A program made the position numbers and the translations under genes. Source: Thermodesulfobacteriota bacterium (GTDB lineage: Bacteria; Desulfobacterota_D; UBA1144; Nemesobacterales; UBA2774). From it: 64,000 nt of DNA. How positions within the stretch are numbered: position 1 is the stretch's first letter; every line of letters starts with the position of its first letter. Location of the stretch: positions 1,888,001 through 1,952,000 of the forward strand of contig OZ244197.1 of assembly GCA_965216785.1 (NCBI GenBank), written 5' to 3'. Below the pieces are notes generated by a model. That model saw only the letters and a program-made list of their open reading frames with translations, had not been told where the DNA came from and made no database searches. This document shows positions 1 through 64,000 of the stretch, in pieces.

Positions 1-138
1 TACGGTCCGGGCGCTTTAACGGTCTGGAACAACCCCTTAGAGTTAAAATCAATTCAAAAACGGGGCCCTCCTGACGGCTATGTTTTCAAGCCGGTATTCA
101 CTCCTATTTATCTCACCACCCAAAGCTTTCTAATCTAA
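1..138 (+). CDS. 3' end of a small upstream ORF (...KRGPPDGYVFKPVFTPIYLTTQSFLI*), possible leader protein of the metal efflux operon; truncated by the window edge
   Basis: Manual translation: frame +1 is open from base 1 to TAA at 136-138, with RGPP at 61-72; it lies just upstream of czcC. Confidence 0.55.
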   Translation, partial: YGPGALTVWNNPLELKSIQKRGPPDGYVFKPVFTPIYLTTQSFLI

Positions 139-269
139 TAGTACGATCCTGAGCGTTACTACCCTCCCGGTGGAGTTGCCGGGCCCGGTACACCTGCGTC
201 CTGCGGGATCATTGCGCTCAATTTTGATCTGTTTTTCACATTAACCCATAAGTTCAAAAGGATATTACT

Positions 270-1548
270 ATGATAAAGAAGATAGTTTTTAGTACAGCAT
301 TGGTTTTTCTTTCAATCGGGCCGTCTCTCTTGTTTGCCGAAACGTTGGATAAGCAGACGGCGCTTAAAAGGGCACTGGAGAATAACCCCTCGTATAAGGA
401 AAAGCTGTCCGAGATTAATGCCGCCGAGGGCGAGCGTGTTCAGGCCTCACTCCTGCCGAATCCGGGCGCGTTTTTCGAGCTCGAGAACTTTGCCGGGACT
501 AATGACAGGGAGGGCTTCGAGAGAACGGAGCTTACTGTCGGCCTTAAGCAAAAGATAGAGCTTGCCGGAAAGCGCCGCTACAGGACGGATATCGCCGAAG
601 CGGGCTTAAAGATAGCGCGTGAAAAAGCTCTGGCGGGGGCCCTGGGCCTTCTTTCTGAAACCGAATACGCCTTCATGCGCACGGCGGTGGCTAACGAGCG
701 CCTGGAGCTTGCCGAAAGACGCGTACAGCTCGCCGGGGAAACCATTGAGATCGTAGAAAGACGCGTTAACGCCGCCGCTTCGCCCGACGTCGAGCTTCTG
801 AAAGCCAAAATTGAAAAAGACGAAGCGGAAATAGAAGAGCACCACGTGGAAGAGGAATATAATATTGCCCGCAACGACCTTGCGCGCCTGATGGGTCTGA
901 AAGGCGGTGATGATCTCACTGTCGATGCGGATTTATCACTTCTTCCAGAGCTAATTGAGCTTGAGACCGTGACCCAGCTTCTGGAATCCACACCCGATGC
1001 GCGCGTTCGGCAGCTCGAAAAAACAAAGGCGCGCTCTTCACTCGATCTGGCAAAAGCAAGCGGCGTGCCCGACCCCACGGTGGGCCTGGGTGTGAGGCAG
1101 TTCTTCGATAACGACGATACGGCGCTCGTTGCCGAGTTTTCAATCCCCATCCCGGTGTTCGACAGAAACCAGGGAGGAGTAGGCAGCGCCCGAGCAGGTG
1201 TTAAACGCTCGGAAGAAAGGGCCCGCGTGACGGAGCTTGCTCTGTATCAGAGCGCAATACAGGCCTGGGAGTCATTCTGCGCCTCACTGGACGTAGCGCA
1301 GCGCTATCAAAACAGCATATTGCCCAATGCGAATAAGGCTTTCGGCGAGGCCGAGAGGGGATACAACCTCGGGGCGTTCAGCTATTTAGACCTCCTGGAC
1401 GCGCAAAGAACGCTAAATAAGGTGCAGTCAGAGTATTTAGACAACCTGCTCGAGCTTTACAAGGCCAAGGCGGAGATCGATTTTCTGATGGGCACCAATA
1501 AACCGCTCGTACAGGAAATTTCAGTAAACAATGAGGGGGGACAAAACA

Positions 1549-1556
<8 letters not shown>
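270..1556 (+). CDS. czcC: Outer-membrane factor (TolC family) of heavy-metal RND efflux, CzcC-like
   Basis: Signal peptide, 'LLPNP', 'SIPIPVFDRNQG' and 'LDLLDAQR' OMF motifs; operon with MFP and RND genes. Confidence 0.85.
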
Positions 1557-6007
<4,451 letters not shown>

Positions 6008-6049
6008 TTAAAACAGGCAATTTGTTACAATTATTTAGAATAACCGGGC

Positions 6050-6099
6050 AACTACAGCATCCCTGTGGTCTTAAAGCATTTCGGGGATGCTGTAGTTTT
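6050..6099 (+). terminator. Long inverted repeat, probable intrinsic terminator of the czc operon
   Basis: aactacagcatccc...gggatgctgtagtt 14-bp stem followed by Ts. Confidence 0.65.
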
Positions 6100-6225
6100 C
6101 TTCAATTGAGCTTTCATCACCGCTTAGGTTGGATTAACGGAGCTTGATTTAATGCTCATCTTAGCCGAGAATAATTGTTAGACAGTTTTATTGATTCGAT
6201 TGTAGTATGATGGAGTTCCATATCC

Positions 6226-7374
6226 TTGAGCGGTCGTCTTAGAAAACTATTTCTCGGCATAATTACGGTGATATTTATACTGCTGGCTGCAGAGGGGGTA
6301 GCCAGGATATTCTTTAACCCGACGGATTATTTATGGCGGAGACTGGTTCCGGACGACATGTTAAGACACAGAGTGGAGCCCAATACCAGGGGCCACGATG
6401 CTTGGGGTTTTAGAAACAGATTGGTGCCTGCCCACGCTGACATTGTAGCGCTCGGCGATTCGCAGACATACGGTACAAGCTCACTGGCAAAGCACTCCTG
6501 GCCTTCTATCCTGGGTGAGTTAAAAGGTCAGGAAGTATATAATATGTCCCTGGGCGGCTACAGTCCTGCCGAATATCTATACTTGATGGAAGATAAGGCC
6601 CTTGGTTTAGGACCAAACCTCATAATTGCCGGATTCTACTTGGGAAACGATCTTACCGATACTTATACTGCAGTATACAGTGTTCCGTACTGGAAGGATT
6701 TAAGAAACCCGGACATTGCTTCCATGCACGCACAAGTATCGCCCAATCAGAATAAAGCGTCACTCAAAAAGAACCCTCGGGCATCATTTATGAAGCAAAT
6801 CTATTTAATTGCTGATTGGTTTGCAGGAAACAGCGTCCTATACAGGATAGTGAATACATCATCTCTCGGAGATTATATAAGACAGAAAAAAATGATAGGG
6901 GCAGGGTTAGAAGTAGTGATGTTCGAGGATAAAGAGAATGATATCTACACCGGATTCACGCCTGGAAGATGGTTAGATAATCTTGATTTAAAAAACCCTG
7001 AGGTACAGGAAGGACTCGGGCTTACGCTTAATTTCTTTAATCAGATGAATGAACTAGCAGAGAGAAACAATGTCCGGTTTTTGGTTGTCTTAATTCCTAC
7101 AAAGGAGAGCGTGTTCGCAGATTTTATAGAAGGGAATAGTCGTTTGGAAAGCTCAGAAAAAATTGACCGTTTAATTGAGGCCGAAAGACAGATAAACAAT
7201 ATTGCAAAATCGTATTTTAAAGAGCATGATATTTCTTATCTGGATGTATTGAATCCGCTTAAAGAGGCTGTACATAACGAACAGTTATACCCCAATAACT
7301 ATAGTAGCCATCCAAATAAAAACGGAAACAGGATAATGGCCGGGTCTATTGCGCAGTGGATGGATAGTAGATAG
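6226..7374 (+). CDS. SGNH/GDSL hydrolase-fold membrane-anchored protein (AlgX/AlgJ-like acyltransferase or esterase)
   Basis: N-terminal TM; 'LGDSQTYG', 'GND' and C-terminal 'SHPN' SGNH blocks. Confidence 0.75.
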   Translation: MSGRLRKLFLGIITVIFILLAAEGVARIFFNPTDYLWRRLVPDDMLRHRVEPNTRGHDAWGFRNRLVPAHADIVALGDSQTYGTSSLAKHSWPSILGELKGQEVYNMSLGGYSPAEYLYLMEDKALGLGPNLIIAGFYLGNDLTDTYTAVYSVPYWKDLRNPDIASMHAQVSPNQNKASLKKNPRASFMKQIYLIADWFAGNSVLYRIVNTSSLGDYIRQKKMIGAGLEVVMFEDKENDIYTGFTPGRWLDNLDLKNPEVQEGLGLTLNFFNQMNELAERNNVRFLVVLIPTKESVFADFIEGNSRLESSEKIDRLIEAERQINNIAKSYFKEHDISYLDVLNPLKEAVHNEQLYPNNYSSHPNKNGNRIMAGSIAQWMDSR

Positions 7375-7634
7375 TAAAACCTACATTTACCCGGCATTTC
7401 GAATATACATATTACTATTTACTCATAACCCCTCCTTGGCCCTAATTGTCAATAACACCCAAATGTTTTTTCCCCAATTAATAGTACTTTTGGAATCAAT
7501 ATCTGATCATAAAATCCATCTAAAGCACTGAATCCAAACGATTTTAACAATAAATATGGCAATTAATAGGGGGCAGTATGTAGTAGCATTACTTAGTAAT
7601 AATTAGTAAATATTTGCGATGATCAAAAAAGTAC

Positions 7635-7663
7635 TTGACTGAAATCGTAAACGTTTATATATT
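7635..7663 (+). promoter_or_regulatory. sigma70-like promoter for the collagen-like gene
   Basis: TTGACT-N17-TATATT in an AT-rich intergenic region. Confidence 0.5.
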
Positions 7664-7689
7664 TGAGTGAATTTAAACGGAGGATGGAG

Positions 7690-8763
7690 ATGATTAGATC
7701 AATTACTCGTGGAACTCTAGTTCTACTGCTGGCTATATCTGTAAACACATTTGCAGCTCAACCGGAAGTAACTGTAACAGAAGTATTCGTTGATTTTGAT
7801 ACCGAGACAATCACAATCATGGGTGATAACTTTGATCTTGGCCCTAATCCGCTCAATGTTACATTAGGTGCCTATGGCAGCCTAAATATAGTTTCTGCCG
7901 AACCAAATTTAATAATTGTCGACTTTCCAGCAGGCGGCCTGCTGGCTGGTGATTTTCTTTTAACGGTATCCAGCGGGCCAGGCCAAAGAAAAAATGACGA
8001 ACATGTCGTAACTGTTGGAGCAACCGGGCCTGAAGGACCGGAAGGCACGCCCGGAGAGCAAGGCCCCCAGGGTGCGCAAGGCCCACAAGGAGAGCCGGGT
8101 CCTGAAGGTCCTCAGGGAGAGCCTGGGCCAGAGGGCCCGCAAGGAGAGCCCGGACCACCAGGGCCTCAGGGTGATGCCGGACCCCCGGGACCGCAAGGTG
8201 ATCCTGGTATGAATGGTGTAGAAGGGCATCCGGGACAGCCTGGTCCACAAGGCGAACAAGGACCTCAGGGTGATACTGGACCACCAGGACCGCAGGGTGA
8301 TGCCGGACCTCCGGGACCACAAGGTGATCCGGGTCCCCAGGGTATTCAAGGACCCCCGGGACCACAAGGTGACACAGGACCCCAGGGGATTCAAGGGCTT
8401 CCCGGACCGCCAGGGCTGCAGGGCAATCCCGGACCCCCGGGCCCAAAGGGAGATCCAGGACTACAAGGAGAGACCGGACCAGAGGGCCCGCAAGGAATCC
8501 CCGGACCGTCGGGAACATGGAGTTTCTTTACAGGCAACTGTCCAACCGGTGGTAATGCATGTCAATTTACGGCATCCTGTGGAGCTGGCGAAACAGCGGT
8601 ATCCGGAGCTTGCGGGCTTTTAACCGGGAGTCAAAATAGCAGGGATATTATGTATACCGGTCCTAATCCGTTAGACACAACTCAATGGATTTGCAGATTT
8701 GACAGGGGTGGAGGTGCAGCTTTTACAGTAGACTACGGGGTATTTTGTGTTCCAAATTCTTAA
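7690..8763 (+). CDS. Secreted collagen-like protein (signal peptide, small beta domain, ~56 Gly-X-Y triplets, Cys-rich C-terminal domain)
   Basis: Uninterrupted GXY run; GGAGG RBS before ATG 7690; signal peptide [22 protein letters not shown]. Confidence 0.9.
8017..8520 (+). repeat. Collagen Gly-X-Y coding repeat (~56 triplets)
   Basis: Counted from the translation GAT-GPE...GPS-GTW. Confidence 0.9.
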
Positions 8764-8867
8764 CCATCGGCTCTGCTGGATAAAATATATACCAAAATAA
8801 TATGCAATATTGTAATCGTGTATGCTCATACGGTATATTTACGCAATAAATACGGAGCTCGGTGATA

Positions 8868-9125
8868 ATGAACGAAAAACCTACTATAGCTGAAGATATT
8901 GATATTAATGAGGTAGAGGACGGCTACGTTATTTACCAAAAGGAAAATGACAAGGTTCACTACCTGAACAAGACTGCCGTGCTTGTACTCGAATCCTGCA
9001 CCGGGAAAAACACTGCTGCTGATATAGAGGTGATTGTAAAGGAGGCGTATAAGCTTCCTGAAGCACCACAAAAGGAAGTCGCCGACTGCCTCGATACACT
9101 CTTTCAAGAAGGTCTGATTAAATAA
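8868..9125 (+). CDS. PqqD-family / RiPP recognition element (RRE) protein
   Basis: 85 aa; 'VHYLNKTAVLVLESCTG...IEVIVKEAY...EVADCLDTLFQEGLIK' fits the PqqD pattern (LN.t...w...dG...l...y...dv..fl..L...gli). Confidence 0.85.
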   Translation: MNEKPTIAEDIDINEVEDGYVIYQKENDKVHYLNKTAVLVLESCTGKNTAADIEVIVKEAYKLPEAPQKEVADCLDTLFQEGLIK

Positions 9126-9958
9126 ATTACGAACGTAAGTACACGCTGCTCGACACGGTAATCACAATACGTACTGAAAGCGAGGTACTGGCGCGCCGTC
9201 TTGATTTTATAGTACAAGAGGCGGAGCACACGCTTCACCCCCTAAAAGACGCTACATACGAATTCATACTCAGGGACGGCGCTTACGAGATAAGGAAGGA
9301 TGGAAGTCTTTGTTTCTCCTCTTCCGACCTCTCAGACGCAGTCTTTAATCTGCAGTGGCTTATTCATAAGGAAGTATTGAAGAACGTTACAGAGTCTATA
9401 CGTATTCATGCGGGATGCGGGGAGCTCGACGGAAGGAGGTTTCTCGTCGCGGGCGACAAGGGGGCGGGCAAGACGACGCTCATGGTACGTCTATTGTTCG
9501 AGGGATTCCGCGTCATCGGTGATGAGCTGGTACTGGTCAGGGACAGGAGAGCAATCCCATTTCCCAGAAGGTTTCACATCAAACAAGAAAGTATGAACCT
9601 GCTGCCCGAGCTTAACAGCCTGTTTGCTTCCCTGCCATACAATATGACAAGCTACGGCCATAAGATGTTTTCATTCACTCCTCAGGATGCCGGATATGAG
9701 TGGAAGATCGACGAGGGTGACATTCATTCTATTTTTTATCTGGAACCCAACCACGGAGGGCAGACGCGCATAGAGGAATGCCCGAAATATATGATGGTCA
9801 ATAGGGTTATGCCTATGAGTTTTCTGTCTGAGACCGAGGATCATATGAAGATAAACCAGCTCTGTAATATGATTGATCGAGCAAACTGTTATATTTTGCA
9901 TGTTGGAGACCTTGAAGGGGCGGTTTCCACTATACAGGAAAAAATGTCTGTGCTATAA
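9122..9958 (+). CDS. HPr-kinase-related P-loop kinase (start uncertain: frame is open from ATA 9122; ORF track uses TTG 9377)
   Basis: 'IHAGC...LVAGDKGAGKTTL...GF.VIGDELV' matches the HprK-type His / Walker A / acidic-pair signature. Confidence 0.8.
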   Translation: MNYERKYTLLDTVITIRTESEVLARRLDFIVQEAEHTLHPLKDATYEFILRDGAYEIRKDGSLCFSSSDLSDAVFNLQWLIHKEVLKNVTESIRIHAGCGELDGRRFLVAGDKGAGKTTLMVRLLFEGFRVIGDELVLVRDRRAIPFPRRFHIKQESMNLLPELNSLFASLPYNMTSYGHKMFSFTPQDAGYEWKIDEGDIHSIFYLEPNHGGQTRIEECPKYMMVNRVMPMSFLSETEDHMKINQLCNMIDRANCYILHVGDLEGAVSTIQEKMSVL

Positions 9959-9959
9959 T
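9951..9959 (+). promoter_or_regulatory. Extended -10 promoter (TGcTATAAT) upstream of the precursor-Hint genes
   Basis: Perfect TGnTATAAT about 45 nt before ATG 10004, which has an AAGGAGG RBS. Confidence 0.45.
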
Positions 9960-10003
9960 GCGTAATTAGTATTATTAGACCTGCTATAAAGGAGGAACGT
10001 TAC

Positions 10004-10591
10004 ATGAGCGAGAAAAAATTTATAGATGAAGTTAATCCCGAAAGGCGCGAGTTTTTAGAGAAAGTGACCAAGGGAGCTTTTATCATCCCTACTGTAATAT
10101 CGGTGATGATGCTGAATCAGAAGCTTAACCTAACGACGGCCAACGCACAGAGCAACCTACCACCGTGCCTGTCTTGTGAGACTTTAATCTCCACCCCGGA
10201 CGGGAACGTCACAATAGTTGATTTAAAACCTGGGATGAAGGTCTATACCCTCGATACTAAAGGAAACAAGGTTGTAGAAGAGCTTGAGCTCGTATCAAAA
10301 GTAACGGTCCCTGAGACTCATACGCTCTTCAGTCTATGTTTTGGCGGCGGTACAGAGCTATTAGTTTCCGGTGCTCATCCGACAGCGGACGGCAGATATA
10401 TATATGATCTCAAACCGGGCGATATGATCGACGGCGCTGAGCTCTTATCCATCGAAAAGGTTAGCTACACAGCCGGATATACATATGACCTGCTACCGGC
10501 GGGAGATACTGGATGTTACTGGGCTGACGGGGTTCTTTTAGGCAGCACGCTAGCCGCAGAGTCAGAGAGCAGAATACGGAAGGCCTCTTAA
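10004..10591 (+). CDS. Putative precursor peptide 1: 48-aa leader + QSNLPP + C-terminal Hint domain (Cys55 at 10166)
   Basis: Hint blocks 'CLSCETLISTPDG', 'DLKPG', 'VSGAHP' and 'TYDL...YWADGVL'; leader shared with three paralogues. Confidence 0.85.
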   Translation: MSEKKFIDEVNPERREFLEKVTKGAFIIPTVISVMMLNQKLNLTTANAQSNLPPCLSCETLISTPDGNVTIVDLKPGMKVYTLDTKGNKVVEELELVSKVTVPETHTLFSLCFGGGTELLVSGAHPTADGRYIYDLKPGDMIDGAELLSIEKVSYTAGYTYDLLPAGDTGCYWADGVLLGSTLAAESESRIRKAS

Positions 10592-10642
10592 CAAGGCTCT
10601 AAGAGCTATAAAAACAGCACTTAAAAGAAGGAGGGTTCTTAC

Positions 10643-11227
10643 ATGAGCGAAAAAAAATTTATAGATGAAGTTAACCCCGAGAGACGCGAATTTCTGGAAA
10701 AAGTAACTAAAGGCGCATTTATTATCCCAACTGTCGTTTCTGTAATGATGTTGAATCAAAAACTTAACCTTACGACAGCCAACGCGGCGAGCAACATGAT
10801 TTGTCTTTCTTGCGAGACTTTAATATCTACGCCCGAAGGTGAAATTCGGGTAGTTGATTTGAAACCGGGAATGCTTGTCTTTACCCTGGACATGAACGGA
10901 AACAAGGTCATAGAGCGGTTAGAGCTAGTATCGAAAGTAACGGTCCCTGAAACTCATGTACTCTGCCATCTGGTTTTTAGTGATGGGAGAGAGCTCTTTG
11001 TGTCGGGTGGGCATCCGACAGCGGACGGTAGAGATGTTAACGAGCTTGCGCCGGGTGACATGCTCGACGGAGCGGAGGTGGTCTCTGTAGTGAATATTCG
11101 CTACATAGCCGGTCATACCTATGACTTGCTCCCTGCCGGAGAGACGGGAAATTACTGGGCAAACGGTGTTCTGTTGGGCAGCACGCTCGCACCTGAGTCC
11201 GTGAGCAGAATACGGAAGGCCTCTTAA
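10643..11227 (+). CDS. Putative precursor peptide 2: 48-aa leader + ASNMI + C-terminal Hint domain (Cys54 at 10802)
   Basis: Tandem paralogue of 10004-10591; 'CLSCETLISTPEG', 'VSGGHP' and 'TYDL...YWANGVL'. Confidence 0.85.
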   Translation: MSEKKFIDEVNPERREFLEKVTKGAFIIPTVVSVMMLNQKLNLTTANAASNMICLSCETLISTPEGEIRVVDLKPGMLVFTLDMNGNKVIERLELVSKVTVPETHVLCHLVFSDGRELFVSGGHPTADGRDVNELAPGDMLDGAEVVSVVNIRYIAGHTYDLLPAGETGNYWANGVLLGSTLAPESVSRIRKAS

Positions 11228-11337
11228 CTGTAAGGCAAGTTAAGCTAAGGTTTCAGCCTGTTACATTAAGTGCATAATTCATCTTTATGCTATGTAGAGC
11301 TTTCATCCTGTATTAAAATTTTTCCAATGGGTAAAAA

Positions 11338-12444
11338 TTGAGCGATATCCTGTTTTCCGCCTCTATGATCGTCCGAAACGAGGAAAAATTCCTTGAGGGA
11401 TGCCTTGAGTCCATTAGAAACGTCGTGGACGAAATAGTAATAGTCGATACAGGCTCAGTAGACGGCACAAAGGAGATTGCCTTAGAGTACGGTGCGAGGG
11501 TATTTGATTTCCCGTGGAACGGAGATTTCGCGGCAGCGCGTAACGAAGCCCTTCGTCACTGCAGGGGCGAATGGATACTGTATATAGACGCTGACGAACG
11601 GGTGAGGCCCGCCGAAAAGTCCTACGTCACTGAAATTCTCTCGGACGTATCTAAAGTCGCATATACACTTTTGTTTTACCCGATAGTGGGCTATACGGGA
11701 TACCGTGAGCACCGCATCTTCCGAAGCGATCCCCGCATACGTTTTCAGGGGGTTATACACGAAGGTATGCTTTCCGCGATCCAGGACGTTGCGCGCGAGG
11801 ACGGGCTCGAAATCGGTTATTGCGATCTTGTAATAGACCACCTGGGATACGAGGGTGACCTTACGCATAAGCACGAAAGGAACCTGCCCCTACTGAGAGA
11901 TCAGATTGAAAACGACCCAGAAAGAATTTACCTCAGATGGCAGCTCGGCGCGGCGCTTAAGGGACTTGGGGACTTGGATGGTGCGGAGAGGGCGTGGATG
12001 GACGCGATCGACATTATACGCGGAAAGGAAACGGTAGGCCCGGAAGACAGCCATCCGTACTACGACATGATCCGCCTCCTGAATGAGAGTGAGCGTGACT
12101 ACACAGAGCTTCTGGCCGAGTCTTCAAAGCTGTTTCCGGACAACTATTTAATAACCTGGACCAAGGCCATGACGCTGATGCACGATCAAAGATTTGAGGA
12201 TGCTGCGCGGGTGTTTGAATCTCTCGCCGCGATAGATCCGGCAAGCCTTGACGGGGAGATACTTGCCTATAACGCGCGCATATTCGATGAGCTTTCCTAT
12301 GAACCCCTCGCCACGTGTTATTTTAAGCTCGGCAAGCTAGAAGAGAGCGAGAAATATTACGCGCTCGCGCTCAGGTGTGATCCTGAAAATCAGCAATACC
12401 GTACGAAGCTCAAGTTCGTTTCAGCGTTGGTAAATAAATCGTGA
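11338..12444 (+). CDS. GT2 glycosyltransferase with C-terminal TPRs
   Basis: 'SMIVRNEE', 'VDTGSVDGT', 'DFAAARN', 'IDADE' and 'HLGY', plus helical TPR repeats. Confidence 0.88.
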   Translation: MSDILFSASMIVRNEEKFLEGCLESIRNVVDEIVIVDTGSVDGTKEIALEYGARVFDFPWNGDFAAARNEALRHCRGEWILYIDADERVRPAEKSYVTEILSDVSKVAYTLLFYPIVGYTGYREHRIFRSDPRIRFQGVIHEGMLSAIQDVAREDGLEIGYCDLVIDHLGYEGDLTHKHERNLPLLRDQIENDPERIYLRWQLGAALKGLGDLDGAERAWMDAIDIIRGKETVGPEDSHPYYDMIRLLNESERDYTELLAESSKLFPDNYLITWTKAMTLMHDQRFEDAARVFESLAAIDPASLDGEILAYNARIFDELSYEPLATCYFKLGKLEESEKYYALALRCDPENQQYRTKLKFVSALVNKS

Positions 12445-13182
12445 TTGATTATGAAAGATGAACCGCTTGTATCATGCCTTTGCGTTACAAGAGACAGAGT
12501 GCCTATGCTCAAAAGAGCGATAAGGTCGTTCAGGGACCAGGATTACGGGCACAAGGAGCTGGTGATCGTGTATGAGAGCGACGACGGTGAAACAGAGGAA
12601 TTTTTAAGAGAAGTTTCAGACGGTAACATTCTCAAAATAAAAGTTCCGGCAGAGCCCAGACTCACGCTCGGAGAGCTCAGGAACCTGGCTCTTAAAGAGA
12701 GTACGGGAGAGTATTTTTGCCAGTGGGACGACGACGATTTCTATCATAATCAGAGGGTTTCATTCCAGATGGAAGTACTGCGCGAGTCTGCTATGCCCGC
12801 CTGCGTAATGGTCCACTGGCTCATATACGATTTGGCGCATGCTCAGGCCTACGTGTCTAATATGAGGCCTTGGGAAGGCAGTCTGCTCTGTAAAAAATCA
12901 CTCATAGATGAAGAGCTTAAGTACGAGGATAAAGGCAGGGGGGAGGACACGGCTTTAATAAGTGAGCTGTTTACGAGAAACCTCGCATTTCCCGTAATTA
13001 TGCCAAAGCTATATATATACGTATACCATGGGGGTAATGTGTGGACAGATGAGCATTGGGGCAGAATATTCAGCGCGAGCACGAAGCTCTCTGAGGAGTC
13101 GAGCAGGGTGATAAGGGACATATTGGACGGGAAATACACAGGTGATGAAGCCTCCGGGCTGCTGGATGATATAACTGAATGA
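12445..13182 (+). CDS. GT2 (GT-A) glycosyltransferase
   Basis: 'PLVSCLCVT', 'LGELRN', 'QWDDDD' and 'GEDT'. Confidence 0.82.
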   Translation: MIMKDEPLVSCLCVTRDRVPMLKRAIRSFRDQDYGHKELVIVYESDDGETEEFLREVSDGNILKIKVPAEPRLTLGELRNLALKESTGEYFCQWDDDDFYHNQRVSFQMEVLRESAMPACVMVHWLIYDLAHAQAYVSNMRPWEGSLLCKKSLIDEELKYEDKGRGEDTALISELFTRNLAFPVIMPKLYIYVYHGGNVWTDEHWGRIFSASTKLSEESSRVIRDILDGKYTGDEASGLLDDITE

Positions 13183-13209
13183 AATCACCCGCATAACGAA
13201 CTAAGAATT

Positions 13210-14958
13210 ATGGCGATACCCAAAATATTGTATCAGACCTATAAGACCAAAGAGATCCCGGAGCGGCTCGAAGAGTATCGCCGTAAGCTGCTAGAGCTTC
13301 ACCCCGGCTGGGAATACCGGTTTTACGGAGACGACGAGTGCAGGGATTTAGTGAAGAGGTTTTTACCCTCGTTTCTCCCGGTATATGATAGCTGCTCGAT
13401 ACCGGCTCAGAAAGCCGATATATTCCGCATCATAGCGGTCTGGGCGCTAGGCGGGTTTTACCTGGATATCGACGTCGAATGTATACGGAGCGTCGATCAG
13501 CTCTGTGAATTCCACTTAGTATTTGCCGAGGAGCTCACACTTACTCAAGAGCAGGCGAAGGAACTGGGTCACAGGGACCGCCTAAGGGTGGGGAACTTTA
13601 TGTTCGGCAGTGAGCAGGGCCATCCTTTTCTTCTGCGTATTCTAAGGAAAATGGCGGAGGAAAGCAGGCGTGAGATTCGCTCTGAGAACGATGTGCTGGA
13701 ATCCACAGGGCCGGGCCTTGTCACTACCGTATACCATGATGCGTGTGAGGAGCTAAGGGACATCGTACTGCTGCGGAACATCGACCGTGAATGCCCTGTC
13801 ACTGGCGGTGTAGCCTGCCACTTCGGAAATTATGCCATACACCACCATGAAGGCTCCTGGAGGTGGGGGCATGTTAAATCTCCCAAGCTGAAAAACTTTG
13901 CCCGAAGTCAAAAGATCACACCGACTGAGATAAACAAAATCTGCAGCGAGATCGATTCTGAATTAGAAAGGACAAGTAGACCCGAGGATATTTATATATT
14001 AAGAGCATACAAGGAGAAACCATACGATGGCTTAACCTACGTGTTTGACCGAACTTCGGGGCTCGGCATCATTTCTGACAATACGAGCAGTCTTGAAGAT
14101 AAAAAAGTCCTCGTGAGCGGGATGCCCATTATGTTTACCGACAAAGTGTCTAAGCAAAATACCAATGTTATATACACGACATTTGAAAGTACGTCGCTTC
14201 CCCCAGATTGGGTGAGTGCGATAAACGGCTTATTTAACTACTGTATAGTTCCGCACCAGCACGTAAAGAAAGTGTTTGAGGATTCGGGGGTGAGCATACC
14301 AGTCAGCGTCATACACCAGGGATTTACTAGGTATAGGAGGAAAGATAGGAAAGCTCTTGACGATAAGACATACAAGATCGGATTTCTCGGGGTCCCTGTA
14401 GAGAGGAAGAATCTATTCAAGCTATATCAGGCTTGCGCACATCTTCTGGCGGATATACCTGAACTGAGGCTTAGTGTTCATATCCCGGATTATTACGGTG
14501 GGATGAATGTGGAATATCTGGGGATGGTCAAAATGTCACCCTTCGTAGATTGGACCGAAGGTCATCTGGGCGAGAATGAGATCGCAGAGTGGTACAGCGG
14601 GCTTTCGTGTTATGTATTTCCGTCGAGCGGGGAAGGGTGGTCCTTTACTCCGCGGGAAAGTCTTTATCTCGGAGTACCGACTATTTTGTCGGATATCCCT
14701 GTTCACAGGGAGCTTATTGAATCCGGTTACTGCAAAGCGATACCCGTAAGTGGTAGGGAAGAGGCGGTATTTAACTCAAAGGTGTCCGGACAATGGGACA
14801 GGGTTGCGGTTGAGGACATAGAAAACACGATACGAGACCTGTATCTGAATTACGGGAGTTATTATATTAAGGCTATTCAGGGAAGCCGCTGGATAGAGAA
14901 TAAATGGACCAATGAAAGCACTCAGCAGTTACTGCTCGATTATTTGACAAAGGTGTAA
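13210..14958 (+). CDS. Bifunctional glycosyltransferase: N-terminal GT32/OCH1-like DxD domain + C-terminal GT4-like (GT-B) domain
   Basis: 'IPKILYQT', 'KADIFR', 'GGFYLDIDV' and 'STGPG'; then 'YVFPSSGEGWSFTPRESLYLGVPTILSDIPVHRE'. Confidence 0.82.
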   Translation: MAIPKILYQTYKTKEIPERLEEYRRKLLELHPGWEYRFYGDDECRDLVKRFLPSFLPVYDSCSIPAQKADIFRIIAVWALGGFYLDIDVECIRSVDQLCEFHLVFAEELTLTQEQAKELGHRDRLRVGNFMFGSEQGHPFLLRILRKMAEESRREIRSENDVLESTGPGLVTTVYHDACEELRDIVLLRNIDRECPVTGGVACHFGNYAIHHHEGSWRWGHVKSPKLKNFARSQKITPTEINKICSEIDSELERTSRPEDIYILRAYKEKPYDGLTYVFDRTSGLGIISDNTSSLEDKKVLVSGMPIMFTDKVSKQNTNVIYTTFESTSLPPDWVSAINGLFNYCIVPHQHVKKVFEDSGVSIPVSVIHQGFTRYRRKDRKALDDKTYKIGFLGVPVERKNLFKLYQACAHLLADIPELRLSVHIPDYYGGMNVEYLGMVKMSPFVDWTEGHLGENEIAEWYSGLSCYVFPSSGEGWSFTPRESLYLGVPTILSDIPVHRELIESGYCKAIPVSGREEAVFNSKVSGQWDRVAVEDIENTIRDLYLNYGSYYIKAIQGSRWIENKWTNESTQQLLLDYLTKV

Positions 14959-15077
14959 GAATTTTAGATTATTGACTAATATTGATAACCGTCTTGTTTT
15001 ATCTGAAGCAATGTGTTAACTTAGAATCACTCTTTAAATGTTTACGCATTTGAAAATTGATAAAGGAGACTGGGAAT

Positions 15078-15248
15078 ATGAGCGACAAGAAATTTCCGGA
15101 GGACGTGAACTCCGAAAGACGCGAGTTTATAGAGAAAGTGACCAAGGGCGCTTTTATTATCCCCACTGTAATATCGGTGATGATGTTGAATCAGAAGCTG
15201 CACCTTACGACAGCAAACGCGAATAGTAACATCCCACCGCCACCTTAA
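15078..15248 (+). CDS. Putative precursor peptide 3 (56 aa): shared leader + NSNIPPPP, no Hint domain
   Basis: AAGGAG RBS before ATG 15078; MSDKKFPEDVNSERREFIEKVTKGAFIIPTVISVMMLNQKLHLTTANANSNIPPPP. Confidence 0.85.
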   Translation: MSDKKFPEDVNSERREFIEKVTKGAFIIPTVISVMMLNQKLHLTTANANSNIPPPP

Positions 15249-15322
15249 ATTGTGGTTTCGGTGATCTGAGCAGCTGGGTTCTGATATAACTTTTGAATAG
15301 TTTTAAAGGAGAACGGATATAA

Positions 15323-15502
15323 ATGAGTGACAAGAAATTTCCGGAGGACGTGAACTCCGAAAGGCGCGAGTTTTTAGAGAAAGTGACCAAGGGCGCTTTT
15401 ATCATCCCCACGGTAATATCAGTAATGATGCTGAATCAGAAGCTAAATCTGACGACAGCCAACGCACAGAGTAATATGACTATCATTAATGAACAGCCGT
15501 AA
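15323..15502 (+). CDS. Putative precursor peptide 4 (59 aa, absent from the ORF track): shared leader + QSNMTIINEQP, no Hint domain
   Basis: Manual translation MSDKKFPEDVNSERREFLEKVTKGAFIIPTVISVMMLNQKLNLTTANAQSNMTIINEQP*; AAGGAG RBS. Confidence 0.85.
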   Translation: MSDKKFPEDVNSERREFLEKVTKGAFIIPTVISVMMLNQKLNLTTANAQSNMTIINEQP

Positions 15503-15821
15503 GCTTTAGCATGGAGCAGTATAAATTTATGGCTGTCGTTGATATCTATTAAAAAGTAAGTCCGGCTAGAACGGGGTTGGCGAATGGAGCTCGCCCTTCG
15601 TTTCCGGTAAATGTTTTATATCATTTCAATTTTAAGCTTATTTTGCTGAATTTTGCCAGAATAAGCTTATTCCATCCAAGCTCAAATTAATCTCAACTTA
15701 TCAGATACAATAGAGGTTTTAATAATAAGCCGTAATGAGAATTCTTCGGTCCCTTATATAAATCCTCATTATGTTTATAGTATTATGCTGAGGGTTGGCG
15801 CTCAGAGCGGGATAAAGGAAA

Positions 15822-17099
15822 ATGGTTCAGTACAAAAATCCGGAATGTAAACGCGGCGGTTATAACGGAGGATATCTACCCGACCGCACGCAGGAGCTTT
15901 TGCTCAGGGCATGTCTTCTTAAGGGAGACGAGGCCATTGATGCGTATCGTGAATGGAAGAGCTTAGTCGATCTTGATAACGTCGATCCCGGCTCATACCG
16001 TCTTTTCCCTCTCCTTTACATAAACTTGAAATCACAGGGCTTGGAAGAGCCGATGATGAATATCTTTAAGTGGGTCTACACAAAAACCCGTGAGAATAAC
16101 GAAATACTGCTGCGTAATCTCGGCCCCCTGCTGAAAGAATTCAACAACTGCGGGATCGAGGTCATATTGCTTAAAGGCGCCGGGCTGATTCTCACTTGCT
16201 TCCGGGATTATGGACTTCGCCCCATGGTGGATGCGGACCTTCTCGTTCCTACCGCGAAAACCGGGGACGCGATCGAGCTCATAACAGGACTTGGATGGGA
16301 TTCGTCCATAACACCGCTTAAGGGTTTTAAGGACATGAAGCTGCTGTCCCGGCTCGGATGGACCCCGGGGGACAGAAAGCTCGAGGACTTCACTGAAGAG
16401 TATTTTTGCGTGAGGCACGGGCAGGACTTTACAAACCCTGAGAAGTTCACGATAGACCTTCACTGGCACATGCTCCACGGGTATAACGAGCCTGACGCCG
16501 ACGCGGATTTCTGGCAAGGTGCTGGTACTGTAAACGTGGAAGGCGCGCAAGCGAGGGTACTCGATCCGGCTGATCTGCTTCTTCACGTCTGTTCACACGG
16601 AGTAAGATGGGACCCTCTTCCCGCTATTCGCTGGGTGGCGGATGCGGCATGGATAGTCGACGGCTCAGAAGGTGGTATTGATTGGGAGAGGTTTGTAGAT
16701 GTAACCGCTCGCCACGGTAAGGTGCTTTATGCAAGGGAAGCTATACGCTATTTGAACCGTTATTTGGTACACAAAGTTCCGCAGTCCGTACTAGATCGGC
16801 TAAACACCCTGCCGGTCACGAAAGCTCAATATTTGGAGTATCATATTAGGACGCGTCCGCCTGGAATACTCGACGGTTTTTATGAGCTGGGGTTTCTTTA
16901 CGATAATTATTCGAAGGTCAGTCAGGGTCAAAACCTTTATCGCAGACTCACCGGATACCCCCGGTTCCTTCAGCATGTGTTCGGTATGGAAAAGCTGCGG
17001 CATTTGGTATTGTACGCCGCGTTCGAGTTCGTACGCCGGGGCGCGCATCTGCCGGGCTTGGTGGTCAGGGGACTAAAGAACAAGCTCGTAAAGGGGTGA
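15822..17099 (+). CDS. Nucleotidyltransferase family protein (NTP_transf_5-like)
   Basis: 'LLKGA...RPMVDADLLV...IDLHW...LLLHVCSH...WVAD' motif order. Confidence 0.82.
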   Translation: MVQYKNPECKRGGYNGGYLPDRTQELLLRACLLKGDEAIDAYREWKSLVDLDNVDPGSYRLFPLLYINLKSQGLEEPMMNIFKWVYTKTRENNEILLRNLGPLLKEFNNCGIEVILLKGAGLILTCFRDYGLRPMVDADLLVPTAKTGDAIELITGLGWDSSITPLKGFKDMKLLSRLGWTPGDRKLEDFTEEYFCVRHGQDFTNPEKFTIDLHWHMLHGYNEPDADADFWQGAGTVNVEGAQARVLDPADLLLHVCSHGVRWDPLPAIRWVADAAWIVDGSEGGIDWERFVDVTARHGKVLYAREAIRYLNRYLVHKVPQSVLDRLNTLPVTKAQYLEYHIRTRPPGILDGFYELGFLYDNYSKVSQGQNLYRRLTGYPRFLQHVFGMEKLRHLVLYAAFEFVRRGAHLPGLVVRGLKNKLVKG

Positions 17100-17151
17100 G
17101 GTGGGAGGGGCGGATTGTTTTATTCCGCAAACGTGTGTAGTTCCGATGCAA

Positions 17152-18159
17152 TTATCTTGTCAGGCGCCAGTAAAGCCTTCTAAACTTTCTTAGTATCTTA
17201 CTTTCGATTACCGTCAATGTTACACCTTTTAAAGTTCTAAGCGGGGATCCCTTAATAACGTCTTTCTCTAGATCACTGATTTTATAACGCTTCTGCTCAC
17301 CTGCAGCAGGGCTTGTATTTTCGAGTATGGTTTTCATTCTTTCTTGGAAGAGTTTGTCATCTGCATCCGTACCGCTCGTGTCCGATACCAATATGTGACC
17401 CCTGGGGGTTCTTAGGTACTTTCTCGCGCCCCCTCCGGGGGCGCAAAGGTGCCAGGCATTGGCCTCTGTAGTGACCATGAGTGTGTAATTTTTTTCAACG
17501 AGCCTCGCGCATAAATCGCTCTCTTCCCGGTGCGCCTGGTCCGAGTACCCGTCAACGGCCCATCCCCCTGCTTCCTCTACCGCTTTGCGGCGGTAGCATA
17601 TCGCCCCACCGAGGAGACTATCGACTTCTATGACTTCCGGATCATTATAATAGTGGTGGCCCTGCAGTTTCCAGGTCAGCTCATCAAGAGTAGATGTGAA
17701 TGACCTTTCCGCCAGATTCAAATCCAAGCTCGCCTTTTTCGCTTGAGGTACTGGAAAGCACCCGCCCACTGCAGCAAGCGGCCTGTCGGCGAAAAAATGA
17801 AACGGCTTTAGTATGTTTTCAATGAAACTTGCGTCCGGAAGCATATCGTCATCTATCCTCAGTATGAACTCGATCGATTGCGGCACGGCCTCCATTGCCT
17901 GCTGGTGTCTCTTCCAGCCATCTTTAGTACGAATGATTATGATCTCGTGACCTATGTTTCTGGCAACCGTAAGAAGGTCGGTAATCGCATCGTCTCTCTC
18001 GACAGGTGAATCGCTCTGGTCGTTGATTACAATCATAAAATTCGTAAAAGTTTGATTGAGCAGAGAGTTCAGCAGCACTGCAAGGTAGGAAGGACGGTTC
18101 TTCGTTGGTATGGCTACAGCTATTTTTTCGTCCTTTTTGATTTGCCTTAGTCTATCCAT
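17152..18159 (-). CDS. GT2 glycosyltransferase
   Basis: 'IPTKNRP', 'RIDDD', 'AGGW' and 'EESDLCAR'. Confidence 0.8.
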   Translation of the reverse strand: MDRLRQIKKDEKIAVAIPTKNRPSYLAVLLNSLLNQTFTNFMIVINDQSDSPVERDDAITDLLTVARNIGHEIIIIRTKDGWKRHQQAMEAVPQSIEFILRIDDDMLPDASFIENILKPFHFFADRPLAAVGGCFPVPQAKKASLDLNLAERSFTSTLDELTWKLQGHHYYNDPEVIEVDSLLGGAICYRRKAVEEAGGWAVDGYSDQAHREESDLCARLVEKNYTLMVTTEANAWHLCAPGGGARKYLRTPRGHILVSDTSGTDADDKLFQERMKTILENTSPAAGEQKRYKISDLEKDVIKGSPLRTLKGVTLTVIESKILRKFRRLYWRLTR

Positions 18160-18288
18160 CTTCGTTCGTTTTAAAGCTTAGTGTTTAAATCACAATCGCT
18201 AAGCCAGGAGCTTCCTCTTTCAAAATTTCAGCTACCACCTTAGCTTAATCTTAACTATTAATAAACCAAGAGGCCTAACGTAATGATT

Positions 18289-19722
18289 TTACTTATTCAA
18301 AGCCACAAACCTCTTTACTTTCCCTGTTTCAGGATTGCGGGGCAGGGAGTCTATGATTTCCACTATAACTTCCGGGTCTTTGAGGCCGTCTTTTTCAAGC
18401 TGCTGTTTGATAGATGAAATAATTTCTTCCATATTCGGCTCGCCATTGCAAACGAGCTTTACAATACCGCCGCGCTCGGTCTGAACGACTTGATATTCCT
18501 CTACTTCTTTTACTAGGTCTAGGATATCGCTGAAAGCCATCGGATGTACCCTGACGTTACCGTACTGAAACCAGTTGGTGGCTCTGCCGAGGATATTTGT
18601 AACTCTACTATATGCCGGGTATTCACCAAAGTCCCGGCCGATCTCGACAACATCGTCTACTTCATACCGTATCATGGGGCATGATTTATTAACTAAACTG
18701 GTTGCCAGAACCCTGGCCGCGTCTCTTGCATCCTCGACCGGGTTGTCTTTCTCATCCACCAGCTCGAGTATTACAGCGTCCTCGCATATCACCATGCCGG
18801 GGCTATCGGCCAGCTCGACCGCGATTTGACCGATCTCTACGCATCCCCAGCTGTTGCATGTTTTCACCCCCCACGCTTTTTTAATGCGGGCGCGCATAAT
18901 GTCGTCAAGGGGGCCGGAATTGGTGCTTACCCAGCGGGGTGATATATCCAGCTCTCCCTTCAATTGGGCTGAAGCAAGCTCAGCGGTTGAGGATGCGAAC
19001 GCCATAATGTAAGTGGGCTGGAAACTGTTTAACTTTTCGCATTGCTCCGTCATGGGGTCAGTGGAACCCAGGCTTAAGAGCTCGAATTCCGCAAGCGGCT
19101 TGCTTGGGAAAAGAATTCTGCTTCCGTGAAGTAAGGTGGGGGCCTCTACGGTGGCAAGTTTCATAGGCCCCTTGTAACCTGCTTTTTGCTCCAGATCTAT
19201 AAAGTTACGGTACGTAAGACAGATTGATTCACTAACAAAATCCGTGTCCCAAAGAAAGAGACCTCTCTTGCCCGTTGAGCCTCCGGTTGCTATAAAGAGG
19301 TACTTGTCATTGTAGAAGGGGTTTTCAATCTCCCCTTTTCTTAACTTGTCCAGGTGATTCTCGGCAATGTCGTAAGATAATTCCGGGACTGCGAGAAAAT
19401 CTTCCCAACGGTCCATGTGCTCTGTTTTGCTGGTCGGCGGGATGCTATGAAGGTCCTCAAGGTTAAACACAGTAGTGTCTACAGATTTAAGGACATCACC
19501 GTAAAACACAGTACGCTCCTTGGCTAAAGTCAATATGTCCCTTAACGCCATTGTCTGATGATTAACGAGCTCGTCTTTACTCCAGGATAGATGCTTTAGG
19601 TGCTCCGGCATTCTACTCTGGGCGTCTGTCCAAACAGACTGAATTATTTCCTCGTATGTGATATAGACACCTCCGCCAATAAGTCTAATTCTCACATTAC
19701 CGTGTATGCGCAGTAATAGCAA
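18289..19722 (-). CDS. Phenylacetate-CoA ligase / F390-synthetase-like adenylate-forming protein (start uncertain)
   Basis: 'ATGGSTG' P-loop, 'WGCVE', 'PMIRYEVDD', 'GRA' and 'ETGKVKR'. Confidence 0.75.
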   Translation of the reverse strand: MLLLRIHGNVRIRLIGGGVYITYEEIIQSVWTDAQSRMPEHLKHLSWSKDELVNHQTMALRDILTLAKERTVFYGDVLKSVDTTVFNLEDLHSIPPTSKTEHMDRWEDFLAVPELSYDIAENHLDKLRKGEIENPFYNDKYLFIATGGSTGKRGLFLWDTDFVSESICLTYRNFIDLEQKAGYKGPMKLATVEAPTLLHGSRILFPSKPLAEFELLSLGSTDPMTEQCEKLNSFQPTYIMAFASSTAELASAQLKGELDISPRWVSTNSGPLDDIMRARIKKAWGVKTCNSWGCVEIGQIAVELADSPGMVICEDAVILELVDEKDNPVEDARDAARVLATSLVNKSCPMIRYEVDDVVEIGRDFGEYPAYSRVTNILGRATNWFQYGNVRVHPMAFSDILDLVKEVEEYQVVQTERGGIVKLVCNGEPNMEEIISSIKQQLEKDGLKDPEVIVEIIDSLPRNPETGKVKRFVALNK

Positions 19723-19814
19723 TAAATTATAGAATAACGCATCTGTTTATATGAAGCGCTCTTCGGCCAATAAAATTATAACTATATTATTAATATCGGC
19801 ATTATAATTACTGC

Positions 19815-20555
19815 ATGACGAACTTACTTGTAAAGCACTGGTGGATTTGGCTTGTCCTTGCGGCTCTATCATTGTTTGGATCATATATTTACGCAAACGT
19901 ACTCACTGACTTTTTGGCGCCTACAATAGCGAATTACTTTCGATATCTTGCTATTGCATTCGTGTTCATCTCCATCTATTTCTATTACCTTTCGTATGAG
20001 AGAAGAAAACTGCTTACATCTCAAACGGGACTTGATTCTATAAGACAACTTAGCTGGAGGAAGTTTGAGGATTTAATTACTGAGGCGTACAAGCAAAACG
20101 GCTACAAATTCCTAAGAGAGCCCCTCTCCGGGAGTGATAAGGGTATTGACATTATTGTACAGAAAGAAGGAGTGCAGACCATTATTCAGTGTAAACAGTG
20201 GCGGTCACGGAAACTCGGAGTCAAAGTAGTCCGCGAGATGTACGGGATTTTAAGCGGCAGCAATGCGGATGAGGTGCACATTGTAAGCACCGGAAGGGTG
20301 ACAAATGATGCGCTCAGCTTTGCAAGAGGAAAGCCAATAAAGCTGATATATGGTCGAGATTTATTAAATCTAATTTCAGACGCTCAGAAAAACACTCCTG
20401 AAAAGAGTAATATTTCTGAAACTGAAGTAACATGTCCTGAATGCGGCTCGGAAATGGTGCTCAGGAAAGCGCGTAAAGGAAAAAATGCCGGAAATGAATT
20501 TTGGGGCTGCATACAGTTTCCAAAGTGCCGGGGTACTGTGAGCATTACTTCTTGA
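19815..20555 (+). CDS. Membrane-anchored Mrr-like restriction endonuclease domain protein with C-terminal C4 zinc ribbon
   Basis: 'LSWRKFE...GY...DKGIDI...QCKQW', 'CPECGSEM...FWGC..FPKC' and two TMs. Confidence 0.82.
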   Translation: MTNLLVKHWWIWLVLAALSLFGSYIYANVLTDFLAPTIANYFRYLAIAFVFISIYFYYLSYERRKLLTSQTGLDSIRQLSWRKFEDLITEAYKQNGYKFLREPLSGSDKGIDIIVQKEGVQTIIQCKQWRSRKLGVKVVREMYGILSGSNADEVHIVSTGRVTNDALSFARGKPIKLIYGRDLLNLISDAQKNTPEKSNISETEVTCPECGSEMVLRKARKGKNAGNEFWGCIQFPKCRGTVSITS

Positions 20556-20652
20556 AATCCAATATTACGTTTCTTAGTATTATTATATCCCGTATAATTT
20601 CAGACTATATTCATTACTCGAATTCGTAGAATAGTTGCCCCAGAGGATATAT

Positions 20653-21744
20653 ATGAAAAAAACATGGCCGGATCAGGTTAGAAGACTATGCGACAGCTTG
20701 GGCATCGCTCACCCGATCGTGCAGGCTCCGATGGCCGGGGGGCCGTCTACTCCAGAGTTGGTAGCGGCTGTTTCAAACGCGGGCGGGCTTGGTTCTCTCG
20801 GTGCAGGCTACCTCATGCCCGAGGCTCTGGACAAGGATATCAAAAAAGTAAAGTCGCTTACGGGCAGAGCGTTTGCGGTCAACCTTTTCATCCCTGGTGA
20901 TACTGAGGCCGGCCCTGTGCCGGATGAAGTTCTTGATAAGTTAAAGACATATTCAAGTGAGCTTGGCGTCGAGATGCCTGATCTGTCTGAGAAATCTTCA
21001 GCAAGCTCATTTGATGATCAGCTTCAGGTAGTGTTGGACAACAAGGTCCCTGTATTCAGCTTTACTTTTGGAGTCCTCAAAAGCCGCGATATTGAAGAGC
21101 TTCAGAGACGTAATGTGGCGATTATCGGTACCGCTACTTCTGTCGAAGAAGGGGTTATGCTCGAAAACGCGGGATGTTCTGTGGTTACAGCGCAAGGGAT
21201 TGAAGCGGGGGGCCACAGGGGGAGCTTCTCCGAAGAAGACATTCCTATGGTGGGGGGCATTTCTCTTATCCCCCAGCTTGCCGATAAACTGAGTGTCCCG
21301 GTGCTGGCCTCCGGAGGAATAATGGACGGGAGGGGTATAGCGGCGGCGCTTGCGCTGGGCGCATCGGGAGTGCAAATGGGAACGGTGTTCCTGGGCTGCG
21401 AGGAATCCGGAGTGCCGGGAGTATGGCTCGACGCCCTCACTAATTCTTCTGATACAAGCACTGTTCTGACCAAGGTGTTTACGGGGAAATACGCAAGAGG
21501 AATAAAAAATAGATTTATAGAAGAGATGTCTGTATGTGAGGACAAAGTGCCCAGGTATCCCGCGCAGCACAACCTTACAAAATCGCTCCGCGCGGCCGCG
21601 AAATCTAAGTCCAATCCCGAATTCATGTCCCTGTGGGCCGGGCAAAGCTCTGCTTTAATTAAACGCACTACCGCAAAAGAGCTTGTCGATGATCTGCTCA
21701 GAGAGACCGGAGAAGTTATTCTGAAGCTCACAGAAGAGTTTTAA
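20653..21744 (+). CDS. Nitronate monooxygenase family flavoprotein
   Basis: 'PIVQAPMAGG', 'QGIEAGGHRG' and 'ASGGIMDGRG'. Confidence 0.88.
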   Translation: MKKTWPDQVRRLCDSLGIAHPIVQAPMAGGPSTPELVAAVSNAGGLGSLGAGYLMPEALDKDIKKVKSLTGRAFAVNLFIPGDTEAGPVPDEVLDKLKTYSSELGVEMPDLSEKSSASSFDDQLQVVLDNKVPVFSFTFGVLKSRDIEELQRRNVAIIGTATSVEEGVMLENAGCSVVTAQGIEAGGHRGSFSEEDIPMVGGISLIPQLADKLSVPVLASGGIMDGRGIAAALALGASGVQMGTVFLGCEESGVPGVWLDALTNSSDTSTVLTKVFTGKYARGIKNRFIEEMSVCEDKVPRYPAQHNLTKSLRAAAKSKSNPEFMSLWAGQSSALIKRTTAKELVDDLLRETGEVILKLTEEF

Positions 21745-22104
21745 TCCGAATATAGAGTTGCACGAAAAAATGCTCTCAGAGACTTGCTAGACCCTACTAG
21801 ATACCTTTAAAATAGAAAACAAACGCTCGTTCGAATGGGTGAAAATACACAATCGTTGCGCCTATTTACACATTTTTTCACATAATTAAAAAAGTGCTTG
21901 GTTCTCTGTGGATTTGCGTTAGTATCGTAAAAGAGAAGTGGAGGTTTTCCGTGATGCACGGAATATATTTCATATTATTTTAGCTAGTTAGCTTTATTGT
22001 TTCATTGCCGTTTATTTCAGGCGGGGTCTACGCGAATGGCATGGGTCTGGCCTGGGCCGATGCTTGGATAAAGGTTAATTAGGAAGGCTTTGATGGGGCA
22101 CATT

Positions 22105-22137
22105 AAGCCGGCCCTCCGGGAGGTGGCCGGCTTTTTT
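22105..22137 (+). terminator. Intrinsic terminator (possibly bidirectional)
   Basis: aagccggcc...ggccggc followed by a T6 run. Confidence 0.7.
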
Positions 22138-24121
22138 ATATAAGCTGCACAGTTTTCTTCTTAATACCGAGCTTACTCATTCTGGTTCTTAAAGTATTAG
22201 GATTTATACCCAGCACCTTTGCGGCGCCTTTTTCACCGTGCACCTGCCACGAGGTCTGGTTAAGTATTCTGATAATATGGTCCCGCTCTATATCCTCCAG
22301 TCTTAGAGCACCGATTCTCCCGGTCTCGCTTTCAACAGGCGCGCTGATCAAGTTCTCGCTTACTTCAAGTGTATCTTCGGGGGAAAGAATTGCGGCTCTC
22401 TCAACAATATTCTCAAGCTCTCTGATATTACCTGGCCACGAATACCCCAGCAGTTTCTTAAGTGTTTTCTCTCCAATGTCTTTTAAGTTCTTGCCGATTT
22501 GGCTTGAGTACTTGTTCATAAAATATTTAGCCAGAAGCTCGATATCTTCTTTCCGCTCTCTTAGCGCGGGTACGGAAATAGGAAACACATTCAGCCTGTA
22601 ATAAAGGTCCGCGCGGAATTTCCCTTCTTCGACGGCTTTCTCAAGGTCTCTATTTGTTGCCGCAATAACCCTTACGTTCACGCTCAGAGTCTTTGTTCCC
22701 CCGACTCTTTCAAACTCCTTTTCCTGAAGCACTCTCAGAAGCTTTGCCTGAGAGTCGAGCGGAAGGTCTCCAAGCTCGTCGAGCATTATAGTGCCGCCGT
22801 CAGCAAGCTCGAATTTCCCTATTTTTTTTGTGAGCGCCCCTGTAAACGCTCCCTTTTCATGGCCGAACAGCTCGCTTTCGATAAGTCCCGCGGGTATGGC
22901 AGGGCAATTGACTTTAACGAGCGGGCGGCCGCTTCGCTTGCTCAGGCTGTGTATGGAGCGAGCGATGAGCTCTTTGCCCGTACCGGTCTCTCCCCTTATC
23001 AGAACTGTCGCGTCTGTCCCTGCTACCTTTTCCACCTTGTCCAGCACCTCCACGAGCGAAGTGCTCGCGCCTATGATCTCGTCAAAATTATGCTCGGTCT
23101 TTATTTCTTCTTTTAGATACACGCTTTCAGTTTCAAACCTTTTCTTGAGCTTACTTACTTCATCGAGCGCCTGCTCAAGCTCTGAGGCCTGTTTGGCGTT
23201 ACTGGTCGCGACCTCGATCTGGCGGGTGATAATCTCGAGCAAATCTATCTCGTCCTTATCGAAGGCCTCTTTTTCCATCGAGTAGATGTTGATGCACCCG
23301 ATGGTTTTATCCTTGTAATTTACCGGCATTGATAGTGAGCTCATTACACCGAGCCTCTTCGTCACGGGACTCATACGCGTATCGATATCCGAGTCCCGAA
23401 TGTACAAAGGCTCGCCGAAATTGAGCACGACCCACGTGTGGCACTCAGGTCCTTCGAGCACCCGCACTTGCCGTAAATAATTGTCAGGAATCCCCGCGTG
23501 GGACTTCAAAACAGCGTGCTCATTTTCAAGGATGTAGATCTCTATCGCATATACCTTATTTAAATTATTAGAAAGCGTATGGACAGCGTTGTCCAGAACG
23601 TCCTGGAGCTTAAGTGAGCCGTGTACGCTCTTTAGAACAGAAGTGACAATCTCTTCATAACTGTTTTTTTTGATCAGTTTCTCATTGCTTTCCTTAAGAG
23701 CTCGCTCCGCTTGCTTGCGCGCCGTGATGTCGAGCCACGTTCCCACTATCTCGCGTGGTCCGTCCTTGCCGTTTATCAGCACCGCTCGGTCAAGGAACCA
23801 GTGGTAAGTGCCGTCAGAGCATTTCCAGCGGTACTCTATCTCAAAACTGCCGTTTGCGATTACCTGCTCTACGTCGTCTATAATTCTATCTTTATCCTCA
23901 GGGTGGACACGAGAGTGCCAAAACTTTGTATCCTCGAGGAATATGGATGGCCCGAACCCTGTGACTTTCTTTATGTTCTCGCTAAGATAAACAGCTCCCA
24001 TGTCGCCGTGCGCTCTGGTTGCGTAAACGGCCATTGGGACCGAGCTCAGGATTAAGGACTGCCTTAGCTCTATCTCAGCTAAAGCCTTCTCCGATGTGTG
24101 ATTGGCTGCCATAATACCCAC
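22136..24121 (-). CDS. sigma54-dependent activator with PAS and GAF domains (FhlA-like)
   Basis: 'GETGTGKE', 'ESELFGHEKGAFTGA', 'WPGNIRELEN' and HTH; N-terminal PAS/PAC and GAF. Confidence 0.9.
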   Translation of the reverse strand: MGIMAANHTSEKALAEIELRQSLILSSVPMAVYATRAHGDMGAVYLSENIKKVTGFGPSIFLEDTKFWHSRVHPEDKDRIIDDVEQVIANGSFEIEYRWKCSDGTYHWFLDRAVLINGKDGPREIVGTWLDITARKQAERALKESNEKLIKKNSYEEIVTSVLKSVHGSLKLQDVLDNAVHTLSNNLNKVYAIEIYILENEHAVLKSHAGIPDNYLRQVRVLEGPECHTWVVLNFGEPLYIRDSDIDTRMSPVTKRLGVMSSLSMPVNYKDKTIGCINIYSMEKEAFDKDEIDLLEIITRQIEVATSNAKQASELEQALDEVSKLKKRFETESVYLKEEIKTEHNFDEIIGASTSLVEVLDKVEKVAGTDATVLIRGETGTGKELIARSIHSLSKRSGRPLVKVNCPAIPAGLIESELFGHEKGAFTGALTKKIGKFELADGGTIMLDELGDLPLDSQAKLLRVLQEKEFERVGGTKTLSVNVRVIAATNRDLEKAVEEGKFRADLYYRLNVFPISVPALRERKEDIELLAKYFMNKYSSQIGKNLKDIGEKTLKKLLGYSWPGNIRELENIVERAAILSPEDTLEVSENLISAPVESETGRIGALRLEDIERDHIIRILNQTSWQVHGEKGAAKVLGINPNTLRTRMSKLGIKKKTVQLI

Positions 24122-24259
24122 CTTTATAGGAACTGCCCGAAATTTTAGTTTCTAGATATTCCTATTAGATGTAATTGGCAGAGAAATGTATGCAGAATAA
24201 TTCCGTTTAAATTATTTATAAAGACGGAGTGTGGTGATTTATGTGCCGGGGACTACTGC

Positions 24260-24838
24260 CTATTGAATGGCCTTTAGTTTTTCTCTGGCGGTTTTTGCTG
24301 CTTTTGAGTTTGGATACTTATCGATAAGCGTATTGAAGAAGTACTTGGCTTCTTCTTTTCTTCCGAGGTTCATAAGCGACAGGCCCTGTCCCAGGTACGC
24401 GTTCGGGAGCCTGCTGTCCTTGGGGCTTGTGTCTATGAATTTTTGGTATTCCAGTATGGCGTCTTCGTAGTTACCTTTGCTGTAGCTTTCTGTAGCCAGA
24501 ATATAATCGTCTTTAGGAGGGTTGGGCGCTTTAGAGTCAGGGTTTTTCCCGTTTGCCGGGTCTGTATCCTCTGCTACTTTATCTATCTTACGTTTGAGCG
24601 TTATGTTCTTTTTCTGTATGGTTTCTATTTCTTCGGCGAGTAGGAGCTGGTTATTCTCGATCCTTTCGACATCCCGCGAGAGCGTACTCTGATCGGACTC
24701 GAGGCTCTCTATTAGACTATCCATCTTTTGCTCAAGCGCACTCTGTCTTTCCTGGAGCTCCGCAATCTGATCCGTATTGGTATAGCAGCCTGCTACAAAT
24801 AGGGTAAGTAATATTAGTATGGAGAGAAGTTTTTTCAT
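24260..24838 (-). CDS. CpoB/YbgF-like TPR lipoprotein
   Basis: Lipobox VAGC, coiled coil, C-terminal TPR 'Y..AI..YQKFI...P.S..A'. Confidence 0.7.
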   Translation of the reverse strand: MKKLLSILILLTLFVAGCYTNTDQIAELQERQSALEQKMDSLIESLESDQSTLSRDVERIENNQLLLAEEIETIQKKNITLKRKIDKVAEDTDPANGKNPDSKAPNPPKDDYILATESYSKGNYEDAILEYQKFIDTSPKDSRLPNAYLGQGLSLMNLGRKEEAKYFFNTLIDKYPNSKAAKTAREKLKAIQ

Positions 24839-25230
24839 ATCTGCAAATATAATACCTTATTCATGAGCGCTTATTACCTTTCATAAATACTTTACCCTAA
24901 TAATTTCGGGCTGCATACAAGTAGTGGTATATGAAACATAATACAGTGAATAGCTAAATTGGAAACTACCCCCATTCCTGCTTGTAGCGGAGTCTCGCTT
25001 ATACATGGCGAGAGGGGTATTTATTGTGTGATAGTACACAGTGATCTAATGTAAGTGCCTGAAGTTACTGGAGAGCCTAAACTTCGGATCAGCCTATTTC
25101 TCGGGGGCTGAGACGTCCTAAAACGACTGTAAAATTATTTATCATTAACCGAAAATATTGATATGAGTTGAGAAGAATAACAGGTAGAATTGGTATATCT
25201 GACATATATTGGCGTGAAGGTGCATAAGAA

Positions 25231-26511
25231 TTGAATCTAAGTAAACAGATTACACTCGGATACGCTTTGATGTTCCTTCTTATGCTGCTTATAAGCGGGC
25301 TCTCGATTTATAGTATCTACAATCTGGACAGGGCGGCATCGAATATCAAGGGACGGTACGCGACCTTGTCTAACCTATTGTCTGACAAAGGTGAGGGGGA
25401 GCAGGAACAGGGCTTTTTCGCGAACGAGATGCTTCTTGAGGCTGTTCAGATTTCGGACGAGCAGCTTAAGTATTCCTATATCCTCATTTTTACGGTCGTA
25501 GGCATTACACTGCTCTTCGGCATAGTGCTAACGGTATTTATCCCAAGAGTAATAACAAAACCCATTATGAACCTGTTTAATGCGGCGGAGTCTGTGGCGG
25601 GTGGTGATTACTCGGTCAGAGTAAAGAGCGCTCATTCCTCAAGCGAGATAAACACGCTGGTGAAGGCGTTTAACAACATGATAGACAACATCGACCGCAG
25701 CAGCAGCGAGCTTCAGAAGAAGAACGAGGAGATTCTCAAGCTGCTCGAGACCACAAAGAAGTTTAACGAAGTTCTTGAGTCAGAGATCGAGCAGGCTACG
25801 AGGGAGATAAAGGAGAAGCACAAGGAGCTTATAAAAAGTGAGAAGCTGGCTACCATAGGCGAGCTTGCCTCGGGTGTCGCGCACGAGGTCAGAAACCCGC
25901 TCTCGGGTATAGCGCTTGCTCTGGAGCTAATGCGAGACGAGACTAAGATCGAAGAGCACCGCCATACTATATCCGACATTCTTCAGGAAATAGTCAGGCT
26001 CGAGCGCATAGTAAAAGGGCTTTTCCAGCTCGGGCACCCAAAGAGCCTGAGCCTGATCGAGTGTGAGCCAAACGATATCGTCGAGAGGGCTCTAAGCCTC
26101 GTGAACATGAAAGCAAAAGCAAAAGGGGTGCTCATAGAAAAAGAGCTTACGTGTAATAAACAGTTTTGTGTGGACCATGAGCAGATTGAGCAGGTAGTTC
26201 TAAACCTCCTTATAAACGGAATTGAGGCAACGGACAGTTTTGGGAAAATAACGGTTATGACAAAGAGCGTAAACGGCTCGGTTGAAATCTCGGTATCTGA
26301 CACGGGATGCGGTTTCTCGGACGATGAGATAGAAAAGATACTCCAGCCGTTCTACTCTACAAAAGAGTCCGGTACAGGGCTCGGGCTGGCTATATCGAAC
26401 AGGATAATTGAGGCTCACAAGGGAAACTTCAATATCACAAGCAAACGGGGGGTCGGTTCGAAGTTCGTTGTGGAGATACCGCACGATCTACATGACAAAA
26501 TAAGCGGTTAA
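25231..26511 (+). CDS. HAMP-domain sensor histidine kinase
   Basis: 'AHEVRNPL', 'NLLING', 'DTGCG' and 'GTGLGL'. Confidence 0.9.
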   Translation: MNLSKQITLGYALMFLLMLLISGLSIYSIYNLDRAASNIKGRYATLSNLLSDKGEGEQEQGFFANEMLLEAVQISDEQLKYSYILIFTVVGITLLFGIVLTVFIPRVITKPIMNLFNAAESVAGGDYSVRVKSAHSSSEINTLVKAFNNMIDNIDRSSSELQKKNEEILKLLETTKKFNEVLESEIEQATREIKEKHKELIKSEKLATIGELASGVAHEVRNPLSGIALALELMRDETKIEEHRHTISDILQEIVRLERIVKGLFQLGHPKSLSLIECEPNDIVERALSLVNMKAKAKGVLIEKELTCNKQFCVDHEQIEQVVLNLLINGIEATDSFGKITVMTKSVNGSVEISVSDTGCGFSDDEIEKILQPFYSTKESGTGLGLAISNRIIEAHKGNFNITSKRGVGSKFVVEIPHDLHDKISG

Positions 26512-26595
26512 TTTACGCGGCCGGCGAAAACATAGGGTATTTTTATATGGTGTGTAATTTGGCACACATAATAATTTAAAAGGGACTAATGAGAA

Positions 26596-27969
26596 ATGAG
26601 TTCACTAATACTAATAATTGAAGACGAGAGGTTACTTTGTAAGCAGCTGCATAAGGCGCTTACTCAGGAAGGCTACTCTGTGATAACCTCTTTTGAGGGC
26701 AGCGAGGGGCTTGAGATCGCAAAAAAAGAAAACCCCGATCTGGTGCTGCTAGACCTAAAGCTTCCCGACCGCAATGGTCTCGAGGTGCTAAAAACATTTA
26801 CGAGCTTCGAGCAGTCTCCAACAACTATTATGATGACCGCTCACGGGAGCGTCGAAGTGGCGGTCTCCGCCATCAGGGACGGGGCGTACGATTTTATAGA
26901 AAAGCCATTCCCTCTGGATAAGCTGAAAGTCATGGTCAGAAACGCTCTCAGGACAACTGAGCTTAGGGACAGTTTGTCTGCTGTTGCGCACAGGGCTCAG
27001 GAAAAATACGGTTTTGACTCGCTAATAGGAACTAGCGAGCCGATTCAGGAAATTATTTACTTATTCAAAAGGCTCACTGAAACTGACCCGAAGACTATCC
27101 TGATATCCGGAGAGAGTGGAACAGGAAAGGGGCTTGCCGCAAAGATACTTCATTTTAACGGTATAAGGGGTGAAAAGCCCTTTATAGAGCTTAACTGCGC
27201 CGCCATACCCGAGACTCTTTTAGAGAGCGAGCTGTTCGGGCACGAGGCGGGAGCGTTTACCGACGCTAAGAAGCTCAAAAAAGGAATACTGGAGCAGGCG
27301 GACGGCGGTACCGTTTTCCTGGATGAAATAGGCGACATGAGTCTTTCGCTCCAGGCAAAGCTTGTAAAGGCGGTTGAGGAGCGCTCCTTCAGACGTTTGG
27401 GCGGCAATAGAGATATAAAAGTCGATCTCTGTGTTGTGGCGGCCACGAACCAGGACCTTAAAACGCTCGTTAAAAACGGAGACTTCAGAGAAGACCTCTA
27501 TCACCGTTTGAATGTAATAACTTTCGAGATGCCCGCGCTTAGGAACAGAATGGACGATATTATGGATCTCACCAAGCATTTCATAAGCTATTTCAACATC
27601 GATTTGAATAAGAACATAAAAGAGATACCCGAGGAAATAAGCACGACTTTCTACCAGTACAATTGGCCCGGCAATGTAAGAGAGCTCCGGAGCACTCTGG
27701 AAAGAGCGATACTGCTGAGTGAGGACTCGGTGCTCAACCCCAAGTACGTTAAGCTTGAGTATGACGAAAGTCTGAACGTTGAGAACTCGGATGAAAAGAT
27801 GGTAATCGACGTCCCGCTCGACGATGCCTCGCTTTACAAAATTGAAAAGAAGGTTATAACTAAAGCTCTTGAGTTAAACGACTGGAACCAGACAAGGACT
27901 GCCGATATGCTTGGTATTACACGCGAAGTATTGCGTTACAGGATGAAGAAATGGGGTCTCTTGAGCTGA
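26596..27969 (+). CDS. NtrC/AtoC-family sigma54 response regulator
   Basis: REC domain, 'GESGTGKG', 'GAFTDA' and HTH. Confidence 0.9.
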   Translation: MSSLILIIEDERLLCKQLHKALTQEGYSVITSFEGSEGLEIAKKENPDLVLLDLKLPDRNGLEVLKTFTSFEQSPTTIMMTAHGSVEVAVSAIRDGAYDFIEKPFPLDKLKVMVRNALRTTELRDSLSAVAHRAQEKYGFDSLIGTSEPIQEIIYLFKRLTETDPKTILISGESGTGKGLAAKILHFNGIRGEKPFIELNCAAIPETLLESELFGHEAGAFTDAKKLKKGILEQADGGTVFLDEIGDMSLSLQAKLVKAVEERSFRRLGGNRDIKVDLCVVAATNQDLKTLVKNGDFREDLYHRLNVITFEMPALRNRMDDIMDLTKHFISYFNIDLNKNIKEIPEEISTTFYQYNWPGNVRELRSTLERAILLSEDSVLNPKYVKLEYDESLNVENSDEKMVIDVPLDDASLYKIEKKVITKALELNDWNQTRTADMLGITREVLRYRMKKWGLLS

Positions 27970-27981
27970 TGGAGGTCCTCT

Positions 27982-29664
27982 TTGAACGCAGCCCTTCTGG
28001 CGGTAATTGTACTTGTACTCTACATACTGGGATACAGGTTCTACTCTAAATTCCTTGCCGATAAGATATTCCGCCTCTCTGACGACGAAGTAACTCCGGC
28101 GCATGAAAAAGAGGACGGTATTGACTTCGTCCCGACAAATAAACACGTACTTTTCGGCCATCATTTTGCGTCAATCGCGGGCGCGGCGCCGATAATCGGC
28201 CCGGCGATCGCTATCTTCTGGGGATGGGTCCCTGCGATACTGTGGGTAGTATTCGGCACTATTTTCATGGGGGCGGTGCATGATTTCAGCGCCTTGGTTA
28301 TCTCGGCCAGGGAAAAAGGGCGCTCCATCGGAGACCTGGCTGATAAGTTCATAAACGGGCGCGCCAGGACCCTTTTTTTACTCATTGTTTATTTCCTCAT
28401 ATTCTTCGTAATAGCTGTTTTCGCCTACGCAATAGCGGCTCTTTTCGTGGCATTTCCCTCTAGCGTGCTGCCTGTGAACTTTCAAATTATCGTTGCTGTG
28501 GCAATAGGCTTTTTATTCTATAAAAAAGGAGTGCCGATCCTCTGGCCCTCGATTATCGCCCTAATTACTCTTTACTTTATGATATGGCTCGGTACGAAAG
28601 TGCCGATCGAGCTCCCCGCGGTGATGGGCTCGCAGATCGTAACATGGATTATTCTTCTCCTGATTTATTCCTTTATCGCCTCAGTGCTTCCCGTGTGGAC
28701 GCTTCTTCAGCCGCGGGACTATATAAACGGCCATCAATTATTCCTCGGCCTCGGGCTGTTGTTCGCCGGGCTGTTAGTCGCGCGCCCAGAGATGCAGGCG
28801 CCCGCTTATAATGAGAACGCCCATGGGGGAGTGCCGATCTTCCCGTTTATCTTTGTAACTGTCGCCTGCGGGGCAATAAGCGGATTTCACGGGCTGGTGT
28901 CCAGCGGTACTACGTCTAAGCAGCTCGCGCGGATGAGGGACTCGCGAATGATCGGCTACGGAGGGATGCTGGGGGAAGGGCTTTTAGCGATGATAGCCAC
29001 TCTTGCAGTGGCAGCCGGGATACAAAGAACCGAGTGGCTTCAGCACTACCACACCTGGGAGGCCGCGGCGCAGGGGGGGATTAGCAACTTCGTGATCGGG
29101 GCATCCAGCTTTTTAAACGCCCTCGGCTTGCCCGAAGCGTTCAGCCAGACGTTAATTAGCGTTATCGTAATAAGCTTTGCGGCAACATCGCTCGATACCG
29201 CGACCAGGATACAGAGGCTTCTCATAGGAGAGCTTGGGAACTCTTATAAGATTGAGCCCCTCAAAAACCGATACGTCGGCGCTACATTGGCCGTAGTGCC
29301 CCCGCTCTTATTGGCGCTATTGGTAGATGCGCCCGGAAAGGGTGCGGGCTCTGGAGGTTTTTTACTCTGGCCGCTTTTCGGAGCCACAAACCAGCTCGTG
29401 GCCGGGCTTACGCTTCTTGTCGCCACTATATATCTTTGGAGACTCAAAAGACCCATTATTTATACCCTTATACCGATGGTTTTTTTGATTATAATGACGA
29501 TCGCCTCTATGGTTTGGAATTTTAAGGTGTTTGCGAATAACCCGCTTTTGCTTTTCCTTTCGGCCACTGTGCTCGCTCTGGCTGTGTGGCTCCTGCTCGA
29601 GGCCTATTTCGTATATTCGAGCCAGAAAAAGAGCGGGGAAGGGTTTATACAAGAGCCTGAGTAA
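27982..29664 (+). CDS. cstA: Carbon starvation protein A (peptide/pyruvate transporter)
   Basis: 'GHHFASIAGAAPIIGP', 'LLQPRDYIN', 'ACGAISGFH' and 'LWPLFGATNQL'. Confidence 0.9.
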   Translation: MNAALLAVIVLVLYILGYRFYSKFLADKIFRLSDDEVTPAHEKEDGIDFVPTNKHVLFGHHFASIAGAAPIIGPAIAIFWGWVPAILWVVFGTIFMGAVHDFSALVISAREKGRSIGDLADKFINGRARTLFLLIVYFLIFFVIAVFAYAIAALFVAFPSSVLPVNFQIIVAVAIGFLFYKKGVPILWPSIIALITLYFMIWLGTKVPIELPAVMGSQIVTWIILLLIYSFIASVLPVWTLLQPRDYINGHQLFLGLGLLFAGLLVARPEMQAPAYNENAHGGVPIFPFIFVTVACGAISGFHGLVSSGTTSKQLARMRDSRMIGYGGMLGEGLLAMIATLAVAAGIQRTEWLQHYHTWEAAAQGGISNFVIGASSFLNALGLPEAFSQTLISVIVISFAATSLDTATRIQRLLIGELGNSYKIEPLKNRYVGATLAVVPPLLLALLVDAPGKGAGSGGFLLWPLFGATNQLVAGLTLLVATIYLWRLKRPIIYTLIPMVFLIIMTIASMVWNFKVFANNPLLLFLSATVLALAVWLLLEAYFVYSSQKKSGEGFIQEPE

Positions 29665-29801
29665 AGCTGGCCAAAGCGCTTGCGTAAAATAATCTTGGCA
29701 CGAAAATAGAACCGATTCTGTCATAAGCCCGTATATACTTAACAAAGAGCAAAAATAGCTCCATTTTAAAGGCAGAGCGTCCTTACGAATAGGAGATTTA
29801 A

Positions 29802-30458
29802 ATGAGAAAATTACTTATAGTCCTGGCAGCGTTATTAGTTTTCGGGCAGGTGTACGAGCTTTTCGCGGGCTCGATTGACGAGACCGCCGAGATTGCAAAG
29901 AGGAAAGTAGCCAGGGAGAACGAGCACTATGAAAGGGCAATCTTCGCGGGCGGGTGTTTTTGGTGCGTGCAGCCACCCTACGATTACCAGGAAGGGGTGA
30001 TTACGACGACCGTAGGCTTTACAGGGGGCACTGAGGTAGACCCCACGTATAAAGAGGTTGCCTACGGTAAGACCTCGCACACCGAAGCAATTGAGGTGAT
30101 TTATAACCCTGATGTTGTGAGCTACGAAAAGCTTCTGGATATATTCTGGAGGAATATTAATCCTACCGACTCAGACGGGCAATTTGTAGACAGGGGCTCG
30201 CAGTACAGGCCCGGGATTTTCTACTTGAACGAAGAGCAGAAAAAGACCGCTCTCGAATCTAAAAAACACCTGGAGGAGTCCGGTCGCTTCGATATGCCCA
30301 TAGTGGTAGAGATTACTGAGGTCACACCGTTTTATGACGCCGAGGAGTATCATCAAAAATACTATCTGAAAAAGCCCGTGCATTATAAGACTTACAGGAT
30401 GGGTTCGGGAAGGGACAAGTTCATTAAAAAATATTGGGACGTGAGCGCTAAGAAGTGA
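29802..30458 (+). CDS. msrA: Exported peptide methionine sulfoxide reductase A
   Basis: 'FAGGCFWC' and 'AEEYHQKYY'; signal peptide. Confidence 0.92.
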   Translation: MRKLLIVLAALLVFGQVYELFAGSIDETAEIAKRKVARENEHYERAIFAGGCFWCVQPPYDYQEGVITTTVGFTGGTEVDPTYKEVAYGKTSHTEAIEVIYNPDVVSYEKLLDIFWRNINPTDSDGQFVDRGSQYRPGIFYLNEEQKKTALESKKHLEESGRFDMPIVVEITEVTPFYDAEEYHQKYYLKKPVHYKTYRMGSGRDKFIKKYWDVSAKK

Positions 30459-30477
30459 GTGTTTTTAAAGGAAGTTA

Positions 30478-30496
30478 CTTCGCTCGTAATGACAGA
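30478..30496. repeat. Partial REP-like element (cttcgctcgtaatgaca)
   Basis: Similar to the copies at 34527 and 57886. Confidence 0.4.
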
Positions 30497-30547
30497 CTGA
30501 TAAGCAGTATGAAAATAATGATATTTTAGGACTGACACCGTATAATA

Positions 30548-31087
30548 TTGTTGTTGCGAAAGATACTTCTCATACCTTTATTGCTAGCATCTCTTTACGG
30601 CTGCGGGGGGTCGAGCGAGCTTGGTTATGTGCTTGCAAACGACTCGTACCGCTGCGAGGAATTCGACGTCACCAAAGAGGAGATGCTTAATCTCCTGAAC
30701 CGGGCCCGGGCTTCGAGCCGGAACTGCGGTTATAAGATATTCACCCCGGCGGGGCGAGTAGCTTGGAATCCCACACTTGCCAGGGCGGCGCTGGCCCACT
30801 CTACCGAGATGGCTACAAAGGATTTTGTGAGCCATAAAGACCCCGACGGAAAAGATGTCTCGGACAGGGTTTCAGTCGTAGAGTACCAGTGGTCAACAGT
30901 GGGCGAGAATATATCTGCCGGGAGAGAAAACTCGGCCGAAGTCGTTTCAGCCTGGCTAAACAGTCCCGTTCACTGTGAGAACATTATGAACCGCACATTT
31001 ACAGAGATAGGGGCCGCGTGTTTTCATAATAAAGACACCAAGTACAAGACTTTCTGGACTGTGGTATTCGCCTCTCCCAAAAAATAG
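30548..31087 (+). CDS. CAP (SCP) domain lipoprotein
   Basis: Lipobox LYGC; 'HSTEMA...SH', 'GENI' and 'WLNSPVHCENIM'. Confidence 0.85.
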   Translation: MLLRKILLIPLLLASLYGCGGSSELGYVLANDSYRCEEFDVTKEEMLNLLNRARASSRNCGYKIFTPAGRVAWNPTLARAALAHSTEMATKDFVSHKDPDGKDVSDRVSVVEYQWSTVGENISAGRENSAEVVSAWLNSPVHCENIMNRTFTEIGAACFHNKDTKYKTFWTVVFASPKK

Positions 31088-31095
31088 CCCGTTTA

Positions 31096-31884
31096 CTATT
31101 CTTCAACAATAGCCACAGGCCTAACCCAGCCCGCGCTCGCGCCTATGATCTTTATGGGAGGGCACACTACCTTAAACCCGTAGGGCGGCAGTTTGTCCAG
31201 GTTTGTGAGCTTTTCTATCTGGCAGTACTCTTTTTCTATGCCAGCGAAATGCGCGCCCCAGATTACGCTTGCGTCCCGGGTTTTTTTAAACTCCTGCACC
31301 ATAGTCCAAAAAGGCCTGTCCCAGCCCGCGGAGTCTGTGCCCATGACCTTGACTCCCCGCTCACAAAGCCAAAGGGTCGACTGCTTGCCGAGGCCTGGAA
31401 AACGAGACCAGTAAGCCTCTGTGCCCCACAGTTTATCCGCTCCCGTCATCACGAGCACTATATCGAAGGGTTTAATTTCGTAGTCTATTTCCTCAAGGGC
31501 ATGCTCCAGGTCAGAGACGTCTATCAGCTCTCCCGCTTCTTTGTGCCTCATATCTATGACCACACCGTCTGAGTAGAACCACTCAATTGGAAGCTCGTCC
31601 ACAGTCTTGGCTTTCCTGCCCTCGGATTCGGGGTGATAGTGCCACGGCGCGTCCATGTGAGTGCCGACGTGAGTGCCCAGAGTGACGTACTCGTTCGCCC
31701 AGCCTAGTCCTTTGGGCAGATCATCCCTCTCGCACTCAAAGCGCATAGTCATATACTCCGCCGTGTCCTCGTGCGCTTCATAATCTATTTCCAGCTTCTG
31801 ATGCTCGGGGCCTGGGGCGGGCTCAATGGTTATGCTGAGATCAATTATTCGTTTGTTTTTGGGCATAGGCCTATTATATTTCAA
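31096..31884 (-). CDS. Cyclase family (kynurenine formamidase-like) metallohydrolase
   Basis: 'THVGTHMDAPWH' and 'IEKLTNLDKLP'. Confidence 0.85.
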   Translation of the reverse strand: MKYNRPMPKNKRIIDLSITIEPAPGPEHQKLEIDYEAHEDTAEYMTMRFECERDDLPKGLGWANEYVTLGTHVGTHMDAPWHYHPESEGRKAKTVDELPIEWFYSDGVVIDMRHKEAGELIDVSDLEHALEEIDYEIKPFDIVLVMTGADKLWGTEAYWSRFPGLGKQSTLWLCERGVKVMGTDSAGWDRPFWTMVQEFKKTRDASVIWGAHFAGIEKEYCQIEKLTNLDKLPPYGFKVVCPPIKIIGASAGWVRPVAIVEE

Positions 31885-31943
31885 TTAATATAGTTTTAAA
31901 AGATTGTGTGGTTACGCCATATCCGTAATACAGGCACAGGTAT

Positions 31944-32927
31944 ATGAGCGCTGGTAAAAAAATTAACCTAAGGCAATTGGGGCAATCGGACTTACTGCTT
32001 TCCTCAATTGGTCTCGGGTGTCTCCAGATGAGCCGGGGGAGCGGTATGTCCGGGATTATGTGGCCCACTCTAAGCATAGGAGAAGTGAGAGATATTGTAA
32101 AGGCTTCTATCACCGGCGGGATTAATTGGTTCGACACCGCGGAGCTCTACGGCTGGGGTGAATCTGAAAGGGCTCTGTCGAGCGCCATTGAATCCTTGAA
32201 CGTAGAGCGCGGCGGTATCACGGTCGCGACTAAATGGTGGCCGCTTTTCAGAACCTCCAGCTCTATCACATCTACAATTGATAAGAGGCTAGAGTGTCTC
32301 GGCGCGGAAACGATAGATCTATATCAGATACATAACCCGTATTCGTTTTCTTCTATAAGCTCGCAGATGAGAGCTATGGCGAGTCTTGTAGAGTCGGGGA
32401 AAGTTCAGAATATTGGTGTCAGCAATTTCTCTGCAAAGCAGATGCGCAAAGCGCACGCAGAGCTCTCAAAGCTCGGGCTTGCCCTCGTCTCAAACCAGGT
32501 TAAATATAGCCTTATCGACAGACGCATTGAGACGAACGGAGTGCTGGATACCGCCCGTGAGCTTGGAGTTTCGATAATCGCGTACTCGCCGCTCGGCAGA
32601 GGGCTATTGACCGGAAAATTTCACGATAAACCCGAGCTTATGAGGAAAAGGCACATAGTAAGGAGGTTCTACGCCTCGTTAAATCAAAGAAATATAAAGA
32701 CGACCTCCGCTCTAGTTGAAGCGCTTAAATCCGTATCGAAAAAATATCAGGTGACTCCCTCGCAGGCGGCTCTAAACTGGGTGATCAACTCAAACGGCGA
32801 CCAGGTATTCGCTATCCCCGGCGCTACAAAGACAGGTCAGGCTGAGGATAACGCGGCTAGTATGAAATTTGAACTCTCGCAGGACGACATGGACTATCTG
32901 TGTGAGATGTCAGCCCCTTTTAAATAG
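31944..32927 (+). CDS. Aldo/keto reductase
   Basis: 'FDTAELYG', 'DLYQIH', 'IGVSNF' and 'AYSPLGRG'. Confidence 0.9.
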   Translation: MSAGKKINLRQLGQSDLLLSSIGLGCLQMSRGSGMSGIMWPTLSIGEVRDIVKASITGGINWFDTAELYGWGESERALSSAIESLNVERGGITVATKWWPLFRTSSSITSTIDKRLECLGAETIDLYQIHNPYSFSSISSQMRAMASLVESGKVQNIGVSNFSAKQMRKAHAELSKLGLALVSNQVKYSLIDRRIETNGVLDTARELGVSIIAYSPLGRGLLTGKFHDKPELMRKRHIVRRFYASLNQRNIKTTSALVEALKSVSKKYQVTPSQAALNWVINSNGDQVFAIPGATKTGQAEDNAASMKFELSQDDMDYLCEMSAPFK

Positions 32928-32938
32928 GGTATTTCGAA

Positions 32939-33346
32939 CTACCTTATACAATCCTTATGGATAAACCACTCTGAGCGGTGATTTCTGTCGGCGCTTCCGG
33001 TAGTGAGCTCCAGTATCTCGTGCGTAAACTCGTGTCTCCAGATAAATTCTGCTTCCAATACATCTGACTCGGGCTCGGGAAAGGCAATAAAACCCCTTGT
33101 CTGGCAGCCGGCGGAGCTTACATCACCGCAGTTTAAGGACTCTCCGGTCACGATTACAACCGTAGGGGAGGGCAGCTCGTCCGAAACCCCCATACACGCC
33201 GACACGTCGTTATAAATCTCAAGCTCAGTCTCATTTAACTCCCTGCATTGGCTGAATTCACCCCAGGTATTGCAATCTGCGGTGAACTCGTCCCCTGAGC
33301 ATGAGAAAGTGAAAATCGCGCATACTAGACCCAAAACCCATTTCAT
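32939..33346 (-). CDS. Small Cys-containing lipoprotein with HExxH motif
   Basis: Lipobox-like FSC; 'RHEFTHE'. Confidence 0.55.
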   Translation of the reverse strand: MKWVLGLVCAIFTFSCSGDEFTADCNTWGEFSQCRELNETELEIYNDVSACMGVSDELPSPTVVIVTGESLNCGDVSSAGCQTRGFIAFPEPESDVLEAEFIWRHEFTHEILELTTGSADRNHRSEWFIHKDCIR

Positions 33347-33401
33347 AACTACCGAAGTATACCATCGTAATGGCCCTAGATGTTTGGATTCTTCCGGGGG
33401 T

Positions 33402-34397
33402 TTACTCGCCGCTGCCGAGGACTTCGCTGATGGCTGATATAACTTTTTCGTGGAACCTGCCGTTCGTTGCCACTATGCCTTTATTGGAAAGAAGCGTCCT
33501 GCCGAGCGAGAAATCGAGCTTCCGGCCATGGATGTCCGTTACGGTTCCACCCGCCTCTGTAACGATGAGCGCTCCTGAAGCGTGGTCCCAGATTTTCTCT
33601 ACGTAGTCTTTTCTGGTGGGAAGCCTTAGGTAAATCGACGCGTCGCCTCTGGCGATGACAGCGTATTTACACTGGCTGTCTATTCTGATAGGCGGGTTGG
33701 TTACGCCCAGAATTTCCGCAATCTTCTCCGCGTCTCCGTGCGAGGAGTGCGCCGACTCCACGGATTCGCAAAAGGACGCGTCTTTAGATTCTGCGGTATC
33801 TGAAACAAGGATTTTTGTTGACGAGCTTTCACCAAGCGGCTTAATGTACGCTCCTTCCCCTTTAATGCTCCAGAGCAGGCTGCCTGTACTGCTCTCAGGG
33901 TCGTTTATATTGAGCGGGAGATCGGGGCATCCGACTATTCCCAGTACTACTTCGCCGTTTTCTATGAGCGCAAGGGCGACAGCGTACTGCTCTGCCCTCA
34001 GAAACCCCTTAGTGCCGTCAATGGGGTCGAGGGTCCAGAGCCTTCCTTGTGCGCCTCCATCGGACGCGCCGCTGTCGATGGCCTCTATGACCTCAGACTC
34101 GGTTATGCCGGGCAAAAGGGCCGAAACATGCGTCATTATGTGCGCCAGGAGCGTCTCACCGCCCTCGGCTGTCAGTTCCGCCGTGTCCTCCTCCGCGACT
34201 ATGGGATCGTCCGGAAAAGCCTTGTTGAGCGCTTTGCAGATGACGGCCTGGGCGCCGAAATCGGCCACAGTGACAGGCGATTTGTCTTTTTTTGTCATAG
34301 TCTCTTCTGACACGAGTGAGGACTGTACTTCTCTGCACAGAAAGCAGGCTTTTTCCACTGCTTCGATAGCTATTTTGAGCTCGTTTTCAAATTTCAT
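33402..34397 (-). CDS. 3'(2'),5'-bisphosphate nucleotidase, HAL2/SAL1-like
   Basis: 'SPVTVADFGAQA', 'LDPIDGTKGFLR', 'DSQCKY' and 'EKIWDHA'. Confidence 0.88.
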   Translation of the reverse strand: MKFENELKIAIEAVEKACFLCREVQSSLVSEETMTKKDKSPVTVADFGAQAVICKALNKAFPDDPIVAEEDTAELTAEGGETLLAHIMTHVSALLPGITESEVIEAIDSGASDGGAQGRLWTLDPIDGTKGFLRAEQYAVALALIENGEVVLGIVGCPDLPLNINDPESSTGSLLWSIKGEGAYIKPLGESSSTKILVSDTAESKDASFCESVESAHSSHGDAEKIAEILGVTNPPIRIDSQCKYAVIARGDASIYLRLPTRKDYVEKIWDHASGALIVTEAGGTVTDIHGRKLDFSLGRTLLSNKGIVATNGRFHEKVISAISEVLGSGE

Positions 34398-34526
34398 TAT
34401 ATCTCCGTATTAGTGCTTCTGAATTTATGGCGAAGGATTATACCATTTATGTGAGAAATGTGTGGAAACGATTTTATGTTTAACCACGAATTAACACGAA
34501 TGGGCGCGAATACATAAGGAAATAGG

Positions 34527-34557
34527 GAGATTGCTTCGCTTCGCTCGCAATGACAGA
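34527..34557. repeat. REP-like palindromic element (gagattgcttcgcttcgctcgcaatgac)
   Basis: attgc...gcaat stem; related copies at 57886 and 30478. Confidence 0.55.
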
Positions 34558-34561
34558 GTTA

Positions 34562-37500
34562 TCATTCTGAGGCTGCGGGTGCAGTGCGGCCCCGCATTCT
34601 TGCAAACCAGGCAGAGAAGTTGGTTTTGCCTTCAAGTACTAGGCTGAATACAGAGGGTACGAGTATCAGCGTGAACATTGTGGATACCAGTAGGCCTCCT
34701 ACTACGACGCTTCCGAGTCCCCTGTAGAACTCAGAGCCCGAGCCCGGAAGGAGAATTAGCGGCAGCATGCCGCATACACTCGTTGTGGTGCTCATGAAAA
34801 TAGGCCTGATACGGGATTTTACGGATTCTACGATTGCCTCTTTTGACTCCATCCCATGGTCCCGCATGTTGTTTAGCGCCTGATGCACGATGAGAATAGC
34901 GTTATTCACCACAATACCAATGAGGATAATAAACCCTAGCATCGTGAGCACGTTCAGCGGCATATAGATGAAGAAGTTCAGTATAAAAAGCCCCAGAAAC
35001 CCTCCGAAAGAAGCGAGAGGTACGCTGAACATAATGACAAGCGGGTATAGGAAGCTCTCAAACAGCGAGGCCATAAGTAAAAAAGCGATCACGGCGGCAA
35101 GTAGAAAATTCCACTGTAGAGCCTCACGCGTAACCGACAGATCATCGGCGCTCCCGGTGAGTATGGCGTTATATGAGCCTGATAGCTGTCCGCTTGCCTT
35201 TAGAGGGTCCAGTATTTCAGCGTTTATGAGATCGATCGCGGTTTCAAGCGGCATCTCCTCGGGCGGTATAATGGAAATCGCGATAGTCCTTTGCCGCTCG
35301 TAGTGGTTTATCTGCTCGGGGCCTGTCGTAACGTTTACATCCGCAAGCGACCCCACTGTAACCATTTTACCGCCCTCGGTGTTGACCATGAGGTCTTCTA
35401 TATCCTGAGTTCTATTTGCGTACTCGTCTATGCCCCTTAAGGTGAGGTCGATCTCATCGCCGTTTATCTGGAACTCGCTCACTGTGGCCCCATCCACAAG
35501 GGCGTTTAACATAAACCCGAGCCCTTCGTTTGTTATGCCGAGGTCAGAGGCCCTTTCCCTGTTAAGCACTAGCTGCACTTCGGGGTTGCCAAGGTCAAGA
35601 CTCGGAATAGGGCGTACCTGTGCGTCCGGGATCTTCTGCATGGCGGCAAAGAACACCTGCTGACCAAGCCCCACGAGCTTTTCCATGTCGGGGCCTGTAA
35701 GCTGAACGTTGATCGAACGGCCCTCACCGATACCCCTCTGGAATATGCTCGATTGCGTGACGATTGCTATCATCCCCGGAATCTTGCTGAGCGAGGCCTG
35801 CAATACGGGCATGACTTCTTTAATTCTGTGGGGCTCCTTAACACGAGCTCCCATAAAAGCCTGACGTCCACGGGCGACGTAGAAGAAATTCAGTATCGGG
35901 GGTCCGTCAAGGGCGGCGGCCTCGGGTGTGCCGGGCTCTGCCTCCCAATAGGGCCTGAGGTCAGCTTCTATCTGCTCACCGATCCTCGTGAACTCGTCTA
36001 TGTTGTAGCCCGGAGGCGGAATTAAAATGCCGAACACGAGGTTTCTGTTGCCCTCGGGCAGATACTCCGTCTTGGGGATCATTATCCAGCTAAGGAATAT
36101 CGCCCCGAGCGTAAACCCGGCGACAACGAATATTCTCGATCTGGTGCTTGAAAGTATTGTGTCTACAAACCCCGCGATCGTCGCCGCAATCCACCCAGCC
36201 GTCTGTGATAATCCCCAGAGGTTAGTGAAATTTTTGCCGGGCTTAGTTTTTACGACGCTAAGGATTTTTGCCGATATCGTAGGTATTACGGTGATGGATA
36301 CAATGAGACTAAGCACGACTGATACACTGATGGCTATAGCAATGTCCCGGAATAGCTGGCCCGCCTGGTCCTGGACGAATATTACGGGGACGAACACCGC
36401 CGCAGTGGTAAGTGTGCTCGCGAGTACCGCTCCCCACACTTCCACCGCGCCGTCATAGGCGGCTCGGGCGCGGGACTTGCCCATCTGCATGTGGCGGTAG
36501 ATATTCTCTAGCACGACAATGGAGTTATCGATGACCATTCCGACAGCAAACGCCATACCGGCAAGACTGATTACGTTAATAGTCCTTCCGAGCGCCGCCA
36601 TGACGAGGAAAGTTCCGACGATGCTGATAGGAATGGCTGTCGCTACGATGAGCGTGCTGCTGCCGCTACGTAAGAATAGCAGGAGCACCGCTATTGCCAG
36701 GAGGCCCCCTATGACCAGGTTCTGCTGCACGAGGCTGATGGCGCTTTTTATGTATCCGGTTTCCTCATAGACGTTAATGAGATAGAGGCCTCTTTTCTTT
36801 AGCTCGCCTTCGTTGAGCTCTTCCATGGCTTCCATCAGCCCGGCCATGACTTCAATGGAATTAGCGCCGCTTTCCTTTACCGCGTTTACCGCGATCGAGG
36901 GCTCGCCGTTTTGGCGTACTGCAAAGTCAGCGTCCTTATAACCGAGCCTTACAGTGGCTACGTCGCGCACGTACACAGGCGCGCCGCCTCTTCTGGTGAT
37001 GATTACGTTCTCTATGTCTTCGGGAGAGCTGTATTCTCCGATCGTCCTGACGGTGTATCTTCTCTTACCCTCGTCGAAATCTCCGGCGCTGTAGTTGTCG
37101 TTCTCCGCCGAAAGCGCGGTGCCCATCTGAGAGAGAGTAATACCCCTTGCCGCAAGAGCGTTGGGGTCGACCAAGACCTGCATCTCCCGCTCATAACCGC
37201 CGTAGACGTTTGATGACCCGACTCCCGAGACACGCTCGAAGCGGGGTTTTATATAGTCTTCTGCGAAATCGTGATAGGTGTTAATATCGACGTTTTCATC
37301 CTCGGGTTTTAGGATGAACCAGGCCATAGCGCTCGCGCCCGTATCTGTCGTGCTGATGACAGGCTGATCTGCGTCGTCAGGGTAGTCTTCGACCTGGTTA
37401 AGCTTGTTTGAGACGTCAACGCTCGCGGCGTCGATGTCCGTGCCTATTTCGAACTCGAGCACGATAGTGCCAGAGGAGTCCTGGCTTTCGCTCGTCATCT

Positions 37501-37735
37501 CTACAAGGCTGTCCAGGGTTTTAAGCTCGTCTTCCTGGTCACGTATAATCTCTGTCTCAATTTCCTGAGGGCTCGCCCCCTGCCAGAAAGTTGAAACAGT
37601 GATCGTGGGTTTTTCCACATCGGGCGTTAGCTGTACGGGTATGCTGAAAAGAGCGATAAAGCCGAATAGTAATATGAAAATCACGGCTACGGCTACGCTT
37701 ACGGGTTTGTTGATTGAAGTTTCGACCAGTTTCAT
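34562..37735 (-). CDS. AcrB/AcrD/AcrF family RND permease
   Basis: 'GMVIDNSIVVLENI' and 'RIRPIFMST'; 1057 aa. Confidence 0.92.
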   Translation of the reverse strand: MKLVETSINKPVSVAVAVIFILLFGFIALFSIPVQLTPDVEKPTITVSTFWQGASPQEIETEIIRDQEDELKTLDSLVEMTSESQDSSGTIVLEFEIGTDIDAASVDVSNKLNQVEDYPDDADQPVISTTDTGASAMAWFILKPEDENVDINTYHDFAEDYIKPRFERVSGVGSSNVYGGYEREMQVLVDPNALAARGITLSQMGTALSAENDNYSAGDFDEGKRRYTVRTIGEYSSPEDIENVIITRRGGAPVYVRDVATVRLGYKDADFAVRQNGEPSIAVNAVKESGANSIEVMAGLMEAMEELNEGELKKRGLYLINVYEETGYIKSAISLVQQNLVIGGLLAIAVLLLFLRSGSSTLIVATAIPISIVGTFLVMAALGRTINVISLAGMAFAVGMVIDNSIVVLENIYRHMQMGKSRARAAYDGAVEVWGAVLASTLTTAAVFVPVIFVQDQAGQLFRDIAIAISVSVVLSLIVSITVIPTISAKILSVVKTKPGKNFTNLWGLSQTAGWIAATIAGFVDTILSSTRSRIFVVAGFTLGAIFLSWIMIPKTEYLPEGNRNLVFGILIPPPGYNIDEFTRIGEQIEADLRPYWEAEPGTPEAAALDGPPILNFFYVARGRQAFMGARVKEPHRIKEVMPVLQASLSKIPGMIAIVTQSSIFQRGIGEGRSINVQLTGPDMEKLVGLGQQVFFAAMQKIPDAQVRPIPSLDLGNPEVQLVLNRERASDLGITNEGLGFMLNALVDGATVSEFQINGDEIDLTLRGIDEYANRTQDIEDLMVNTEGGKMVTVGSLADVNVTTGPEQINHYERQRTIAISIIPPEEMPLETAIDLINAEILDPLKASGQLSGSYNAILTGSADDLSVTREALQWNFLLAAVIAFLLMASLFESFLYPLVIMFSVPLASFGGFLGLFILNFFIYMPLNVLTMLGFIILIGIVVNNAILIVHQALNNMRDHGMESKEAIVESVKSRIRPIFMSTTTSVCGMLPLILLPGSGSEFYRGLGSVVVGGLLVSTMFTLILVPSVFSLVLEGKTNFSAWFARMRGRTAPAASE

Positions 37736-37825
37736 TTGATTATTATTGCCCCATCAAAAGGATTATTTGATCATTGTCGAGCCGGGCGTTACAACGTCCT
37801 AAAACTCTCACTAGGCATCAAAGCA

Positions 37826-38953
37826 CTAATTAACTTTGTTGTTTACGTCCGTGCCCTCGTTAACTATCTGAACCGGTTGGTTGGGCATGAGCCTCTCGTT
37901 TCCTCTGATAACTACTTGCTGACCTGTTTCTACCGGGCCCAGTACCTCGATCCTGCCGTCATACGCAGTTCCCGTGGTCACAGGGATGGGCTGTACTGCA
38001 CCGTCTACTACAACGTAAACGAAATTAGCGTTATTTTGAGTTACGATTGCGTCTTTGGGTACGAGCTTTACATTTGCGGGCTCGCCGATCGGAAAAGATA
38101 CCCGGGCTACCATGCCGCTTTTTACCGCGCCGTTTTTGTTATCTATCGTAACTTTCACAGGGAATGTCCTGGATTCACTGTCCGCCTGGGGTACGAGTGA
38201 GGTAATCTCTCCCTGAACGCTCTGTCCCGGAAGAGCATCAAAATCCACCGCTACCGCGCCTCCCTTTTTAATCTTACTGACATAGCGCTCAGGCATGTCG
38301 ATCCTAATCTCCACGGTTTCCGTATCTATGAGCTCGACCACAGGGCCGCCCTTCTCAACCCACTGACCGACTTCGGTGAACTCTTCTGTGATGTACCCGC
38401 TGAACGGGGCTTTAATCTCCGATTTGTCCAGATCGTACTGGTGGCTTTCTATCTGAGCCTGAAATTGCCTGATCCTTGCGCCCCAGGCGTCTTTTTCCGC
38501 CCTGGCGTCATCATGCTGCTTAACGGAAGCAACTCCCTTTTGCTCAAGCTCTTCAAAGCGCTCCTGGTCCTGTTTTGCCAGCCTGTACCGGGCTTGAGCT
38601 TCGCTTTTGGACGCTTTGGCTTCCTTTAAATCGATCTCGATATTCGTTGTGATAAATTTGGCTATTAAATCGCCCTTATTTACATACACCCCTTCCTCGG
38701 CGGGAAAGCTCTCCACAAGCCCTTCCACTTCGCTTGCGATAACGCTCTTTTTAACGGGCTCCACAGCGCCTACAAGAGTTACGGGTTTTTGTAAAGACTG
38801 CTCCTCTACTGTATCCACAACAACAGGGGCCGCGGGCTGGGCCTGAGCATGTACGAACGCAGCAGTCATGAGCAAGACTGCGGTACAAATAAGCAGATTT
38901 CCGGTAAATTCCATTATCGGTTTCATTATTTTCCCTGTAAATATATGATTCAT
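37826..38953 (-). CDS. RND membrane fusion protein
   Basis: 'IKAPFSG', 'SRTFPVK' and 'VPKDA'. Confidence 0.88.
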   Translation of the reverse strand: MNHIFTGKIMKPIMEFTGNLLICTAVLLMTAAFVHAQAQPAAPVVVDTVEEQSLQKPVTLVGAVEPVKKSVIASEVEGLVESFPAEEGVYVNKGDLIAKFITTNIEIDLKEAKASKSEAQARYRLAKQDQERFEELEQKGVASVKQHDDARAEKDAWGARIRQFQAQIESHQYDLDKSEIKAPFSGYITEEFTEVGQWVEKGGPVVELIDTETVEIRIDMPERYVSKIKKGGAVAVDFDALPGQSVQGEITSLVPQADSESRTFPVKVTIDNKNGAVKSGMVARVSFPIGEPANVKLVPKDAIVTQNNANFVYVVVDGAVQPIPVTTGTAYDGRIEVLGPVETGQQVVIRGNERLMPNQPVQIVNEGTDVNNKVN

Positions 38954-38958
38954 TTAAC

Positions 38959-39594
38959 CTATGCCTTGATTCCATCTAAAAATATACTGACAAAGGTATC
39001 GATTACTTCTTTTTCGTTTGCTTTCTTTCTGTTTTTAGCTCCGAAAAGCTCACGCTCTATTATGTGGTTTACAATCATTCCGATAAAAGCTTGTGAAGCG
39101 TAGAGCGGCTTTACTTTCTTAAAAGTTTTATCCGTCACCCTTTTTTCGATGTAGTCGCAGATGAGCATGTTTACATACTCGACGTAGGTATCGAAAAACA
39201 TATCCGAGAGCTCATGTCCCTCGAGCGCGCTGAAATGAAGGAGTCTGATAAAGCTCGAGTCCTTGCCGCATTTGTCGAACATCCTCTCTGCAATCGCCGT
39301 GAAAAAGAGCCTTACGTCCTTAGAGTCTTTGTTCTCTAGGATAGGCATTTCGATTCCGGGCTCATCATCGATCTTCTTTTCTATAATCGCTCCGTATAGC
39401 TCTCTTTTTGTTGAGAAGTGTCTGAAAATTAGCGATTCGTTAACGTCAGCCCTCTCTGCTATCTCCTTAGTGGTGGTACCGTTAAATCCTTTTTCGGCGA
39501 AAAGCTCGATCGAGGTCTCGAGTATCCTGTCGCGCGTGCTGGGCTTTTCTTTTACTAAGGGTTCTTTTTTGGCCGCGGTTTTTTGTGTTGACAT
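38959..39594 (-). CDS. TetR/AcrR family regulator
   Basis: 'LFAEKGFNGTTTKEIAERADVNESLIFRHF' HTH. Confidence 0.9.
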   Translation of the reverse strand: MSTQKTAAKKEPLVKEKPSTRDRILETSIELFAEKGFNGTTTKEIAERADVNESLIFRHFSTKRELYGAIIEKKIDDEPGIEMPILENKDSKDVRLFFTAIAERMFDKCGKDSSFIRLLHFSALEGHELSDMFFDTYVEYVNMLICDYIEKRVTDKTFKKVKPLYASQAFIGMIVNHIIERELFGAKNRKKANEKEVIDTFVSIFLDGIKA

Positions 39595-39619
39595 TTTTAT
39601 TATTCCCTGTACGCTGTAA

Positions 39620-39664
39620 GTAAGTAATTACTTACAAGCTACCAGTTGGGTGCCTGAGTGTCAA
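39620..39664 (-). promoter_or_regulatory. sigma70 promoter (TTGACA-N17-TAGCTT) with an adjacent perfect 16-bp palindrome GTAAGTAATTACTTAC, probable TetR operator
   Basis: On the minus strand -35 is at 39664-39659 and -10 at 39641-39636; the palindrome at 39620-39635 covers the predicted start site. Confidence 0.7.
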
Positions 39665-39823
39665 GAAGGGGGTCCGGCAGGAGCCTTAAAAGCGGGATTT
39701 GTTAATAGAATACGTTTTTTGAGAATATCTTCAATTTGAAACTCCCGGAAAAATCAAATATAAATATGCTGATTATAGTGAAACGCTTAAACCCGAATAT
39801 TACTTCAAAGAAGGGAATAATTC

Positions 39824-41338
39824 ATGACTGAGACTTTGTTAATGGTGCTTTTTATGGTTACGGGAGCAAGTGGGGTGCTCAATCTTTCACTCGATGACGC
39901 TCTTCGGATCGCTATAGAAAACAATAGGGATATACAGATAGAGCAGAAAAACGTAGAGGTCTCTGAGGGTGAAGTTACGGCGCAGGAAGGGGTGTTTGAT
40001 CCCGTTCTGAACATAACGTCCTCTTATACTGACAGTCAAACCCCAACGACCAGCACGTTTATTGAATCCGGAGAGATTAACGAGCAGGAGTTTAACGCTC
40101 AGTCAAATATCGAGGGGAACATCTCGACAGGAACTTATTATGACATACTTAACTTTTCCACTACCAGAACTGAGACGGACTCACCGATACAGGACCTTAG
40201 CCCGAGCTGGTTTAACAACCTAAGTTTCACAATAGGCCAGGAGCTACTTAAAAATTTCGGTATAGGAGTTAACAGAACTTTTATTGTTACCGCGGAGCGC
40301 TCGAGTGAAATTACCGTAAAAGAGCTTGAGAGCATTACTTCGGACGTGCTCCTATTGGTAGAGCGCCGCTACTGGCTTTTGGTCGCCGCAAGTCAGAACC
40401 TCGATCTTGAAAGGACGGCGCTAGATCTGGCAAAGGACCTTGAGCGGAGAAACGAAATACAGGTAGAGGTCGGAGTGCTGCCTCCTGTATCCGTTACCCA
40501 GGCAAAGTCTGAAGTGGCCGCAAGGGAAGTGGATGTGATCGTAGCGGAGAACAACCTTCAGGCGGCGGCGGATAACCTTAAAAATGTACTCGCCATGAAC
40601 CTTTCACAGGAGATTCAAACTACGGACGAGCCTACAACAGAGGTATTTAAATTCAGTGAAACGGAGTCGCTGGAAGTTGCATATGATGAGCGCCCCGAGA
40701 TGGACCAGGTGCTTTTGGACATAGAGAATAAGGAAACACTTAAGAAATATTACTCGAACCAAAGACTACCGCGGCTTGCGGTCGAGGGCACGGTAGATCT
40801 GCAGGGGTTAGGGGGAGATGAGAACCCCGACCGTGAGGGCTTCGGGGGGATACCCGAGCCTATACCGCCTCAGTTCCTGGGAAGTGGAGAAGCGTTCAGC
40901 CAGGTTTTCGGCGCCGATTTCCCGACCTGGCAGATACTAGGCGTATTCAGCTTCCCTCTTTTTAACCGAACCGCCAGAGGGGAGTACGTAAAGGCCACAG
41001 CGGAGCTTGACCGGAGCCAGATAACTCTTAGTAAAACAAAGGACGATATCGCACTAGAGGTAAAGAGCGCAATAAGGGAGATCGAAAACAGCCTGAGAGC
41101 GATCGAGGCGGCTAGAGTATCTATCGAGCTTGCAGAAGAGGTTGTTGAGAACGAGCAGGAGAGGCTGAACGTGGGTATCGGTACCACTAGAGAAGTGCTC
41201 GAAGCCCAGAGGGACCTGATTGACGCCGGAACCCGTGAAATCACGGCGATTGCTAACTATAACATCGCGCTTGCGGAGCTAGAGCGCGCCAAGGGCACTA
41301 TTCTTCAAAAAAACAGCATAGAGATCGGGCAGAAGTAG
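39824..41338 (+). CDS. TolC family outer-membrane factor, divergent from the tetR-MFP-RND genes
   Basis: 'LSLDDALRIAIENN', 'FSFPLFNR' and 'EVLEAQRDL'. Confidence 0.85.
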   Translation: MTETLLMVLFMVTGASGVLNLSLDDALRIAIENNRDIQIEQKNVEVSEGEVTAQEGVFDPVLNITSSYTDSQTPTTSTFIESGEINEQEFNAQSNIEGNISTGTYYDILNFSTTRTETDSPIQDLSPSWFNNLSFTIGQELLKNFGIGVNRTFIVTAERSSEITVKELESITSDVLLLVERRYWLLVAASQNLDLERTALDLAKDLERRNEIQVEVGVLPPVSVTQAKSEVAAREVDVIVAENNLQAAADNLKNVLAMNLSQEIQTTDEPTTEVFKFSETESLEVAYDERPEMDQVLLDIENKETLKKYYSNQRLPRLAVEGTVDLQGLGGDENPDREGFGGIPEPIPPQFLGSGEAFSQVFGADFPTWQILGVFSFPLFNRTARGEYVKATAELDRSQITLSKTKDDIALEVKSAIREIENSLRAIEAARVSIELAEEVVENEQERLNVGIGTTREVLEAQRDLIDAGTREITAIANYNIALAELERAKGTILQKNSIEIGQK

Positions 41339-41474
41339 CTGGGCCCGCGCGCACTATTTTTGCAGGGAAGAATTCATAACTCTAATATTCAGTTTTCAAA
41401 TGAACTCTCTATATGTGACATAAAAATTATATTGGATATACTATTCCCGAATTTAGATTAAGGAGACATATAAT

Positions 41475-41804
41475 ATGGCCAGTGAAGCGATATTGGAATT
41501 AAGTGACGCTATTTTCGATGACGAAGTCATAAATAGCGATGTGCCAGTGCTTGTGGACTTTTGGGCTCCATGGTGCGGACCGTGCCGCGCTGTTGCGCCG
41601 ATTGTTGAGGAAATCTCCTCAGCTTACGAAGGTCAGATTAAAGTTGGTAAGGTGAACGTGGATGAAAACCCTTCGACAACTATGAAGTTCGGTATTAGAA
41701 GCATTCCTACTCTTCTCGTGTTTAAGGGCGGGGAGGCAGTGGAGCAAATTATCGGAGCAGTACCAAAGGGTGAGATAGAAAAAGCCCTCGATAAAGCCCT
41801 TTAA
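41475..41804 (+). CDS. trxA: Thioredoxin
   Basis: WCGPC; 'GIRSIPT'. Confidence 0.95.
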
Positions 41805-41817
41805 TCCCTAAGCGGAT

Positions 41818-42531
41818 TTATCCTTTTTCTTTAGCTCCAATTTCAGACGCCTTTTTCTCAAGCGCCGCGATTTTTTGGTCAAGCGCCGATATCGCTCTGC
41901 ATTTCTTAAGTACCTCGGCTTTTGCCTGGGGTTTGCCCGCCGATTTAGCTCCCTTAGCCGTAGGGCCGGCCTTCTTTGATTTTCCGGCTCTGACTATCAC
42001 GTCCATGGTCTTATCTTTGTCGAAGACATAAACTGTTTCGCGCTCTTTATTGATCCTCTTGGAAAACTTACCGTCTGCGAGATTGTACTTGCCCAGCACG
42101 CGTCCGAGCCACTGGAGGTTCTGGCCTTTTTTCTCGGATTCCGGGAGATGTTTCTGTACTTCGTCCAGGAGCTGCTTGGCGGTAATCTTAAACTCATTCT
42201 CGGTGTCTTCGAACAGCTTGTCTCGAAGCTCGCCGTCGTTTATTACCTTGAGTACATCCAGGACAGAGCGGTCCCACTTGTCGAGCACGAAATCCCCAGA
42301 CTCGGGGAGCTTAGAGAGTTTGTCCACTGCAAAGGGGTCGATGCCGCCGGAAGCCTCGAAAGACGCGTGAATTATCTTGCCAAGGTCCTGAAGCGCTATC
42401 TTTCTCTCCGCTTCAAGCTCTGAGAGCTGAAGCCTGATGCGCTGCTTACCTATGATCTCTTTGGATTTGACGTTTACAGTTGAAATACCCTTATCGAGGG
42501 TGCCTTTAAGTTTATCCAGGAACTCTGCCAT
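41818..42531 (-). CDS. Hypothetical coiled-coil protein
   Basis: 237-aa ORF with a GGAGGT RBS region; no family recognised. Confidence 0.55.
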   Translation of the reverse strand: MAEFLDKLKGTLDKGISTVNVKSKEIIGKQRIRLQLSELEAERKIALQDLGKIIHASFEASGGIDPFAVDKLSKLPESGDFVLDKWDRSVLDVLKVINDGELRDKLFEDTENEFKITAKQLLDEVQKHLPESEKKGQNLQWLGRVLGKYNLADGKFSKRINKERETVYVFDKDKTMDVIVRAGKSKKAGPTAKGAKSAGKPQAKAEVLKKCRAISALDQKIAALEKKASEIGAKEKG

Positions 42532-42695
42532 AACCTCACCTCCGTTAATACATTATATACGTAAATGAGACGGCGTTACAACAAGCCCGGACAGTTTTCA
42601 ATCAAGCGAAAGAATATCATGTCTACCCATGGAAAATTCGGTTTAATTTGGATATATTTTCATGTTTTAATATTTACGACAGTGTGAGGTGAGGT

Positions 42696-42899
42696 ATGTA
42701 TACAATCGGCGCTACGGTGAAGTTAACAGAGCAGATAGACGGTAAGAACGATAGTTTTCACGACGGTCTGGAGGGGACGATAGTAGAGAAGTTCGATCTT
42801 CCTCACGGCAGATCGTACCGAGTGCAGTTTATGGACGGCAGGGTCGCCAGGTTCCCCGAGGAGCTTATGGACCAGGCGGTAGAAGTAGTTTCGGGCTAA
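42696..42899 (+). CDS. Small hypothetical protein, possibly an SH3-like beta barrel
   Basis: GAGGT RBS; 'IGATVKL...EGTIVE...YRVQF' pattern. Confidence 0.55.
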   Translation: MYTIGATVKLTEQIDGKNDSFHDGLEGTIVEKFDLPHGRSYRVQFMDGRVARFPEELMDQAVEVVSG

Positions 42900-42940
42900 G
42901 AACTAACATAAGAATAAAGTTATCTCTGGAATGGCCAGAA

Positions 42941-43612
42941 TTAAAGTTTTCTCAGGAGCGTACGTACCGGGGAGCCATCCGATTTTTCTATCCTGAGCGG
43001 AAGGCAGATCATCTCGTAATCGCAGGGCTCGGTTTTCGCAAGATAGAGTCCCTCTATTGGCCAGATACCCGCTTTTAGAAGAACCCTGTGTATTTCCCCG
43101 CCGTCACTTTGCATACTTGCAATCGAAAGATAGTCTATGCCGACAGTCCTCACCCCTCGTTGTGCCAAAAAACGCGCGGCCTCTAGTGAGAGCGAAACAT
43201 ATTTTTTATTGAAAGGTTTTAAATACCAGCGGGATTTCGAGTTGTCTGTCTTAAACAGTACGCGCTCGCCTTTTCTTATCCTGTGGGGTTTTAGATCTGC
43301 GGGGGTGATGATTTCCCTACCCTGGATAGCTATAACACGGGCTTTTCCTATAACATTATCGAGCGGAATCTTATCTATGCCTGCTTTTGAATTTAAGAAA
43401 TGGCAGGGAGCGTCAATGTGCGTCCCCGTATGCGCTCCCATGTTGAGCTTGGTGACGTTGGCTTCGGCCCCTTTCTCTATGTCGAGCGCGCGCTTTATAC
43501 TTACTTTAGGGTCGCCGGGCCAGCTTACCATGCCGTCTTTCAGCGGTACCGAAACGTCTATCCATCCAGTAGATGAGATCGGGGTTTTACGTTTAGTGCT
43601 TGATGTGGGCAC
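42941..43612 (-). CDS. Cyclase family protein (KynB-like)
   Basis: 'AHTGTHIDAPCH', 'GIDYLS' and 'DGSPVR'. Confidence 0.87.
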   Translation of the reverse strand: MPTSSTKRKTPISSTGWIDVSVPLKDGMVSWPGDPKVSIKRALDIEKGAEANVTKLNMGAHTGTHIDAPCHFLNSKAGIDKIPLDNVIGKARVIAIQGREIITPADLKPHRIRKGERVLFKTDNSKSRWYLKPFNKKYVSLSLEAARFLAQRGVRTVGIDYLSIASMQSDGGEIHRVLLKAGIWPIEGLYLAKTEPCDYEMICLPLRIEKSDGSPVRTLLRKL

Positions 43613-43621
43613 TGTTCTCTC

Positions 43622-44143
43622 TCAGTAAGTAAGGTCTCTTATAAGCTCTTGCGCTACCTCGTCTACGTTCATGCTCTCGGTATCTATAATCAGGTCTGCT
43701 TTTTGATACAGATGCTCTCTTTCATCTAAGAGCTCGCGCGCTCTCTCCAGTGGGTTCTCTACTTGGAGTAACGGGCGGTGAGTACTGTCCTTTATCCTCT
43801 CGTATAACACCTCGACAGGGGCTTTTAGGTAAATTGTGAGACCGGCCTCTTTCATAATATCCCAATTGCGGTCTTTGATGACGACGCCACCGCCTGTGGC
43901 GATTACCTGTTTTTCGCCTTCTGATATGGATTCGAGAGTTTTTGTTTCGAGGTCCCTGAAGTAGTCTTCCCCGTATTCTGAGAATATTGTTGAAATTGTT
44001 GTGCCCGCGTTTTCTTCCAATACCTGATCGGGGTCAACACACGTGTACCCTATTTTTTGTGCGAGCACTTCGCCCACGGTGGTTTTTCCGGCCCCCATAA
44101 ATCCTATTAAGAATATGTTCCTGTATTTTATTTCATCAGTCAT
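43622..44143 (-). CDS. aroK: Shikimate kinase
   Basis: 'GFMGAGKTT', 'GEDYFRDLE', 'ATGGG' and 'RPLL'. Confidence 0.93.
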   Translation of the reverse strand: MTDEIKYRNIFLIGFMGAGKTTVGEVLAQKIGYTCVDPDQVLEENAGTTISTIFSEYGEDYFRDLETKTLESISEGEKQVIATGGGVVIKDRNWDIMKEAGLTIYLKAPVEVLYERIKDSTHRPLLQVENPLERARELLDEREHLYQKADLIIDTESMNVDEVAQELIRDLTY

Positions 44144-44179
44144 AAGCTCTGGCCTCTGAGTGTTGTAAGTACGTGCTAA

Positions 44180-44776
44180 CTATTTCCCAAGTGTAACAAA
44201 CTTCTCGACGTATTTCCCGATTATGTCGCACTCAATATTTACGGTATCACCTTTCTTTAGGTCGCCGAAAATAGTCTCGACAAGGGTGAAAGGTATAATG
44301 TTTACCGTAAATTCACTACTTTTAACCTCGTTTACCGTGAGGCTAACGCCGTCAACGGCTACTGAGCCCTTCTCGACTATATATTTTGCAAGCGCCTTAG
44401 GAACCGAGAAGCGAAATATGTGGGAGTCTCCCAGTTTTTTTATGGACTTTACTTTTCCCACTCCGTCCACGTGCCCGTTTACTATATGGCCGCCGAGCTT
44501 GCCCCCCGCTCTTAAGGAGCGCTCTAAATTTACTCTGTCGCCCTTTTTTAATTCGCCGAGGTTGGTTTTGGAAAGAGTCTCATGAGAGGCGTCCACGGTG
44601 AATTTATTCTTGCCCATAGAGGTAACCGTAAGGCATGTGCCGTTTACGGCAATGCTCTCACCGAGCTCAACTTCGCTCATGTCGATCTTTGCGACTTCGA
44701 AAGTAAACACGCTTTCTTTCTGCTTGCGCTTGATCCCGCTTACGCGGCCTATGTCTTCGACTATTCCTGTAAACAC
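44180..44776 (-). CDS. ribE: Riboflavin synthase (alpha chain)
   Basis: MFTGIVE N-terminus, 'SIAVNGTCLT' and 'GGHIVNGHVD'. Confidence 0.93.
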   Translation of the reverse strand: MFTGIVEDIGRVSGIKRKQKESVFTFEVAKIDMSEVELGESIAVNGTCLTVTSMGKNKFTVDASHETLSKTNLGELKKGDRVNLERSLRAGGKLGGHIVNGHVDGVGKVKSIKKLGDSHIFRFSVPKALAKYIVEKGSVAVDGVSLTVNEVKSSEFTVNIIPFTLVETIFGDLKKGDTVNIECDIIGKYVEKFVTLGK

Positions 44777-45261
44777 TACTGTCCTCTTCTTAATATAAAT
44801 GTGTCAAACAAGATTAGTATAACACCTATGGTTATGGCAGAGTCGGCGAGGTTAAACGGAGGCCAGTGTAGTGCCGGGTTGCCGAACCAGTGAAAGTCTA
44901 TAAAGTCTGTTACATAGCGGAGCCTGAAGCGGTCTATGGAGTTTCCGACGGCGCCTCCCATGATGAGGCCGAGAGAAAAGACCAGGAGCCTGTTCCCGGG
45001 CCCGGCTTTCTTGAGAAAAATGAATATTACCACCACGGCCGCTACAAGTACCAGCGCGAAGAGCGGGAGCCTTACAGACTCTGGGAGGTCGCGGAATATT
45101 CCAAACGCCGCCCCCCGGTTGATGATGTGGGTTACGTCGAAAAACGGGAGGACCTGAATCCTGTCGTAGAGCGGTACGTATTTTACGACGAGCCACTTGG
45201 ATAACTGATCGAGAATGACGACCACAGCCGCCACGATAGTTGCTGTTCTGTATCTTTCCAT
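44776..45261 (-). CDS. lspA: Lipoprotein signal peptidase II
   Basis: 'DQLSK', 'NRGAAFG', 'GNSIDR', 'VTDFI' and 'FNLADSAI'. Confidence 0.93.
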   Translation of the reverse strand: MERYRTATIVAAVVVILDQLSKWLVVKYVPLYDRIQVLPFFDVTHIINRGAAFGIFRDLPESVRLPLFALVLVAAVVVIFIFLKKAGPGNRLLVFSLGLIMGGAVGNSIDRFRLRYVTDFIDFHWFGNPALHWPPFNLADSAITIGVILILFDTFILRRGQ

Positions 45262-45341
45262 GATTGCGAGCCAACAGTATATAGAATTCTGATATTACTT
45301 CAATATTTCACTTTAACTTGCAGGGGCGCCGCTATGGCGTT

Positions 45342-47576
45342 TTATTCCTCCAGCTCTTGGGCCCAGGCGCTCCTGTCGATGAAATCAAGGGAATAATCCT
45401 CGCGCTGCCCGCTCTCATCAAGTAAAATGAGCTCTGCGAAAGCTTCCCGGGCCTCTTCATAGCGTCCTGCCGTGTATAAAGCAATTCCCAGGATACGAAG
45501 GTTCTCAAGCGTTAGTTTCTCCAAACCGAGCCCGAGCTCTTGGGCTCGGCTCAGATATGGCAGAGCCTTATCAAACTGCTCGTTATTAAAAAACATCCTT
45601 CCGAGAAGGTAGTAGGAGGGCGCGTATTCCGGATGTTCCCGTATAAGCTCCTCAAGGGCCGCGACTTGGAGAGTCCTTTGTCTCGTACCGAAAAATTCCT
45701 TAATCTTCTCCTCGGTAGCGCCGCCCCGGTTAATGGCCGAAATTTTTATGTCTAACTCTCTTTTCAGGTCATCAGGAAGGGGCTTGTCGCGAAGGGCCTC
45801 GAAAACCTCAAGCGCCTCGCGGGAGCCGCCTGTCTGCCAGAGCGAGTTTGCCCTGATGTTCTGGAGGATGTGGCGGTCAACGATCGGCAGACGCTCTGTA
45901 GTTTCGGCCGGTATCGCCACACGCTCATGATTGCCCGCGTAGTAGTTTGAATATGAGAGGCCGTTTAAGAGCACCGCGTCTTCGCCGCTGTAGCCAAGCG
46001 CCTCTTCAAAATATTTTACCGCTCTGTAATAATCATCGTCCCTGAAGTGCCTGAACCCTAGGGTTTTTAAGCCCGCTACCTTTCTAGGGCAAGCGGCCTT
46101 GAATATAGATGGCTCGCTGAACCTGGACTCGGCAATCGCTTTAGTATCCTCCGGTGTGTACACATCCTCTAAGAACTCCTTCCACTCAGAGCTAAGCTCG
46201 CCGAGGCTCTTGCCGTAGACCGTGAAGTCGCCGGTCTTATAGAGCGTCTTGAAGTTTTCTATGCCGTATGTGTCTATAAGGTATCTTGAAAACGAGCCCA
46301 TGAGCGTGTAGCTCACCTGAGGCGGCGCGTACCAAAAGCCAAAGCCTATGATGTCCTCTATCTCCGGGGCCATGTTTTTCTCTTTCAAAGACTTTGAGTA
46401 CTGATGGCGAGTGTAGCCATTCCCGTTCCAGTCGGCGGCTACCGCTATGCCTTCCAGGAGGCCGATCTTCGGACTTATTTTCAGATATTCCGAGCCGAAG
46501 TCCCCGGCCATTACATGCACCAGCTCGTGCTTTAATATGGGATGCGGGAAAGAGCCGTAGACCAAGTGTATTTCCTTATGCACGGGGTTTGCGATAGTGG
46601 TCTCTCCAGCGCCAACGATCTTTTTTCTAGTATCGATGTCAGGGTAAATGTAAGAGCGTATCTTGCCGCTTGAGTTGAGATTCAGAAATTCACTTAACTG
46701 CTTATACCTCCACTCGTGGTCCTCGGCAATCAGCTCTATGTAGGTGGCCTCGGGGGAGCCGGGGTCGTAGTAGATAGTAAAATTGTCCGTCTCAATTGAT
46801 CCCGGAAGTATTTGTTCCGTAATGTAATCGCGCGAGTAACTAAACCCGATGCTGTGCTGATAGGAGTAGGAGATTATTAATACTAAAACAACTACCACAA
46901 GCGATATAAAATCAAACGCGCGGGCCTTTTGAAATGAGATGCCGTTCAATACCTTTAAAAGAAGTAAGAGCAATACTCCCCAAAGCACTGTGATGGACCT
47001 GTATATGACTAATGTTTGTGTTACAGGTACGGCCTCGTCATAGAGCGGACCGGGGAAAAAGCCGATAACGGGGTTATAGAGAAAAAGCGGCAGACCCGAA
47101 TAGAGTTTCCAGAGGGAATAGAATATTATAGCGAGAAGTATGAGAGCCCCCAGTAGAAAACCCCTTCTTTTTACTACAAATCCCGTAAGCAGTCCGAGCG
47201 CGGTAGAGAAAAATACGGTGACCGCGGGAATCAGAAGAAAAAAGACAGTCCCCTCCAATATGTAGCAGTCCTGCTTTAAGAGGGAGCTGAATAGGCCGAT
47301 TAAATAGACGACGCCAAGGATGATGAAATTGATGAGAATGATTGCGGAAGACCTGTCAGAGACTCTCTGACCGAAAATGCGGCTCCTTAGCTCTATGTTC
47401 GCCAATTCCGAGGCCAGAAATACGGAGATAAACGCCATAAAGAACGCCGTGAAGATCGAGTATTCGAATCCGAGCGCGCCCACAAGGGGCAGGAATGTGA
47501 GGATAATTGCTAAAATAACCGCGAGGGCAAGAGAAGTGAGCACTAATTTTGAGAAGAAAAATTGGTTGAATGTCAT
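45342..47576 (-). CDS. Multi-TM membrane protein fused to a gluzincin-like metallopeptidase domain and TPRs
   Basis: About 7 TMs, 'KHELVH...LLEGIA' and C-terminal TPRs. Confidence 0.7.
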   Translation of the reverse strand: MTFNQFFFSKLVLTSLALAVILAIILTFLPLVGALGFEYSIFTAFFMAFISVFLASELANIELRSRIFGQRVSDRSSAIILINFIILGVVYLIGLFSSLLKQDCYILEGTVFFLLIPAVTVFFSTALGLLTGFVVKRRGFLLGALILLAIIFYSLWKLYSGLPLFLYNPVIGFFPGPLYDEAVPVTQTLVIYRSITVLWGVLLLLLLKVLNGISFQKARAFDFISLVVVVLVLIISYSYQHSIGFSYSRDYITEQILPGSIETDNFTIYYDPGSPEATYIELIAEDHEWRYKQLSEFLNLNSSGKIRSYIYPDIDTRKKIVGAGETTIANPVHKEIHLVYGSFPHPILKHELVHVMAGDFGSEYLKISPKIGLLEGIAVAADWNGNGYTRHQYSKSLKEKNMAPEIEDIIGFGFWYAPPQVSYTLMGSFSRYLIDTYGIENFKTLYKTGDFTVYGKSLGELSSEWKEFLEDVYTPEDTKAIAESRFSEPSIFKAACPRKVAGLKTLGFRHFRDDDYYRAVKYFEEALGYSGEDAVLLNGLSYSNYYAGNHERVAIPAETTERLPIVDRHILQNIRANSLWQTGGSREALEVFEALRDKPLPDDLKRELDIKISAINRGGATEEKIKEFFGTRQRTLQVAALEELIREHPEYAPSYYLLGRMFFNNEQFDKALPYLSRAQELGLGLEKLTLENLRILGIALYTAGRYEEAREAFAELILLDESGQREDYSLDFIDRSAWAQELEE

Positions 47577-47661
47577 GAGGTTATGCTCAATTTTTAAGTC
47601 TTTCCTTAACTATACATAATATTTGGGTGGGAGTGTGCGTTTTTTTAGAATAGGAAACTTT

Positions 47662-47686
47662 TCACCCTTAGAGAGCCTGAGGGTGA
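47662..47686. repeat. Short palindromic REP-like element (tcaccct...agggtga)
   Basis: Related copy at 49918-49942. Confidence 0.45.
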
Positions 47687-47707
47687 TTGGGGATTTTAGC
47701 GGTATTC

Positions 47708-48508
47708 CTAGCCGCTATCGAGCTGGAATTTTATCGGGACTTCGACCCAGCTAGAGATTTGCTTACCTGCTTTCTTGCCGGGGATAAACACCCAGTCTTT
47801 AACAGCTTTAAGGGCGGATTCGTCAAGCACTGTGTAGCCCGAGGGATTTACAATCTCGATTTCTCCCACCTTGCCGTCCTCTAACACAAGCACGCGCAGC
47901 AGCACCGTGCCTTCCTGTCCCCGTCTGCGGGCGGACTTGGGGTAGGGGGGATTTGGGTTCATACCGTAATTGGGTCTTGCGCCCTCGCTTACGTTATATG
48001 TAAGCTCGCCGGGGGAAGTGTTCTCAGTTTCTTTCTCAGATTCTGCGCCCTCAGTGCCGGTGCTTTTCTCCCCCACGGCGGATTCAGCGAGCGCCGTTGA
48101 ATCTGACTTTGTTACAGCACTTTTATCAGCTACGGATTCTTTCTCTCTCTTTTCGGAGTTCTTTAGTTCTTTAGCTGCAGGAACAGGTTTAACTTCAGGT
48201 TTATTCTTGATTGTCTCTTCTTTAGTAATCTTGGGGGTTTCCTCTAATACAATACTCTCTTGGCTGGAGTCTTCTTTCTCTTGCTCCGTCTGAGGAGTTT
48301 CGTTTGAATTCTCTGAGCTTTGTTGAGAAATATCACTTTCATCTATCACACTCACTATTATTGGCTCTAGTCTTCCTCCAGCCTGTCCCTCTCCGCTGCC
48401 TGTTTCCTTATCGAAGAGGTATATAAGCGCAAGCGTGATCACAACTCCCAGAAAAATGTGGAGTAGGATCGAATGCAATAGAAAGTGTCTCAGGTGTGTT
48501 CTCGGCAT
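47708..48508 (-). CDS. tonB: TonB family energy transducer
   Basis: N-terminal TM 'SILLH'; 'PPYPKSARRRGQEGTV', 'SGYTVLDESA' and 'VPIKF'. Confidence 0.87.
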   Translation of the reverse strand: MPRTHLRHFLLHSILLHIFLGVVITLALIYLFDKETGSGEGQAGGRLEPIIVSVIDESDISQQSSENSNETPQTEQEKEDSSQESIVLEETPKITKEETIKNKPEVKPVPAAKELKNSEKREKESVADKSAVTKSDSTALAESAVGEKSTGTEGAESEKETENTSPGELTYNVSEGARPNYGMNPNPPYPKSARRRGQEGTVLLRVLVLEDGKVGEIEIVNPSGYTVLDESALKAVKDWVFIPGKKAGKQISSWVEVPIKFQLDSG

Positions 48509-48646
48509 AGTTATACCCTACTGAAGTCTATAGAATAATTAAGCGCTATATGCGAGGCAAGTGCGGGGAGAAAGATGAGGCGTACTGTAAATATACTAAC
48601 TTAAATTGTAATATTAATCTGTACATACATCGGGAGGGTATCGTAA

Positions 48647-48997
48647 ATGCTCTATTTAATCATAAAAACAGTCCTTACCGCAGTGATAATCGTAGGCATC
48701 TCGGAAATAGGTAAGCGTTATACCACCTTTGCGGCGCTGCTCGCGGCACTTCCGCTGACGTCTCTTCTGGCTATGATCTGGCTTTACGTAGACACCAAGG
48801 ATCAGGAGCGCATTGCGGATCTCTCTGTTGGAATTTTCTGGCTCGTGCTGCCTACGCTCCTTTTCTTTCTCATACTGCCCTGGCTTTTAAGACAGCACTT
48901 AAACTTCTGGGTATCGATGGCTGTGTCGAGCGCGGTGATGATACTTTTTTATCTTGGCTACGCCACAATAGGCAGAAAGCTCGGGCTTCCGCTCTGA
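48647..48997 (+). CDS. DUF3147-like small membrane protein
   Basis: 'ISEIGKR...LLAALPLTSLLAMIWLY' pattern. Confidence 0.7.
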   Translation: MLYLIIKTVLTAVIIVGISEIGKRYTTFAALLAALPLTSLLAMIWLYVDTKDQERIADLSVGIFWLVLPTLLFFLILPWLLRQHLNFWVSMAVSSAVMILFYLGYATIGRKLGLPL

Positions 48998-49014
48998 ATC
49001 CGTGCAAGTTACAC

Positions 49015-49617
49015 CTATACGGCGGGCTGTTCGGGCTCTTCTGTAGCCAGGCTGGCTCTGAGCTTGGACATGCCGGCGCGCATCCAGCTCTTTACTGTGC
49101 CGAGGGGCTCGTTGAGCATTTCGGCAATCTCGGTCTGTGTGAGGCCGTAGTAGTAAGCAAGCTCTATTGATTTTCTCTGTCCAGGGGACAGATTCTCGAG
49201 CGCGCCTTTAATCAGATCGCGCTTTTCCCTGATATCGGTTTTCTCATCAGAGGTGGAAGAAGAGGTAGGTACATTAAAATCTAGTGAGTCCTCCCTTATT
49301 CTTCTCTTGCTATCGGTACGGAGCCTGTCAATTGCTCTACTCCTGGTGAGCGTGATCAGCCACGCGCTTGGTGAGCCGCGCTCTGGCGAGTAGTCAGCGG
49401 CTTTGTTCCAAATCTGCTTAAACACGTCCATGGCCACTTCGTCCGCGTCATGGTTTTTGGTGAGTATCTTGAGCGCGAGCCCGTAGACCTTGGACACAGT
49501 GAGATCATAGAATTTACTCAGTGCGGACTCACAGCCCCTTGCAATTTTGTCGATCAGCTCGGCGAGGTCTTTTTCGTTTGAGGGAAGCTTCGAGAGTTTA
49601 TCTTTGAGGTCGGTCAT
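49015..49617 (-). CDS. ECF sigma factor (SigK-like)
   Basis: 'AWLITLTRSRAIDRLR' and 'LAYYYGLTQTEIA...PLGTVKSW'. Confidence 0.9.
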   Translation of the reverse strand: MTDLKDKLSKLPSNEKDLAELIDKIARGCESALSKFYDLTVSKVYGLALKILTKNHDADEVAMDVFKQIWNKAADYSPERGSPSAWLITLTRSRAIDRLRTDSKRRIREDSLDFNVPTSSSTSDEKTDIREKRDLIKGALENLSPGQRKSIELAYYYGLTQTEIAEMLNEPLGTVKSWMRAGMSKLRASLATEEPEQPAV

Positions 49618-49751
49618 AGTTTAAAAGCCCGCGTGCGGAAGTGCTTTAATTGTAACTCCTGTGCAGGTTAGATGCCACAACAAAAATGCAATTTGTATAT
49701 TTTAGCCTTGAATTCATGGAACGCTAACGAAATAATTATTACGACCTTTCT

Positions 49752-49942
49752 CTTCTTTTGAGTGATCAAAAGAAGCAAAAATCACCGACTGGACATAAAT
49801 TACGCTAAAAATGAACCCTGAAAACTAAACCTTATAATTCCTCCCACACCCCGTATAAGGTTTTTAACGTTTCCATTCTTCATTTTCTTAACGCTATTTA
49901 TGTATGTCGGAAACAATTCACCCTTCGAAAGTCTCAGGGTGA
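49752..49942. repeat. Palindrome-rich intergenic element (MITE/REP-like)
   Basis: Hairpin cttcttttga-gtga-tcaaaagaag, imperfect ~31-bp inverted repeats at 49785-49815 and 49879-49910, and a hairpin at 49918-49942. Confidence 0.45.
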
Positions 49943-50089
49943 TAGGGTTTAAGGAATCTTCCCTAATTTAAACCGAAAGCGGTTTTGCGGCGTATATCTT
50001 ATAAACACGGCGGCGGTCTGGAAAATTAGATATAATATCTCTATAGAAGTTGCTGAAGAAAGGGAAATTACGTAACGGAACGGGAAGGT

Positions 50090-50911
50090 ATGACGGAACT
50101 TGAAAGAATGGAGGAGCTTATCTCGCTTTACGCTCTCGGGATACTAGAGGGAGAAGAGCTTACAGAAGCGGAAAGGCTGATCAGCGCCGGCTCTTCCGAG
50201 ACGCTCTCGATGCTGAGGGATTATGAAAGAGTGGTCTCTATGATGTCCTACGCTACGCCGGGTGTGGCTCCCGACCCGGCTCTAAAAAAAAAGCTCCTCT
50301 CCGATTTAAAACAGGGTCTTTCAGCATATAAGGTAAAGGAAACACCGCCGTCACTGCTGGACAGGATCCGTCCCCTGTGGCTCGGCCTTGGCGGCGCAGT
50401 AGCCGCGGCGGCCATACTGGTACTCGTAATCTCTAACATATCTCTACGTAATAACCTCAATGACAGTTCGACCTTAATAGCGGGGCTGGAGGAGCGCGTC
50501 ACGCTCCAGCAGCAGGAGCTGCAGTCGCTTGAAGGCGAGCTTGCCCAAAATGAAGAGCTTGTAAGTTTCCTCCAAGATCCGGACGTAGTTGTCGTAAAGC
50601 TCTCGGACACCCATCCGGTGCACGACCCCGGGGGCAGGGTGCACTGGGACAAGGGCGACGATGAGGCCCTTTTTGTAAGCTATAACCTGCCTGAGACCCC
50701 TTCGGGTAAGTCCTATCAATGGTGGGTAGTGGCGGACGATACGCCCAGGAGCGCCGGAGTGTTCAAAGTAGGCCCCGACGGAACGAGCCTTATGAAAATC
50801 GGCGAGCTTTCTGATTTCGGCAATATTCAGAACTTCATTCTAACCATGGAGCCAGAAGGCGGAGCAGAGAGTCCGTCGAGCGAAAGGCTCCTGATCGCGG
50901 ATTCTTTATAA
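50090..50911 (+). CDS. Anti-sigma factor, RskA family
   Basis: 'YALGIL', 'PDPALKKKL', TM, 'YQWW...PRSAGVF' and 'LTMEPEGG...PS'. Confidence 0.87.
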   Translation: MTELERMEELISLYALGILEGEELTEAERLISAGSSETLSMLRDYERVVSMMSYATPGVAPDPALKKKLLSDLKQGLSAYKVKETPPSLLDRIRPLWLGLGGAVAAAAILVLVISNISLRNNLNDSSTLIAGLEERVTLQQQELQSLEGELAQNEELVSFLQDPDVVVVKLSDTHPVHDPGGRVHWDKGDDEALFVSYNLPETPSGKSYQWWVVADDTPRSAGVFKVGPDGTSLMKIGELSDFGNIQNFILTMEPEGGAESPSSERLLIADSL

Positions 50912-50946
50912 GTTCCTACTATACTCCAGACGGAAGCAGCAGAAAT

Positions 50947-50973
50947 AAAAAAGGGAGCCGAAGCCCCCTTTTT
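50947..50973. terminator. Bidirectional terminator (GGGRGC-UUCG-GCUCCC family, copy 1, read on the minus strand)
   Basis: aaaaaagggagccgaagcccccttttt. Confidence 0.8.
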
Positions 50974-51007
50974 GTAATCTATCTTGATGTACCTTTTTAG
51001 TTTCTAA

Positions 51008-51904
51008 TTAAGCTACGGACTGTCTTCTTCTGATAGCAAGTAGCCCGATAATTCCCAGCACCCCTGCCATTGCTATAAGTCCCCACTGGCTGAGCGTCGG
51101 GATGGGGCGGGGCTGAATCTGCCCGAACACTAAACCGTCCGCGCAATCGGGCAGGGCGCCTAATTCCGTAAAATCGCCCGTTTCGGTATCTACAATTATC
51201 AGAGTGCTCTCGGACCTTGACTTAAAAATCCCATAAAGCTCGCCCGTTACCGGGTGGAAATCGAGTGCGCCGATAGTGCCCCGTCTGAGTACACCCCCAA
51301 CCTCGGTGCCCTGGCCCGTGTCCGGGTTAATGGTGATTAGAGTCGTGGCGTTGTATGAGAAAAGTGTGCCGTCATCCCTCCGCGCGAGGCCGTGACCGCC
51401 AAAGTCAAACCCGGTCGGGCCGATTACAGTTCCCTGTCCTGTGGAGGTGTTTATGCTTTGAAAGGCGGTGTCGATATCTTCATCGCACCTTCTGGCTGTG
51501 GCGTAGAGCATATTCGTATTCGGGTCAAGGGTCATGCCAGGCGCCCTTCCGCAGGTCATGCTGCCGCTGCCGTCGTTTCCGATCTCACCGATCAGGCTAC
51601 CCTGGCCCGTGAACGGGTTTATATCTATCAGAACGGCGATGTCTTCTTCGTCATCGTCATTCGCGCTGCCGACCAGCCGTCCGTCCGGCAAGATTTCAAG
51701 TGCGGTTAGGCCGTCAAACCCGGTCTCCCCAATAAATTCGGCCTCTGCTGTTGCGGGGTTGATTCTGTAGAGTGAGCTGAATTGATTTACATCGCCGCAG
51801 AACTCTGACGCCGCGCCGAGCAGGAATACTTCCTGGGCTTGCGAAAGCCCCGAAGCGGTTAATGCCAAGAAAAATGATAATACGGTTAATTTCAGTAGTT
51901 TCAT
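51008..51904 (-). CDS. IPTL-CTERM surface protein with beta-repeat domain
   Basis: Signal peptide; C-terminal 'RPIPTLSQWGLIAMAGVLGIIGLLAIRRR'; GGAGG RBS before ATG 51904. Confidence 0.87.
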   Translation of the reverse strand: MKLLKLTVLSFFLALTASGLSQAQEVFLLGAASEFCGDVNQFSSLYRINPATAEAEFIGETGFDGLTALEILPDGRLVGSANDDDEEDIAVLIDINPFTGQGSLIGEIGNDGSGSMTCGRAPGMTLDPNTNMLYATARRCDEDIDTAFQSINTSTGQGTVIGPTGFDFGGHGLARRDDGTLFSYNATTLITINPDTGQGTEVGGVLRRGTIGALDFHPVTGELYGIFKSRSESTLIIVDTETGDFTELGALPDCADGLVFGQIQPRPIPTLSQWGLIAMAGVLGIIGLLAIRRRQSVA

Positions 51905-52108
51905 CCTGGTTCCTCCTTTAATTATTAACCATCCATTGTACATTATTTTTAATCAAAATTGAAGGTGGAAAAACTACGGCGACTCCGACATTTGTGGAAT
52001 GTGGGAGTGGCGGGGTTTTTAAAGGCTAATAATTACCGCGCAATTGGCAATTTTATCCCGTTTGTTATAAAATACTGTATTAGCTAGTTTCCAAGAGGAG
52101 GATTCAAG

Positions 52109-52909
52109 ATGATTTCAATAAATAATATTAAACGATCAAGTTTCATTTTATTTGTGTTATTGTTAGCGACATTTATTGCAGGGCCTACCCAGCAAGTGTC
52201 TGCAACCGACTTTCCGGGGCCGGATGCTTTTGGGTATGTAGGGACTACTGTCCCATTCAATCTGCGTGATGTTAGTGCTACGGGTACAAATGTGCCGCTT
52301 AGTGATGATGAAGTGAGCGGTGCAATACAAATACCGTTTCTATTTAACTTTTATGGGATTGTCTATACTCAGCTATTTATTTCATCCAATGGTTTTATAA
52401 AATTCACGGGCGGCGGCAGCAGCGGATGCTGCTCTGGGGAACCGATACCAACAGCAGGCGGTGATGCCGATAATCTTATCGCCGGCTGGTGGAACGACTT
52501 GTACCCACCAGGAAGCGGGGAAGTCCGCTACCAGACATTGGGCGCTGAAGGAAGCAGGGAGTTTGTAGTTGGTTTTTATAACATGCAGTATTGCTGCGGC
52601 GGTAGTACCAATGTCACATTCGAGATGATACTTCACGAGGAGACCCAGGATATTGAGCTTCAGTACGCGTCCGCGCCCGGGCGACCCGGCGGCAGCAATA
52701 CGAGCGTGGGTATCGAAAACAATAACGGCAGAGTCGGCTTGCAGGTTGCTTTTGGAGAATTCGATTTTAATGATCAGGGATTCCTGCTCTCTCCGGAAGG
52801 AAGAGTCAGGCCTATCCCGACGCTTTCCGAGTGGGGCCTTTTGGCCATGGCGGGAGTTTTGGGAATCGTAGGGCTCTTAGCAGTCCGCAGAAGAAAAGCC
52901 ACGGCGTAA
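52109..52909 (+). CDS. IPTL-CTERM surface protein
   Basis: 'RPIPTLSEWGLLAMAGVLGIVGLLAVRRRK'; 'IPFLFNFYG...ISSNG' nidogen-like segment. Confidence 0.87.
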   Translation: MISINNIKRSSFILFVLLLATFIAGPTQQVSATDFPGPDAFGYVGTTVPFNLRDVSATGTNVPLSDDEVSGAIQIPFLFNFYGIVYTQLFISSNGFIKFTGGGSSGCCSGEPIPTAGGDADNLIAGWWNDLYPPGSGEVRYQTLGAEGSREFVVGFYNMQYCCGGSTNVTFEMILHEETQDIELQYASAPGRPGGSNTSVGIENNNGRVGLQVAFGEFDFNDQGFLLSPEGRVRPIPTLSEWGLLAMAGVLGIVGLLAVRRRKATA

Positions 52910-52945
52910 CTACTCGCGGTAACAAATAGAAAAACTAAAGTAAGG

Positions 52946-52970
52946 AAAGGGAGCTTCGGCTCCCTTTTTT
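52946..52970 (+). terminator. Terminator, copy 2
   Basis: aaagggagcttcggctcccttttt. Confidence 0.85.
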
Positions 52971-53115
52971 ATTTCCGCCATTACCTTCTGCACCTTTTCC
53001 GCGAACACAAGCTCTTCGAGCATGACAAATCCTCCGGTTAACAAATAGCAATAAAAATAAAATGTGCTATTATAGAAATGTATTCGCTACATTTCTTAGA
53101 AGGAGGATAGTTACG

Positions 53116-53925
53116 ATGAAAAAAGTTAGTTATATCTTATTTTTACCGCTTGTTTTATGCTCATTTCTTCTCATGGGTTTTGTTCTACCGCCTGACGAGG
53201 ATAATCTTGTCGTGAACGGCAGCTTTGAGACCGGCGACTTCACCGGATGGATCCGGGATGATATTAGCGGGGCCGGCATCTGGGACGTTTACACAGGCAC
53301 GCCGCCGCCTTTATTCTTCCCTCCGCCAGTCGGCGATTTCGCAGCTACCACTTTTCAGATGAGTCCCGACTCGAATATCCTTTATCAGGACATTCAGCTG
53401 CCCGAGAATTCAGAAATAACGTGCTCGGCGATCGTGTACTACGTAAACGAGGCTTTAATCGGTGGTGGTGGTGTGGAGTCCGAAACCTTCACTAAAGGTC
53501 TTGTTGCCGCAGATCCCGGTGATGTGACAGCCGAGCGCATATTCATCATAGGCGACGGGCTGACTTTAAATCAACCAAATCAGCAGTACAGGGTGGACAT
53601 TATGGACCCGGACGCGCCTCCCTTCGATACTGGCGCGGGAGTGCTGATGAACCTTTTCCAGACACTGCCAGGAGATCCGGACATACGTGATTATACGACC
53701 CTTAATTTCGACCTCACCCCTTACGCAGGACAGACGGTGAGGATAAGGGCGGCTGTTGCCGTAACGGAAAACCCGCTGTTTGGCGCGATAGACGCTGTAA
53801 CGTGTGCTTGGGTACCTACAGCAAGACCGATCCCAACCTTGTCTCAGTGGGGGCTGATCGCTATGGCAGGGTTGATTGGAATCATAGGGCTTCTTGCTGT
53901 CAGGAGAAAGAGGCTGACCGCTTAA
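53116..53925 (+). CDS. IPTL-CTERM surface protein
   Basis: 'NGSFETGDFTGW' and 'RPIPTLSQWGLIAMAGLIG'; AGGAGG RBS before ATG 53116. Confidence 0.87.
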   Translation: MKKVSYILFLPLVLCSFLLMGFVLPPDEDNLVVNGSFETGDFTGWIRDDISGAGIWDVYTGTPPPLFFPPPVGDFAATTFQMSPDSNILYQDIQLPENSEITCSAIVYYVNEALIGGGGVESETFTKGLVAADPGDVTAERIFIIGDGLTLNQPNQQYRVDIMDPDAPPFDTGAGVLMNLFQTLPGDPDIRDYTTLNFDLTPYAGQTVRIRAAVAVTENPLFGAIDAVTCAWVPTARPIPTLSQWGLIAMAGLIGIIGLLAVRRKRLTA

Positions 53926-53959
53926 AAAAGCCCGAGGAAATAACTTAAATTTACTAAAC

Positions 53960-53983
53960 AAAAAGGGAGCTTCGGCTCCCTTT
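53960..53983 (+). terminator. Terminator, copy 3
   Basis: aaaaagggagcttcggctcccttt. Confidence 0.8.
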
Positions 53984-54074
53984 GTTATGTCTTTTATAAT
54001 CATTGCTTTTATTTTCAATATTGCTATAATGCTGTTTAAGTACTGTTTTTAAATCTGCATGAGGAGGAAACAAG

Positions 54075-55031
54075 ATGAGGAACTTACTTGTATTAACTAT
54101 ATTCGCGGTATCTTTAGGCTTTTTCTTTACCCCTGCGTCACAAGCAGGAATTGCTCTACCGCCGCTCTGGCAGGACAACTTCGGCGATGAGCTTGAAGAC
54201 GTTTCAGACTGTGACGACTGCGAGGAGATGATTACGCTACCCATCCCGTTCCCGTTTAACGGCAACACCTACAATACGGCGTATGTGGGTTCGAACGGCT
54301 GTATACAGTTTGACGGCCTGGGCCTGGACGATGAAATAGACTATGACCACTGGAATTATATGGAAGAATTTTTGGCCGACTCAGACCCCGACAACCCCGA
54401 GATTTGTCCTTTCAATACCGACCTTGACACTGAAGAGGGCGGCACGGTTTATTATAACAACTCAAGTAACCCATTAATAATAACCTGGGACGGAGTTGCC
54501 GCTCATAACGATACCGATATTATTAATACATTCCAGATACTTTTATACCTAGACGGAAGTATAGTGCTCAGCTTCAACGGTATCGGAGTAGGTGAAGATT
54601 TATTAGATCTCGATGGAGGCATAGTAGTCGGCGTTACACCAAGCGACTTCCCGTTTGACGGCGAGCTTTTCGTTCCGGGCGACCCGGGCCCCAATGATCT
54701 AAATTCAGGTACAGCGGCTTACAACCGGGCCACAATCTACGAGCGCTGGTGCTATGATGAGGCCAACTCGTGCGGAGTCGAGGGAAGTGACACCGGACTT
54801 CCCGGGCCTATTAACACAGCGTTTGACCTGGACTTTCAGAGCGTTTGCTTTGCTCCTATAGGAGCGGGATTTCAAGTATCGAGCGCCGGAGAGGAAAACC
54901 CGGCCTTTGTTTGCGCGGCGATGTTGGTAAGGCCGATACCGACGCTTTCAGAGTGGGGACTGATCGCTATGGCCGGAGTATTGGGCATAGTTGGGTTGTT
55001 GGTTCTCAGAAGAAGAAATGTGACGGCTTAA
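54075..55031 (+). CDS. IPTL-CTERM surface protein (acidic, nidogen-like segment)
   Basis: 'LPIPFPFNG...YVGSNG' and 'RPIPTLSEWGLIAMAGVLG'. Confidence 0.87.
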   Translation: MRNLLVLTIFAVSLGFFFTPASQAGIALPPLWQDNFGDELEDVSDCDDCEEMITLPIPFPFNGNTYNTAYVGSNGCIQFDGLGLDDEIDYDHWNYMEEFLADSDPDNPEICPFNTDLDTEEGGTVYYNNSSNPLIITWDGVAAHNDTDIINTFQILLYLDGSIVLSFNGIGVGEDLLDLDGGIVVGVTPSDFPFDGELFVPGDPGPNDLNSGTAAYNRATIYERWCYDEANSCGVEGSDTGLPGPINTAFDLDFQSVCFAPIGAGFQVSSAGEENPAFVCAAMLVRPIPTLSEWGLIAMAGVLGIVGLLVLRRRNVTA

Positions 55032-55059
55032 TCCAAGCCTGAATACAAATAAAATAAAT

Positions 55060-55090
55060 AAAAAAGGGAGCTTCGGCTCCCTTTTTTTTT
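55060..55090 (+). terminator. Terminator, copy 4
   Basis: aaaaaagggagcttcggctccc followed by T9. Confidence 0.88.
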
Positions 55091-55221
55091 GTGTCATTTT
55101 TCTGCTCCCGTATGAAGTTAATGTAAAGAAATCCTTGCATTTTTCGTAGAGTTATTTTAAATTGTCTATGGTATTTTTTTATGTAATCTATACCCATTAA
55201 GGAACACTCGGAGGCTTAACC

Positions 55222-56661
55222 ATGGCTAAGAAGGCGACCAAGAAAAAATCAAACGGAAAAGCGAACGGAAAAGGAAACGGCAAGGGCAAGAAGATGCAGG
55301 AGCTTAGCGAGAGGTATCAGGCGGCTCTTGACTACCCACTGTTCGACTCTATTTTCAACAGACGCTCGCGCCGCTTCGGGCTCGGGATGAAGCTCGAGGA
55401 CGAGGACCTCGGGTTTGAGTCAAAGTACGACCCGGTGCCTCTTGAGGAAATGGAGGAAGCCCTTATAGCTTGGTCGGGCACGGGGCTCACAGGGCTCTGC
55501 CTGGCTGACCTTCCGCCGGAGACTGGTATTGATCTCCTATGTCAGTGGACAGGGCGCACATGGCCTTCCGCGTGCAACAACCACGGCACAGAGCTGTTCT
55601 TCACAAACGACGAGGGTCTTTACCACGTTGACGTAAAGCACATGCTGCCCAAGCACCATGAGCTGGATATGTTCTTTAAGATGGACCGTGAGGACAGGAT
55701 CGCGCGCCTTATGGAGCTATACCGTGAGAGCCTCGTAAAGCTTGAGGACGGAAGGGCCGATCTGCCGGACCGTATGCCGGGGCTGTTCAACTTTAACGAA
55801 TGGAACACCAATAAGCCCGGCACTTCAGTGTATATCCCCGTGACGGATATTACTGAGGAGTATCTAAACCTACTACATCTATACTGCAGCAATACATATG
55901 GCTTTACTATAATCGACGACCTTACGGGTAAGCCAGCGGGTATTAGCAAATGGATTAAGAAGGGCAGGCTTAAAGACAGCGTCAAGATGTCTCTCTTTGA
56001 CCTTGAGGTCAGGATCCTCACGGGTCTTAACGTCGAGCAGGCTTTTATCTGCCAGAACATGAGCCTTGCGCTCCAGCCGCTGGGGCTTGCCGGGTGGACG
56101 TTCAGCGGGTTTATTCCCCGCTTCGCACTGGGCGCCGCTCCCGATCTGTTTAAGGGGCTAGGGTTCAGGTTTATACAGCCAAAGAAAGGAGCCATCGATC
56201 CGCCGGCGACGATCCCCGTGGGCAGGGACGGCGTGTTTGAGGCATACGCCCCGCCGTACTATAAGAACATGGACGAGGCCATTGACGCATTCCACGAGCA
56301 CAAGAACGCCGCTTGGGAGCCGGATAAACCCTTCCCATACAAAGAGCCGGATAAGCTATTGATGAGAGCCCCCAAGCCGACTGAGACCACTAAGCAGATT
56401 GTTAAAGACGTGGCCAATTACATTTACGACACATACGGGCGTTTTCCGGCATTCGTTGACCCGATGTATATGCGCCTTGTGTTTCAGGCAATGAACATTG
56501 ACGTCGAGTTTTATGACGAGCACTACCCTAAAGGCTCCTATTCGGAAATGCACCTGAACCGCTTCCTCGATCATCATCCCGAGGCAGCCGGAAAGGCGGG
56601 GGCAAAAGTGGGCAAAAAAACTGCGACAAAAACAGCGGCTAAAAGAAAGATGAAAGCTTAA
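55222..56661 (+). CDS. Hypothetical protein with possible nitroreductase/SagB-like fold and Lys-rich termini
   Basis: 'RRSRRF', 'GRTWPSA' and 'QNMSLALQPLGLAGW' resemble nitroreductase-fold motifs. Confidence 0.6.
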   Translation: MAKKATKKKSNGKANGKGNGKGKKMQELSERYQAALDYPLFDSIFNRRSRRFGLGMKLEDEDLGFESKYDPVPLEEMEEALIAWSGTGLTGLCLADLPPETGIDLLCQWTGRTWPSACNNHGTELFFTNDEGLYHVDVKHMLPKHHELDMFFKMDREDRIARLMELYRESLVKLEDGRADLPDRMPGLFNFNEWNTNKPGTSVYIPVTDITEEYLNLLHLYCSNTYGFTIIDDLTGKPAGISKWIKKGRLKDSVKMSLFDLEVRILTGLNVEQAFICQNMSLALQPLGLAGWTFSGFIPRFALGAAPDLFKGLGFRFIQPKKGAIDPPATIPVGRDGVFEAYAPPYYKNMDEAIDAFHEHKNAAWEPDKPFPYKEPDKLLMRAPKPTETTKQIVKDVANYIYDTYGRFPAFVDPMYMRLVFQAMNIDVEFYDEHYPKGSYSEMHLNRFLDHHPEAAGKAGAKVGKKTATKTAAKRKMKA

Positions 56662-56745
56662 CTTGCCCGTATGGGAGTTCGGCAGTACTATTAGCCACAA
56701 GAGCGGTTTTTTGGATGGAAAGCAAGAATAATTAACTCTAAACAC

Positions 56746-56774
56746 TTGACAACTATTAAGAAATTATCTAAAGT
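56746..56774 (+). promoter_or_regulatory. sigma70 promoter for ihfB
   Basis: TTGACA-N17-TAAAGT. Confidence 0.55.
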
Positions 56775-56819
56775 GGAGATGGGTCAGAATTATATTACAA
56801 ACTCGGATGGGGGTTAACC

Positions 56820-57107
56820 ATGAAACGTTCAGACATTGAAAAAGAGCTCGCAGACAGATTTAATTTACAACCTTCTCAGTCCGAGCAGATATTGGATACG
56901 ATTATCGAGCACATGACCGAAGTGCTTGAGGACGGCGGCAGGATTGAGATTAGAGGGTTCGGGAGTTTCTTTACCAAGAGTTACGGATCTTACGAGGGAC
57001 GCAACCCTAGGACCGGCGAGCGCGTTACCGTTTCTGAGAAAAAGCTGCCACATTTCAGACCGAGTAGAGAGCTGATCGGAAAGCTAAACGGCGAAGAAGG
57101 CTCTTAA
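56820..57107 (+). CDS. ihfB: Integration host factor beta / HU family protein
   Basis: 'IEIRGFGSF', 'GRNPRTGE' and 'PHFRPSREL'. Confidence 0.85.
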   Translation: MKRSDIEKELADRFNLQPSQSEQILDTIIEHMTEVLEDGGRIEIRGFGSFFTKSYGSYEGRNPRTGERVTVSEKKLPHFRPSRELIGKLNGEEGS

Positions 57108-57252
57108 CCAAAGCTTATCTGAATTATTCCCCCCCCCCCGCGTATTCCAGGCACTTTATATTATTCCTGCAAGTATCGCACTACTACGCTCACCTTCTTA
57201 ATTCTATTCCTACGGGCATCGCTGTGAAGCGCTCGCCTCTGCCCCCCCCCAA

Positions 57253-57280
57253 TTGACAATTAAGAGTGTTTAGATAGCAT
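57253..57280 (+). promoter_or_regulatory. sigma70 promoter for def, ending 7 nt before the ATG
   Basis: TTGACA-N16-TAGCAT. Confidence 0.5.
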
Positions 57281-57287
57281 TTTTTAT

Positions 57288-57860
57288 ATGGCGCTTCGTA
57301 AGATTTTATTATATCCGGACAGTTTTCTTAGAAAAAAATGCAAGCCCGTCGAGGAGATCGACGGAGAGCTGCTGGAGCTCCTGGACGATATGGCCGATAC
57401 CATGTACGCCGCCCCGGGCGTAGGGCTTGCGGCTCCCCAAGTAGGGGTCGATAAAAGAATTATCGTAGTCGATGTTGTCCCGAGTGTAGAGAGGGACCCT
57501 GAAGAGGGGGAAGAAGGGGAAGAGGAAGAGTACGACAGGCGGGGGCTTATAGAGCTTATTAACCCCGAGATCGTTTTCTCTGAAGGGGAGATCATCGGCG
57601 AGGAGGGGTGCCTGAGCATCCCCGGGTTTCTGAGCGATGTGAAGCGCAAGGGGGTTGTTACCGTCGAGGGATATAACCGTGAAGGAGAGCCGGTCGCGTA
57701 TGAAGCGCAGGAGCTTCTCTCACGTGTTTTCCAGCACGAGATCGATCACCTGGACGGAGTGCTGTTCATAGACAGGCTCGGAAGGCTCAAGCGCGAGCTG
57801 TTGCTGAGGAAAATAGAGAAGACGCTTGGAAAAGAGCAAAAGAAGTATGCTGTGTTATGA
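57288..57860 (+). CDS. def: Peptide deformylase with an acidic insertion
   Basis: 'GVGLAAPQVG', 'EGCLS' and 'QHEIDHLDG'. Confidence 0.95.
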   Translation: MALRKILLYPDSFLRKKCKPVEEIDGELLELLDDMADTMYAAPGVGLAAPQVGVDKRIIVVDVVPSVERDPEEGEEGEEEEYDRRGLIELINPEIVFSEGEIIGEEGCLSIPGFLSDVKRKGVVTVEGYNREGEPVAYEAQELLSRVFQHEIDHLDGVLFIDRLGRLKRELLLRKIEKTLGKEQKKYAVL

Positions 57861-57885
57861 TTCCTCACCGGCGCCAAGATAGTAA

Positions 57886-57921
57886 GAGATTGCCGCGCTC
57901 GCTTTGCTCTCTCGCAATGAC
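57886..57921. repeat. REP-like palindromic element
   Basis: gagattgccgcgctcgctttgctctctcgcaatgac, related to the copy at 34527. Confidence 0.55.
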
Positions 57922-57986
57922 TTAGTTCATTTAGGTTAATCTATTTATCTAGACAACACTATTCTTTACACATAGAATTAACCCCC

Positions 57987-59141
57987 ATGCCGTCAAAGCT
58001 TTCAGAAGAGCTGTCCCCGTTTTACGTGATGGAAGTGCTCGAGCGGGCTCAGGAGATCGAGTCCGGTGGAGATAGGGTTATACACTTTGAGGTCGGGGAG
58101 CCGGACTTTCCAACGCCTGCCTCCGTCACGGAGGAAGCGCTCCGTGCGATGACGGAGGGCGATACGAAGTACACCCACAGCCTCGGGGTCTTTGAGCTTC
58201 GTGATGCTATCGCCGAGGATTACCTGGCTACCTACGGTATAGAGATATCACCCGAGCGCGTGGTGGTGACAATGGGCAGCTCGCCCGCGCTGCTGGTATC
58301 GATGCTCTCTATCATAGAGCCCGGAGAGGAGATAATTATCACAGATCCTCACTACGCATGTTATCCCCAGATTATTAAAGTCGCAGGCGGCGTGCCCAAG
58401 CGCGTTCCTATATTTGAGGATGAGGGGTTTCAGATAGATACGGGAAGGCTTAAGGACGCTATTAGCTCAAACGCGAAGACGGTACTCATTAACTCCCCGG
58501 CAAATCCAACGGGGGCGGTGCTGAGCGCTGATGTAATGCAAAAGATAGCGGAGCTTGGAATATTTGTAATTTCCGACGAGATTTATCACGGGCTTAATTA
58601 CAGTACAAAGGCAAACACAATATACGAGTTCACCGAGAACGCTTTTGTAGTAAACGGGTTTTCGAAATACTATTCCATGACTGGCTGGCGGCTCGGGTAT
58701 CTGATTGTGCCTACAGAGTACGTCCGGCCCGTGCAGAAGCTTCAGCAGAACCTTTTCATCTCGGCAAACCCTTTTGTGCAGAGGGGCGGGATCGCGGCGC
58801 TTAAAAGCGCGAAGAAGGATGCCCGGGATATGGTCACTGAGTTTGATCTCAGGAGAAAGAAGATGATAGAGGGCGTGAGGGAGCTTGGGTTTGAGCTTGC
58901 CCACGAGCCCAAAGGGGCGTTTTACGTATTCGTAAACGCGTCCCGGCTGAATGCCGATTCGCGCGAGCTTGCGTTCGACATACTGGAGAAAGCGCATGTG
59001 GCTGTAACGCCGGGCATCGACTTTGGCTCCGGAGGGGAGGGGTATCTGAGGTTTTCCTACGCGGTTTCACTTGAGGACATTGGAGAGGGGATAAACCGGC
59101 TGGCGAAATACATAAACCAAATAAAGGGCGGACGGAAATGA
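57987..59141 (+). CDS. PLP-dependent aminotransferase class I/II
   Basis: 'GEPDF', 'NSPANPTG', 'SDEIY' and 'GFSKYYSMTGWRLG'. Confidence 0.92.
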   Translation: MPSKLSEELSPFYVMEVLERAQEIESGGDRVIHFEVGEPDFPTPASVTEEALRAMTEGDTKYTHSLGVFELRDAIAEDYLATYGIEISPERVVVTMGSSPALLVSMLSIIEPGEEIIITDPHYACYPQIIKVAGGVPKRVPIFEDEGFQIDTGRLKDAISSNAKTVLINSPANPTGAVLSADVMQKIAELGIFVISDEIYHGLNYSTKANTIYEFTENAFVVNGFSKYYSMTGWRLGYLIVPTEYVRPVQKLQQNLFISANPFVQRGGIAALKSAKKDARDMVTEFDLRRKKMIEGVRELGFELAHEPKGAFYVFVNASRLNADSRELAFDILEKAHVAVTPGIDFGSGGEGYLRFSYAVSLEDIGEGINRLAKYINQIKGGRK

Positions 59142-60349
59142 TCCCGGCGATTAACGAAATAGATATAGTAGAGAAGAGGGTGTTTATCAGGGCAGACCTG
59201 GACGTGTCTTTAACACCTGAGGGGGAAGTTGCCGACGACTCGAAAATTTTTCGCGCCCTGCGTACTGTGCGCTACGCGATAGGACAAAAAGCTAAAGTTA
59301 TATTGGGATCAAATTTTGGCAGACCGGGAGGTAAGCTGGACCATCGCTACTCTCTTGAAACTGTGGGCAGCAGGATCTCCGAAATGCTGAACTGCCGCAT
59401 TTATTTCACAGAGAACTCAGTAGGAAACGCGGTTAAAAAAGTAGTGAGTGACATGCTCCCCGGCGAGGTCATGCTGCTTGAGAATTTGGATTTTCATAAA
59501 CAAGAGCTTTCCTCCGGCTCTGAGTACGCCAAGGCTCTTTCAGAGACGGCGGACGTTTATGTGAACGACGCGTTCTCTGTATCAAACCAGAATAGAGCTT
59601 CTATGACCGCTATGCCGGAGTTCTTTGATAATGTCTCGATGGGGCTTGAGTTCAAGCGCGAGCTTGAGGGCTTAGAGGCAGTACGGAAACCTGAGCAGCC
59701 TTTTGTTGCAGTCCTCGGGGGGTCGAGAGTGAGCCGTAAGATCGGGTTTATGGAATCTATAATAGACAGAGTCAATACGTTTTTAATCGGCGGGGCGCTG
59801 GCCAACACTTTTTTAAATGCCAAGGGCATCGGCACCGGGAAGTCACGGATTGACCGGGCTTCAATATACCGGGCGAAGAAGCTCATATCGAGCGCGGCTA
59901 GCAGGAATATAGAGTTAATTCTGCCCGGTGATGTGATTGTGGCGGAAGGGAATTTGAGAAATCACGGTACTTGCTATATAATTTCACGCGAATCGATTCC
60001 GGGAGATTCTGAGATTATGGATATCGGCCCCGGAACTGTTAAGGAATTCAAAGCCCGACTCGAGGGCGCAGGTACTGTGCTCTGGAACGGGCCTCTGGGC
60101 GTTATTGAAAAGCCCGAATTTGTGAAAGGCTCAAGTGAAATTGCAGGAGCGCTCGGTGGTTCGGGCTCATTTACGGCTGCCCTGGGTGCTCACACTGCAG
60201 GTATATTAAACACTCTGGGAATTGAAGAGGGTAGCAGCGGGAGCAAAGAAAGCATAGATTTTATATCCTACGGCGGCGAGGCCTCGTTTGAGTATTTAGA
60301 GAGCGGGACGCTCCCGGCAATTACAGCATTAGAGAAGCGGATACGATGA
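59138..60349 (+). CDS. pgk: Phosphoglycerate kinase homologue with degenerate 3-PG-binding residues
   Basis: Full-length PGK layout ('KRVFIRAD', 'GRP', 'LLEN', 'YVNDAF', 'DIGP', 'WNGPLG') directly upstream of tpiA. Confidence 0.8.
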   Translation: MIPAINEIDIVEKRVFIRADLDVSLTPEGEVADDSKIFRALRTVRYAIGQKAKVILGSNFGRPGGKLDHRYSLETVGSRISEMLNCRIYFTENSVGNAVKKVVSDMLPGEVMLLENLDFHKQELSSGSEYAKALSETADVYVNDAFSVSNQNRASMTAMPEFFDNVSMGLEFKRELEGLEAVRKPEQPFVAVLGGSRVSRKIGFMESIIDRVNTFLIGGALANTFLNAKGIGTGKSRIDRASIYRAKKLISSAASRNIELILPGDVIVAEGNLRNHGTCYIISRESIPGDSEIMDIGPGTVKEFKARLEGAGTVLWNGPLGVIEKPEFVKGSSEIAGALGGSGSFTAALGAHTAGILNTLGIEEGSSGSKESIDFISYGGEASFEYLESGTLPAITALEKRIR

Positions 60350-61104
60350 GAAAACCATTAATTGCGGCTAACTGGAAAATGAATATGCTCCGCTGGGAGG
60401 CGGAGGAACTGGCACGCTCTTTCCTTGAGAAAGTGCCCGACCTGACGGCATATACGGACGTTGTGCTGGTCCCCCCATATACCGTGCTTGATGTAGTAAG
60501 AGGGATTATTGACGGAACGCATGTTAAGCTCGGAGCGCAGAATGTTTTTTGGGAAGAGAGAGGGGCGTTCACGGGAGAGATATCCCCGGGCATGCTAAAA
60601 GACTCGGGATGTGAATGGGTAATTGTTGGGCACTCTGAGCGAAGGCACGTGCTCGGAGAGACAGACGATATGGTGAAGAAAAAGGCTCGGGCTGCGCTTG
60701 AGTACGGGCTTAATGTCATAGTCTGCGTCGGAGAGACTCTTGAAGAGCGTGAGAGCGGTAAACATATAAAGATTATCACAGGGCAGGTGGAAATTGCCCT
60801 TTCAGATCTTGAGCTTGAAACCCCTCATAGTCTCGTGATTGCGTATGAGCCTGTGTGGGCGATCGGGACGGGAAAACACGCTACTCCGGACGAGGCAAAT
60901 GATGTACAGGGTACAATTCGTGAAATAACAGGTAATATATACGGTGATAAGGCCGAAGACGTCAGGATCATATATGGCGGAAGTGTAACCCCCGATAACA
61001 TTAAAGAGCTAATCGGAGAGTCCCATATAGACGGCGCCCTCGTAGGCGGCGCGGGTCTTAAAGCCGAGTCATTGGCAAAAATAGTGCAAATTGCAGGAGA
61101 GTAA
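60346..61104 (+). CDS. tpiA: Triosephosphate isomerase
   Basis: 'NWKMN', 'GHSERR', 'AYEPVWAIGTG' and 'YGGSV'. Confidence 0.96.
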   Translation: MRKPLIAANWKMNMLRWEAEELARSFLEKVPDLTAYTDVVLVPPYTVLDVVRGIIDGTHVKLGAQNVFWEERGAFTGEISPGMLKDSGCEWVIVGHSERRHVLGETDDMVKKKARAALEYGLNVIVCVGETLEERESGKHIKIITGQVEIALSDLELETPHSLVIAYEPVWAIGTGKHATPDEANDVQGTIREITGNIYGDKAEDVRIIYGGSVTPDNIKELIGESHIDGALVGGAGLKAESLAKIVQIAGE

Positions 61105-61110
61105 AGAAAA

Positions 61111-61611
61111 GTGGAACTATTAACACATGCGGTACAGATTATACAGGTAGTTGTCAGCATATTACTAATATTAGTGGTGCTTCTTCAGCCCGGAAAGAGC
61201 GGTGACCTGGGGTCGATTTTCGGAGGCGGTACCAGTGAGAGCGTATTCGGCGCGGCAGGCGCCGTGCCTTTTTTGGAGAAGCTAACGAGAGGGCTCGCGG
61301 TGCTGTTTATGGTTTCGTCCCTGGCGCTTGGGTTTTTTGCCGCCAAGGGAGGGACAAAATCGGTGATCACCGATGTGGCTCCTACAGCAGTAGAGCAGAC
61401 TATTCCCGATACCACGGCGACAACAGGGGATGAGGCCTTGGTTCCGGCGGATGAAAGTACGGATGCTACAGCTACAGAGCCGGCCGAGAACGCGGCGGCT
61501 ACAGACGGTGAGCCCGAGGCAACCGCGCCTGAGGCTCAAGATACAGCTGAATCACCGCCCGCAGAAGGCGGGGATGAAACCGCTCCTGAAGCTCAGGAAA
61601 CAACTCAGTAA
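61111..61611 (+). CDS. secG: Preprotein translocase SecG with a long acidic tail
   Basis: 'LVVLLQPGKSGDLGSIFGGG...FG...FLEKLT'; tpiA-secG synteny. Confidence 0.9.
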   Translation: MELLTHAVQIIQVVVSILLILVVLLQPGKSGDLGSIFGGGTSESVFGAAGAVPFLEKLTRGLAVLFMVSSLALGFFAAKGGTKSVITDVAPTAVEQTIPDTTATTGDEALVPADESTDATATEPAENAAATDGEPEATAPEAQDTAESPPAEGGDETAPEAQETTQ

Positions 61612-61731
61612 GACTCAATATAGGAGTATTATTTTAGGATTTGGCTCATAGCAGGCGCTAGAGCTTCTTTTGCCTTGCGCGCTATTGGAGCATTAAGTAT
61701 ATTAACATCAATACTTTTTGGAGGTTTTTAA

Positions 61732-61998
61732 ATGGCTTATATTATTGCTGAACCGTGTCTGGAAGTTAAAGATAAAGCTTGCGTAGAAGCGTGTCCCGTA
61801 GACTGCATATATGAGGGTGATAAGATGCTCTACATACACCCCGAAGAATGTATCGACTGCGGAGCCTGTGTAGACCCGTGTCCGGTGGATGCCATTTATC
61901 ATGAAGACGAGCTTCCAGAGAAGTGGAACGATTATATCGCTATAAACGCGGACTTCTTTGAAGGTAAAGAGGGGCTTGAGCCCGCTCGTAAGGATTGA
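61732..61998 (+). CDS. 7Fe-type (3Fe-4S/4Fe-4S) ferredoxin
   Basis: '[16 protein letters not shown]' and '[13 protein letters not shown]'. Confidence 0.92.
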
Positions 61999-62038
61999 CT
62001 CTAAGTCAGTCAGAAAGTTTTAAAATAGAAAATTACCT

Positions 62039-62072
62039 AAGGGGATGCGCCGAGTGTGCATCCCCTTTTTTT
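62039..62072 (+). terminator. Intrinsic terminator after the ferredoxin gene
   Basis: ggggatgc...gcatcccc followed by T7. Confidence 0.8.
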
Positions 62073-62134
62073 ATGTTTTCACAAGGTAGTTTAAAATATA
62101 TGCACCTTATTTCTAAAGGTTTGGTGATGAATTC

Positions 62135-62219
62135 ACCCCCACCTTTAATCCTCCCCCGTGAAGGGGGAGGGTAAAAAAGATTTCTTCCCCCCAGCGCGGG
62201 GGAAGGTTAGGATGGGGGG
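62135..62219. repeat. Pair of inverted REP-like GC-rich palindromes
   Basis: cccccacctttaatcctcccccgtgaagggggag and, on the minus strand, cccccatcctaaccttccccccgcgctgggggaag. Confidence 0.55.
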
Positions 62220-62244
62220 ATAGAATAAAGAGGACTAGCAGCTC

Positions 62245-62916
62245 TTGAACAAAAAGACGCCGATAAAAAAATCCGAGTCTCAGAAAGCTAAGAAAGAGAG
62301 GGCGCAGGAGATTGTCTCCATCCTGAAAGAAGAGTATCCAAACGCCCGCTGTCATTTGAATTACGAGAGCGCGCTCGAGCTTCTGATAGGGTGCATACTC
62401 TCTGCCCAGTGTACGGATAAGATGGTAAATTCAGTTACTCCCGCGCTTTTTGAGAAGTACCCCACTGCTGCCCATTTCTCGCGGGCGGACCGCCTGGAGC
62501 TTGAAGACGAGATACACTCATGCGGGTTTTACCGGGCCAAGGCAAAGTCCATTATAGGCTGCACTACAGCGCTTGCCGAGGACCACGACGGCGTGGTGCC
62601 GAAAACCATGGACAAGCTGACAAAGCTTGCCGGAGTGGGAAGGAAGACGGCAAACGTCGTTTTAGGGAATTACTACGGAGTCCCGGGCATCATTGTCGAT
62701 ACGCACATTAAGAGACTCTCTAACAGGCTTGATCTCACGAAAAATTCCGACCCGACAAAGATAGAATATGACCTTCAAAAGCTCATACCAGAGCAGAAGT
62801 GGACTTTCTTCTCTAACTCTCTTGGAGACCACGGTCGCACTGTTTGCTTCGCAAGAAAGCCAAAGTGCGGGGAATGTGCTCTCAGCCACCTGTGCCCTTC
62901 GGCGGGGAAGGTGTGA
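62245..62916 (+). CDS. nth: Endonuclease III
   Basis: 'LSAQCTD', HhH 'LAGVGRKTANV', 'VDTH' and C-X6-C-X2-C-X5-C. Confidence 0.95.
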   Translation: MNKKTPIKKSESQKAKKERAQEIVSILKEEYPNARCHLNYESALELLIGCILSAQCTDKMVNSVTPALFEKYPTAAHFSRADRLELEDEIHSCGFYRAKAKSIIGCTTALAEDHDGVVPKTMDKLTKLAGVGRKTANVVLGNYYGVPGIIVDTHIKRLSNRLDLTKNSDPTKIEYDLQKLIPEQKWTFFSNSLGDHGRTVCFARKPKCGECALSHLCPSAGKV

Positions 62917-62990
62917 AGAATTTATCCAAGCTTGCCATTTTGCAAGTAATCTGTGTAATATCATTCAGTGAGTAAACATGGAGGTAGGTA

Positions 62991-63344
62991 ATGTCCGAAG
63001 CGATAATGAAGCACCATTTGGACGCGTTCGGGAAGCGTGATGTTGAAGAGATTCTTAAGGACTACACGGAGGATTCGACCATAATTACCCCTGACGCCGT
63101 AATAAAGGGACTCGATGCTATAAGAATGCAGTACGAGATTGTTACTAAGACCCTGCTGCCTGCGGGTGCCGAGTTTGTGGTTACAAAAAATGTAGCGGAT
63201 GACAACGTGGGGTATCTGATCTGGCACGCTGAGTCCGAATATTTTAAAGTCCCTTTCGCAACCGATACATTTGTCTTCGAGGGCGGGAAGATAAAAACCC
63301 ATACTATTGCTTTTGTAATGGAAGGAAAGCACCATGCCGACTGA
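62991..63344 (+). CDS. SnoaL/NTF2-like protein
   Basis: 'HHLDAF...DVEEILKDYTEDS' and 'DTFVFEGGKIKTHT'. Confidence 0.75.
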   Translation: MSEAIMKHHLDAFGKRDVEEILKDYTEDSTIITPDAVIKGLDAIRMQYEIVTKTLLPAGAEFVVTKNVADDNVGYLIWHAESEYFKVPFATDTFVFEGGKIKTHTIAFVMEGKHHAD

Positions 63345-63387
63345 ACGCTCTGGTAAGCCTCTCCCGCTGAGCAGCTTCTAGCTGGAA

Positions 63388-64000
63388 TCAGCGTATTGAG
63401 TACTCCATGGTGACCACGGCTTTTACGCTCTTTTCGATTGTAGAGGTATCATACATTCCGTAATTCGCAACCTCTGTCGAGTGTACGGGGGTTATCTGAA
63501 AAACTCCCTGGCTCGCGTATTTAAGAGCCCCGACTTTGCTCCCGCTATTTTCTGCGAGCTGCTGGGCTCTCATGGCGGCGTTCTTTGTCGCTTCGCCTAA
63601 AAGCTCAATTTTCATATCATCAAGCTTCGTGTAAAAGTACTGAGGGGAAAAGGAATCAATTTCTATACCATCCTTGATGAGGGCGGTAATTTCGCCTGCG
63701 ATATTAGTAACTTGATTTATATCCGGGGACGTGATTTTTACAGTTTGAACCAGTATATAACCTTCTACTATATTCGTTATCGACCCGTTTGCGGTTCTCT
63801 TGTACTGAATTGTCGTAATAACCGAAGGTATAGAGATGTCCTCCTTGCGAACTCCATGCTGCTGGAGATATAAGAGCACTTTGCCCAGATCCGCTTGCAG
63901 GTTATCATACGCGCTGACAAGCTCGGGTGAGCGTGTGGTTATCTGCCCGCTCCAGACCGCAATGTCCGAAGTGATAGCGCGCTCTGCAAACCCTTTGACC
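63388..64000 (-). CDS. SIMPL (DUF541) domain protein, 5' end beyond the window
   Basis: Frame is open to the window edge ('VKGFAERAITSDIAVW'); 'LLGEATKNAAMRA', 'ASQGVFQIT' and 'KSVKAVVTMEY'. Confidence 0.82.
   Translation of the reverse strand, partial: VKGFAERAITSDIAVWSGQITTRSPELVSAYDNLQADLGKVLLYLQQHGVRKEDISIPSVITTIQYKRTANGSITNIVEGYILVQTVKITSPDINQVTNIAGEITALIKDGIEIDSFSPQYFYTKLDDMKIELLGEATKNAAMRAQQLAENSGSKVGALKYASQGVFQITPVHSTEVANYGMYDTSTIEKSVKAVVTMEYSIR

Follow-up and report, generated by a model that had tools for sequence, protein, structure and literature searches.

Linear polyphosphorylated peptides (LPP) are encoded by the lppA-K-B-S-D-N clusters of Bacillota (Popov et al. 2026, PMC13381572). 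Their leader motif, YxxPxVLxHQxIxFETxxS, contains a YxxP element that binds the RRE, and S3 is phosphorylated by LppK (PMC13381572). In the lasso peptide pseudomycoidin, PsmN adds hexoses to phospho-Ser (PMC8498205). Glycocin glycosyltransferases carry out O- and S-glycosylation (PMC11912497). In a 64,000-nucleotide stretch of DNA from a Thermodesulfobacteriota bacterium (the window), we analyzed a cassette, conserved among uncultured bacteria, that has likenesses to all three. Sequence comparison suggests, with a probability a little above even, that it makes short exported glycopeptides by way of an RRE, a GT2-TPR glycosyltransferase, the Tat system and, for two of the four precursors, a Hint domain.

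The cassette consists of ten genes, all on the + strand between positions 8868 and 17099, and the reading frames and Pfam families bore out the gene order given in the initial annotation. It opens with a stand-alone PqqD-fold RRE of 85 aa (8868-9125; PF05402, 30.3 bits against a cut-off of 23.4) and an HprK-like P-loop kinase of 278 aa (9122-9958) that keeps the IRIHAG, GDKGAGKT and DE motifs. These are followed by precursors 1 (195 aa, 10004-10591) and 2 (194 aa, 10643-11227), both fused to a Hint domain; the GT2-TPR glycosyltransferase (368 aa, 11338-12444; PF00535 plus TPR, with the DxD motif YIDADE); a GT2 glycosyltransferase (245 aa, 12445-13182; PF00535 above cut-off); and a GT32 (DxD)-GT4 fusion (582 aa, 13210-14958; PF04488, Gly_transf_sug, and PF00534, Glycos_transf_1). 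The short precursors 3 (56 aa, 15078-15248) and 4 (59 aa, 15323-15502) come next, and the run ends with an NTP_transf_5 nucleotidyltransferase (425 aa, 15822-17099; PF14907, 119.5 versus 31.2 bits), the sole PF14907 gene of the genome. The kinase had been recognized as HprK-like, but it had been read as a 193-aa ORF from a TTG at 9377; the true frame starts at an ATA at 9122, overlapping the RRE stop codon (ATAA). This ATAA overlap was present in all 22 RRE/kinase junctions read by pattern (25 loci examined, 3 unmatched). Precursor 3 starts at the ATG at 15078, behind a Shine-Dalgarno-like AAGGAG, rather than at the TTG at 15057. A scan for promoters and terminators gave chance-level counts (16 versus 12.2 and 9 versus 7.9). 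The flanking SGNH hydrolase (6226), collagen-like (7663) and PaaK-like (18289) genes showed no conservation beside relatives and were set aside, and a GT2 gene on the opposite strand at 17152 grouped with one other locus only.

The LPP clusters are the nearest described system, but the cassette does not appear to be a member. Both combine a discrete RRE with a kinase resembling HprK and an uncharacterized NTP transferase in one cluster, with no cyclase; both have precursors (one to three) with a conserved leader and a variable C-terminus, in a glycosyltransferase-rich setting; and both have an aromatic-x-x-P-x-V leader motif with a Ser just after the leader. Unlike the LPP clusters, the cassette has no MsbA-like ABC exporter (LppD), and no SipW-like LppS was seen at 8868-17099 or among the conserved neighbors in 20 related loci. 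In its leader, F replaces Y, the N-region is of the twin-arginine type, a hydrophobic stretch is inserted and an AxA site is present. The cassette further differs in its constant GT2-TPR gene, its cores of 4 to 13 aa with a conserved Asn and its Hint or S74 tails, and its hosts are not Bacillota. The leader can be aligned with the LPP motif by eye, but the exact motif is unmatched, owing to the F for Y and two insertions. A relaxed motif matched 181 of 245 Dadabacteria-type precursors and 1 of 66 others, and only three precursor copies genome-wide. A shared SN was not counted as a likeness, the LPP sequence being AQSNWK in the main text of PMC13381572 versus AQSWNK in the supplement row. The words intein, Hint, twin-arginine and Tat have no occurrence in the text of that paper.

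The paeninodin and pseudomycoidin lasso clusters also pair an RRE with an HprK-like kinase and a nucleotidyltransferase, and pseudomycoidin carries hexoses on phospho-Ser (PMC8498205 and PMC11912497). The lasso RRE TfuB1 was the best PDB match of our RRE family profile (E 0.001). The cassette, however, has neither a lasso cyclase nor a B2 peptidase; it has dedicated glycosyltransferases, and its candidate site lies near the core N-terminus, whereas phosphorylated lasso peptides are modified on the C-terminal Ser. A further likeness is to the HPr-rel-A system, in which a PqqD-like protein adjoins an HprK-related kinase and a nucleotidyltransferase. This comparison, drawn in the initial annotation, fell short: the RRE reached 24.6 bits against a cut-off of 35 (TIGR04353) and the kinase 69 against 200 (TIGR04352). 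No paper naming a substrate for HPr-rel-A was found in our literature search. A search for PDB relatives of NTP_transf_5 and GT32-GT4 found none, and a single-sequence AF2 model of NTP_transf_5 reached a pLDDT of only 42.

The four precursors share a 48-aa leader followed by a variable tail, as originally proposed. In precursor 1 the leader (10004-10147) is followed by the core QSNLPP (10148-10165) and a Hint domain (10166-10588), and in precursor 2, which is 77% identical to precursor 1, the leader (10643-10786) is followed by ASNMI (10787-10801) and a Hint domain (10802-11224). Precursors 3 and 4 are tail-less, ending in the cores NSNIPPPP and QSNMTIINEQP, the latter with an N-M-T sequon. 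Pairwise, the leaders are identical at 40 to 47 of 48 residues but at only 115 to 136 of 153 bases, with 11 to 24 synonymous versus 1 to 8 nonsynonymous codon differences per pair. Since the residues are kept while the codons change mostly synonymously, the four ORFs are real paralogues under protein-level selection. A tblastn search found exactly four copies of the leader in the 3.1-Mb genome. Across 23 leader rows R14, R15, F17, F26, P29, V31, A46, N47, A48 and S50 were invariant, and R and P were also invariant across 19 distant rows; three long matches of low complexity (P0252, P0254 and P0255) in a set of 19 were dropped as chance. Weak leader matches (E 1e-3 to 1e-6) turned up in wider samples (G220, G270, G578, G758, G789, G802, G811 and G1004).

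The leader appears to combine an RRE-type FxxPxV motif with a twin-arginine motif and a putative AxA cleavage site, so that it also looks like a Tat signal. Counts of FxxP depend on the pattern used for anchoring and were not taken as evidence. Of 245 Dadabacteria-type precursors, 242 satisfied a TatFind-type rule, compared with 21 of 2453 ORFs of the genome, which encodes TatC. More distantly, KR replaced RR in 20 of 66 leaders, and only 37 of 66 passed the rule. The Tat model TIGR01409 did not match the window precursors and matched 2 of 19 distant leaders, weakly. The conserved genes of the cassette include neither a peptidase nor an ABC exporter. One could suppose that the leader is a Tat signal only, that the small ORFs encode exported peptides having nothing to do with the enzymes and that the Hint fusions are passengers. 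Besides the Tat rule, this accords with the nearest named Atlas clusters, which are Tat-signal proteins (score 0.86 to 0.87, a lead only), and with the orphan Hint-fused copies that lie away from the cassette (L022, L024, L025, L028, L029 and L249). We consider it highly improbable. All these orphans are in cassette-bearing genomes, the precursor sits between the kinase and GT2-TPR genes across several phyla, and the Hint catalytic residues are invariant. Leaders of paralogues are, moreover, 83 to 98% identical; signal peptides among paralogues usually are not.

We looked across 120 genomes of the phylum, Candidatus Dadabacteria, where the RRE (74 to 82% identical to 12 relatives), kinase, precursor, GT2-TPR, GT2, GT32-GT4 and NTP_transf_5 genes are syntenic. 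The leader was present in 20 genomes and a strong kinase match (>400 bits) in 20, with an overlap of 19; both mismatches were fragmented assemblies with contigs ending inside the cassette (L245 and L246). The core unit RRE-kinase-precursor-GT2-TPR was also found in Alpha-, Gamma- and Deltaproteobacteria, Acidobacteria and Actinomycetota. This order held in 11 of the 12 full-length distant kinase loci (L062-L070 and L072-L074), the exception being L062, with an insert and no RRE seen. NTP_transf_5 genes, detected with Pfam after phmmer had missed them, were present in 9 of these 12 loci, with GT4, GT32, Anp1 or Mannosyl_trans3 genes alongside. Related sequences in these counts are not independent of each other. 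The co-occurrence of leader and kinase, anticipated in the initial annotation, and the gene order shared with other phyla support the view that the four ORFs are precursors of an RRE-linked pathway. Three weak kinase matches (L250-L252) belong to a different cassette, with an RRE, a nucleotidyltransferase in two cases and no leader or GT2-TPR match.

The product had been expected to be phospho-, nucleotidyl- or glyco-modified. The evidence points to GT2-TPR, rather than the kinase or the nucleotidyltransferase, as the probable constant enzyme, because four loci (L172, L184, L198 and L243) keep the RRE, precursor and GT2-TPR genes and lack the kinase. On the tree, this loss needs three changes, in at least two and likely three lineages. 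The missing kinase in G803 is weak evidence, since this 1.7-Mb assembly may be incomplete. The L243 core is a ninefold PNQ repeat that contains no Ser or Thr, and neither a kinase nor PF14907 was found in the genome. In 30 of 38 metagenome loci bearing the leader, GT2-TPR came after the precursor. The position of the window GT2 is conserved in Dadabacteria loci, and in four distant loci (L063, L065, L067 and L068) GT32 and GT4 are encoded separately. The best PDB matches of GT2-TPR were GmaR, a type known from Listeria (E 5.9e-30), and then SunS-type structures (E 7e-17 to 4e-16). GT2-TPR thus resembles the glycocin enzymes in its closest structures, and glycocin glycosyltransferases take the first step, on the still linear precursor (PMC11912497), as GT2-TPR would here. 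In contrast to glycocins, it scored 69.1 versus 350 bits with TIGR04195, the cores are Cys-poor, and the cassette has an RRE and further glycosyltransferases but no double-glycine leader or PCAT exporter. Cys, which glycocin cores contain and join by disulfide bonds, was found in none of the 4 window cores and in 3 of 208 Dadabacteria cores.

The cores themselves hint at Asn glycosylation. Outside Dadabacteria, N[^P][ST] occurred in 47 of 66 cores versus 18.3 in shuffled sequences; after trimming, the figures were 44 of 66 versus 17.6, with N-P depleted (2 versus 9.7). Counted by leader cluster, the motif was present in 13 of 24 versus 6.8 expected (reached in 1 of 2000 shuffles), with control orders at expectation. 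In Dadabacteria xSN cores, S/T stood at N+2 in 50 of 169 cases versus 50 of 743 elsewhere, but N-x-S/T was found in only one of the four cores in the window and in 65 of the 208 distinct cores from Dadabacteria. Nine of the 208 have no Asn at all, and distant cores without Asn include L141, L142 and L172. We know of no GT2 enzyme that glycosylates Asn. A transfer en bloc by PglB/STT3 was rejected, an STT3 gene being found in 0 of 5 genomes, including that of the window (G000; the control matched in 4 of 14). Within the glycopeptide reading, we slightly favor Asn as acceptor of the first sugar, with Ser/Thr a substantial minority possibility and any other residue unlikely.

The pathway could instead start with the kinase, much as in LPP: phosphorylation of core Ser 2 would be followed by assembly of a phospho-glycan by the nucleotidyltransferase and glycosyltransferases, with Asn serving for recognition only. 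Ser/Thr at position 2 in 206 of the 208 Dadabacteria cores fits this scheme, as does the action of LppK on the matching Ser (PMC13381572) and of PsmN on phospho-Ser (PMC8498205). We judge it rather unlikely, given the loci without a kinase and the L243 core described above; outside Dadabacteria, N-x-S/T is enriched and a preceding Ser is not (25 of 66 versus 20.6). The nearest solved GT2-TPR homologues, GmaR included, are O- and S-glycosyltransferases, which also speaks for such a scheme.

The predicted structure confirmed the Hint fold of the precursor tails, which lie just under the Pfam Hint_2 cut-off (26.1 and 28.3 versus 28.4 bits): the AF2 model had a pLDDT of 90 to 97 over the Hint part, and Foldseek gave inteins, BIL2 and hedgehog as best matches, with 62 at E<=0.001. 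C55, H125 and D162 (Cys1, block B His and block F Asp) were invariant in 61 Hint rows. The cassette Hint differs from inteins and A-type BILs in lacking the terminal His-Asn. An alignment with the Cat intein C-fragment spans block F YDLL and by position has Gly-Ser in place of His-Asn; GST was present in 107 of 117 Hints, and HN was near the end in 1 of 117. The fold, these three residues and the C-terminal position on an exported protein recall hedgehog/BIL Hints, but here the N-terminal partner is a 5- to 6-residue core behind an RRE-type leader, and no sterol-recognition region was found. In 83 of 122 sequences the Hint Cys is preceded by Pro, Ile or Val, residues that slow intein cleavage. 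Cores before Hint were 4 to 13 aa long (median 7) versus a median of 9 in the short form, and three cores were common to both forms. The residues for N-terminal self-cleavage are thus in place for the C-terminal release proposed at first, but the centrality given to Hint needs changing: Hint is probably an accessory tail, because the loci read in 6 of 20 leader-bearing genomes contained no copy fused to Hint, and because tails with the self-cleaving S74 domain occur in another clade. S74 tails were present in L066, L137 (two fused and one short), L187 and L194, which sit apart from the single Hint clade (100/98) on the GT2-TPR tree.

Alternatively, the peptide might prime a surface glycan, and the Hint thioester would transfer the glycopeptide, Hedgehog-like, to an envelope lipid, sugar or protein, or would close it into a small ring through its own freed N-terminus. 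The missing His-Asn is what transfer rather than splicing needs (mechanism, PMC9163320 and PMC7765530). Dadabacteria Hints carry an extension of 13 to 35 residues after GSTL, and a slow-reacting residue before Cys would preserve the thioester. Members of this Hint subfamily also form the C-terminus of exported proteins: among the best 120 longer homologues, 111 have a hydrophobic N-terminus and none has the cassette leader. Such anchoring seems distinctly improbable in view of the tail-less precursors with the same cores, the genomes without a fusion and the use of S74 in the slot of Hint elsewhere. S74 releases rather than ligates.

From the observed genes, families, fold, synteny, co-occurrence and motif statistics we infer leader binding, each chemical step, export and cleavage along the following lines. 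The RRE would grip the FxxPxV motif, and GT2-TPR would attach the first sugar to the core, with the conserved Asn as the most likely acceptor; GT2 and GT32-GT4 would extend the glycan. Tat would then export the peptide, and signal peptidase would cut at ANA. In the two fused precursors, Hint would cut itself off at its first Cys, leaving a 5- to 6-residue core like that of the tail-less precursors and a thioester end resolved by water or another nucleophile. The kinase and nucleotidyltransferase probably constitute a second module, one that can be lost: the Ser at core position 2 would be phosphorylated and the phosphate would receive a nucleotide or a sugar, in the manner of LPP and pseudomycoidin. 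As conserved immunity and ABC genes are lacking and the cores are of low complexity, an antibiotic seems a less likely product than a signal or a surface or matrix glycoconjugate. A bolder reading is a tentative possibility: a new RiPP class, thinly scattered through five or more phyla, whose GT2-TPR is guided by the RRE and N-glycosylates Asn in an N-x-S/T-biased core without an oligosaccharyltransferase. In that reading, yeast-mannan-type enzymes (GT32, Anp1/GT62 and GT71) would lengthen the glycan, the leader would serve as a Tat signal as well, and the Hint domain would activate the peptide as a thioester to anchor or ligate it, Hedgehog-style.

A RiPP class with Hint-fused precursors had been thought undescribed, and our literature search, which covered few subscription journals, agreed: it found no paper on a Hint tail that removes itself from a RiPP precursor or activates it, for which S74 would be an independent alternative, on a leader used by an RRE and the Tat translocase alike, or on possible Asn glycosylation by a GT2. 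If the proposed pathway is true, the cassette would represent an undescribed glyco-RiPP family and would give named substrates to the RRE/HprK-like kinase/PF14907 modules, long unassigned, that are found among glycosyltransferases. A leader-directed, core-tolerant glycosyltransferase together with a thioester handle would then also be a tool for protein engineering.

The cassette at 8868-17099 on the forward strand is real and conserved, and it is apparently undescribed. We confirmed its ten genes at the positions assigned in the initial annotation. PqqD (the RRE), both GT2s (one with TPRs), the GT32-GT4 fusion and NTP_transf_5 scored above the Pfam cut-off; Hint_2 on the window precursors scored slightly under it. 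The 48-residue leader said to be shared by four precursors was borne out, since the four copies agree at 40 to 47 of 48 residues, yet at only 115 to 136 of 153 bases, with synonymous differences far exceeding nonsynonymous ones. The whole genome holds four copies of the leader, every one inside the cassette.

The kinase had been listed as too short. The open frame reaches back to an ATA at 9122, which overlaps the RRE stop codon, and encodes 278 aa. Neither in the window (junction at 9117-9127) nor in related loci do the first 85 codons of the kinase contain ATG, GTG or TTG. Across 25 loci examined, all 22 junctions read had the ATAA overlap; the RRE stop was TAA in each and never TGA, which would create an ATG. 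Distant loci also overlap RRE and kinase, with TTG, GTG, ATA or CTG. The ATAA junction may reflect weak coupled initiation; alternatively, a −1 shift at the RRE stop may yield an RRE-kinase fusion.

Homologue records were labelled Thermodesulfobacteriota or Candidatus Dadabacteria. The leader was found in 19 of 61 relatives, all of the window's family; across the phylum, 20 of 120 genomes carry it. A strong kinase match likewise occurred in 20 of the 120, of which 19 were the leader-bearing ones; the two mismatches are contigs ending within the cassette. Hint-fused orphans distant from the cassette were seen only in genomes that hold one. Because leader and kinase share 19 genomes and the orphans stay in cassette-bearing genomes, the leader does not occur independently of the RRE and kinase genes, and the proposed tie between them held. 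Gene order in the fetched loci was RRE, kinase, Hint-fused precursor(s), GT2-TPR, GT2, GT32-GT4, one to five short precursors and nucleotidyltransferase. Of the 20 leader-bearing genomes, 13 showed leader-plus-Hint genes and one more has a Hint cut by a contig end; the loci read from the other six had no Hint-fused copy. In two genomes, orphan Hint-fused precursors (L022:7163-8011 and L024:7607-8245) adjoin IPTL-CTERM sorting-signal proteins. A sister family within the same taxonomic order has a different kinase-RRE(-nucleotidyltransferase) cassette, which lacks this leader (L250-L252).

A wider profile search, covering 1.84 billion representatives, returned 19 matches; 16 are leader-bearing proteins, with identity down to about 37%. 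A GTDB kinase scan yielded 12 full-length distant loci, in Deltaproteobacteria/Myxococcota, Congregibacter, Acidobacteria, Microthrixaceae, Bradyrhizobium, Devosia and others. In each of the 12, GT2-TPR follows a related precursor; the RRE immediately precedes the kinase in 11, and NTP_transf_5 is present in 9, with GT4 and GT32, Anp1 or Mannosyl_trans3 genes alongside. Of 270 loci from metagenomes scanned with the RRE profile, we kept 80, many of them short; the leader was seen in 38, and 30 of these had GT2-TPR. The system is rare outside Dadabacteria: convincing matches came from 4 genomes in a sample of 401, about 4 in one of 301 and 1 in one of 251. Among other members, L238 has seven tandem precursors and L241 an NTP_transf_5 fused to TauD.

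GT2-TPR has its closest match in GmaR (E 5.9e-30), followed by SunS-type enzymes. RRE, precursor and GT2-TPR are kept without the kinase in four loci (L172, L184, L198 and L243), and L178, the sister of L184, has a fragmented kinase. On the GT2-TPR tree, kinase absence needs three changes, at least two of them forced by well-supported branches. The L243 core is built of nine PNQ repeats and lacks Ser and Thr, and neither kinase nor PF14907 was found in its 1.7-Mb assembly, which may be incomplete. Adjoining this member is an FkbM methyltransferase fused to a second PqqD domain (L243:5048-6235).

We compared the cores of 311 distinct precursors, 245 of Dadabacteria type and 66 others, among which kin are not independent. 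The motif N[^P][ST] was present in 47 of the 66 non-Dadabacteria cores versus 18.3 after shuffling (0 of 1,000 shuffles), and in 13 of their 24 leader clusters versus 6.8 expected (1 of 2,000 shuffles). Reversed and shifted motif orders in these cores were at expectation. With leader residues trimmed, the count was 44 of 66 versus 17.6, and N-P was depleted. Dadabacteria cores have Ser/Thr at position 2 in 206 of 208 and Asn in 199, with Asn absent in 9; Ser/Thr stands at N+2 in 50 of 169 versus 50 of 743 at other positions, and Pro follows the first Asn in 3 of 193, though it makes up 13% of residues. An N-x-S/T bias with Pro avoidance after Asn is the signature of the N-glycosylation sequon. 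Solved relatives of GT2-TPR form O- and S-linkages, which counts against an Asn linkage; STT3 was not found in the five genomes searched, and only one of the four window cores has the sequon. At the sequence level, N-x-S/T is a bias rather than a rule.

Some cores are collagen-like, with GPTG repeats (L034:11712-11960 and L038:6812-7024), and others Thr-rich and mucin-like (L155, L162 and L244). A collagen-repeat secreted protein lies just upstream of the RRE (window 7663-8763), a position not conserved in relatives. Alphaproteobacterial members carry Mannosyl_trans3 (GT71) and/or Anp1 (GT62), and others GT32, beside N-G-S/T cores (L066, L069, L072-L074, L137, L188, L238 and L240). GT71, GT62 and GT32 are families of yeast N-mannan synthesis.

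The Hint fold of the tail was confirmed on a predicted structure (AF2 and Foldseek). Cys55, His125 and Asp162 do not vary across 61 rows, and at the C-terminus GST stands in the His-Asn position of inteins; motif roles follow PMC7765530. Because GST replaces His-Asn while the three residues are invariant, we predict N-terminal cleavage without splicing, as described for Hedgehog in PMC9163320. The predicted thioester may be either hydrolysed or transferred. Cores ahead of Hint are 4 to 13 residues long and similar to tail-less cores, three being found in both forms; the residue before the Hint Cys is Pro, Ile or Val in 83 of 122. On the same precursor type, Peptidase_S74 replaces Hint in another clade (L066, L137, L187 and L194), and L137 mirrors the window layout with two tailed precursors and one plain. 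Hint-bearing loci form one clade (100/98) separate from the S74 loci, in a tree that includes three S74 loci and is rooted for drawing only. That two unrelated self-cleaving domains occupy one slot points to selection for a folded tail that removes itself.

The same Hint subfamily terminates exported proteins in other phyla: among the best 120 longer homologues, the N-terminus is hydrophobic in 111, and this leader is absent from all 120. In Chloroflexi, CPR and others, this large GSTL-ending subfamily (protein matches P0121-P0240) forms the C-terminal part of lipoproteins and of secreted proteins, often preceded by CPI. It looks like a so far unstudied module for C-terminal processing or anchoring.

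The leader has three parts, RRxFL (14-18), FxxPxV (26-31) and NQKLNLTTANA with a terminal AxA site, then xS. Its middle and end align by eye with the motif YxxPxVLxHQxIxFETxxS of linear polyphosphorylated peptides (LPP), in which YxxP is the RRE-binding part and Ser3 the phosphorylated residue (PMC13381572). A relaxed LPP motif matched three times in the six-frame genome, each time a precursor copy. Of 245 Dadabacteria-type precursors, 242 pass a TatFind-type rule, versus 21 of 2,453 genome ORFs, and the genome encodes TatC. Distant leaders count against Tat, with KR in 20 of 66 and only 37 of 66 passing. Because the cassette has no conserved peptidase or ABC exporter, general export with signal peptidase would be the simplest inference.

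The cassette would work partly like LPP, from which the absence of LppS and LppD sets it apart (PMC13381572), and partly like pseudomycoidin clusters (PMC8498205 and PMC11912497). Unlike lasso peptide clusters it has no cyclase; its GT2-TPR falls under the glycocin model cut-off and the window cores lack Cys, and the window kinase and RRE each score under the cut-off of their HPr-rel-A model. A literature search joining RiPP, Hint domain and precursor peptide, with subscription journals mostly outside its reach, found no paper, and further searches turned up none on this family, PMC12710340 included. Window 19815-20555 encodes an Mrr-type restriction endonuclease domain that is anchored in the membrane and carries a topoisomerase zinc ribbon.

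From the observed genes, fold, synteny and statistics we infer each chemical step of a mechanism in which the RRE would bind the leader and guide a first glycosylation by GT2-TPR. The remaining glycosyltransferases would extend this sugar, and the accessory phospho/nucleotidyl module would act on Ser. The peptide would be exported by Tat and its leader cut at ANA, and the Hint domain would cut itself off.

What the first reader, a model, noticed from the sequence alone, without database searches (positions are those of the whole stretch)
10166..11227. Hint domains look cleavage-only (hedgehog/BIL-like): Cys1, SxxH and block F Asp present, terminal His-Asn absent
Seen: both domains start CLSCETLISTP(D/E)G, have VSG(A/G)HP (block B, T>S) and TYDL (block F), and end YWA(D/N)GVLLGSTL plus a 12-aa tail finishing in RIRKAS. 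Known: Cys1 with the block B His drives the N-S acyl shift to a thioester. Without the terminal Asn canonical splicing cannot finish, and hedgehog Hints use this thioester to attach cholesterol. Inference: cleavage at ...LPP|C and ...MI|C gives a peptide thioester that could hydrolyse, cyclise or ligate to a lipid, glycan or protein. The Hint would then act as a built-in C-terminal maturase.
Basis: partly seen in the sequence, partly recalled or inferred. Interest (0 to 1): 0.85.

Follow-up and report, generated by a model that had tools for sequence, protein, structure and literature searches.

The report
Peptide precursors with self-cleaving Hint tails
Two neighbouring genes of an uncultured bacterium fuse a short peptide precursor to an intein/Hedgehog-type domain that likely cuts itself off and would hand the likely phosphorylated, sugar-decorated peptide to another molecule, a pairing I found in none of my paper searches.

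Summary
Observation confirmed. The ORFs at 10004-10591 and 10643-11227 are a 48-residue leader, a 5-6-residue core, a 129-residue HINT domain (predicted fold, Z 16-17 to inteins, BILs, Hedgehog) and a 12-residue tail. Cys1, SxxH and block F Asp are essentially invariant; His-Asn and the block F His are absent, so canonical splicing is excluded. (1) The missing Asn is replaced by an invariant Ser (Hedgehog C143 position) followed by Thr (intein +1 position): 268 of 269 and 265 of 269 relatives. An acyl relay is therefore plausible, not just cleavage. (2) The genes are precursors in a conserved RRE + HprK kinase + three glycosyltransferases + NTP-transferase cluster resembling the 2026 LPP family (A-Q-S phospho-site), with Hint-less paralogues that end where the Hint begins; one relative has a stop at the Cys1 codon. 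The leader looks like a Tat signal. The Hint belongs to a widespread subfamily that ends exported proteins. Most likely: self-cleavage with transfer of the modified peptide to an unknown acceptor. No chemistry is shown. This scan noted the same architecture before in another genome (e1-7873733).

The parts
8862..9125 (+). Discrete RRE / PqqD-family protein, 87 aa (the Met conserved in relatives is at 8868)
   Evidence: Pfam PqqD E 5.4e-7, over cut-off; 72-82% identical copies in 11 other loci aligned
9122..9958 (+). HprK-related kinase, open frame of 278 codons, Walker A GDKGAGKT; start codon unclear (ATA overlapping the RRE stop)
   Evidence: TIGR04352 E 3.5e-19, 69 bits, below cut-off 200
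10004..10591 (+). Precursor-Hint fusion A, 195 aa
10004..10147 (+). Leader of A (aa 1-48): RREFL twin-arginine motif (10043-10057), FxxPxV RRE-type motif (10079-10096), hydrophobic stretch, A-N-A end
   Evidence: near-invariant in 120 homologues; passes a recalled TatFind-like rule
10148..10165 (+). Core of A, QSNLPP; Ser50 (10151-10153) is the inferred phosphorylation site
   Evidence: Ser in 117 of 119 fused and 117 of 119 short cores; A-Q-S3 is the phospho-site of LppA
10166..10552 (+). Hint domain of A, 129 aa: Cys1 10166-10168, Ser B:7 10367-10369, His B:10 10376-10378, Asp F:4 10487-10489, Gly at F:13 10511-10513, Ser at G:7 10544-10546, Thr at +1 10547-10549
10553..10591 (+). 12-aa tail of A and stop; too short for a sterol-recognition region, pLDDT under 50 at its end
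10643..11227 (+). Precursor-Hint fusion B, 194 aa: leader 10643-10786, core ASNMI 10787-10801, Hint 10802-11188, tail 11189-11224
   Evidence: dS about 1.1, dN 0.19 against A over the Hint
11338..12444 (+). GT2 glycosyltransferase with TPR repeats (SunS-like)
   Evidence: Glycos_transf_2 E 1.6e-24; TIGR04195 E 3.1e-19, below cut-off
12445..13182 (+). GT2 glycosyltransferase
   Evidence: Glycos_transf_2 E 4.3e-11
13210..14958 (+). Two-domain glycosyltransferase (DXD Gly_transf_sug + Glycos_transf_1)
   Evidence: E 4.6e-12 and 2.1e-10
15078..15248 (+). Hint-less precursor, 56 aa, same leader, core NSNIPPPP
   Evidence: 85% identical to leader of A
15323..15502 (+). Hint-less precursor, 59 aa, same leader, core QSNMTIINEQP
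   Evidence: 88% identical to leader of A
15822..17099 (+). NTP_transf_5 nucleotidyltransferase (same kind of enzyme as PsmN/LppN by annotation)
   Evidence: PF14907 E 2.4e-34; at the end of the cluster in relatives

Best explanation
The two genes encode peptide precursors with a C-terminal HINT-fold domain that likely cleaves itself off at Cys1 and would transfer the short, likely phosphorylated and glycosylated core peptide to an acceptor other than water. Steps: (1) the RRE binds FxxPxV in the leader (inferred from LPP/lasso precedent); (2) the HprK kinase phosphorylates the Ser of A-Q-S, and the NTP transferase and three glycosyltransferases add sugar (inferred); (3) the folded precursor leaves by Tat and the housekeeping signal peptidase cuts after A-N-A (inferred); (4) Cys1, helped by Ser B:7, His B:10 and Asp F:4, forms a thioester with the last core residue (residues shown, chemistry inferred); (5) the acyl group passes, directly or through an ester on the invariant Ser127/Thr128, to a cell-envelope nucleophile, so that fused genes give an anchored or conjugated peptide and the short genes give the free one (inferred, acceptor unknown). 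My odds: N-S shift and release at Cys1 about 0.8; capture by a non-water acceptor about 0.5; Ser/Thr relay about 0.35; Tat route about 0.55.
For: Fold. Catalytic residues: C1 120/120, S68 119/120, H71 120/120, D108 120/120, S127 120/120, T128 119/120 in the family; C1 147, S68 149, H71 149, D108 149, S127 148, T128 146 of 149 distant representatives. Register: model residue 181 is the last residue aligned to the end of many inteins (RecA 440, PI-PfuI 454, gp41-1 125, Ssp DnaE 159) and 183 aligns to Hedgehog 402, placing Ser181 on Hedgehog Cys400 = C143; C143 forms a branched thioester (PMC12054796, passages). Purifying selection, dN/dS 0.15-0.30 in 9 of 9 pairs tested. Cut site: fused cores (median 7 aa) match short cores (median 9 aa) in start and composition; 19 of 76 distinct fused cores of 6 aa or more are prefix matches of short ones against 0.9 on average and 5 at most in 1000 shuffles; in L040 the Cys1 codon is a stop with a decaying Hint behind it. 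Plain hydrolysis would give what a stop codon gives, yet 15 of 33 family genomes hold the domain. The subfamily is always C-terminal, 74 of 149 end one residue after S-T-L, and 108 of 140 Met-starting proteins have an N-terminal hydrophobic segment, which is Hedgehog-like use. Cluster: 13 of 17 fetched regions; LPP precedent; PsmK/PsmN phospho-hexose precedent. Export: 116/120 fused and 118/119 short leaders pass a recalled Tat rule against 27 of 2721 genome ORFs; TatC and one LepB present, no SipW-type peptidase found.
Against: No experiment shows cleavage, phosphorylation, export or ligation. No acceptor-binding domain is seen: the tail is 12 aa and low-confidence, and Hedgehog's Asp46 aligns by eye with Lys/Arg45. 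The -1 residue is Pro 36, Ile 24, Val 20 of 119, residues that slow or block thioester cleavage in laboratory inteins (recalled). The Hint is dispensable: 5 of 19 RRE-bearing genomes gave no Hint match, and 5 of 13 cluster loci lack the fused gene. Ser127/Thr128 could be structural. The leader has no Pfam or NCBIfam Tat-signal hit at E<=0.1 and the Tat rule is recalled. LPP likeness rests on three residues plus gene content; F-to-S spacing is 24 here against 18 in LppA.
Confidence: 0.5

Rival explanations
1. Timed release: the Hint cleaves at Cys1 but the (thio)ester is simply hydrolysed, so the domain is a folded carrier that protects the core, helps Tat export or delays release, and the product equals that of the short genes.
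For: Fused and short cores come from one repertoire; a stop at Cys1 exists in L040; the cluster occurs without any Hint gene in 5 of 13 loci; no acceptor-binding region; B-type BILs cleave without splicing (PMC4031507 passages).
Against: Short genes in the same cluster already make this product; invariance of Ser127/Thr128 across 269 relatives is not needed for Cys1 hydrolysis.
Confidence: 0.25
2. Head-to-tail cyclisation: after leader removal the new N-terminus attacks the thioester and gives a 4-13-residue cyclic peptide.
For: Core length 4-13 aa and C-terminal Pro in 36 of 119; intein thioesters are used for cyclisation in the laboratory (established knowledge).
Against: Position 1 after A-N-A is Gln in 82 of 119, prone to pyroglutamate (recalled); the same Hint subfamily ends large exported proteins where this makes little sense; short paralogues could not cyclise.
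Confidence: 0.1
3. The Hint is a stable, non-reacting folded domain in this context (blocked by Pro/Ile at -1) and the product is a small phospho-glycoprotein displayed whole.
For: Unfavourable -1 residues (effect recalled); LPP precursors of up to 200 aa exist.
Against: All step-1 catalytic residues are invariant in family and subfamily; Ile at -1 is the norm in the wider subfamily (111 of 147), which points to adaptation rather than inactivation.
Confidence: 0.09
4. Non-canonical splicing: the core is moved to Thr128 (+1), the Ser127-Thr128 bond is cut by an Asn-independent route, and the core is joined to the tail.
For: Thr/Ser at +1 in 120 of 120; Asp F:4 kept; reviews report atypical C-terminal cleavage by B-type BILs.
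Against: His G:6, Asn G:7 and His F:13 are all absent; 74 of 149 distant relatives have only one residue after S-T-L.
Confidence: 0.06

Closest known systems
Linear polyphosphorylated peptides (LPP) of Bacillota (PMC13381572; read: abstract, sections 6, 7, 8, 12, two supplement searches)
   Same: Discrete RRE + HprK-like kinase + NTP transferase amid glycosyltransferases, no macrolactam cyclase; several precursors with conserved leader and variable Pro/Gly-rich core; aromatic-xx-P-x-V leader motif; A-Q-S at the start of the core, whose Ser is phosphorylated in LppA.
   Different: No SipW-type peptidase found in the genome and no ABC exporter among the cluster's ORFs; leader carries RRxFL and a hydrophobic stretch, six residues longer between motif and Ser; Hint fusion (0 hits for Hint or intein in the paper's text and six supplements); Gram-negative Dadabacteria-type host.
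B-type bacterial intein-like domains / Pfam Hint_2 (PF13403)
   Same: Cys1, block B His, no intein-like block G, expected N-terminal cleavage uncoupled from splicing; best Pfam family for 120 of 120 members.
   Different: Scores 26.1 and 28.3 bits against a cut-off of 28.4, over profile positions 1-38 of 147 only; own C-terminal signature YDLLPxGxTGxYWANGVLLGSTL; fused to peptide precursors.
Hedgehog autoprocessing (Hog) domain
   Same: C-terminal HINT domain on a secreted N-terminal product; no Asn; nucleophilic side chain at the C143 position (Ser here); Z 16.4 to 1AT0.
   Different: Ser not Cys at 143; Lys/Arg at the Asp46 position (by eye); keeps intein-type Asp F:4; no sterol-recognition region; Pfam Hint in only 15 of 120 at E<=0.1.
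Class 1 mini-inteins and A-type BIL / PT-HINT
   Same: Fold (Z 16-17), Cys1, block B, Asp F:4, Thr at +1.
   Different: No His-Asn, no His F:13, no conserved host protein around it; PT-HINT and Intein_splicing in 0 of 120 at E<=0.1.
Pseudomycoidin / paeninodin-type lasso clusters (PsmK, PsmN; PMC6993621, passages)
   Same: HprK kinase phosphorylates a Ser; the NTP transferase is needed for hexose on the phosphate.
   Different: No lasso cyclase among the cluster's ORFs, no B2 peptidase over cut-off in the genome; the Ser is near the N-terminus of the core.

Membership tests
HINT superfamily | HINT fold | tested here: met
   AlphaFold2 + Foldseek + VIA, Z 17.2, rmsd 2.0 over 132; predicted, not solved
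HINT superfamily | Cys1, block B T/S-x-x-H, block F Asp | tested here: met
   120/120, 119/120 and 120/120, 120/120
HINT superfamily | N-S acyl shift and cleavage at Cys1 | not testable with these tools
   needs biochemistry
Class 1 intein | Terminal His-Asn (G:6, G:7) and His F:13 | tested here: not met
   Gly126-Ser127, Gly116
Class 1 intein | Cys/Ser/Thr at +1 | tested here: met
   Thr128 119, Ser 1 of 120
Class 1 intein | Insertion in a conserved host protein with a C-extein | tested here: not met
   only a short tail follows; short paralogues stop at the junction
A-type BIL / PT-HINT | C-terminal His-Asn; PT-HINT profile | tested here: not met
B-type BIL (Hint_2) | No intein-like block G | tested here: met
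B-type BIL (Hint_2) | PF13403 score over 28.4 bits across the domain | tested here: inconclusive
   26.1 and 28.3 bits, positions 1-38 of 147; some distant subfamily members pass, many do not
Hedgehog Hog domain | Cys143 | tested here: not met
   Ser at that place
Hedgehog Hog domain | Asp46 general base | tested here: not met
   Lys 99, Arg 19 of 120 at the position aligned by eye
Hedgehog Hog domain | Sterol-recognition region | tested here: not met
   12-aa tail
LPP RiPP family | Discrete RRE, HprK-like kinase, NTP transferase | tested here: met
LPP RiPP family | YxxPxV leader motif and xxS core start | tested here: met
   [FY]xxPx[VI] in 119/120; Ser in 117/119; the rest of the LPP consensus differs, compared by eye only
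LPP RiPP family | SipW-type signal peptidase in the cluster | tested here: not met
   TIGR02228 0 matches in G000, 92% complete, control rings in 8 of 14
LPP RiPP family | MsbA-like exporter in the cluster | tested here: not met
   none among the ORFs of window 6226-19722 scanned; not searched genome-wide
LPP RiPP family | Polyphosphorylation of the core Ser | not testable with these tools
   needs expression and MS
Tat substrate | RRxFL + uncharged stretch + AxA | tested here: inconclusive
   passes a recalled TatFind-like rule but no Tat-signal HMM hit; no SignalP available

The most novel reading that the evidence does not exclude
A RiPP pathway with a bacterial Hedgehog-like last step: an RRE-guided kinase and glycosyltransferases build a phospho-glycan on a tiny peptide, Tat exports it, and a built-in Hint domain uses a Cys1-to-Ser127/Thr128 ester relay to ligate it to the cell envelope. 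The same undescribed Hint subfamily (521 clusters at 50% identity with E<=1e-30) would be a general self-contained C-terminal anchoring device for exported proteins of Patescibacteria, Chloroflexota and archaea.
Probability: 0.25. Interest if true: 0.9.

Novelty: new variant of a known kind. Interest (0 to 1): 0.72.

Why it matters
I found no paper joining a Hint domain to a RiPP precursor (library limited to open papers). If the domain works as its residues suggest, the precursor carries its own C-terminal activating enzyme, new chemistry for RiPPs. The system is small (195 aa, cleavage testable in a day) and offers natural controls (Hint-less paralogues). It gives a handle on two open questions: what C-terminal bacterial Hint domains without Asn do with their thioester, and what LPP-type phospho-glycopeptides are for. 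A Ser at the Hedgehog C143 position would extend the 2025 branched-intermediate mechanism to prokaryotes, and a Hint that tolerates Pro or Ile at -1 would be useful for protein ligation.

Tried and rejected
RRE-leader complex prediction: no verdict (median 0.34, one control 0.60), not used either way. RNA runs: no RNA holder listed. PDB sequence search with the single domain gave one hit under E 0.001; the profile gave one at 4e-9. Plasmid search gave one weak hit (E 0.2), not followed. ESM Atlas: Hint part gave only generic HINT clusters at 0.89-0.93; the short precursor gave unnamed small-protein clusters, and its nearest named clusters (0.86-0.87, several Tat-exported proteins) are leads only. 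Lasso reading rejected: no cyclase in the cluster, PF13471 only under cut-off elsewhere. Degenerate or pseudogene reading rejected: intact frames, dN/dS 0.15-0.30. Leader as a general signal for many passengers rejected: of 120 listed longer leader-bearing proteins, 113 were the known Hint fusions and 7 truncated or frameshifted ones. A RiPP context for the wider Hint subfamily was not found: 0 of 66 non-family loci had a tblastn hit to the cluster genes within the DNA held, at most 5 kb a side (detects close homologues only). Dassa 2004 on BIL chemistry was not held, so details of B-type BIL C-termini were not checked. No paper was found for the -1 residue effect; it is recalled. Earlier-finding look-ups by sequence and by relatives were blank.

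Full report
Observation. The finding covers the Hint parts of two tandem ORFs, 10004-10591 (195 aa) and 10643-11227 (194 aa), 77% identical, each behind a strong ribosome-binding site. Pfam gives Hint_2 only, E 1.3e-5 and 2.7e-6, just under the cut-off and over block A only; NCBIfam gives intein_Nterm under cut-off. AlphaFold2 with a 120-row alignment models the Hint part at pLDDT 90-97 per block and leaves leader and tail uncertain. Foldseek and VIA match it to BILs, inteins and Hedgehog at tied Z of 16-17. The fold is HINT; no subfamily stands out.

Active-site register. Among the best 120 of 352 homologues, Cys1 is in 120, Ser B:7 in 119, His B:10 in 120, Asp F:4 in 120. These are the residues a review names for the N-S shift (PMC4031507, passages and section 4). 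The three residues of Asn cyclisation are gone: Gly at F:13 (120), Gly at G:6 (117), Ser at G:7 (120). The register rests on the ends of structural alignments (model 181 against the last residue of RecA, PI-PfuI, gp41-1 and Ssp DnaE inteins; model 183 against Hedgehog 402) and on the sequence alignment to the Cat intein; I had no residue-by-residue structural alignment. So Ser127 sits on the intein Asn and on Hedgehog Cys143, and Thr128 (119, Ser 1) on the intein +1 nucleophile. Hedgehog Cys143 is required for processing and forms a branched thioester (PMC12054796, abstract and passages). By eye against the sequence printed there, Hedgehog Asp46 falls on Lys/Arg45, and there is no sterol-recognition region. 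Whether it is catalytic is inference.

Context. The genes lie in the order RRE (8862), HprK-related kinase (9122), two fusions, GT2-TPR (11338), GT2 (12445), two-domain glycosyltransferase (13210), two short ORFs (15078, 15323), NTP_transf_5 (15822). The short ORFs carry the same 48-residue leader and end 8 and 11 residues later. A search of 41 related genomes found the precursor in 14, all in the window's own family. Of 17 regions fetched, 13 show the cluster in this order (four are cut by contig ends or have broken genes), 8 of them with a Hint fusion after the kinase and 5 without; 3 show a lone fusion and 1 a broken fusion beside a short gene. Across 33 family genomes the RRE is in 19 and the Hint in 15; 14 of the 15 have the RRE, the other breaks off at a contig end; 5 of the 19 gave no Hint match (draft genomes, related to one another). 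Source names of homologues are Candidatus Dadabacteria and Thermodesulfobacteriota.

The cut site. Cores between A-N-A and Cys1 are 4-13 aa (119 of 120 parsed), begin x-S-N and are then hypervariable; cores of 119 short precursors (one truncated fusion, P0312, dropped from 120) are 4-18 aa with the same start and composition; 19 of 76 distinct fused cores of six or more residues are prefix matches of short ones, against a shuffle mean of 0.9 and maximum of 5 in 1000 (this shows one repertoire, which shared ancestry explains). In L040 the Cys1 codon is a stop and a decaying Hint follows in frame; of 56 short genes in the loci examined this was the only one with its own Hint remnant, the other hit being a neighbouring intact fusion. 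Two further short precursors end in I-C-L. Release at Cys1 would thus give the same kind of peptide that the short genes encode, but with an activated C-terminus. The Hint is under purifying selection (dN/dS 0.15-0.30, 9 pairs; A against B 0.18 at dS about 1.1).

What kind of RiPP. The closest described system is the LPP family (PMC13381572; abstract, sections 6, 7, 8, 12): RRE, HprK kinase, NTP transferase, SipW-type peptidase and MsbA-like exporter amid glycosyltransferases; leader YxxPxV; Ser3 of the core is polyphosphorylated; final product and function unknown. The main text gives the LppA core start as AQSNWK, but supplement file 2 has no AQSN and 57 AQS, the 15 I saw all F-E-T-A-Q-S-W, so only A-Q-S is shared. 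Here [FY]xxPx[VI] is in 119 of 120 leaders, AQSN in 72 of 120, and the Ser in 117 of 119. In pseudomycoidin the same enzyme pair gives phosphate and then hexose on a Ser (PMC6993621, passages). Differences: no SipW-type peptidase found in this 92% complete genome, no exporter among the cluster's ORFs, no lasso B2 over cut-off. Instead the leader has RRxFL, a 14-residue hydrophobic stretch and A-N-A; it passes a recalled TatFind-like rule in 116 of 120 fused and 118 of 119 short precursors against 27 of 2721 crude genome ORFs; TatC and one LepB are present. No Tat-signal HMM fired, so export by Tat is a likely, untested step. It works like an LPP cluster; it fails two membership features.

Where the Hint came from. 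A profile of 12 Hint domains finds 521 representatives at E<=1e-30 among 1.84 billion. In the 149 listed besides the family's own representative, the domain is C-terminal, keeps the same residues (Ser127 148, Thr128 146), ends one residue after S-T-L in 74, is preceded by Cys at -3 in 114 and Ile at -1 in 111 of 147, and 108 of 140 Met-starting proteins have an N-terminal hydrophobic segment by my threshold. I scanned 53 of the 149: passengers include peptidoglycan-binding, PKD, PEGA, Gmad2, cupredoxin and subtilase domains. Of 287 genome matches the best 80 were kept: 14 carry the leader, 66 come from Patescibacteria, Chloroflexota, Acidimicrobiia, Micrarchaeota, ammonia-oxidising archaea and others and show none of the cluster genes nearby. 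In a FastTree of 180 domains (31 of the 120 family rows, P0121, 148 others) the precursor-fused ones form one clade with modest support 0.74, and A and B group together at 0.91. The simplest history is one capture of a surface-protein Hint by the precursor, then duplication and repeated loss.

Mechanism. Shown: fold (predicted), residues, gene order, conservation, matching short products. Inferred: RRE binding, phosphorylation and glycosylation of Ser50, Tat export, thioester at Cys1, relay to Ser127/Thr128, capture by an envelope acceptor. I favour capture over hydrolysis because hydrolysis yields only what the neighbouring short genes already yield, and because the subfamily elsewhere caps exported proteins with nothing behind it. 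Against: no acceptor-binding part, unfavourable -1 residues (Pro 36, Ile 24, Val 20 of 119; effect recalled), and clusters without the Hint gene.

Novelty. Searches for Hint domain + RiPP + precursor peptide gave 0 papers; a looser one gave one review without the words 'Hint domain' (listing only); searches on Hint domains in Patescibacteria/archaea, on Dadabacteria RiPPs and on secreted prokaryotic Hint proteins listed nothing on this subfamily by title or abstract start; the LPP paper and its six supplements have no 'Hint' or 'intein'. The library lacks most subscription papers, including the primary BIL papers; reviews were read as passages, RRE-Finder likewise. NCBI already labels some homologues 'Hint domain-containing protein'. 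This scan noted the same architecture in another genome (e1-7873733), seen after my reading was formed; it is an unchecked AI note, not independent support. Verdict: real feature, new variant of known kinds (LPP-like RiPP plus B-type-BIL-like Hint), interest 0.72.

Noticed in passing
window 9120-9125: The kinase frame has no ATG/GTG/TTG at its conserved start; in 11 of 11 loci it opens with ATA overlapping the RRE's AAA-TAA end. Either an ATA start with translational coupling or a -1 frameshift giving an RRE-kinase fusion.
   Followed up: partly
L040:13855-14289 (-): Precursor whose Cys1 codon is a stop, followed in frame by a decaying Hint; a neighbouring short gene ends I-I-C-M.
   Followed up: yes
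P0132: The same Hint subfamily fused to what looks by eye like a double-glycine bacteriocin-type leader and a Ser/Thr/Asn-rich core: possibly an independent peptide-Hint fusion.
   Followed up: no
P0122-P0269: C-P-I|C (CxxC across the scissile bond) in most distant relatives, a possible redox switch; 0 of 119 precursor-fused cores have Cys at -3, while both window copies have C1-L-S-C4 (11 of 120 homologues).
   Followed up: partly
L027, L032, L033: Lone precursor-Hint fusions away from the cluster in genomes that also hold the cluster.
   Followed up: no
L031, L034, L035, L042: A second copy of the GT2-TPR gene sits inside the array of short precursors; arrays hold up to seven precursor genes.
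   Followed up: no
L037, L038, L039: Short precursors with collagen-like Gly-Pro-Thr repeat cores of 18-30 aa.
   Followed up: no
window 7663-8763: Secreted-looking collagen-like protein with a Cys-rich C-terminus just upstream of the RRE; no tblastn hit in 16 related loci, so not a fixed part of the cluster.
   Followed up: partly
window 17152-19722 (-): A further GT2 and a phenylacetate-CoA-ligase-like gene on the opposite strand after the cluster; the GT2 also lies near the cluster in L044.
   Followed up: no
PMC13381572: Main text gives the LppA core start as AQSNWK; supplement file 2 has no AQSN and shows AQSW in the 15 rows seen.
   Followed up: partly
window 270-6007 and 29802-62916: CzcCBA-type and other RND efflux genes, Mrr-type endonuclease, sigma54 regulators and housekeeping genes; nothing linked to the finding.
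   Followed up: no

Follow-up and report, generated by a model that had tools for sequence, protein, structure and literature searches.

Four genes in the window (the whole stretch of 64,000 nucleotides that was analysed) encode probable precursor peptides that share a 48-residue leader and lie in one cassette with a PqqD-type protein, an HprK-like kinase, glycosyltransferases and a nucleotidyltransferase-fold enzyme. The feature is real and resembles the pathway to the linear polyphosphorylated peptides (LPP); its distinctive part is the fusion of a Hint (Hedgehog/intein) domain to two of the precursors. There is very little doubt that the four genes are substrates of this cassette. The best-supported reading of the leader, for which the evidence is circumstantial, is a dual one: docking to a RiPP recognition element (RRE) and Tat export.

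Precursor genes and their shared leader

The precursor genes start at positions 10004, 10643, 15078 and 15323, each preceded by a ribosome-binding site of the AGGAG/GGAG type. Their parts are as follows:

10004..10147, + strand: leader of precursor 1 (48 aa; residues 1-48), with the RR motif, FxxPxV within a hydrophobic stretch, a conserved c-region and A-N-A
10043..10063, + strand: twin-arginine motif R14-K20 (each Arg in 237/238 and the Phe in 238/238 family sequences)
10079..10096, + strand: RRE-type motif F26-x-x-P29-x-V31 (F/Y and P in 238/238; kept in 9/9 distant relatives)
10115..10147, + strand: c-region N38-A48, ending in a predicted signal peptidase I site (pN/pS 0.056)
10148..10165, + strand: core 1, 6 aa, Q49-P54; Ser50 is the predicted phosphorylation site (conservation, analogy with LppA Ser3)
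10166..10591, + strand: Hint domain of precursor 1 (Pfam, AF2/Foldseek, conservation)
10643..11227, + strand: precursor 2, 194 aa, with its leader at 10643-10786, a 5-aa core at 10787-10801 and Hint from Cys54 at 10802
15078..15248, + strand: precursor 3, 56 aa, leader and 8-aa core, without Hint
15323..15502, + strand: precursor 4, 59 aa, leader and 11-aa core, without Hint

The motifs that an initial annotation had described as common to the four copies, a twin arginine of the ERREF(L/I)EK type, FxxPxV, and A-N-A followed by x-S-N, are indeed there in every one: each leader has R14-R15-x-F17, F26-x-x-P29-x-V31 and A46-N47-A48, with R14-R15, F26, P29 and the A-N-A at identical positions throughout. 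Its further proposal, that a cut after A-N-A leaves tiny cores, holds for copies 3 and 4 and fails for copies 1 and 2, whose ORFs (195 and 194 aa) run on into a Hint domain (141/142 residues), so that this cut alone would release proteins of 147 and 146 residues. Contigs from four runs, which cover parts of 8800-11400 with no single piece spanning all of it, list no indel.

A joint pattern, RRxF..FxxPx[VIL]..AxA, composed post hoc after inspection of the four copies, occurs four times in the 6.24 million residues of the six-frame genome translation, each time in one of these genes; the RRE motif alone is weak (6957 genome matches). In 20,000 shuffles of the leader the Tat-like filter described below was passed at a frequency of 0.0002, a terminal AxA arose at 0.0035 and [FYW]xxPx[VIL] at 0.031. 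Across 64 non-identical DNA copies, which come from the window and from 20 related loci, the leader has a pN/pS of 0.11 with synonymous sites ~65% diverged; the leaders thus owe their likeness to selection and not solely to recent duplication. Constraint is strongest in the c-region N38-A48 and, since it exceeds what signal peptidase needs, this region probably serves an enzyme too.

Nine distant relatives (30-62% identity) keep RR in 8/9, Phe in 9/9, [FY]xxPxV in 9/9 and an in-register AxA in 7/9, while the other leader positions vary. Among the exceptions, one has KR and another is without AxA; Ser at +2 is found in only 4/9. (Four of the 20 profile matches, the long and repetitive P0334, P0337, P0338 and P0341, were excluded as unrelated, P0334 being the one of them that was inspected.) A tree of 59 leader DNA copies, weakly supported, splits the Hint-fused leaders across clades. 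A PDB sequence search with the leader profile returned chance matches only, and an Atlas search with a short precursor returned 30 matches with no shared Pfam family; the leader also weakly matches TIGR04117, another putative RiPP leader (E ~0.09).

Proposed export and leader removal

The Tat consensus is given as S-R-R-x-F-L-K (PMC7317946, available part), and the E-R-R-E-F-L-E-K of the leader agrees with it at RR, F and L and deviates at the S and K positions; it is Glu that precedes RR, where the consensus has Ser/Thr. The initial annotation had also hesitated over a short h-region and the Lys that follows it. Both doubts turn out weaker than claimed: the uncharged stretch is 16 residues long, where a Tat h-region should have 12 or more (Kyte-Doolittle mean of 2.2 over G24-L37, with Pro29 inside), and a basic residue in the c-region is typical of Tat signals, where it serves as a motif for Sec avoidance (PMC7317946, same part). 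Such a residue, Lys40, precedes A46-N47-A48. The same part of that source and the available text of PMC13673990 have Tat tolerating small, unfolded, hydrophilic cargo. The distance from RR to the cleavage site is 35, and candidate distances in the genome's Tat-like proteins range from 16 to 36. A Tat-like filter (TatFind-like and, as with the signal-peptide filter used below, a crude home-made rule) is passed by 22 of 2453 ATG-started ORFs of at least 150 aa, including both long precursors, and by 236/239 members of the leader family.

Other features of the leader sit less well with a Tat signal. The n-region (residues 1-23) has a net charge of 0 in all four copies, where six Tat-like substrates from the same genome range from +2 to +6; TIGR01409 and the Pfam Tat models have no match to the four copies at E 0.1, and the Tat HMM gives weak, sub-threshold matches in two of eight distant relatives scanned. 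Because the leader is nearly invariant within the family, the invariance of RR there is unspecific evidence for Tat. The source genome does encode the machinery (TatC and two genes of the TatA family, TatA/B/E). TatC is present in 18/19 other leader-bearing genomes, a count drawn from related and therefore not independent genomes; in G062, which is 85% complete, the cassette is present and no TatC match was found.

The earlier remark that no dedicated leader peptidase or ABC exporter is visible is borne out for the cassette and for the 62 of 98 flanking ORFs, from 13 loci, that were scanned (ORFs that looked like repeats of others were left out): no ABC exporter, S26, C39 or lasso B2 match was found among these flanking ORFs. 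The genome has one S26 peptidase, a 320-aa frame ~1 Mb away and the single match to PF10502, a search that could miss a divergent SipW-like gene. A-x-A is kept in 237/238 precursors and followed by Gln in 165/238. On what we can read from the sequence, the balance tips towards a leader that directs Tat export and is cleaved after A-N-A (Ala48).

Of 116 signal peptides crudely predicted for the genome, 37 have Gln after AxA, versus a background of 3.2%, and a glutaminyl cyclase is encoded at G000:C1:1832530-1833255; together these amount to an apparent 'Q-rule' in the source lineage, a name that comes from Bacteroidota. An N-terminal Gln on the mature core would likely become pyroglutamate. A-Q-S is also found in LPP, where the cut lies before the Ala, so that the +1 Gln may be an inherited kinase context and not a signature of the signal peptide.

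Two nearby candidates for a dedicated export route were set aside. CusCBA-like efflux genes lie upstream (window 270-6007), and CusA has no match in the related loci. An M64 peptidase encoded near seven related cassettes was considered as a required leader protease and has no match in the source genome.

The cassette

The genes around the precursors are:

8868..9125, + strand: discrete PqqD-type RiPP recognition element (PF05402 over cut-off)
9122..9958, + strand: HprK-like kinase, 278 aa, Walker A (TIGR04352 69 bits, under the cut-off of 200)
11338..12444, + strand: GT2 glycosyltransferase with TPR repeats (best NCBIfam match the SunS family, under cut-off)
12445..13182, + strand: second GT2 glycosyltransferase
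13210..14958, + strand: two-domain glycosyltransferase, PF04488 DXD (GT32) plus GT4/PF00534
15822..17099, + strand: NTP_transf_5 (PF14907) nucleotidyltransferase-fold enzyme, DxD at 137-139

Within the genome, PF05402 matches the PqqD protein and nothing else. The AF2 model of PqqD (pLDDT 89.7) has PqqD and the lasso proteins TbiB1/TfuB1 as its top folds (TM ~0.76, E 0.002-0.009, none reaching 0.001), and its Asn34, invariant in 80 homologues, aligns by eye with Asn33 of LppB, the residue that fixes the leader Pro (PMC13381572, available part). LppB also hydrogen-bonds a leader Tyr (same source and part); the aromatic residue of the motif here is Phe, not Tyr. Searches with PqqD did not return LppB, and five of 12 metagenome loci (L109, L111, L112, L113 and L114) have no PqqD match within the available DNA. 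PqqD likely binds the leader through FxxP. FxxPxV lies within the hydrophobic stretch, so that a PqqD docked there would hide the export signal for as long as modification goes on, in the manner of Tat signal chaperones.

The kinase frame opens at an ATA that overlaps the TAA stop of PqqD (ATAA, 9122-9125), an arrangement present in all 18 loci examined. It is likely a translationally coupled non-canonical start that would keep the level of kinase low; gene callers would shorten the kinase by 85 residues. A frameshift fusion of PqqD and kinase at the overlap was considered and discarded, there being no conserved slippery site by eye.

The gene order recurs as PqqD-kinase-[Hint precursors]-GT2/TPR-GT2-GT32/GT4-[short precursors]-NTP_transf_5. 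Among 17 loci selected for carrying PqqD and kinase, all have the three glycosyltransferases, 14 have the NTP_transf_5 gene within the available DNA, and 11 have Hint-fused copies while six have none. The leader is present in 18/32 other genomes of the family and in 0/28 from other families of the order; with a wider profile it appears in 20/120 genomes of the phylum, one of them outside the family. Leader and kinase occur jointly in 17/32 family genomes and are both missing from 13, with two discordant cases at contig ends; the genomes are related, and these co-occurrence counts are not independent. Distant metagenome loci, with PqqD 60-68% identical, retain the same gene set. In L103 (identical to L105, the two being one case) no kinase lies between PqqD and the precursor, and the core is without Ser; a kinase may lie elsewhere.

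Some cassettes carry additions. A class I SAM methyltransferase (71-83% identical) lies just upstream of PqqD in seven loci (L026:4778-5710, L027, L029-L031, L034 and L044), and the M64 peptidase already referred to lies near the cassette, likewise in seven related loci; no orthologue of either was found in the source genome. In loci L026-L029 of genus g3 a second GT2-TPR gene is placed between the short precursors (L026:13193-14302). In the window an extra GT2 flanks the cassette at 17152-18159 on the - strand, with a 79% identical counterpart on the other side of the cassette in L037 (14333-15337).

Cores and Ser50

Position 50 is Ser in 234/238 precursors and Thr in the remaining 4/238. Past x-S-N, the one thing that the cores share, they are hypervariable (106 different ones in the 119 short precursors and 90 in the 116 fusions that were parsed). 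They are 4-18 residues long, mostly 4-13, with basic and aromatic residues nearly absent. The codon for the conserved Ser (for example window 10151-10153) is exclusively AGC/AGT, in 63/63 Ser-bearing copies. LppK polyphosphorylates Ser3 of a core that starts A-Q-S (PMC13381572, available part), and by this analogy the cassette's kinase probably phosphorylates Ser50. A lasso pathway needs an NTP transferase of the PsmN type to place hexoses on phosphoserine (PMC6993621, available part); by a similar analogy, it is reasonable to expect, with somewhat less assurance, that sugars are added to the peptide.

In 53 of 119 short cores the Ser is followed by an N-x-S/T sequon. N-glycosylation was considered and not adopted: the genome (92% complete) has no STT3/PglB match, and cores 1 and 3 are without the sequon. 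Some cores contain collagen-like Gly-Pro-Thr repeats (L030:13711-13962, L031:12475-12675, L033:6812-7027). A collagen-repeat exported protein is encoded directly upstream of PqqD in the window (7663-8763), with no match in the related loci.

The Hint domain

In copies 1 and 2 the core ends exactly where the Hint domain begins, at its Cys1 (Cys55 and Cys54, respectively). Pfam Hint_2 scores 26.1 bits for copy 1 and 28.3 for copy 2, both under the cut-off of 28.4; an AF2 model of precursor 1 built on 78 homologues reaches a pLDDT of ~90 for residues 61-180 and stays under 50 for most of the leader, and Foldseek finds 65 PDB matches at E<=0.001, of which all among those listed are inteins, BILs or Hedgehog. 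The domain of precursor 1 has Cys55, Ser122-x-x-His125, Asp162 and Ser181, and ends in a short tail without His-Asn; all 78 aligned sequences have Cys55, His125, Asp162 and Ser181. The leader-Hint fusion is present in all of the best 120 homologues listed, and so is Cys1 (116 by pattern, 4 by eye), with the block-B His in 114, the block-F Asp in 119, the terminal Ser in 114 and His-Asn in none.

Canonical inteins and A-type BILs splice by way of a C-terminal His-Asn, and in B-type BILs the terminal Asn is replaced by Cys/Ser/Thr, as by Ser181 here. Since Cys1 and its partners are kept and His-Asn is absent, this Hint domain would be expected to make the N-terminal thioester without going on to splice. 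An alignment by eye places Ser181 at Cys143 of the Hedgehog sequence in PMC12054796, the residue which carries the branched intermediate (same source, available part), and B-type BILs cleave at either end (PMC5874633, available part). It is very likely that the domain cleaves itself off at its Cys1. Cores 1 and 2 would then need two cuts for their release, one by signal peptidase and one by thioester-mediated self-cleavage of Hint.

Fused copies persist in three genera and have also been duplicated to solo sites. Within the phylum the Hint domain is matched only in family f1, in 15/120 genomes. Its donor was not found, an Atlas search giving generic Hint clusters, and a mobile or viral origin was rejected on finding no relative in viral contigs or plasmids. 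Solo Hint-fused precursors lie directly upstream of genes for IPTL-CTERM surface proteins at L039:5607-7384, L041:5878-7746 and L042:6163-7734, and another, in L043, lies beside a different glycosyltransferase cluster. Short precursors with Cys-Leu or Cys-Met at the end, and fusions that are frameshifted or truncated, resemble remnants of Hint (L036:6676-6846; P0030, P0044, P0327, P0329), hinting at its repeated loss; an insertion-sequence-like ORF pair adjoins the precursor in L036.

Relation to known systems

The LPP are made by the lppA-K-B-S-D-N cluster of Paenibacillus alginolyticus; LPP clusters bring together an RRE, an HprK kinase, an NTP transferase, a SipW-like peptidase and an MsbA-like exporter, and sit in capsule loci; LppS cuts the tail of the leader after Thr, and LppN has no detectable product in its own system (all from the available part of PMC13381572). 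The window's cassette is like them in its discrete RRE, HprK-like kinase and NTP transferase, in lacking a cyclase and in its glycosyltransferase-rich context. The precursors are alike too: a conserved leader with aromatic-x-x-Pro-x-Val and a tail that looks similar is followed by a variable core that has a Ser, preceded by Gln, close to its beginning, and Ser50 lines up with the phosphorylated Ser3 of LPP. Set by eye against the LPP consensus YxxPxVLxHQxIxFETxxS, the leader shows comparable elements in an unchanged order, apart from a Phe where LPP has Tyr and from two insertions; a post-hoc motif of this LPP type has four matches in the genome, all of them these genes. The initial annotation had looked to lasso leaders for comparison, but LPP, whose cores carry the modified Ser at their start, fits better.

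The differences from LPP are nonetheless substantial. No SipW-like LppS or MsbA-like LppD was found in the cassette or in the scanned flanks, and the leader has an RR n-region, ~4 extra hydrophobic residues following the RRE motif, and a pair of residues giving rise to the AxA, all of which would be the expected look of a switch from dedicated to housekeeping export. The cores are mostly 4-13 aa, as against ~45, the motif has Phe for Tyr, and there are three conserved glycosyltransferases in the cassette, Hint fusions and a Gram-negative host. The text of PMC13381572 gives AQSNWK; in its supplement AQSW occurs 51 times and AQSN not once, so that the Asn after Ser here is not shared with LPP. 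The terms twin-arginine, Tat, intein and Hint do not occur in the main text of that paper. Since two defining features of LPP, LppS and the exporter, were not found in the cassette and scanned flanks, we do not class the window's system as LPP, LPP-like as its working may be.

Other systems are more distant. The phospho-glycosylated lasso peptide pseudomycoidin (PsmK/PsmN; PMC6993621, available part) shares the RRE, the HprK kinase and an NTP-transferase family enzyme acting on Ser; in contrast with it, the cassette has no lasso cyclase (no match among its genes) and no ABC exporter, and the Ser is near the N-terminus of the core, not C-terminal. For lasso B2 the genome has nothing over cut-off, PF13471 giving only a partial, sub-threshold match. 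HPr-rel-A (TIGR04352/TIGR04353) likewise pairs an HprK-related kinase with a PqqD-family chaperone, but the scores are under both cut-offs (69 vs 200 for TIGR04352; 24.5 vs 35 for TIGR04353). With Hedgehog the long precursors share the Hint fold with Cys1, block-B His and block-F Asp, and the arrangement of signal peptide, passenger and C-terminal Hint; they differ in a passenger of 4-13 residues that is probably modified, in S-x-x-H vs T-x-x-H and, from inteins as well, in a tail of 12-33 aa without His-Asn, hence without canonical splicing. The sterol-recognition region is longer than such a tail. In the openly accessible literature searched, no description was found of a Tat-exported RRE precursor or of a Hint-fused RiPP precursor.

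A proposed pathway and its alternatives

The full pathway that we propose, which we rate as evenly poised between right and wrong, would produce LPP-like linear phospho-glycopeptides. PqqD would bind the FxxPxV of the leader, the HprK-like kinase would phosphorylate Ser50, and the NTP_transf_5 enzyme and the three glycosyltransferases would add sugars; Tat would export the precursor, and the housekeeping signal peptidase I would cut after A-N-A. In copies 1 and 2 Hint would cut itself off at Cys1, hydrolysis being the default fate of its thioester, which would leave a free C-terminus and a product like that of the short copies, 4-13 residues long. A more elaborate version, a bacterial Hedgehog-like RiPP pathway in which the precursor, phospho-glycosylated in the cytoplasm with guidance from the RRE, is exported folded through Tat and cleaved by signal peptidase I, and the Hint thioester is handed to a nucleophile, is unlikely. 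In it the thioester would form at Cys55, perhaps to be relayed to Ser181, and the nucleophile might be an envelope lipid, a glycan, a protein or the core's own amine, giving an anchored or cyclised glycopeptide; no dedicated protease, ligase or exporter would be needed. A pyroglutamyl N-terminus would block head-to-tail closure for cores that start with Gln.

We also consider it rather unlikely that the leader is an enzyme-recognition handle and nothing else, its RRxFL helix binding a modifying enzyme, an unlinked protease cutting in the LPP register (after Thr45) or at another place, and export being left to an unlinked transporter or absent. What gives this idea its force is that the whole leader, and the c-region above all, is under much tighter constraint than an ordinary signal peptide calls for; N38-T45 also aligns with the LPP tail, in which LppS cleaves after Thr, and the neutral n-region, the want of a Tat HMM match and the weak match to TIGR04117 (E ~0.09) all fit. 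It is countered by the survival of RRxF and AxA in distant relatives while the residues between them vary, by what the leader gains relative to LPP (the RR n-region, ~4 hydrophobic residues, AxA) in a cluster without LppS and LppD, and by there being one S26 match in the entire genome. Quite unlikely, in our estimation, is a peptide that stays in the membrane as an anchor or primer, inserted by Tat with its signal uncut or slowly cut, and with a surface glycan on its phosphoserine. A-x-A in 237/238 precursors, with Gln, the genome's usual post-cut residue, next in 165, speaks for cleavage and against such an anchor, which is otherwise in keeping with cores of 4-18 residues that have few basic or aromatic residues and no motif past x-S-N, with three or four glycosyltransferases per locus, with the occurrence of LPP clusters in capsule loci and with solo Hint precursors directly upstream of IPTL-CTERM genes in three loci.

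The Hint domain, finally, might be a mere passenger that contributes no chemistry to the core, either removing itself by hydrolysis in the cytoplasm or travelling as inactive, folded Tat cargo. This strikes us as improbable. Six of 17 cassettes do without a Hint-fused copy, short copies outnumber fused ones, and broken or truncated remnants (P0327, P0329; cores ending Cys-Leu or Cys-Met) are found; against this, the invariance of Cys55, His125, Asp162 and Ser181 (78 aligned), persistence in three genera and duplication to solo sites argue for a selected activity. Cytoplasmic hydrolysis is, moreover, compatible with the LPP-like pathway proposed above, and it is the inactive version alone that truly competes with it.

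If that pathway is correct, this would be a RiPP class whose export runs through a borrowed Tat system and whose leader is taken off by an equally borrowed signal peptidase; one leader would do three jobs (RRE docking, kinase context and export), and some precursors would set their own C-terminus by a Hint domain, for which no precedent was found in the literature searched. The family offers more than 100 natural cores, a compact cassette and, as ready-made controls for its Hint-fused copies, the short ones. It makes testable what NTP_transf_5 enzymes and neighbouring glycosyltransferases put on a phosphoserine of the LPP type, and how bacterial non-splicing Hint domains use their thioester.

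Elsewhere in the window, a sigma/anti-sigma-like pair is followed, at 50090-55031, by several exported-looking proteins in a row, each of ~270-320 aa.

Follow-up and report, generated by a model that had tools for sequence, protein, structure and literature searches.

RRE-associated short peptides with a twin-arginine-like leader and a swappable C-terminus in a glycosyltransferase cluster of Thermodesulfobacteriota

Related systems and composition of the cluster

The paeninodin and pseudomycoidin clusters are among the described systems closest to the locus presented here. As described in PMC6993621, these lasso-peptide tailoring sets comprise a stand-alone RRE (B1), an HprK-related kinase, an uncharacterised NTP transferase and a short precursor with a near-invariant Ser, all of which have counterparts here. 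In pseudomycoidin, the HprK-family kinase and the uncharacterised NTP transferase generate a hexose-capped phosphoserine on a RiPP, products of this type carrying a Ser-phosphate with one or two hexoses (PMC6993621). The likeness to PadeK/PsmK and PsmN is one of description. A comparable adjacency of PqqD, HprK-related kinase and nucleotidyltransferase is found in the HPr-rel-A system (TIGR04352 kinase, TIGR04353 PqqD chaperone).

GmaR of Listeria is a flagellin O-GlcNAc transferase. Both GmaR and the glycocin enzyme SunS, which represents the peptide S/O-glycosyltransferases of GT2 type, join a GT2 domain to TPR and glycosylate polypeptides. The GT2-TPR protein of the present cluster shares this design and would likewise act on a polypeptide; its nearest solved structures are GmaR (E 6e-30) and SunS (E 2e-16). 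In another described system, IPTL-CTERM/exosortase (TIGR04174), the IPTL-CTERM signal has an anchoring role.

The type B BIL (Hint_2, PF13403) and the Hint of Hedgehog have a common fold with Cys1, S-x-x-H and a block-F Asp, as set out in PMC7765530. The Hint domain is C-terminal to an exported N-product, as is predicted here, and has, as here, no C-terminal His-Asn. A type B BIL cuts at its own N-terminus and cannot splice (PMC7765530). A different secreted bacterial Hint subgroup is mentioned in PMC2362128.

The locus is part of a 64,000-nucleotide stretch of DNA (contig OZ244197.1, positions 1,888,001 to 1,952,000), which is termed the window; coordinates count from its first letter. The cluster runs in the order pqqD/RRE, kinase, two Hint fusions, GT2-TPR, GT2, DXD plus GT4 fusion, two short peptides and NTP_transf_5:

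8868..9125, + strand: stand-alone PqqD/RRE peptide-binding protein, 85 aa (PF05402 30.3 bits, cut-off 23.4; 79 homologs)
9122..9958, + strand: HprK-related P-loop kinase, about 278 aa (TIGR04352 E 3.5e-19, 69 bits, under the cut-off of 200)
10004..10591, + strand: long precursor 1, 195 aa, leader followed by QSNLPP and Hint; Cys1 codon 10166-10168
10643..11227, + strand: long precursor 2, 194 aa, leader followed by ASNMI and Hint; Cys1 codon 10802-10804
11338..12444, + strand: GT2-TPR glycosyltransferase (GmaR/SunS-like), the gene in tightest linkage to the peptide
12445..13182, + strand: GT2 glycosyltransferase
13210..14958, + strand: fusion of a DXD-motif (PF04488) and a GT4-type (PF00534) glycosyltransferase
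15062..15068, + strand: ribosome-binding site AAAGGAG of short precursor 1, 9 nt 5' of the ATG
15078..15248, + strand: short precursor 1, 56 aa, ATG start, ending NSNIPPPP then TAA
15305..15311, + strand: ribosome-binding site AAAGGAG of short precursor 2, 11 nt 5' of the ATG
15323..15502, + strand: short precursor 2, 59 aa, ATG start, ending QSNMTIINEQP then TAA
15822..17099, + strand: NTP_transf_5 nucleotidyltransferase (PF14907 119.5 bits), annotated like PsmN, with a DxD motif

The kinase frame opens at an ATA codon (9122-9124), which shares bases with the pqqD stop (ATAA). This ATA is kept in 15/15 related loci and homology runs from it, which makes a conserved non-canonical start likely. 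The public gene call for the kinase begins at 9377 and, at 193 aa, is missing 85 residues. A programmed frameshift joining PqqD and kinase was considered and rejected, a conserved slippery site being absent by eye.

The DNA from 8700 to 16000 shows zero letter differences from contigs of two public runs, possibly of the source sample. Just 5' of pqqD (7663-8763) is a signal-bearing protein with IPT/TIG and collagen repeats, unseen in the loci of relatives; in genus g5, some short peptides carry collagen-like Gly-Pro-x tails (L025 10730, L026 10475, L037 6830). An additional GT2 is encoded on the opposite strand past the nucleotidyltransferase (17152-18159, -), and its homolog flanks the other end of the cluster in genome G018.

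The cluster differs from each of the related systems. In paeninodin and pseudomycoidin the modified Ser is C-terminal, whereas here the near-invariant Ser is internal, just past A-x-A. The present cluster also encodes three dedicated glycosyltransferases and several precursor copies, with a leader of twin-arginine type and, optionally, Hint tails. Lasso cyclase C and B2 protease are absent from the 18 proteins of 270-20555 and none is conserved in 21 loci. Unlike paeninodin and pseudomycoidin, the cluster has no ABC exporter. A core of sufficient length for a macrolactam, with a C-terminal Ser as kinase target, is likewise lacking: the tails are of 4-18 residues with Ser at position 2, and Ser is last in 1/119. 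In contrast to glycocins, there is no double-glycine leader, cysteine-rich core (Cys in 2/119 short tails) or peptidase-ABC transporter, and an RRE is present with a 4-18 residue core containing S-N-x-(S/T); TIGR04195 gives 69 bits against 350. The HPr-rel-A models also score low (TIGR04352 69 against 200, TIGR04353 24.5 against 35), with no precursor model match. The terminal His-Asn of inteins and type A BILs is absent, as is a sterol-recognition region after Hint of the Hedgehog Hog kind. In type B BILs and Hedgehog the N-product is not, as here, a RiPP-like micro-peptide that is also encoded by free genes. The cargo differs from that of the IPTL-CTERM system in being a micro-peptide, not a protein, and the window copies are without a sorting signal. 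The system would work like the tailoring arm of a phosphoglycosylated lasso peptide joined to a glycocin-type transferase, yet by the features compared it falls outside the lasso, glycocin, HPr-rel-A, intein and Hog groups.

Short precursor genes and Hint fusions

The initial annotation described tandem ORFs of 56 and 59 aa, each preceded by a ribosome-binding site and resembling the N-terminal part of the long copies. Both are present and intact, and the site reads AAAGGAG. It is likewise found 9 nt before the ATG of the long copies. An in-frame TTG of short precursor 1, at 15057, is upstream of its ribosome-binding site. Short precursor 1 consists of RREFI, FxxPxV, a hydrophobic stretch and ANA, followed by an 8-residue tail with zero N-x-S/T sequons. 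The leader of short precursor 2 is the same in design and precedes an 11-residue tail containing the sequon S-N-M-T. The first 52 residues of both align gap-free to the N-termini of 10004-10591 and 10643-11227, and the resemblance is borne out by identities to long copy 1, over the aligned part, of 80% (short precursor 1) and 89% (short precursor 2).

A tblastn search of the whole genome found these four copies only (E 1e-23 to 1e-34; next match E 0.03). Between the two short genes, 138/156 coding bases match, against 9/30 bases 5' of the ATGs. Over 41 leader codons there are 12 synonymous and 4 nonsynonymous changes (pS 0.44, pN 0.042). Both classes are under purifying selection across relatives, with a pN/pS of 0.12 for the short copies (54 compared) and 0.07 for the long ones (23 compared). 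The short ORFs are almost certainly real genes. One of them was said to have been missed by the ORF track, which is true at most of that reader's own track: the exact sequences of both are present in public gene calls, with no name shown. In the ESM Atlas, a short peptide retrieves unnamed clusters on top (0.97, 0.95), the nearest named ones being below 0.9 and of inconsistent family.

Promoter-like sites, the one at 14944-14972 included, are about as frequent as chance would give (3 against 2.7 expected). A weak terminator-like hairpin is present 3' of short precursor 2 (15579-15595). Terminator-like sites number 5 in the 1 kb scanned against 0.8 expected, two of them within the peptide genes on the minus strand.

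It is extremely improbable that the short ORFs are truncated duplicates of Hint genes in decay. Such decay is seen, exceptionally, in relatives. G022 and G030 have in common a copy whose Cys1 codon reads TGA, with a broken Hint downstream, and another G022 copy is split just past Cys1 by an IS-like stretch; the peptide part stays intact in these copies. A C-L ending is also present in 2/119 short homologs. In the window, no Hint remnant was detected 3' of either short ORF (best blastn E 1.1, best HMM E 0.5), as had been reported by eye, and the absence of remnants together with the selection signal refutes decay for both copies. Both also have orthologs with near-identical tails in G002, Hint-free clusters exist, and the distant family described below is Hint-free. 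The decayed fusions (L028 8196 and 6846, G022:C7; L055 2795, G030:C410) are outside the cluster. Selenocysteine at the TGA was rejected as an explanation, since the frame breaks again after about 55-100 codons, a full Hint is absent, and the stops of short copies are mixed (TAA 34, TAG 14, TGA 14 in 62 rows, fragments included).

The homologs belong, by source name, to Thermodesulfobacteriota or Candidatus Dadabacteria. The leader was detected in 19/33 genomes of a Candidatus Dadabacteria-type family, with 1-9 matches per genome. Among 120 genomes of the phylum, it was found outside this family in one (G062), two more matches being marginal (E 0.001-0.008). GT2-TPR is present in exactly the same 19/33 family genomes. 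NTP_transf_5 also occurs in 19/33, of which 18 are common with the peptide, and both exceptions are at contig ends. Gene order is kept across the fetched loci, and a scan of contigs with the nucleotidyltransferase returned only two loci, both known already. Short-type copies are found in all 19 leader-bearing family genomes (interrupted in G017) and in G062, where a single short peptide is placed between kinase and GT2-TPR, the slot of the Hint copies in the window.

Intact Hint fusions accompany short copies in 13/19 genomes. G002 has a Hint half at a contig end and G022 has remnants only. No Hint match was obtained in G006, G016, G018 and G021 (92-98% complete), so that the short peptide is the constant unit. 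Intact Hint-fused precursors also stand alone, away from the cluster (L031, L032, L033, L039, L040; G004, G013, G032). In genus g3, a second GT2-TPR is found among the short peptides (L021, L022, L023, L024, L038, L056, L058), which suggests that peptide and GT2-TPR were duplicated together. Locus L036 (G017:C21) has frameshifts in pqqD, the glycosyltransferase fusion, the nucleotidyltransferase and every short copy, which reflect decay of the cluster or else faulty assembly. Little of the leader tree is resolved, with 12 long/short changes on the best tree and only 1 forced by strong branches; the leader DNA is too short for a tree to order gains and losses.

For the comparison of the two forms, 120 listed of 205 short and 120 listed of 124 long homologs were analysed. 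A cut Hint fusion (P0043) was removed from the short set before counting. P0147 and P0217, which have no Hint match and a frameshifted look, were removed from the long set, P0217 being kept in the long sequon count. The remaining 118 of the 120 long homologs listed are Hint fusions, and Cys1 is found in 118/118. The block-B S-x-x-H Ser is present in 113/118 and the block-F Asp in 110/118. The C-terminal end of Hint reads G-S-T in 110/118, A-S-T in 2 and G-S-S in 1, with 5 unmatched and no His-Asn.

The predicted structure of the long precursor contains a confident Hint domain (block pLDDT 86-96), and the model matches inteins, BILs and Hedgehog (E 1e-8 to 1e-6). On the window long copies PF13403 scores 26.1 and 28.3 bits against a gathering score of 28.4, matching over its first 38 positions only; a precomputed PF13403 mark is carried by many homologs. 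The Hint domain has zero matches in the plasmid and phage collections. As judged from these motifs, the Hint fits a type B BIL, which would cut N-terminally without splicing, and cleavage at Cys1 is predicted with high probability.

Downstream of the invariant A-N-A, both forms continue with x-S-N and a tail rich in Pro, Asp, Val and Thr, in which Lys and Arg are nearly absent. The composition of 119 short tails correlates with that of 118 pre-Cys1 segments at r 0.98, against r 0.08 with the first 8 Hint residues; kinship among the sequences means that this correlation, like the counts, overstates independence. A few identical tails are found in both forms (SNMTVP, SNDN, SNDG). These tails, the high correlation and the universal Cys1 support the initial proposal that a stop codon and Hint cleavage are alternative ways to set the C-terminus. 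Comparative genomics gives good support to the idea that the functional unit is the short peptide: short copies are present in 19/19 genomes, and no Hint match was obtained in G006, G016, G018 and G021 or in the 47 distant loci. The further claim, that the short ORFs independently confirm the cleavage site, was overstated. Tail lengths are 4-18 (median 9) in the short form and 4-13 (median 7) in the long, and the window pairs are unequal (8 and 11 residues in the short copies, 6 and 5 in the long). As lengths vary and the window pairs differ, the stop marks no particular residue; it is the Hint fold that fixes Cys1. The short genes show that the piece before Cys1 suffices as a gene product by itself, and leave the position of the cut unlocated.

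The two products need not be equivalent, should Hint ligate instead of hydrolyse. A Hedgehog-like ligase is rather unlikely; in it, a lipid, amine or protein nucleophile would resolve the thioester at Cys1, and the long form would be C-terminally anchored, as a built-in replacement for IPTL-CTERM/exosortase, with the short form a free glycopeptide. Such a ligase would account for the retention of long beside short copies in 13/19 genomes, where a stop would suffice if cleavage alone mattered. Hint identity across relatives is 50-72%, on par with the kinase and GT2-TPR, the block-F Asp is conserved, and distant homologs hold an exosortase sorting signal in the same C-terminal slot. However, the last Hint strand is followed by no more than a short variable tail, which bears no resemblance to a sterol-recognition region, four genomes are without a Hint match and two have decayed copies, and the genome already has an exosortase and 54 IPTL-CTERM matches.

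Leader, sequon and distant relatives

The leader reads E/D-R-R-E-F-L-E-K, then an uncharged stretch with F-x-x-P-x-V, a Lys-containing polar stretch and an A-N-A end. RR is invariant in 26 short and 70 long aligned sequences. The Tat consensus is given as SRRxFLK in PMC3712460, and the leader motif looks close to it. TatC is present in the genome, and an RRxFL-type motif, uncharged stretch and A-x-A site are all found in the leader. By a TatFind-type rule, used in place of the program itself, 22/3411 genome ORFs were flagged, both long copies among them. The curated Tat models TIGR01409 and PF10518 gave no match on the window peptides, and the best Tat model score of a distant member is 16.4 against a cut-off of 16.7.

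Lasso RREs bind a YxxPxL motif. The F/Y-x-x-P-x-V of the leader resembles it and may be its counterpart. From its motifs, a single leader looks like a twin-arginine export signal and an RRE-type motif in one. Like RRE-dependent RiPP precursors, the peptides have a conserved leader and a variable core under purifying selection, and their linkage with modifying enzymes and an RRE is conserved.

A profile search of 1.8 billion representatives gave 18 matches, of which about nine are divergent peptides of the same design; two repetitive long proteins were set aside. The alignment of the divergent peptides led to 47 metagenome loci. Before counting, 2 cut peptides and 4 duplicates were removed from this distant set. 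GT2-TPR is directly downstream of the peptide in 34/36 loci with room (L108 missed the rule by one base), and pqqD is upstream in 30/33. In 12 loci the peptide directly adjoins pqqD, the kinase between them being absent. Varied additional glycosyltransferases are present, and no Hint was found in the 47 loci.

The C-terminal slot is instead occupied by a stop, a His/Asp-rich tail, a DUF11 domain or an IPTL-CTERM signal, the IPTL-CTERM cut-off being reached by 7/17 longer distant peptides scanned and DUF11 occurring in one. Long Lys/His/Asp-rich C-terminal tails, possibly metal-binding, are seen in L075, L081, L084 and L085. The IPTL-type peptides with upstream sequence (L088, L090, L096, L099, L101, L106) have pqqD directly in front and are kinase-free in 6/6 cases. 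The genome to which the window belongs (G000) has 54 IPTL-CTERM matches and one exosortase match, and four IPTL-CTERM genes are in the window (51023-51103, 52814-52894, 53830-53910, 54936-55016). PEP-CTERM signals, to which IPTL-CTERM is related, act after transit of the membrane, according to PMC1569441. By this analogy, the best evidence that the leader may direct export is the IPTL-CTERM on distant homologs. Not part of the initial annotation were the likeness of the leader to an export signal, the close linkage with GT2-TPR and this third type of C-terminus.

An ordinary RiPP, with a merely Tat-like leader removed by an unlinked protease and a core exported by another transporter, is very unlikely. 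The missing curated Tat match would fit such a pathway, as would the only NCBIfam match of the window peptides (TIGR04117, a radical-SAM target peptide family; weak, E 0.09-0.14) and the K-R that replaces R-R in many distant members. Against this, the loci compared share no protease or peptide exporter in the cluster, the upstream RND pump is of CusA/CzcA type, and IPTL-CTERM or DUF11 cargo behind the leader would require membrane transit, given what PMC1569441 describes for the related PEP-CTERM.

Conservation of the leader is far above that of ordinary signal peptides, for which reason it may itself be the product or stay uncleaved. An uncleaved, signal-anchored scaffold or primer in the inner membrane for a surface glycan is quite unlikely. 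The extreme conservation extends over the whole 51 residues, c-region included, and as few as four residues can make up the 'mature' part. A single moderately hydrophobic stretch (Kyte-Doolittle 1.8 over 15 residues) and three to four glycosyltransferases in the cluster, with varied extras in distant loci, also suit a scaffold. However, the c-region invariably ends in A-x-A in the close family, a motif that many distant members also have, and such an anchor would be redundant in IPTL-CTERM members, which are already C-terminally anchored.

Past the predicted cut, 32/42 distinct peptides of the distant set carry N-x-S/T, where 2000 shuffles gave 11.2 +/- 2.6 (maximum 21). Within the close family, 54/113 short and 32/114 long tails have S/T at N+2, compared with 4-5% elsewhere; relatedness of the sequences inflates these sequon counts. 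Ser or Thr precedes the Asn position in 237/237 tails. Of the four window copies, short precursor 2 alone carries a sequon downstream of A-N-A. At the sequon position, Asn is lacking in two distant peptides (L107). A periplasmic OST as the reader of the sequon is not favoured, STT3 having no match in the 92%-complete genome.

Proposed maturation and significance

In the preferred reading, to which a probability of about 0.55 is given, the stop-ended precursor would be bound by the RRE, glycosylated past the predicted signal cut and exported by Tat, with Hint as an optional extra domain that is predicted to cleave itself from the peptide at Cys1. The RRE would bind the F/Y-x-x-P-x-V stretch of the leader. 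GT2-TPR would then add the first sugar to the S-N-x-(S/T) core, on Ser, Thr or Asn, for extension by the other glycosyltransferases. The kinase and NTP_transf_5 may add a phospho-sugar as in pseudomycoidin, a step that would be optional because the kinase is absent between pqqD and peptide in 12 distant loci. Tat export of the bulky product and signal peptidase cleavage after A-N-A would leave a glycopeptide of 4-18 residues. In the long copies, hydrolysis after an N-to-S acyl shift at Cys1 would release the same kind of peptide. A stop, Hint autocleavage or (in other lineages) exosortase would define the C-terminus. The most likely role would be the display of a surface or secreted glycan.

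The new elements are the Tat-like leader with an RRE-type motif, the Hint-free distant relatives, the swappable C-terminus and the enriched N-x-S/T. No description of the peptide family or of a Hint-fused RiPP precursor was found in openly readable full-text papers. In the main text of the RRE surveys PMC7470986 and PMC12710340 the terms 'kinase', 'nucleotidyltransferase', 'intein' and 'Hint' are absent; their supplements could list such clusters. The literature that pairs a Hint domain with RiPP is unrelated, going by title and abstract.

A more specific and rather doubtful version would have GT2-TPR N-glycosylate N-x-S/T in the cytoplasm, with a dual RRE/Tat leader and a C-terminus that is free, anchored to lipid by exosortase or ligated by Hint to a membrane nucleophile. 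If true, the peptides would be a widespread undescribed class of RiPP-like surface glycopeptides, Hint would be a bacterial counterpart of Hedgehog autoprocessing, and GT2-TPR would be an N-glycosyltransferase of the GT2 family.

Cassettes of PqqD, HprK-like kinase, NTP_transf_5 and GT2-TPR in uncultured bacteria gain from this locus a defined substrate and a modification site that can be tested. RiPP recognition, Tat export and C-terminal autoprocessing or sorting, usually separate fields, come together in it. Type B BIL domains have few assigned biological jobs; as one 55-residue peptide occurs naturally with Hint, without it and with a sorting signal, what Hint does can be tested with four or five small genes in E. 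coli. If real, leader-directed glycosylation in the cytoplasm coupled to Tat export would be a useful engineering tool.
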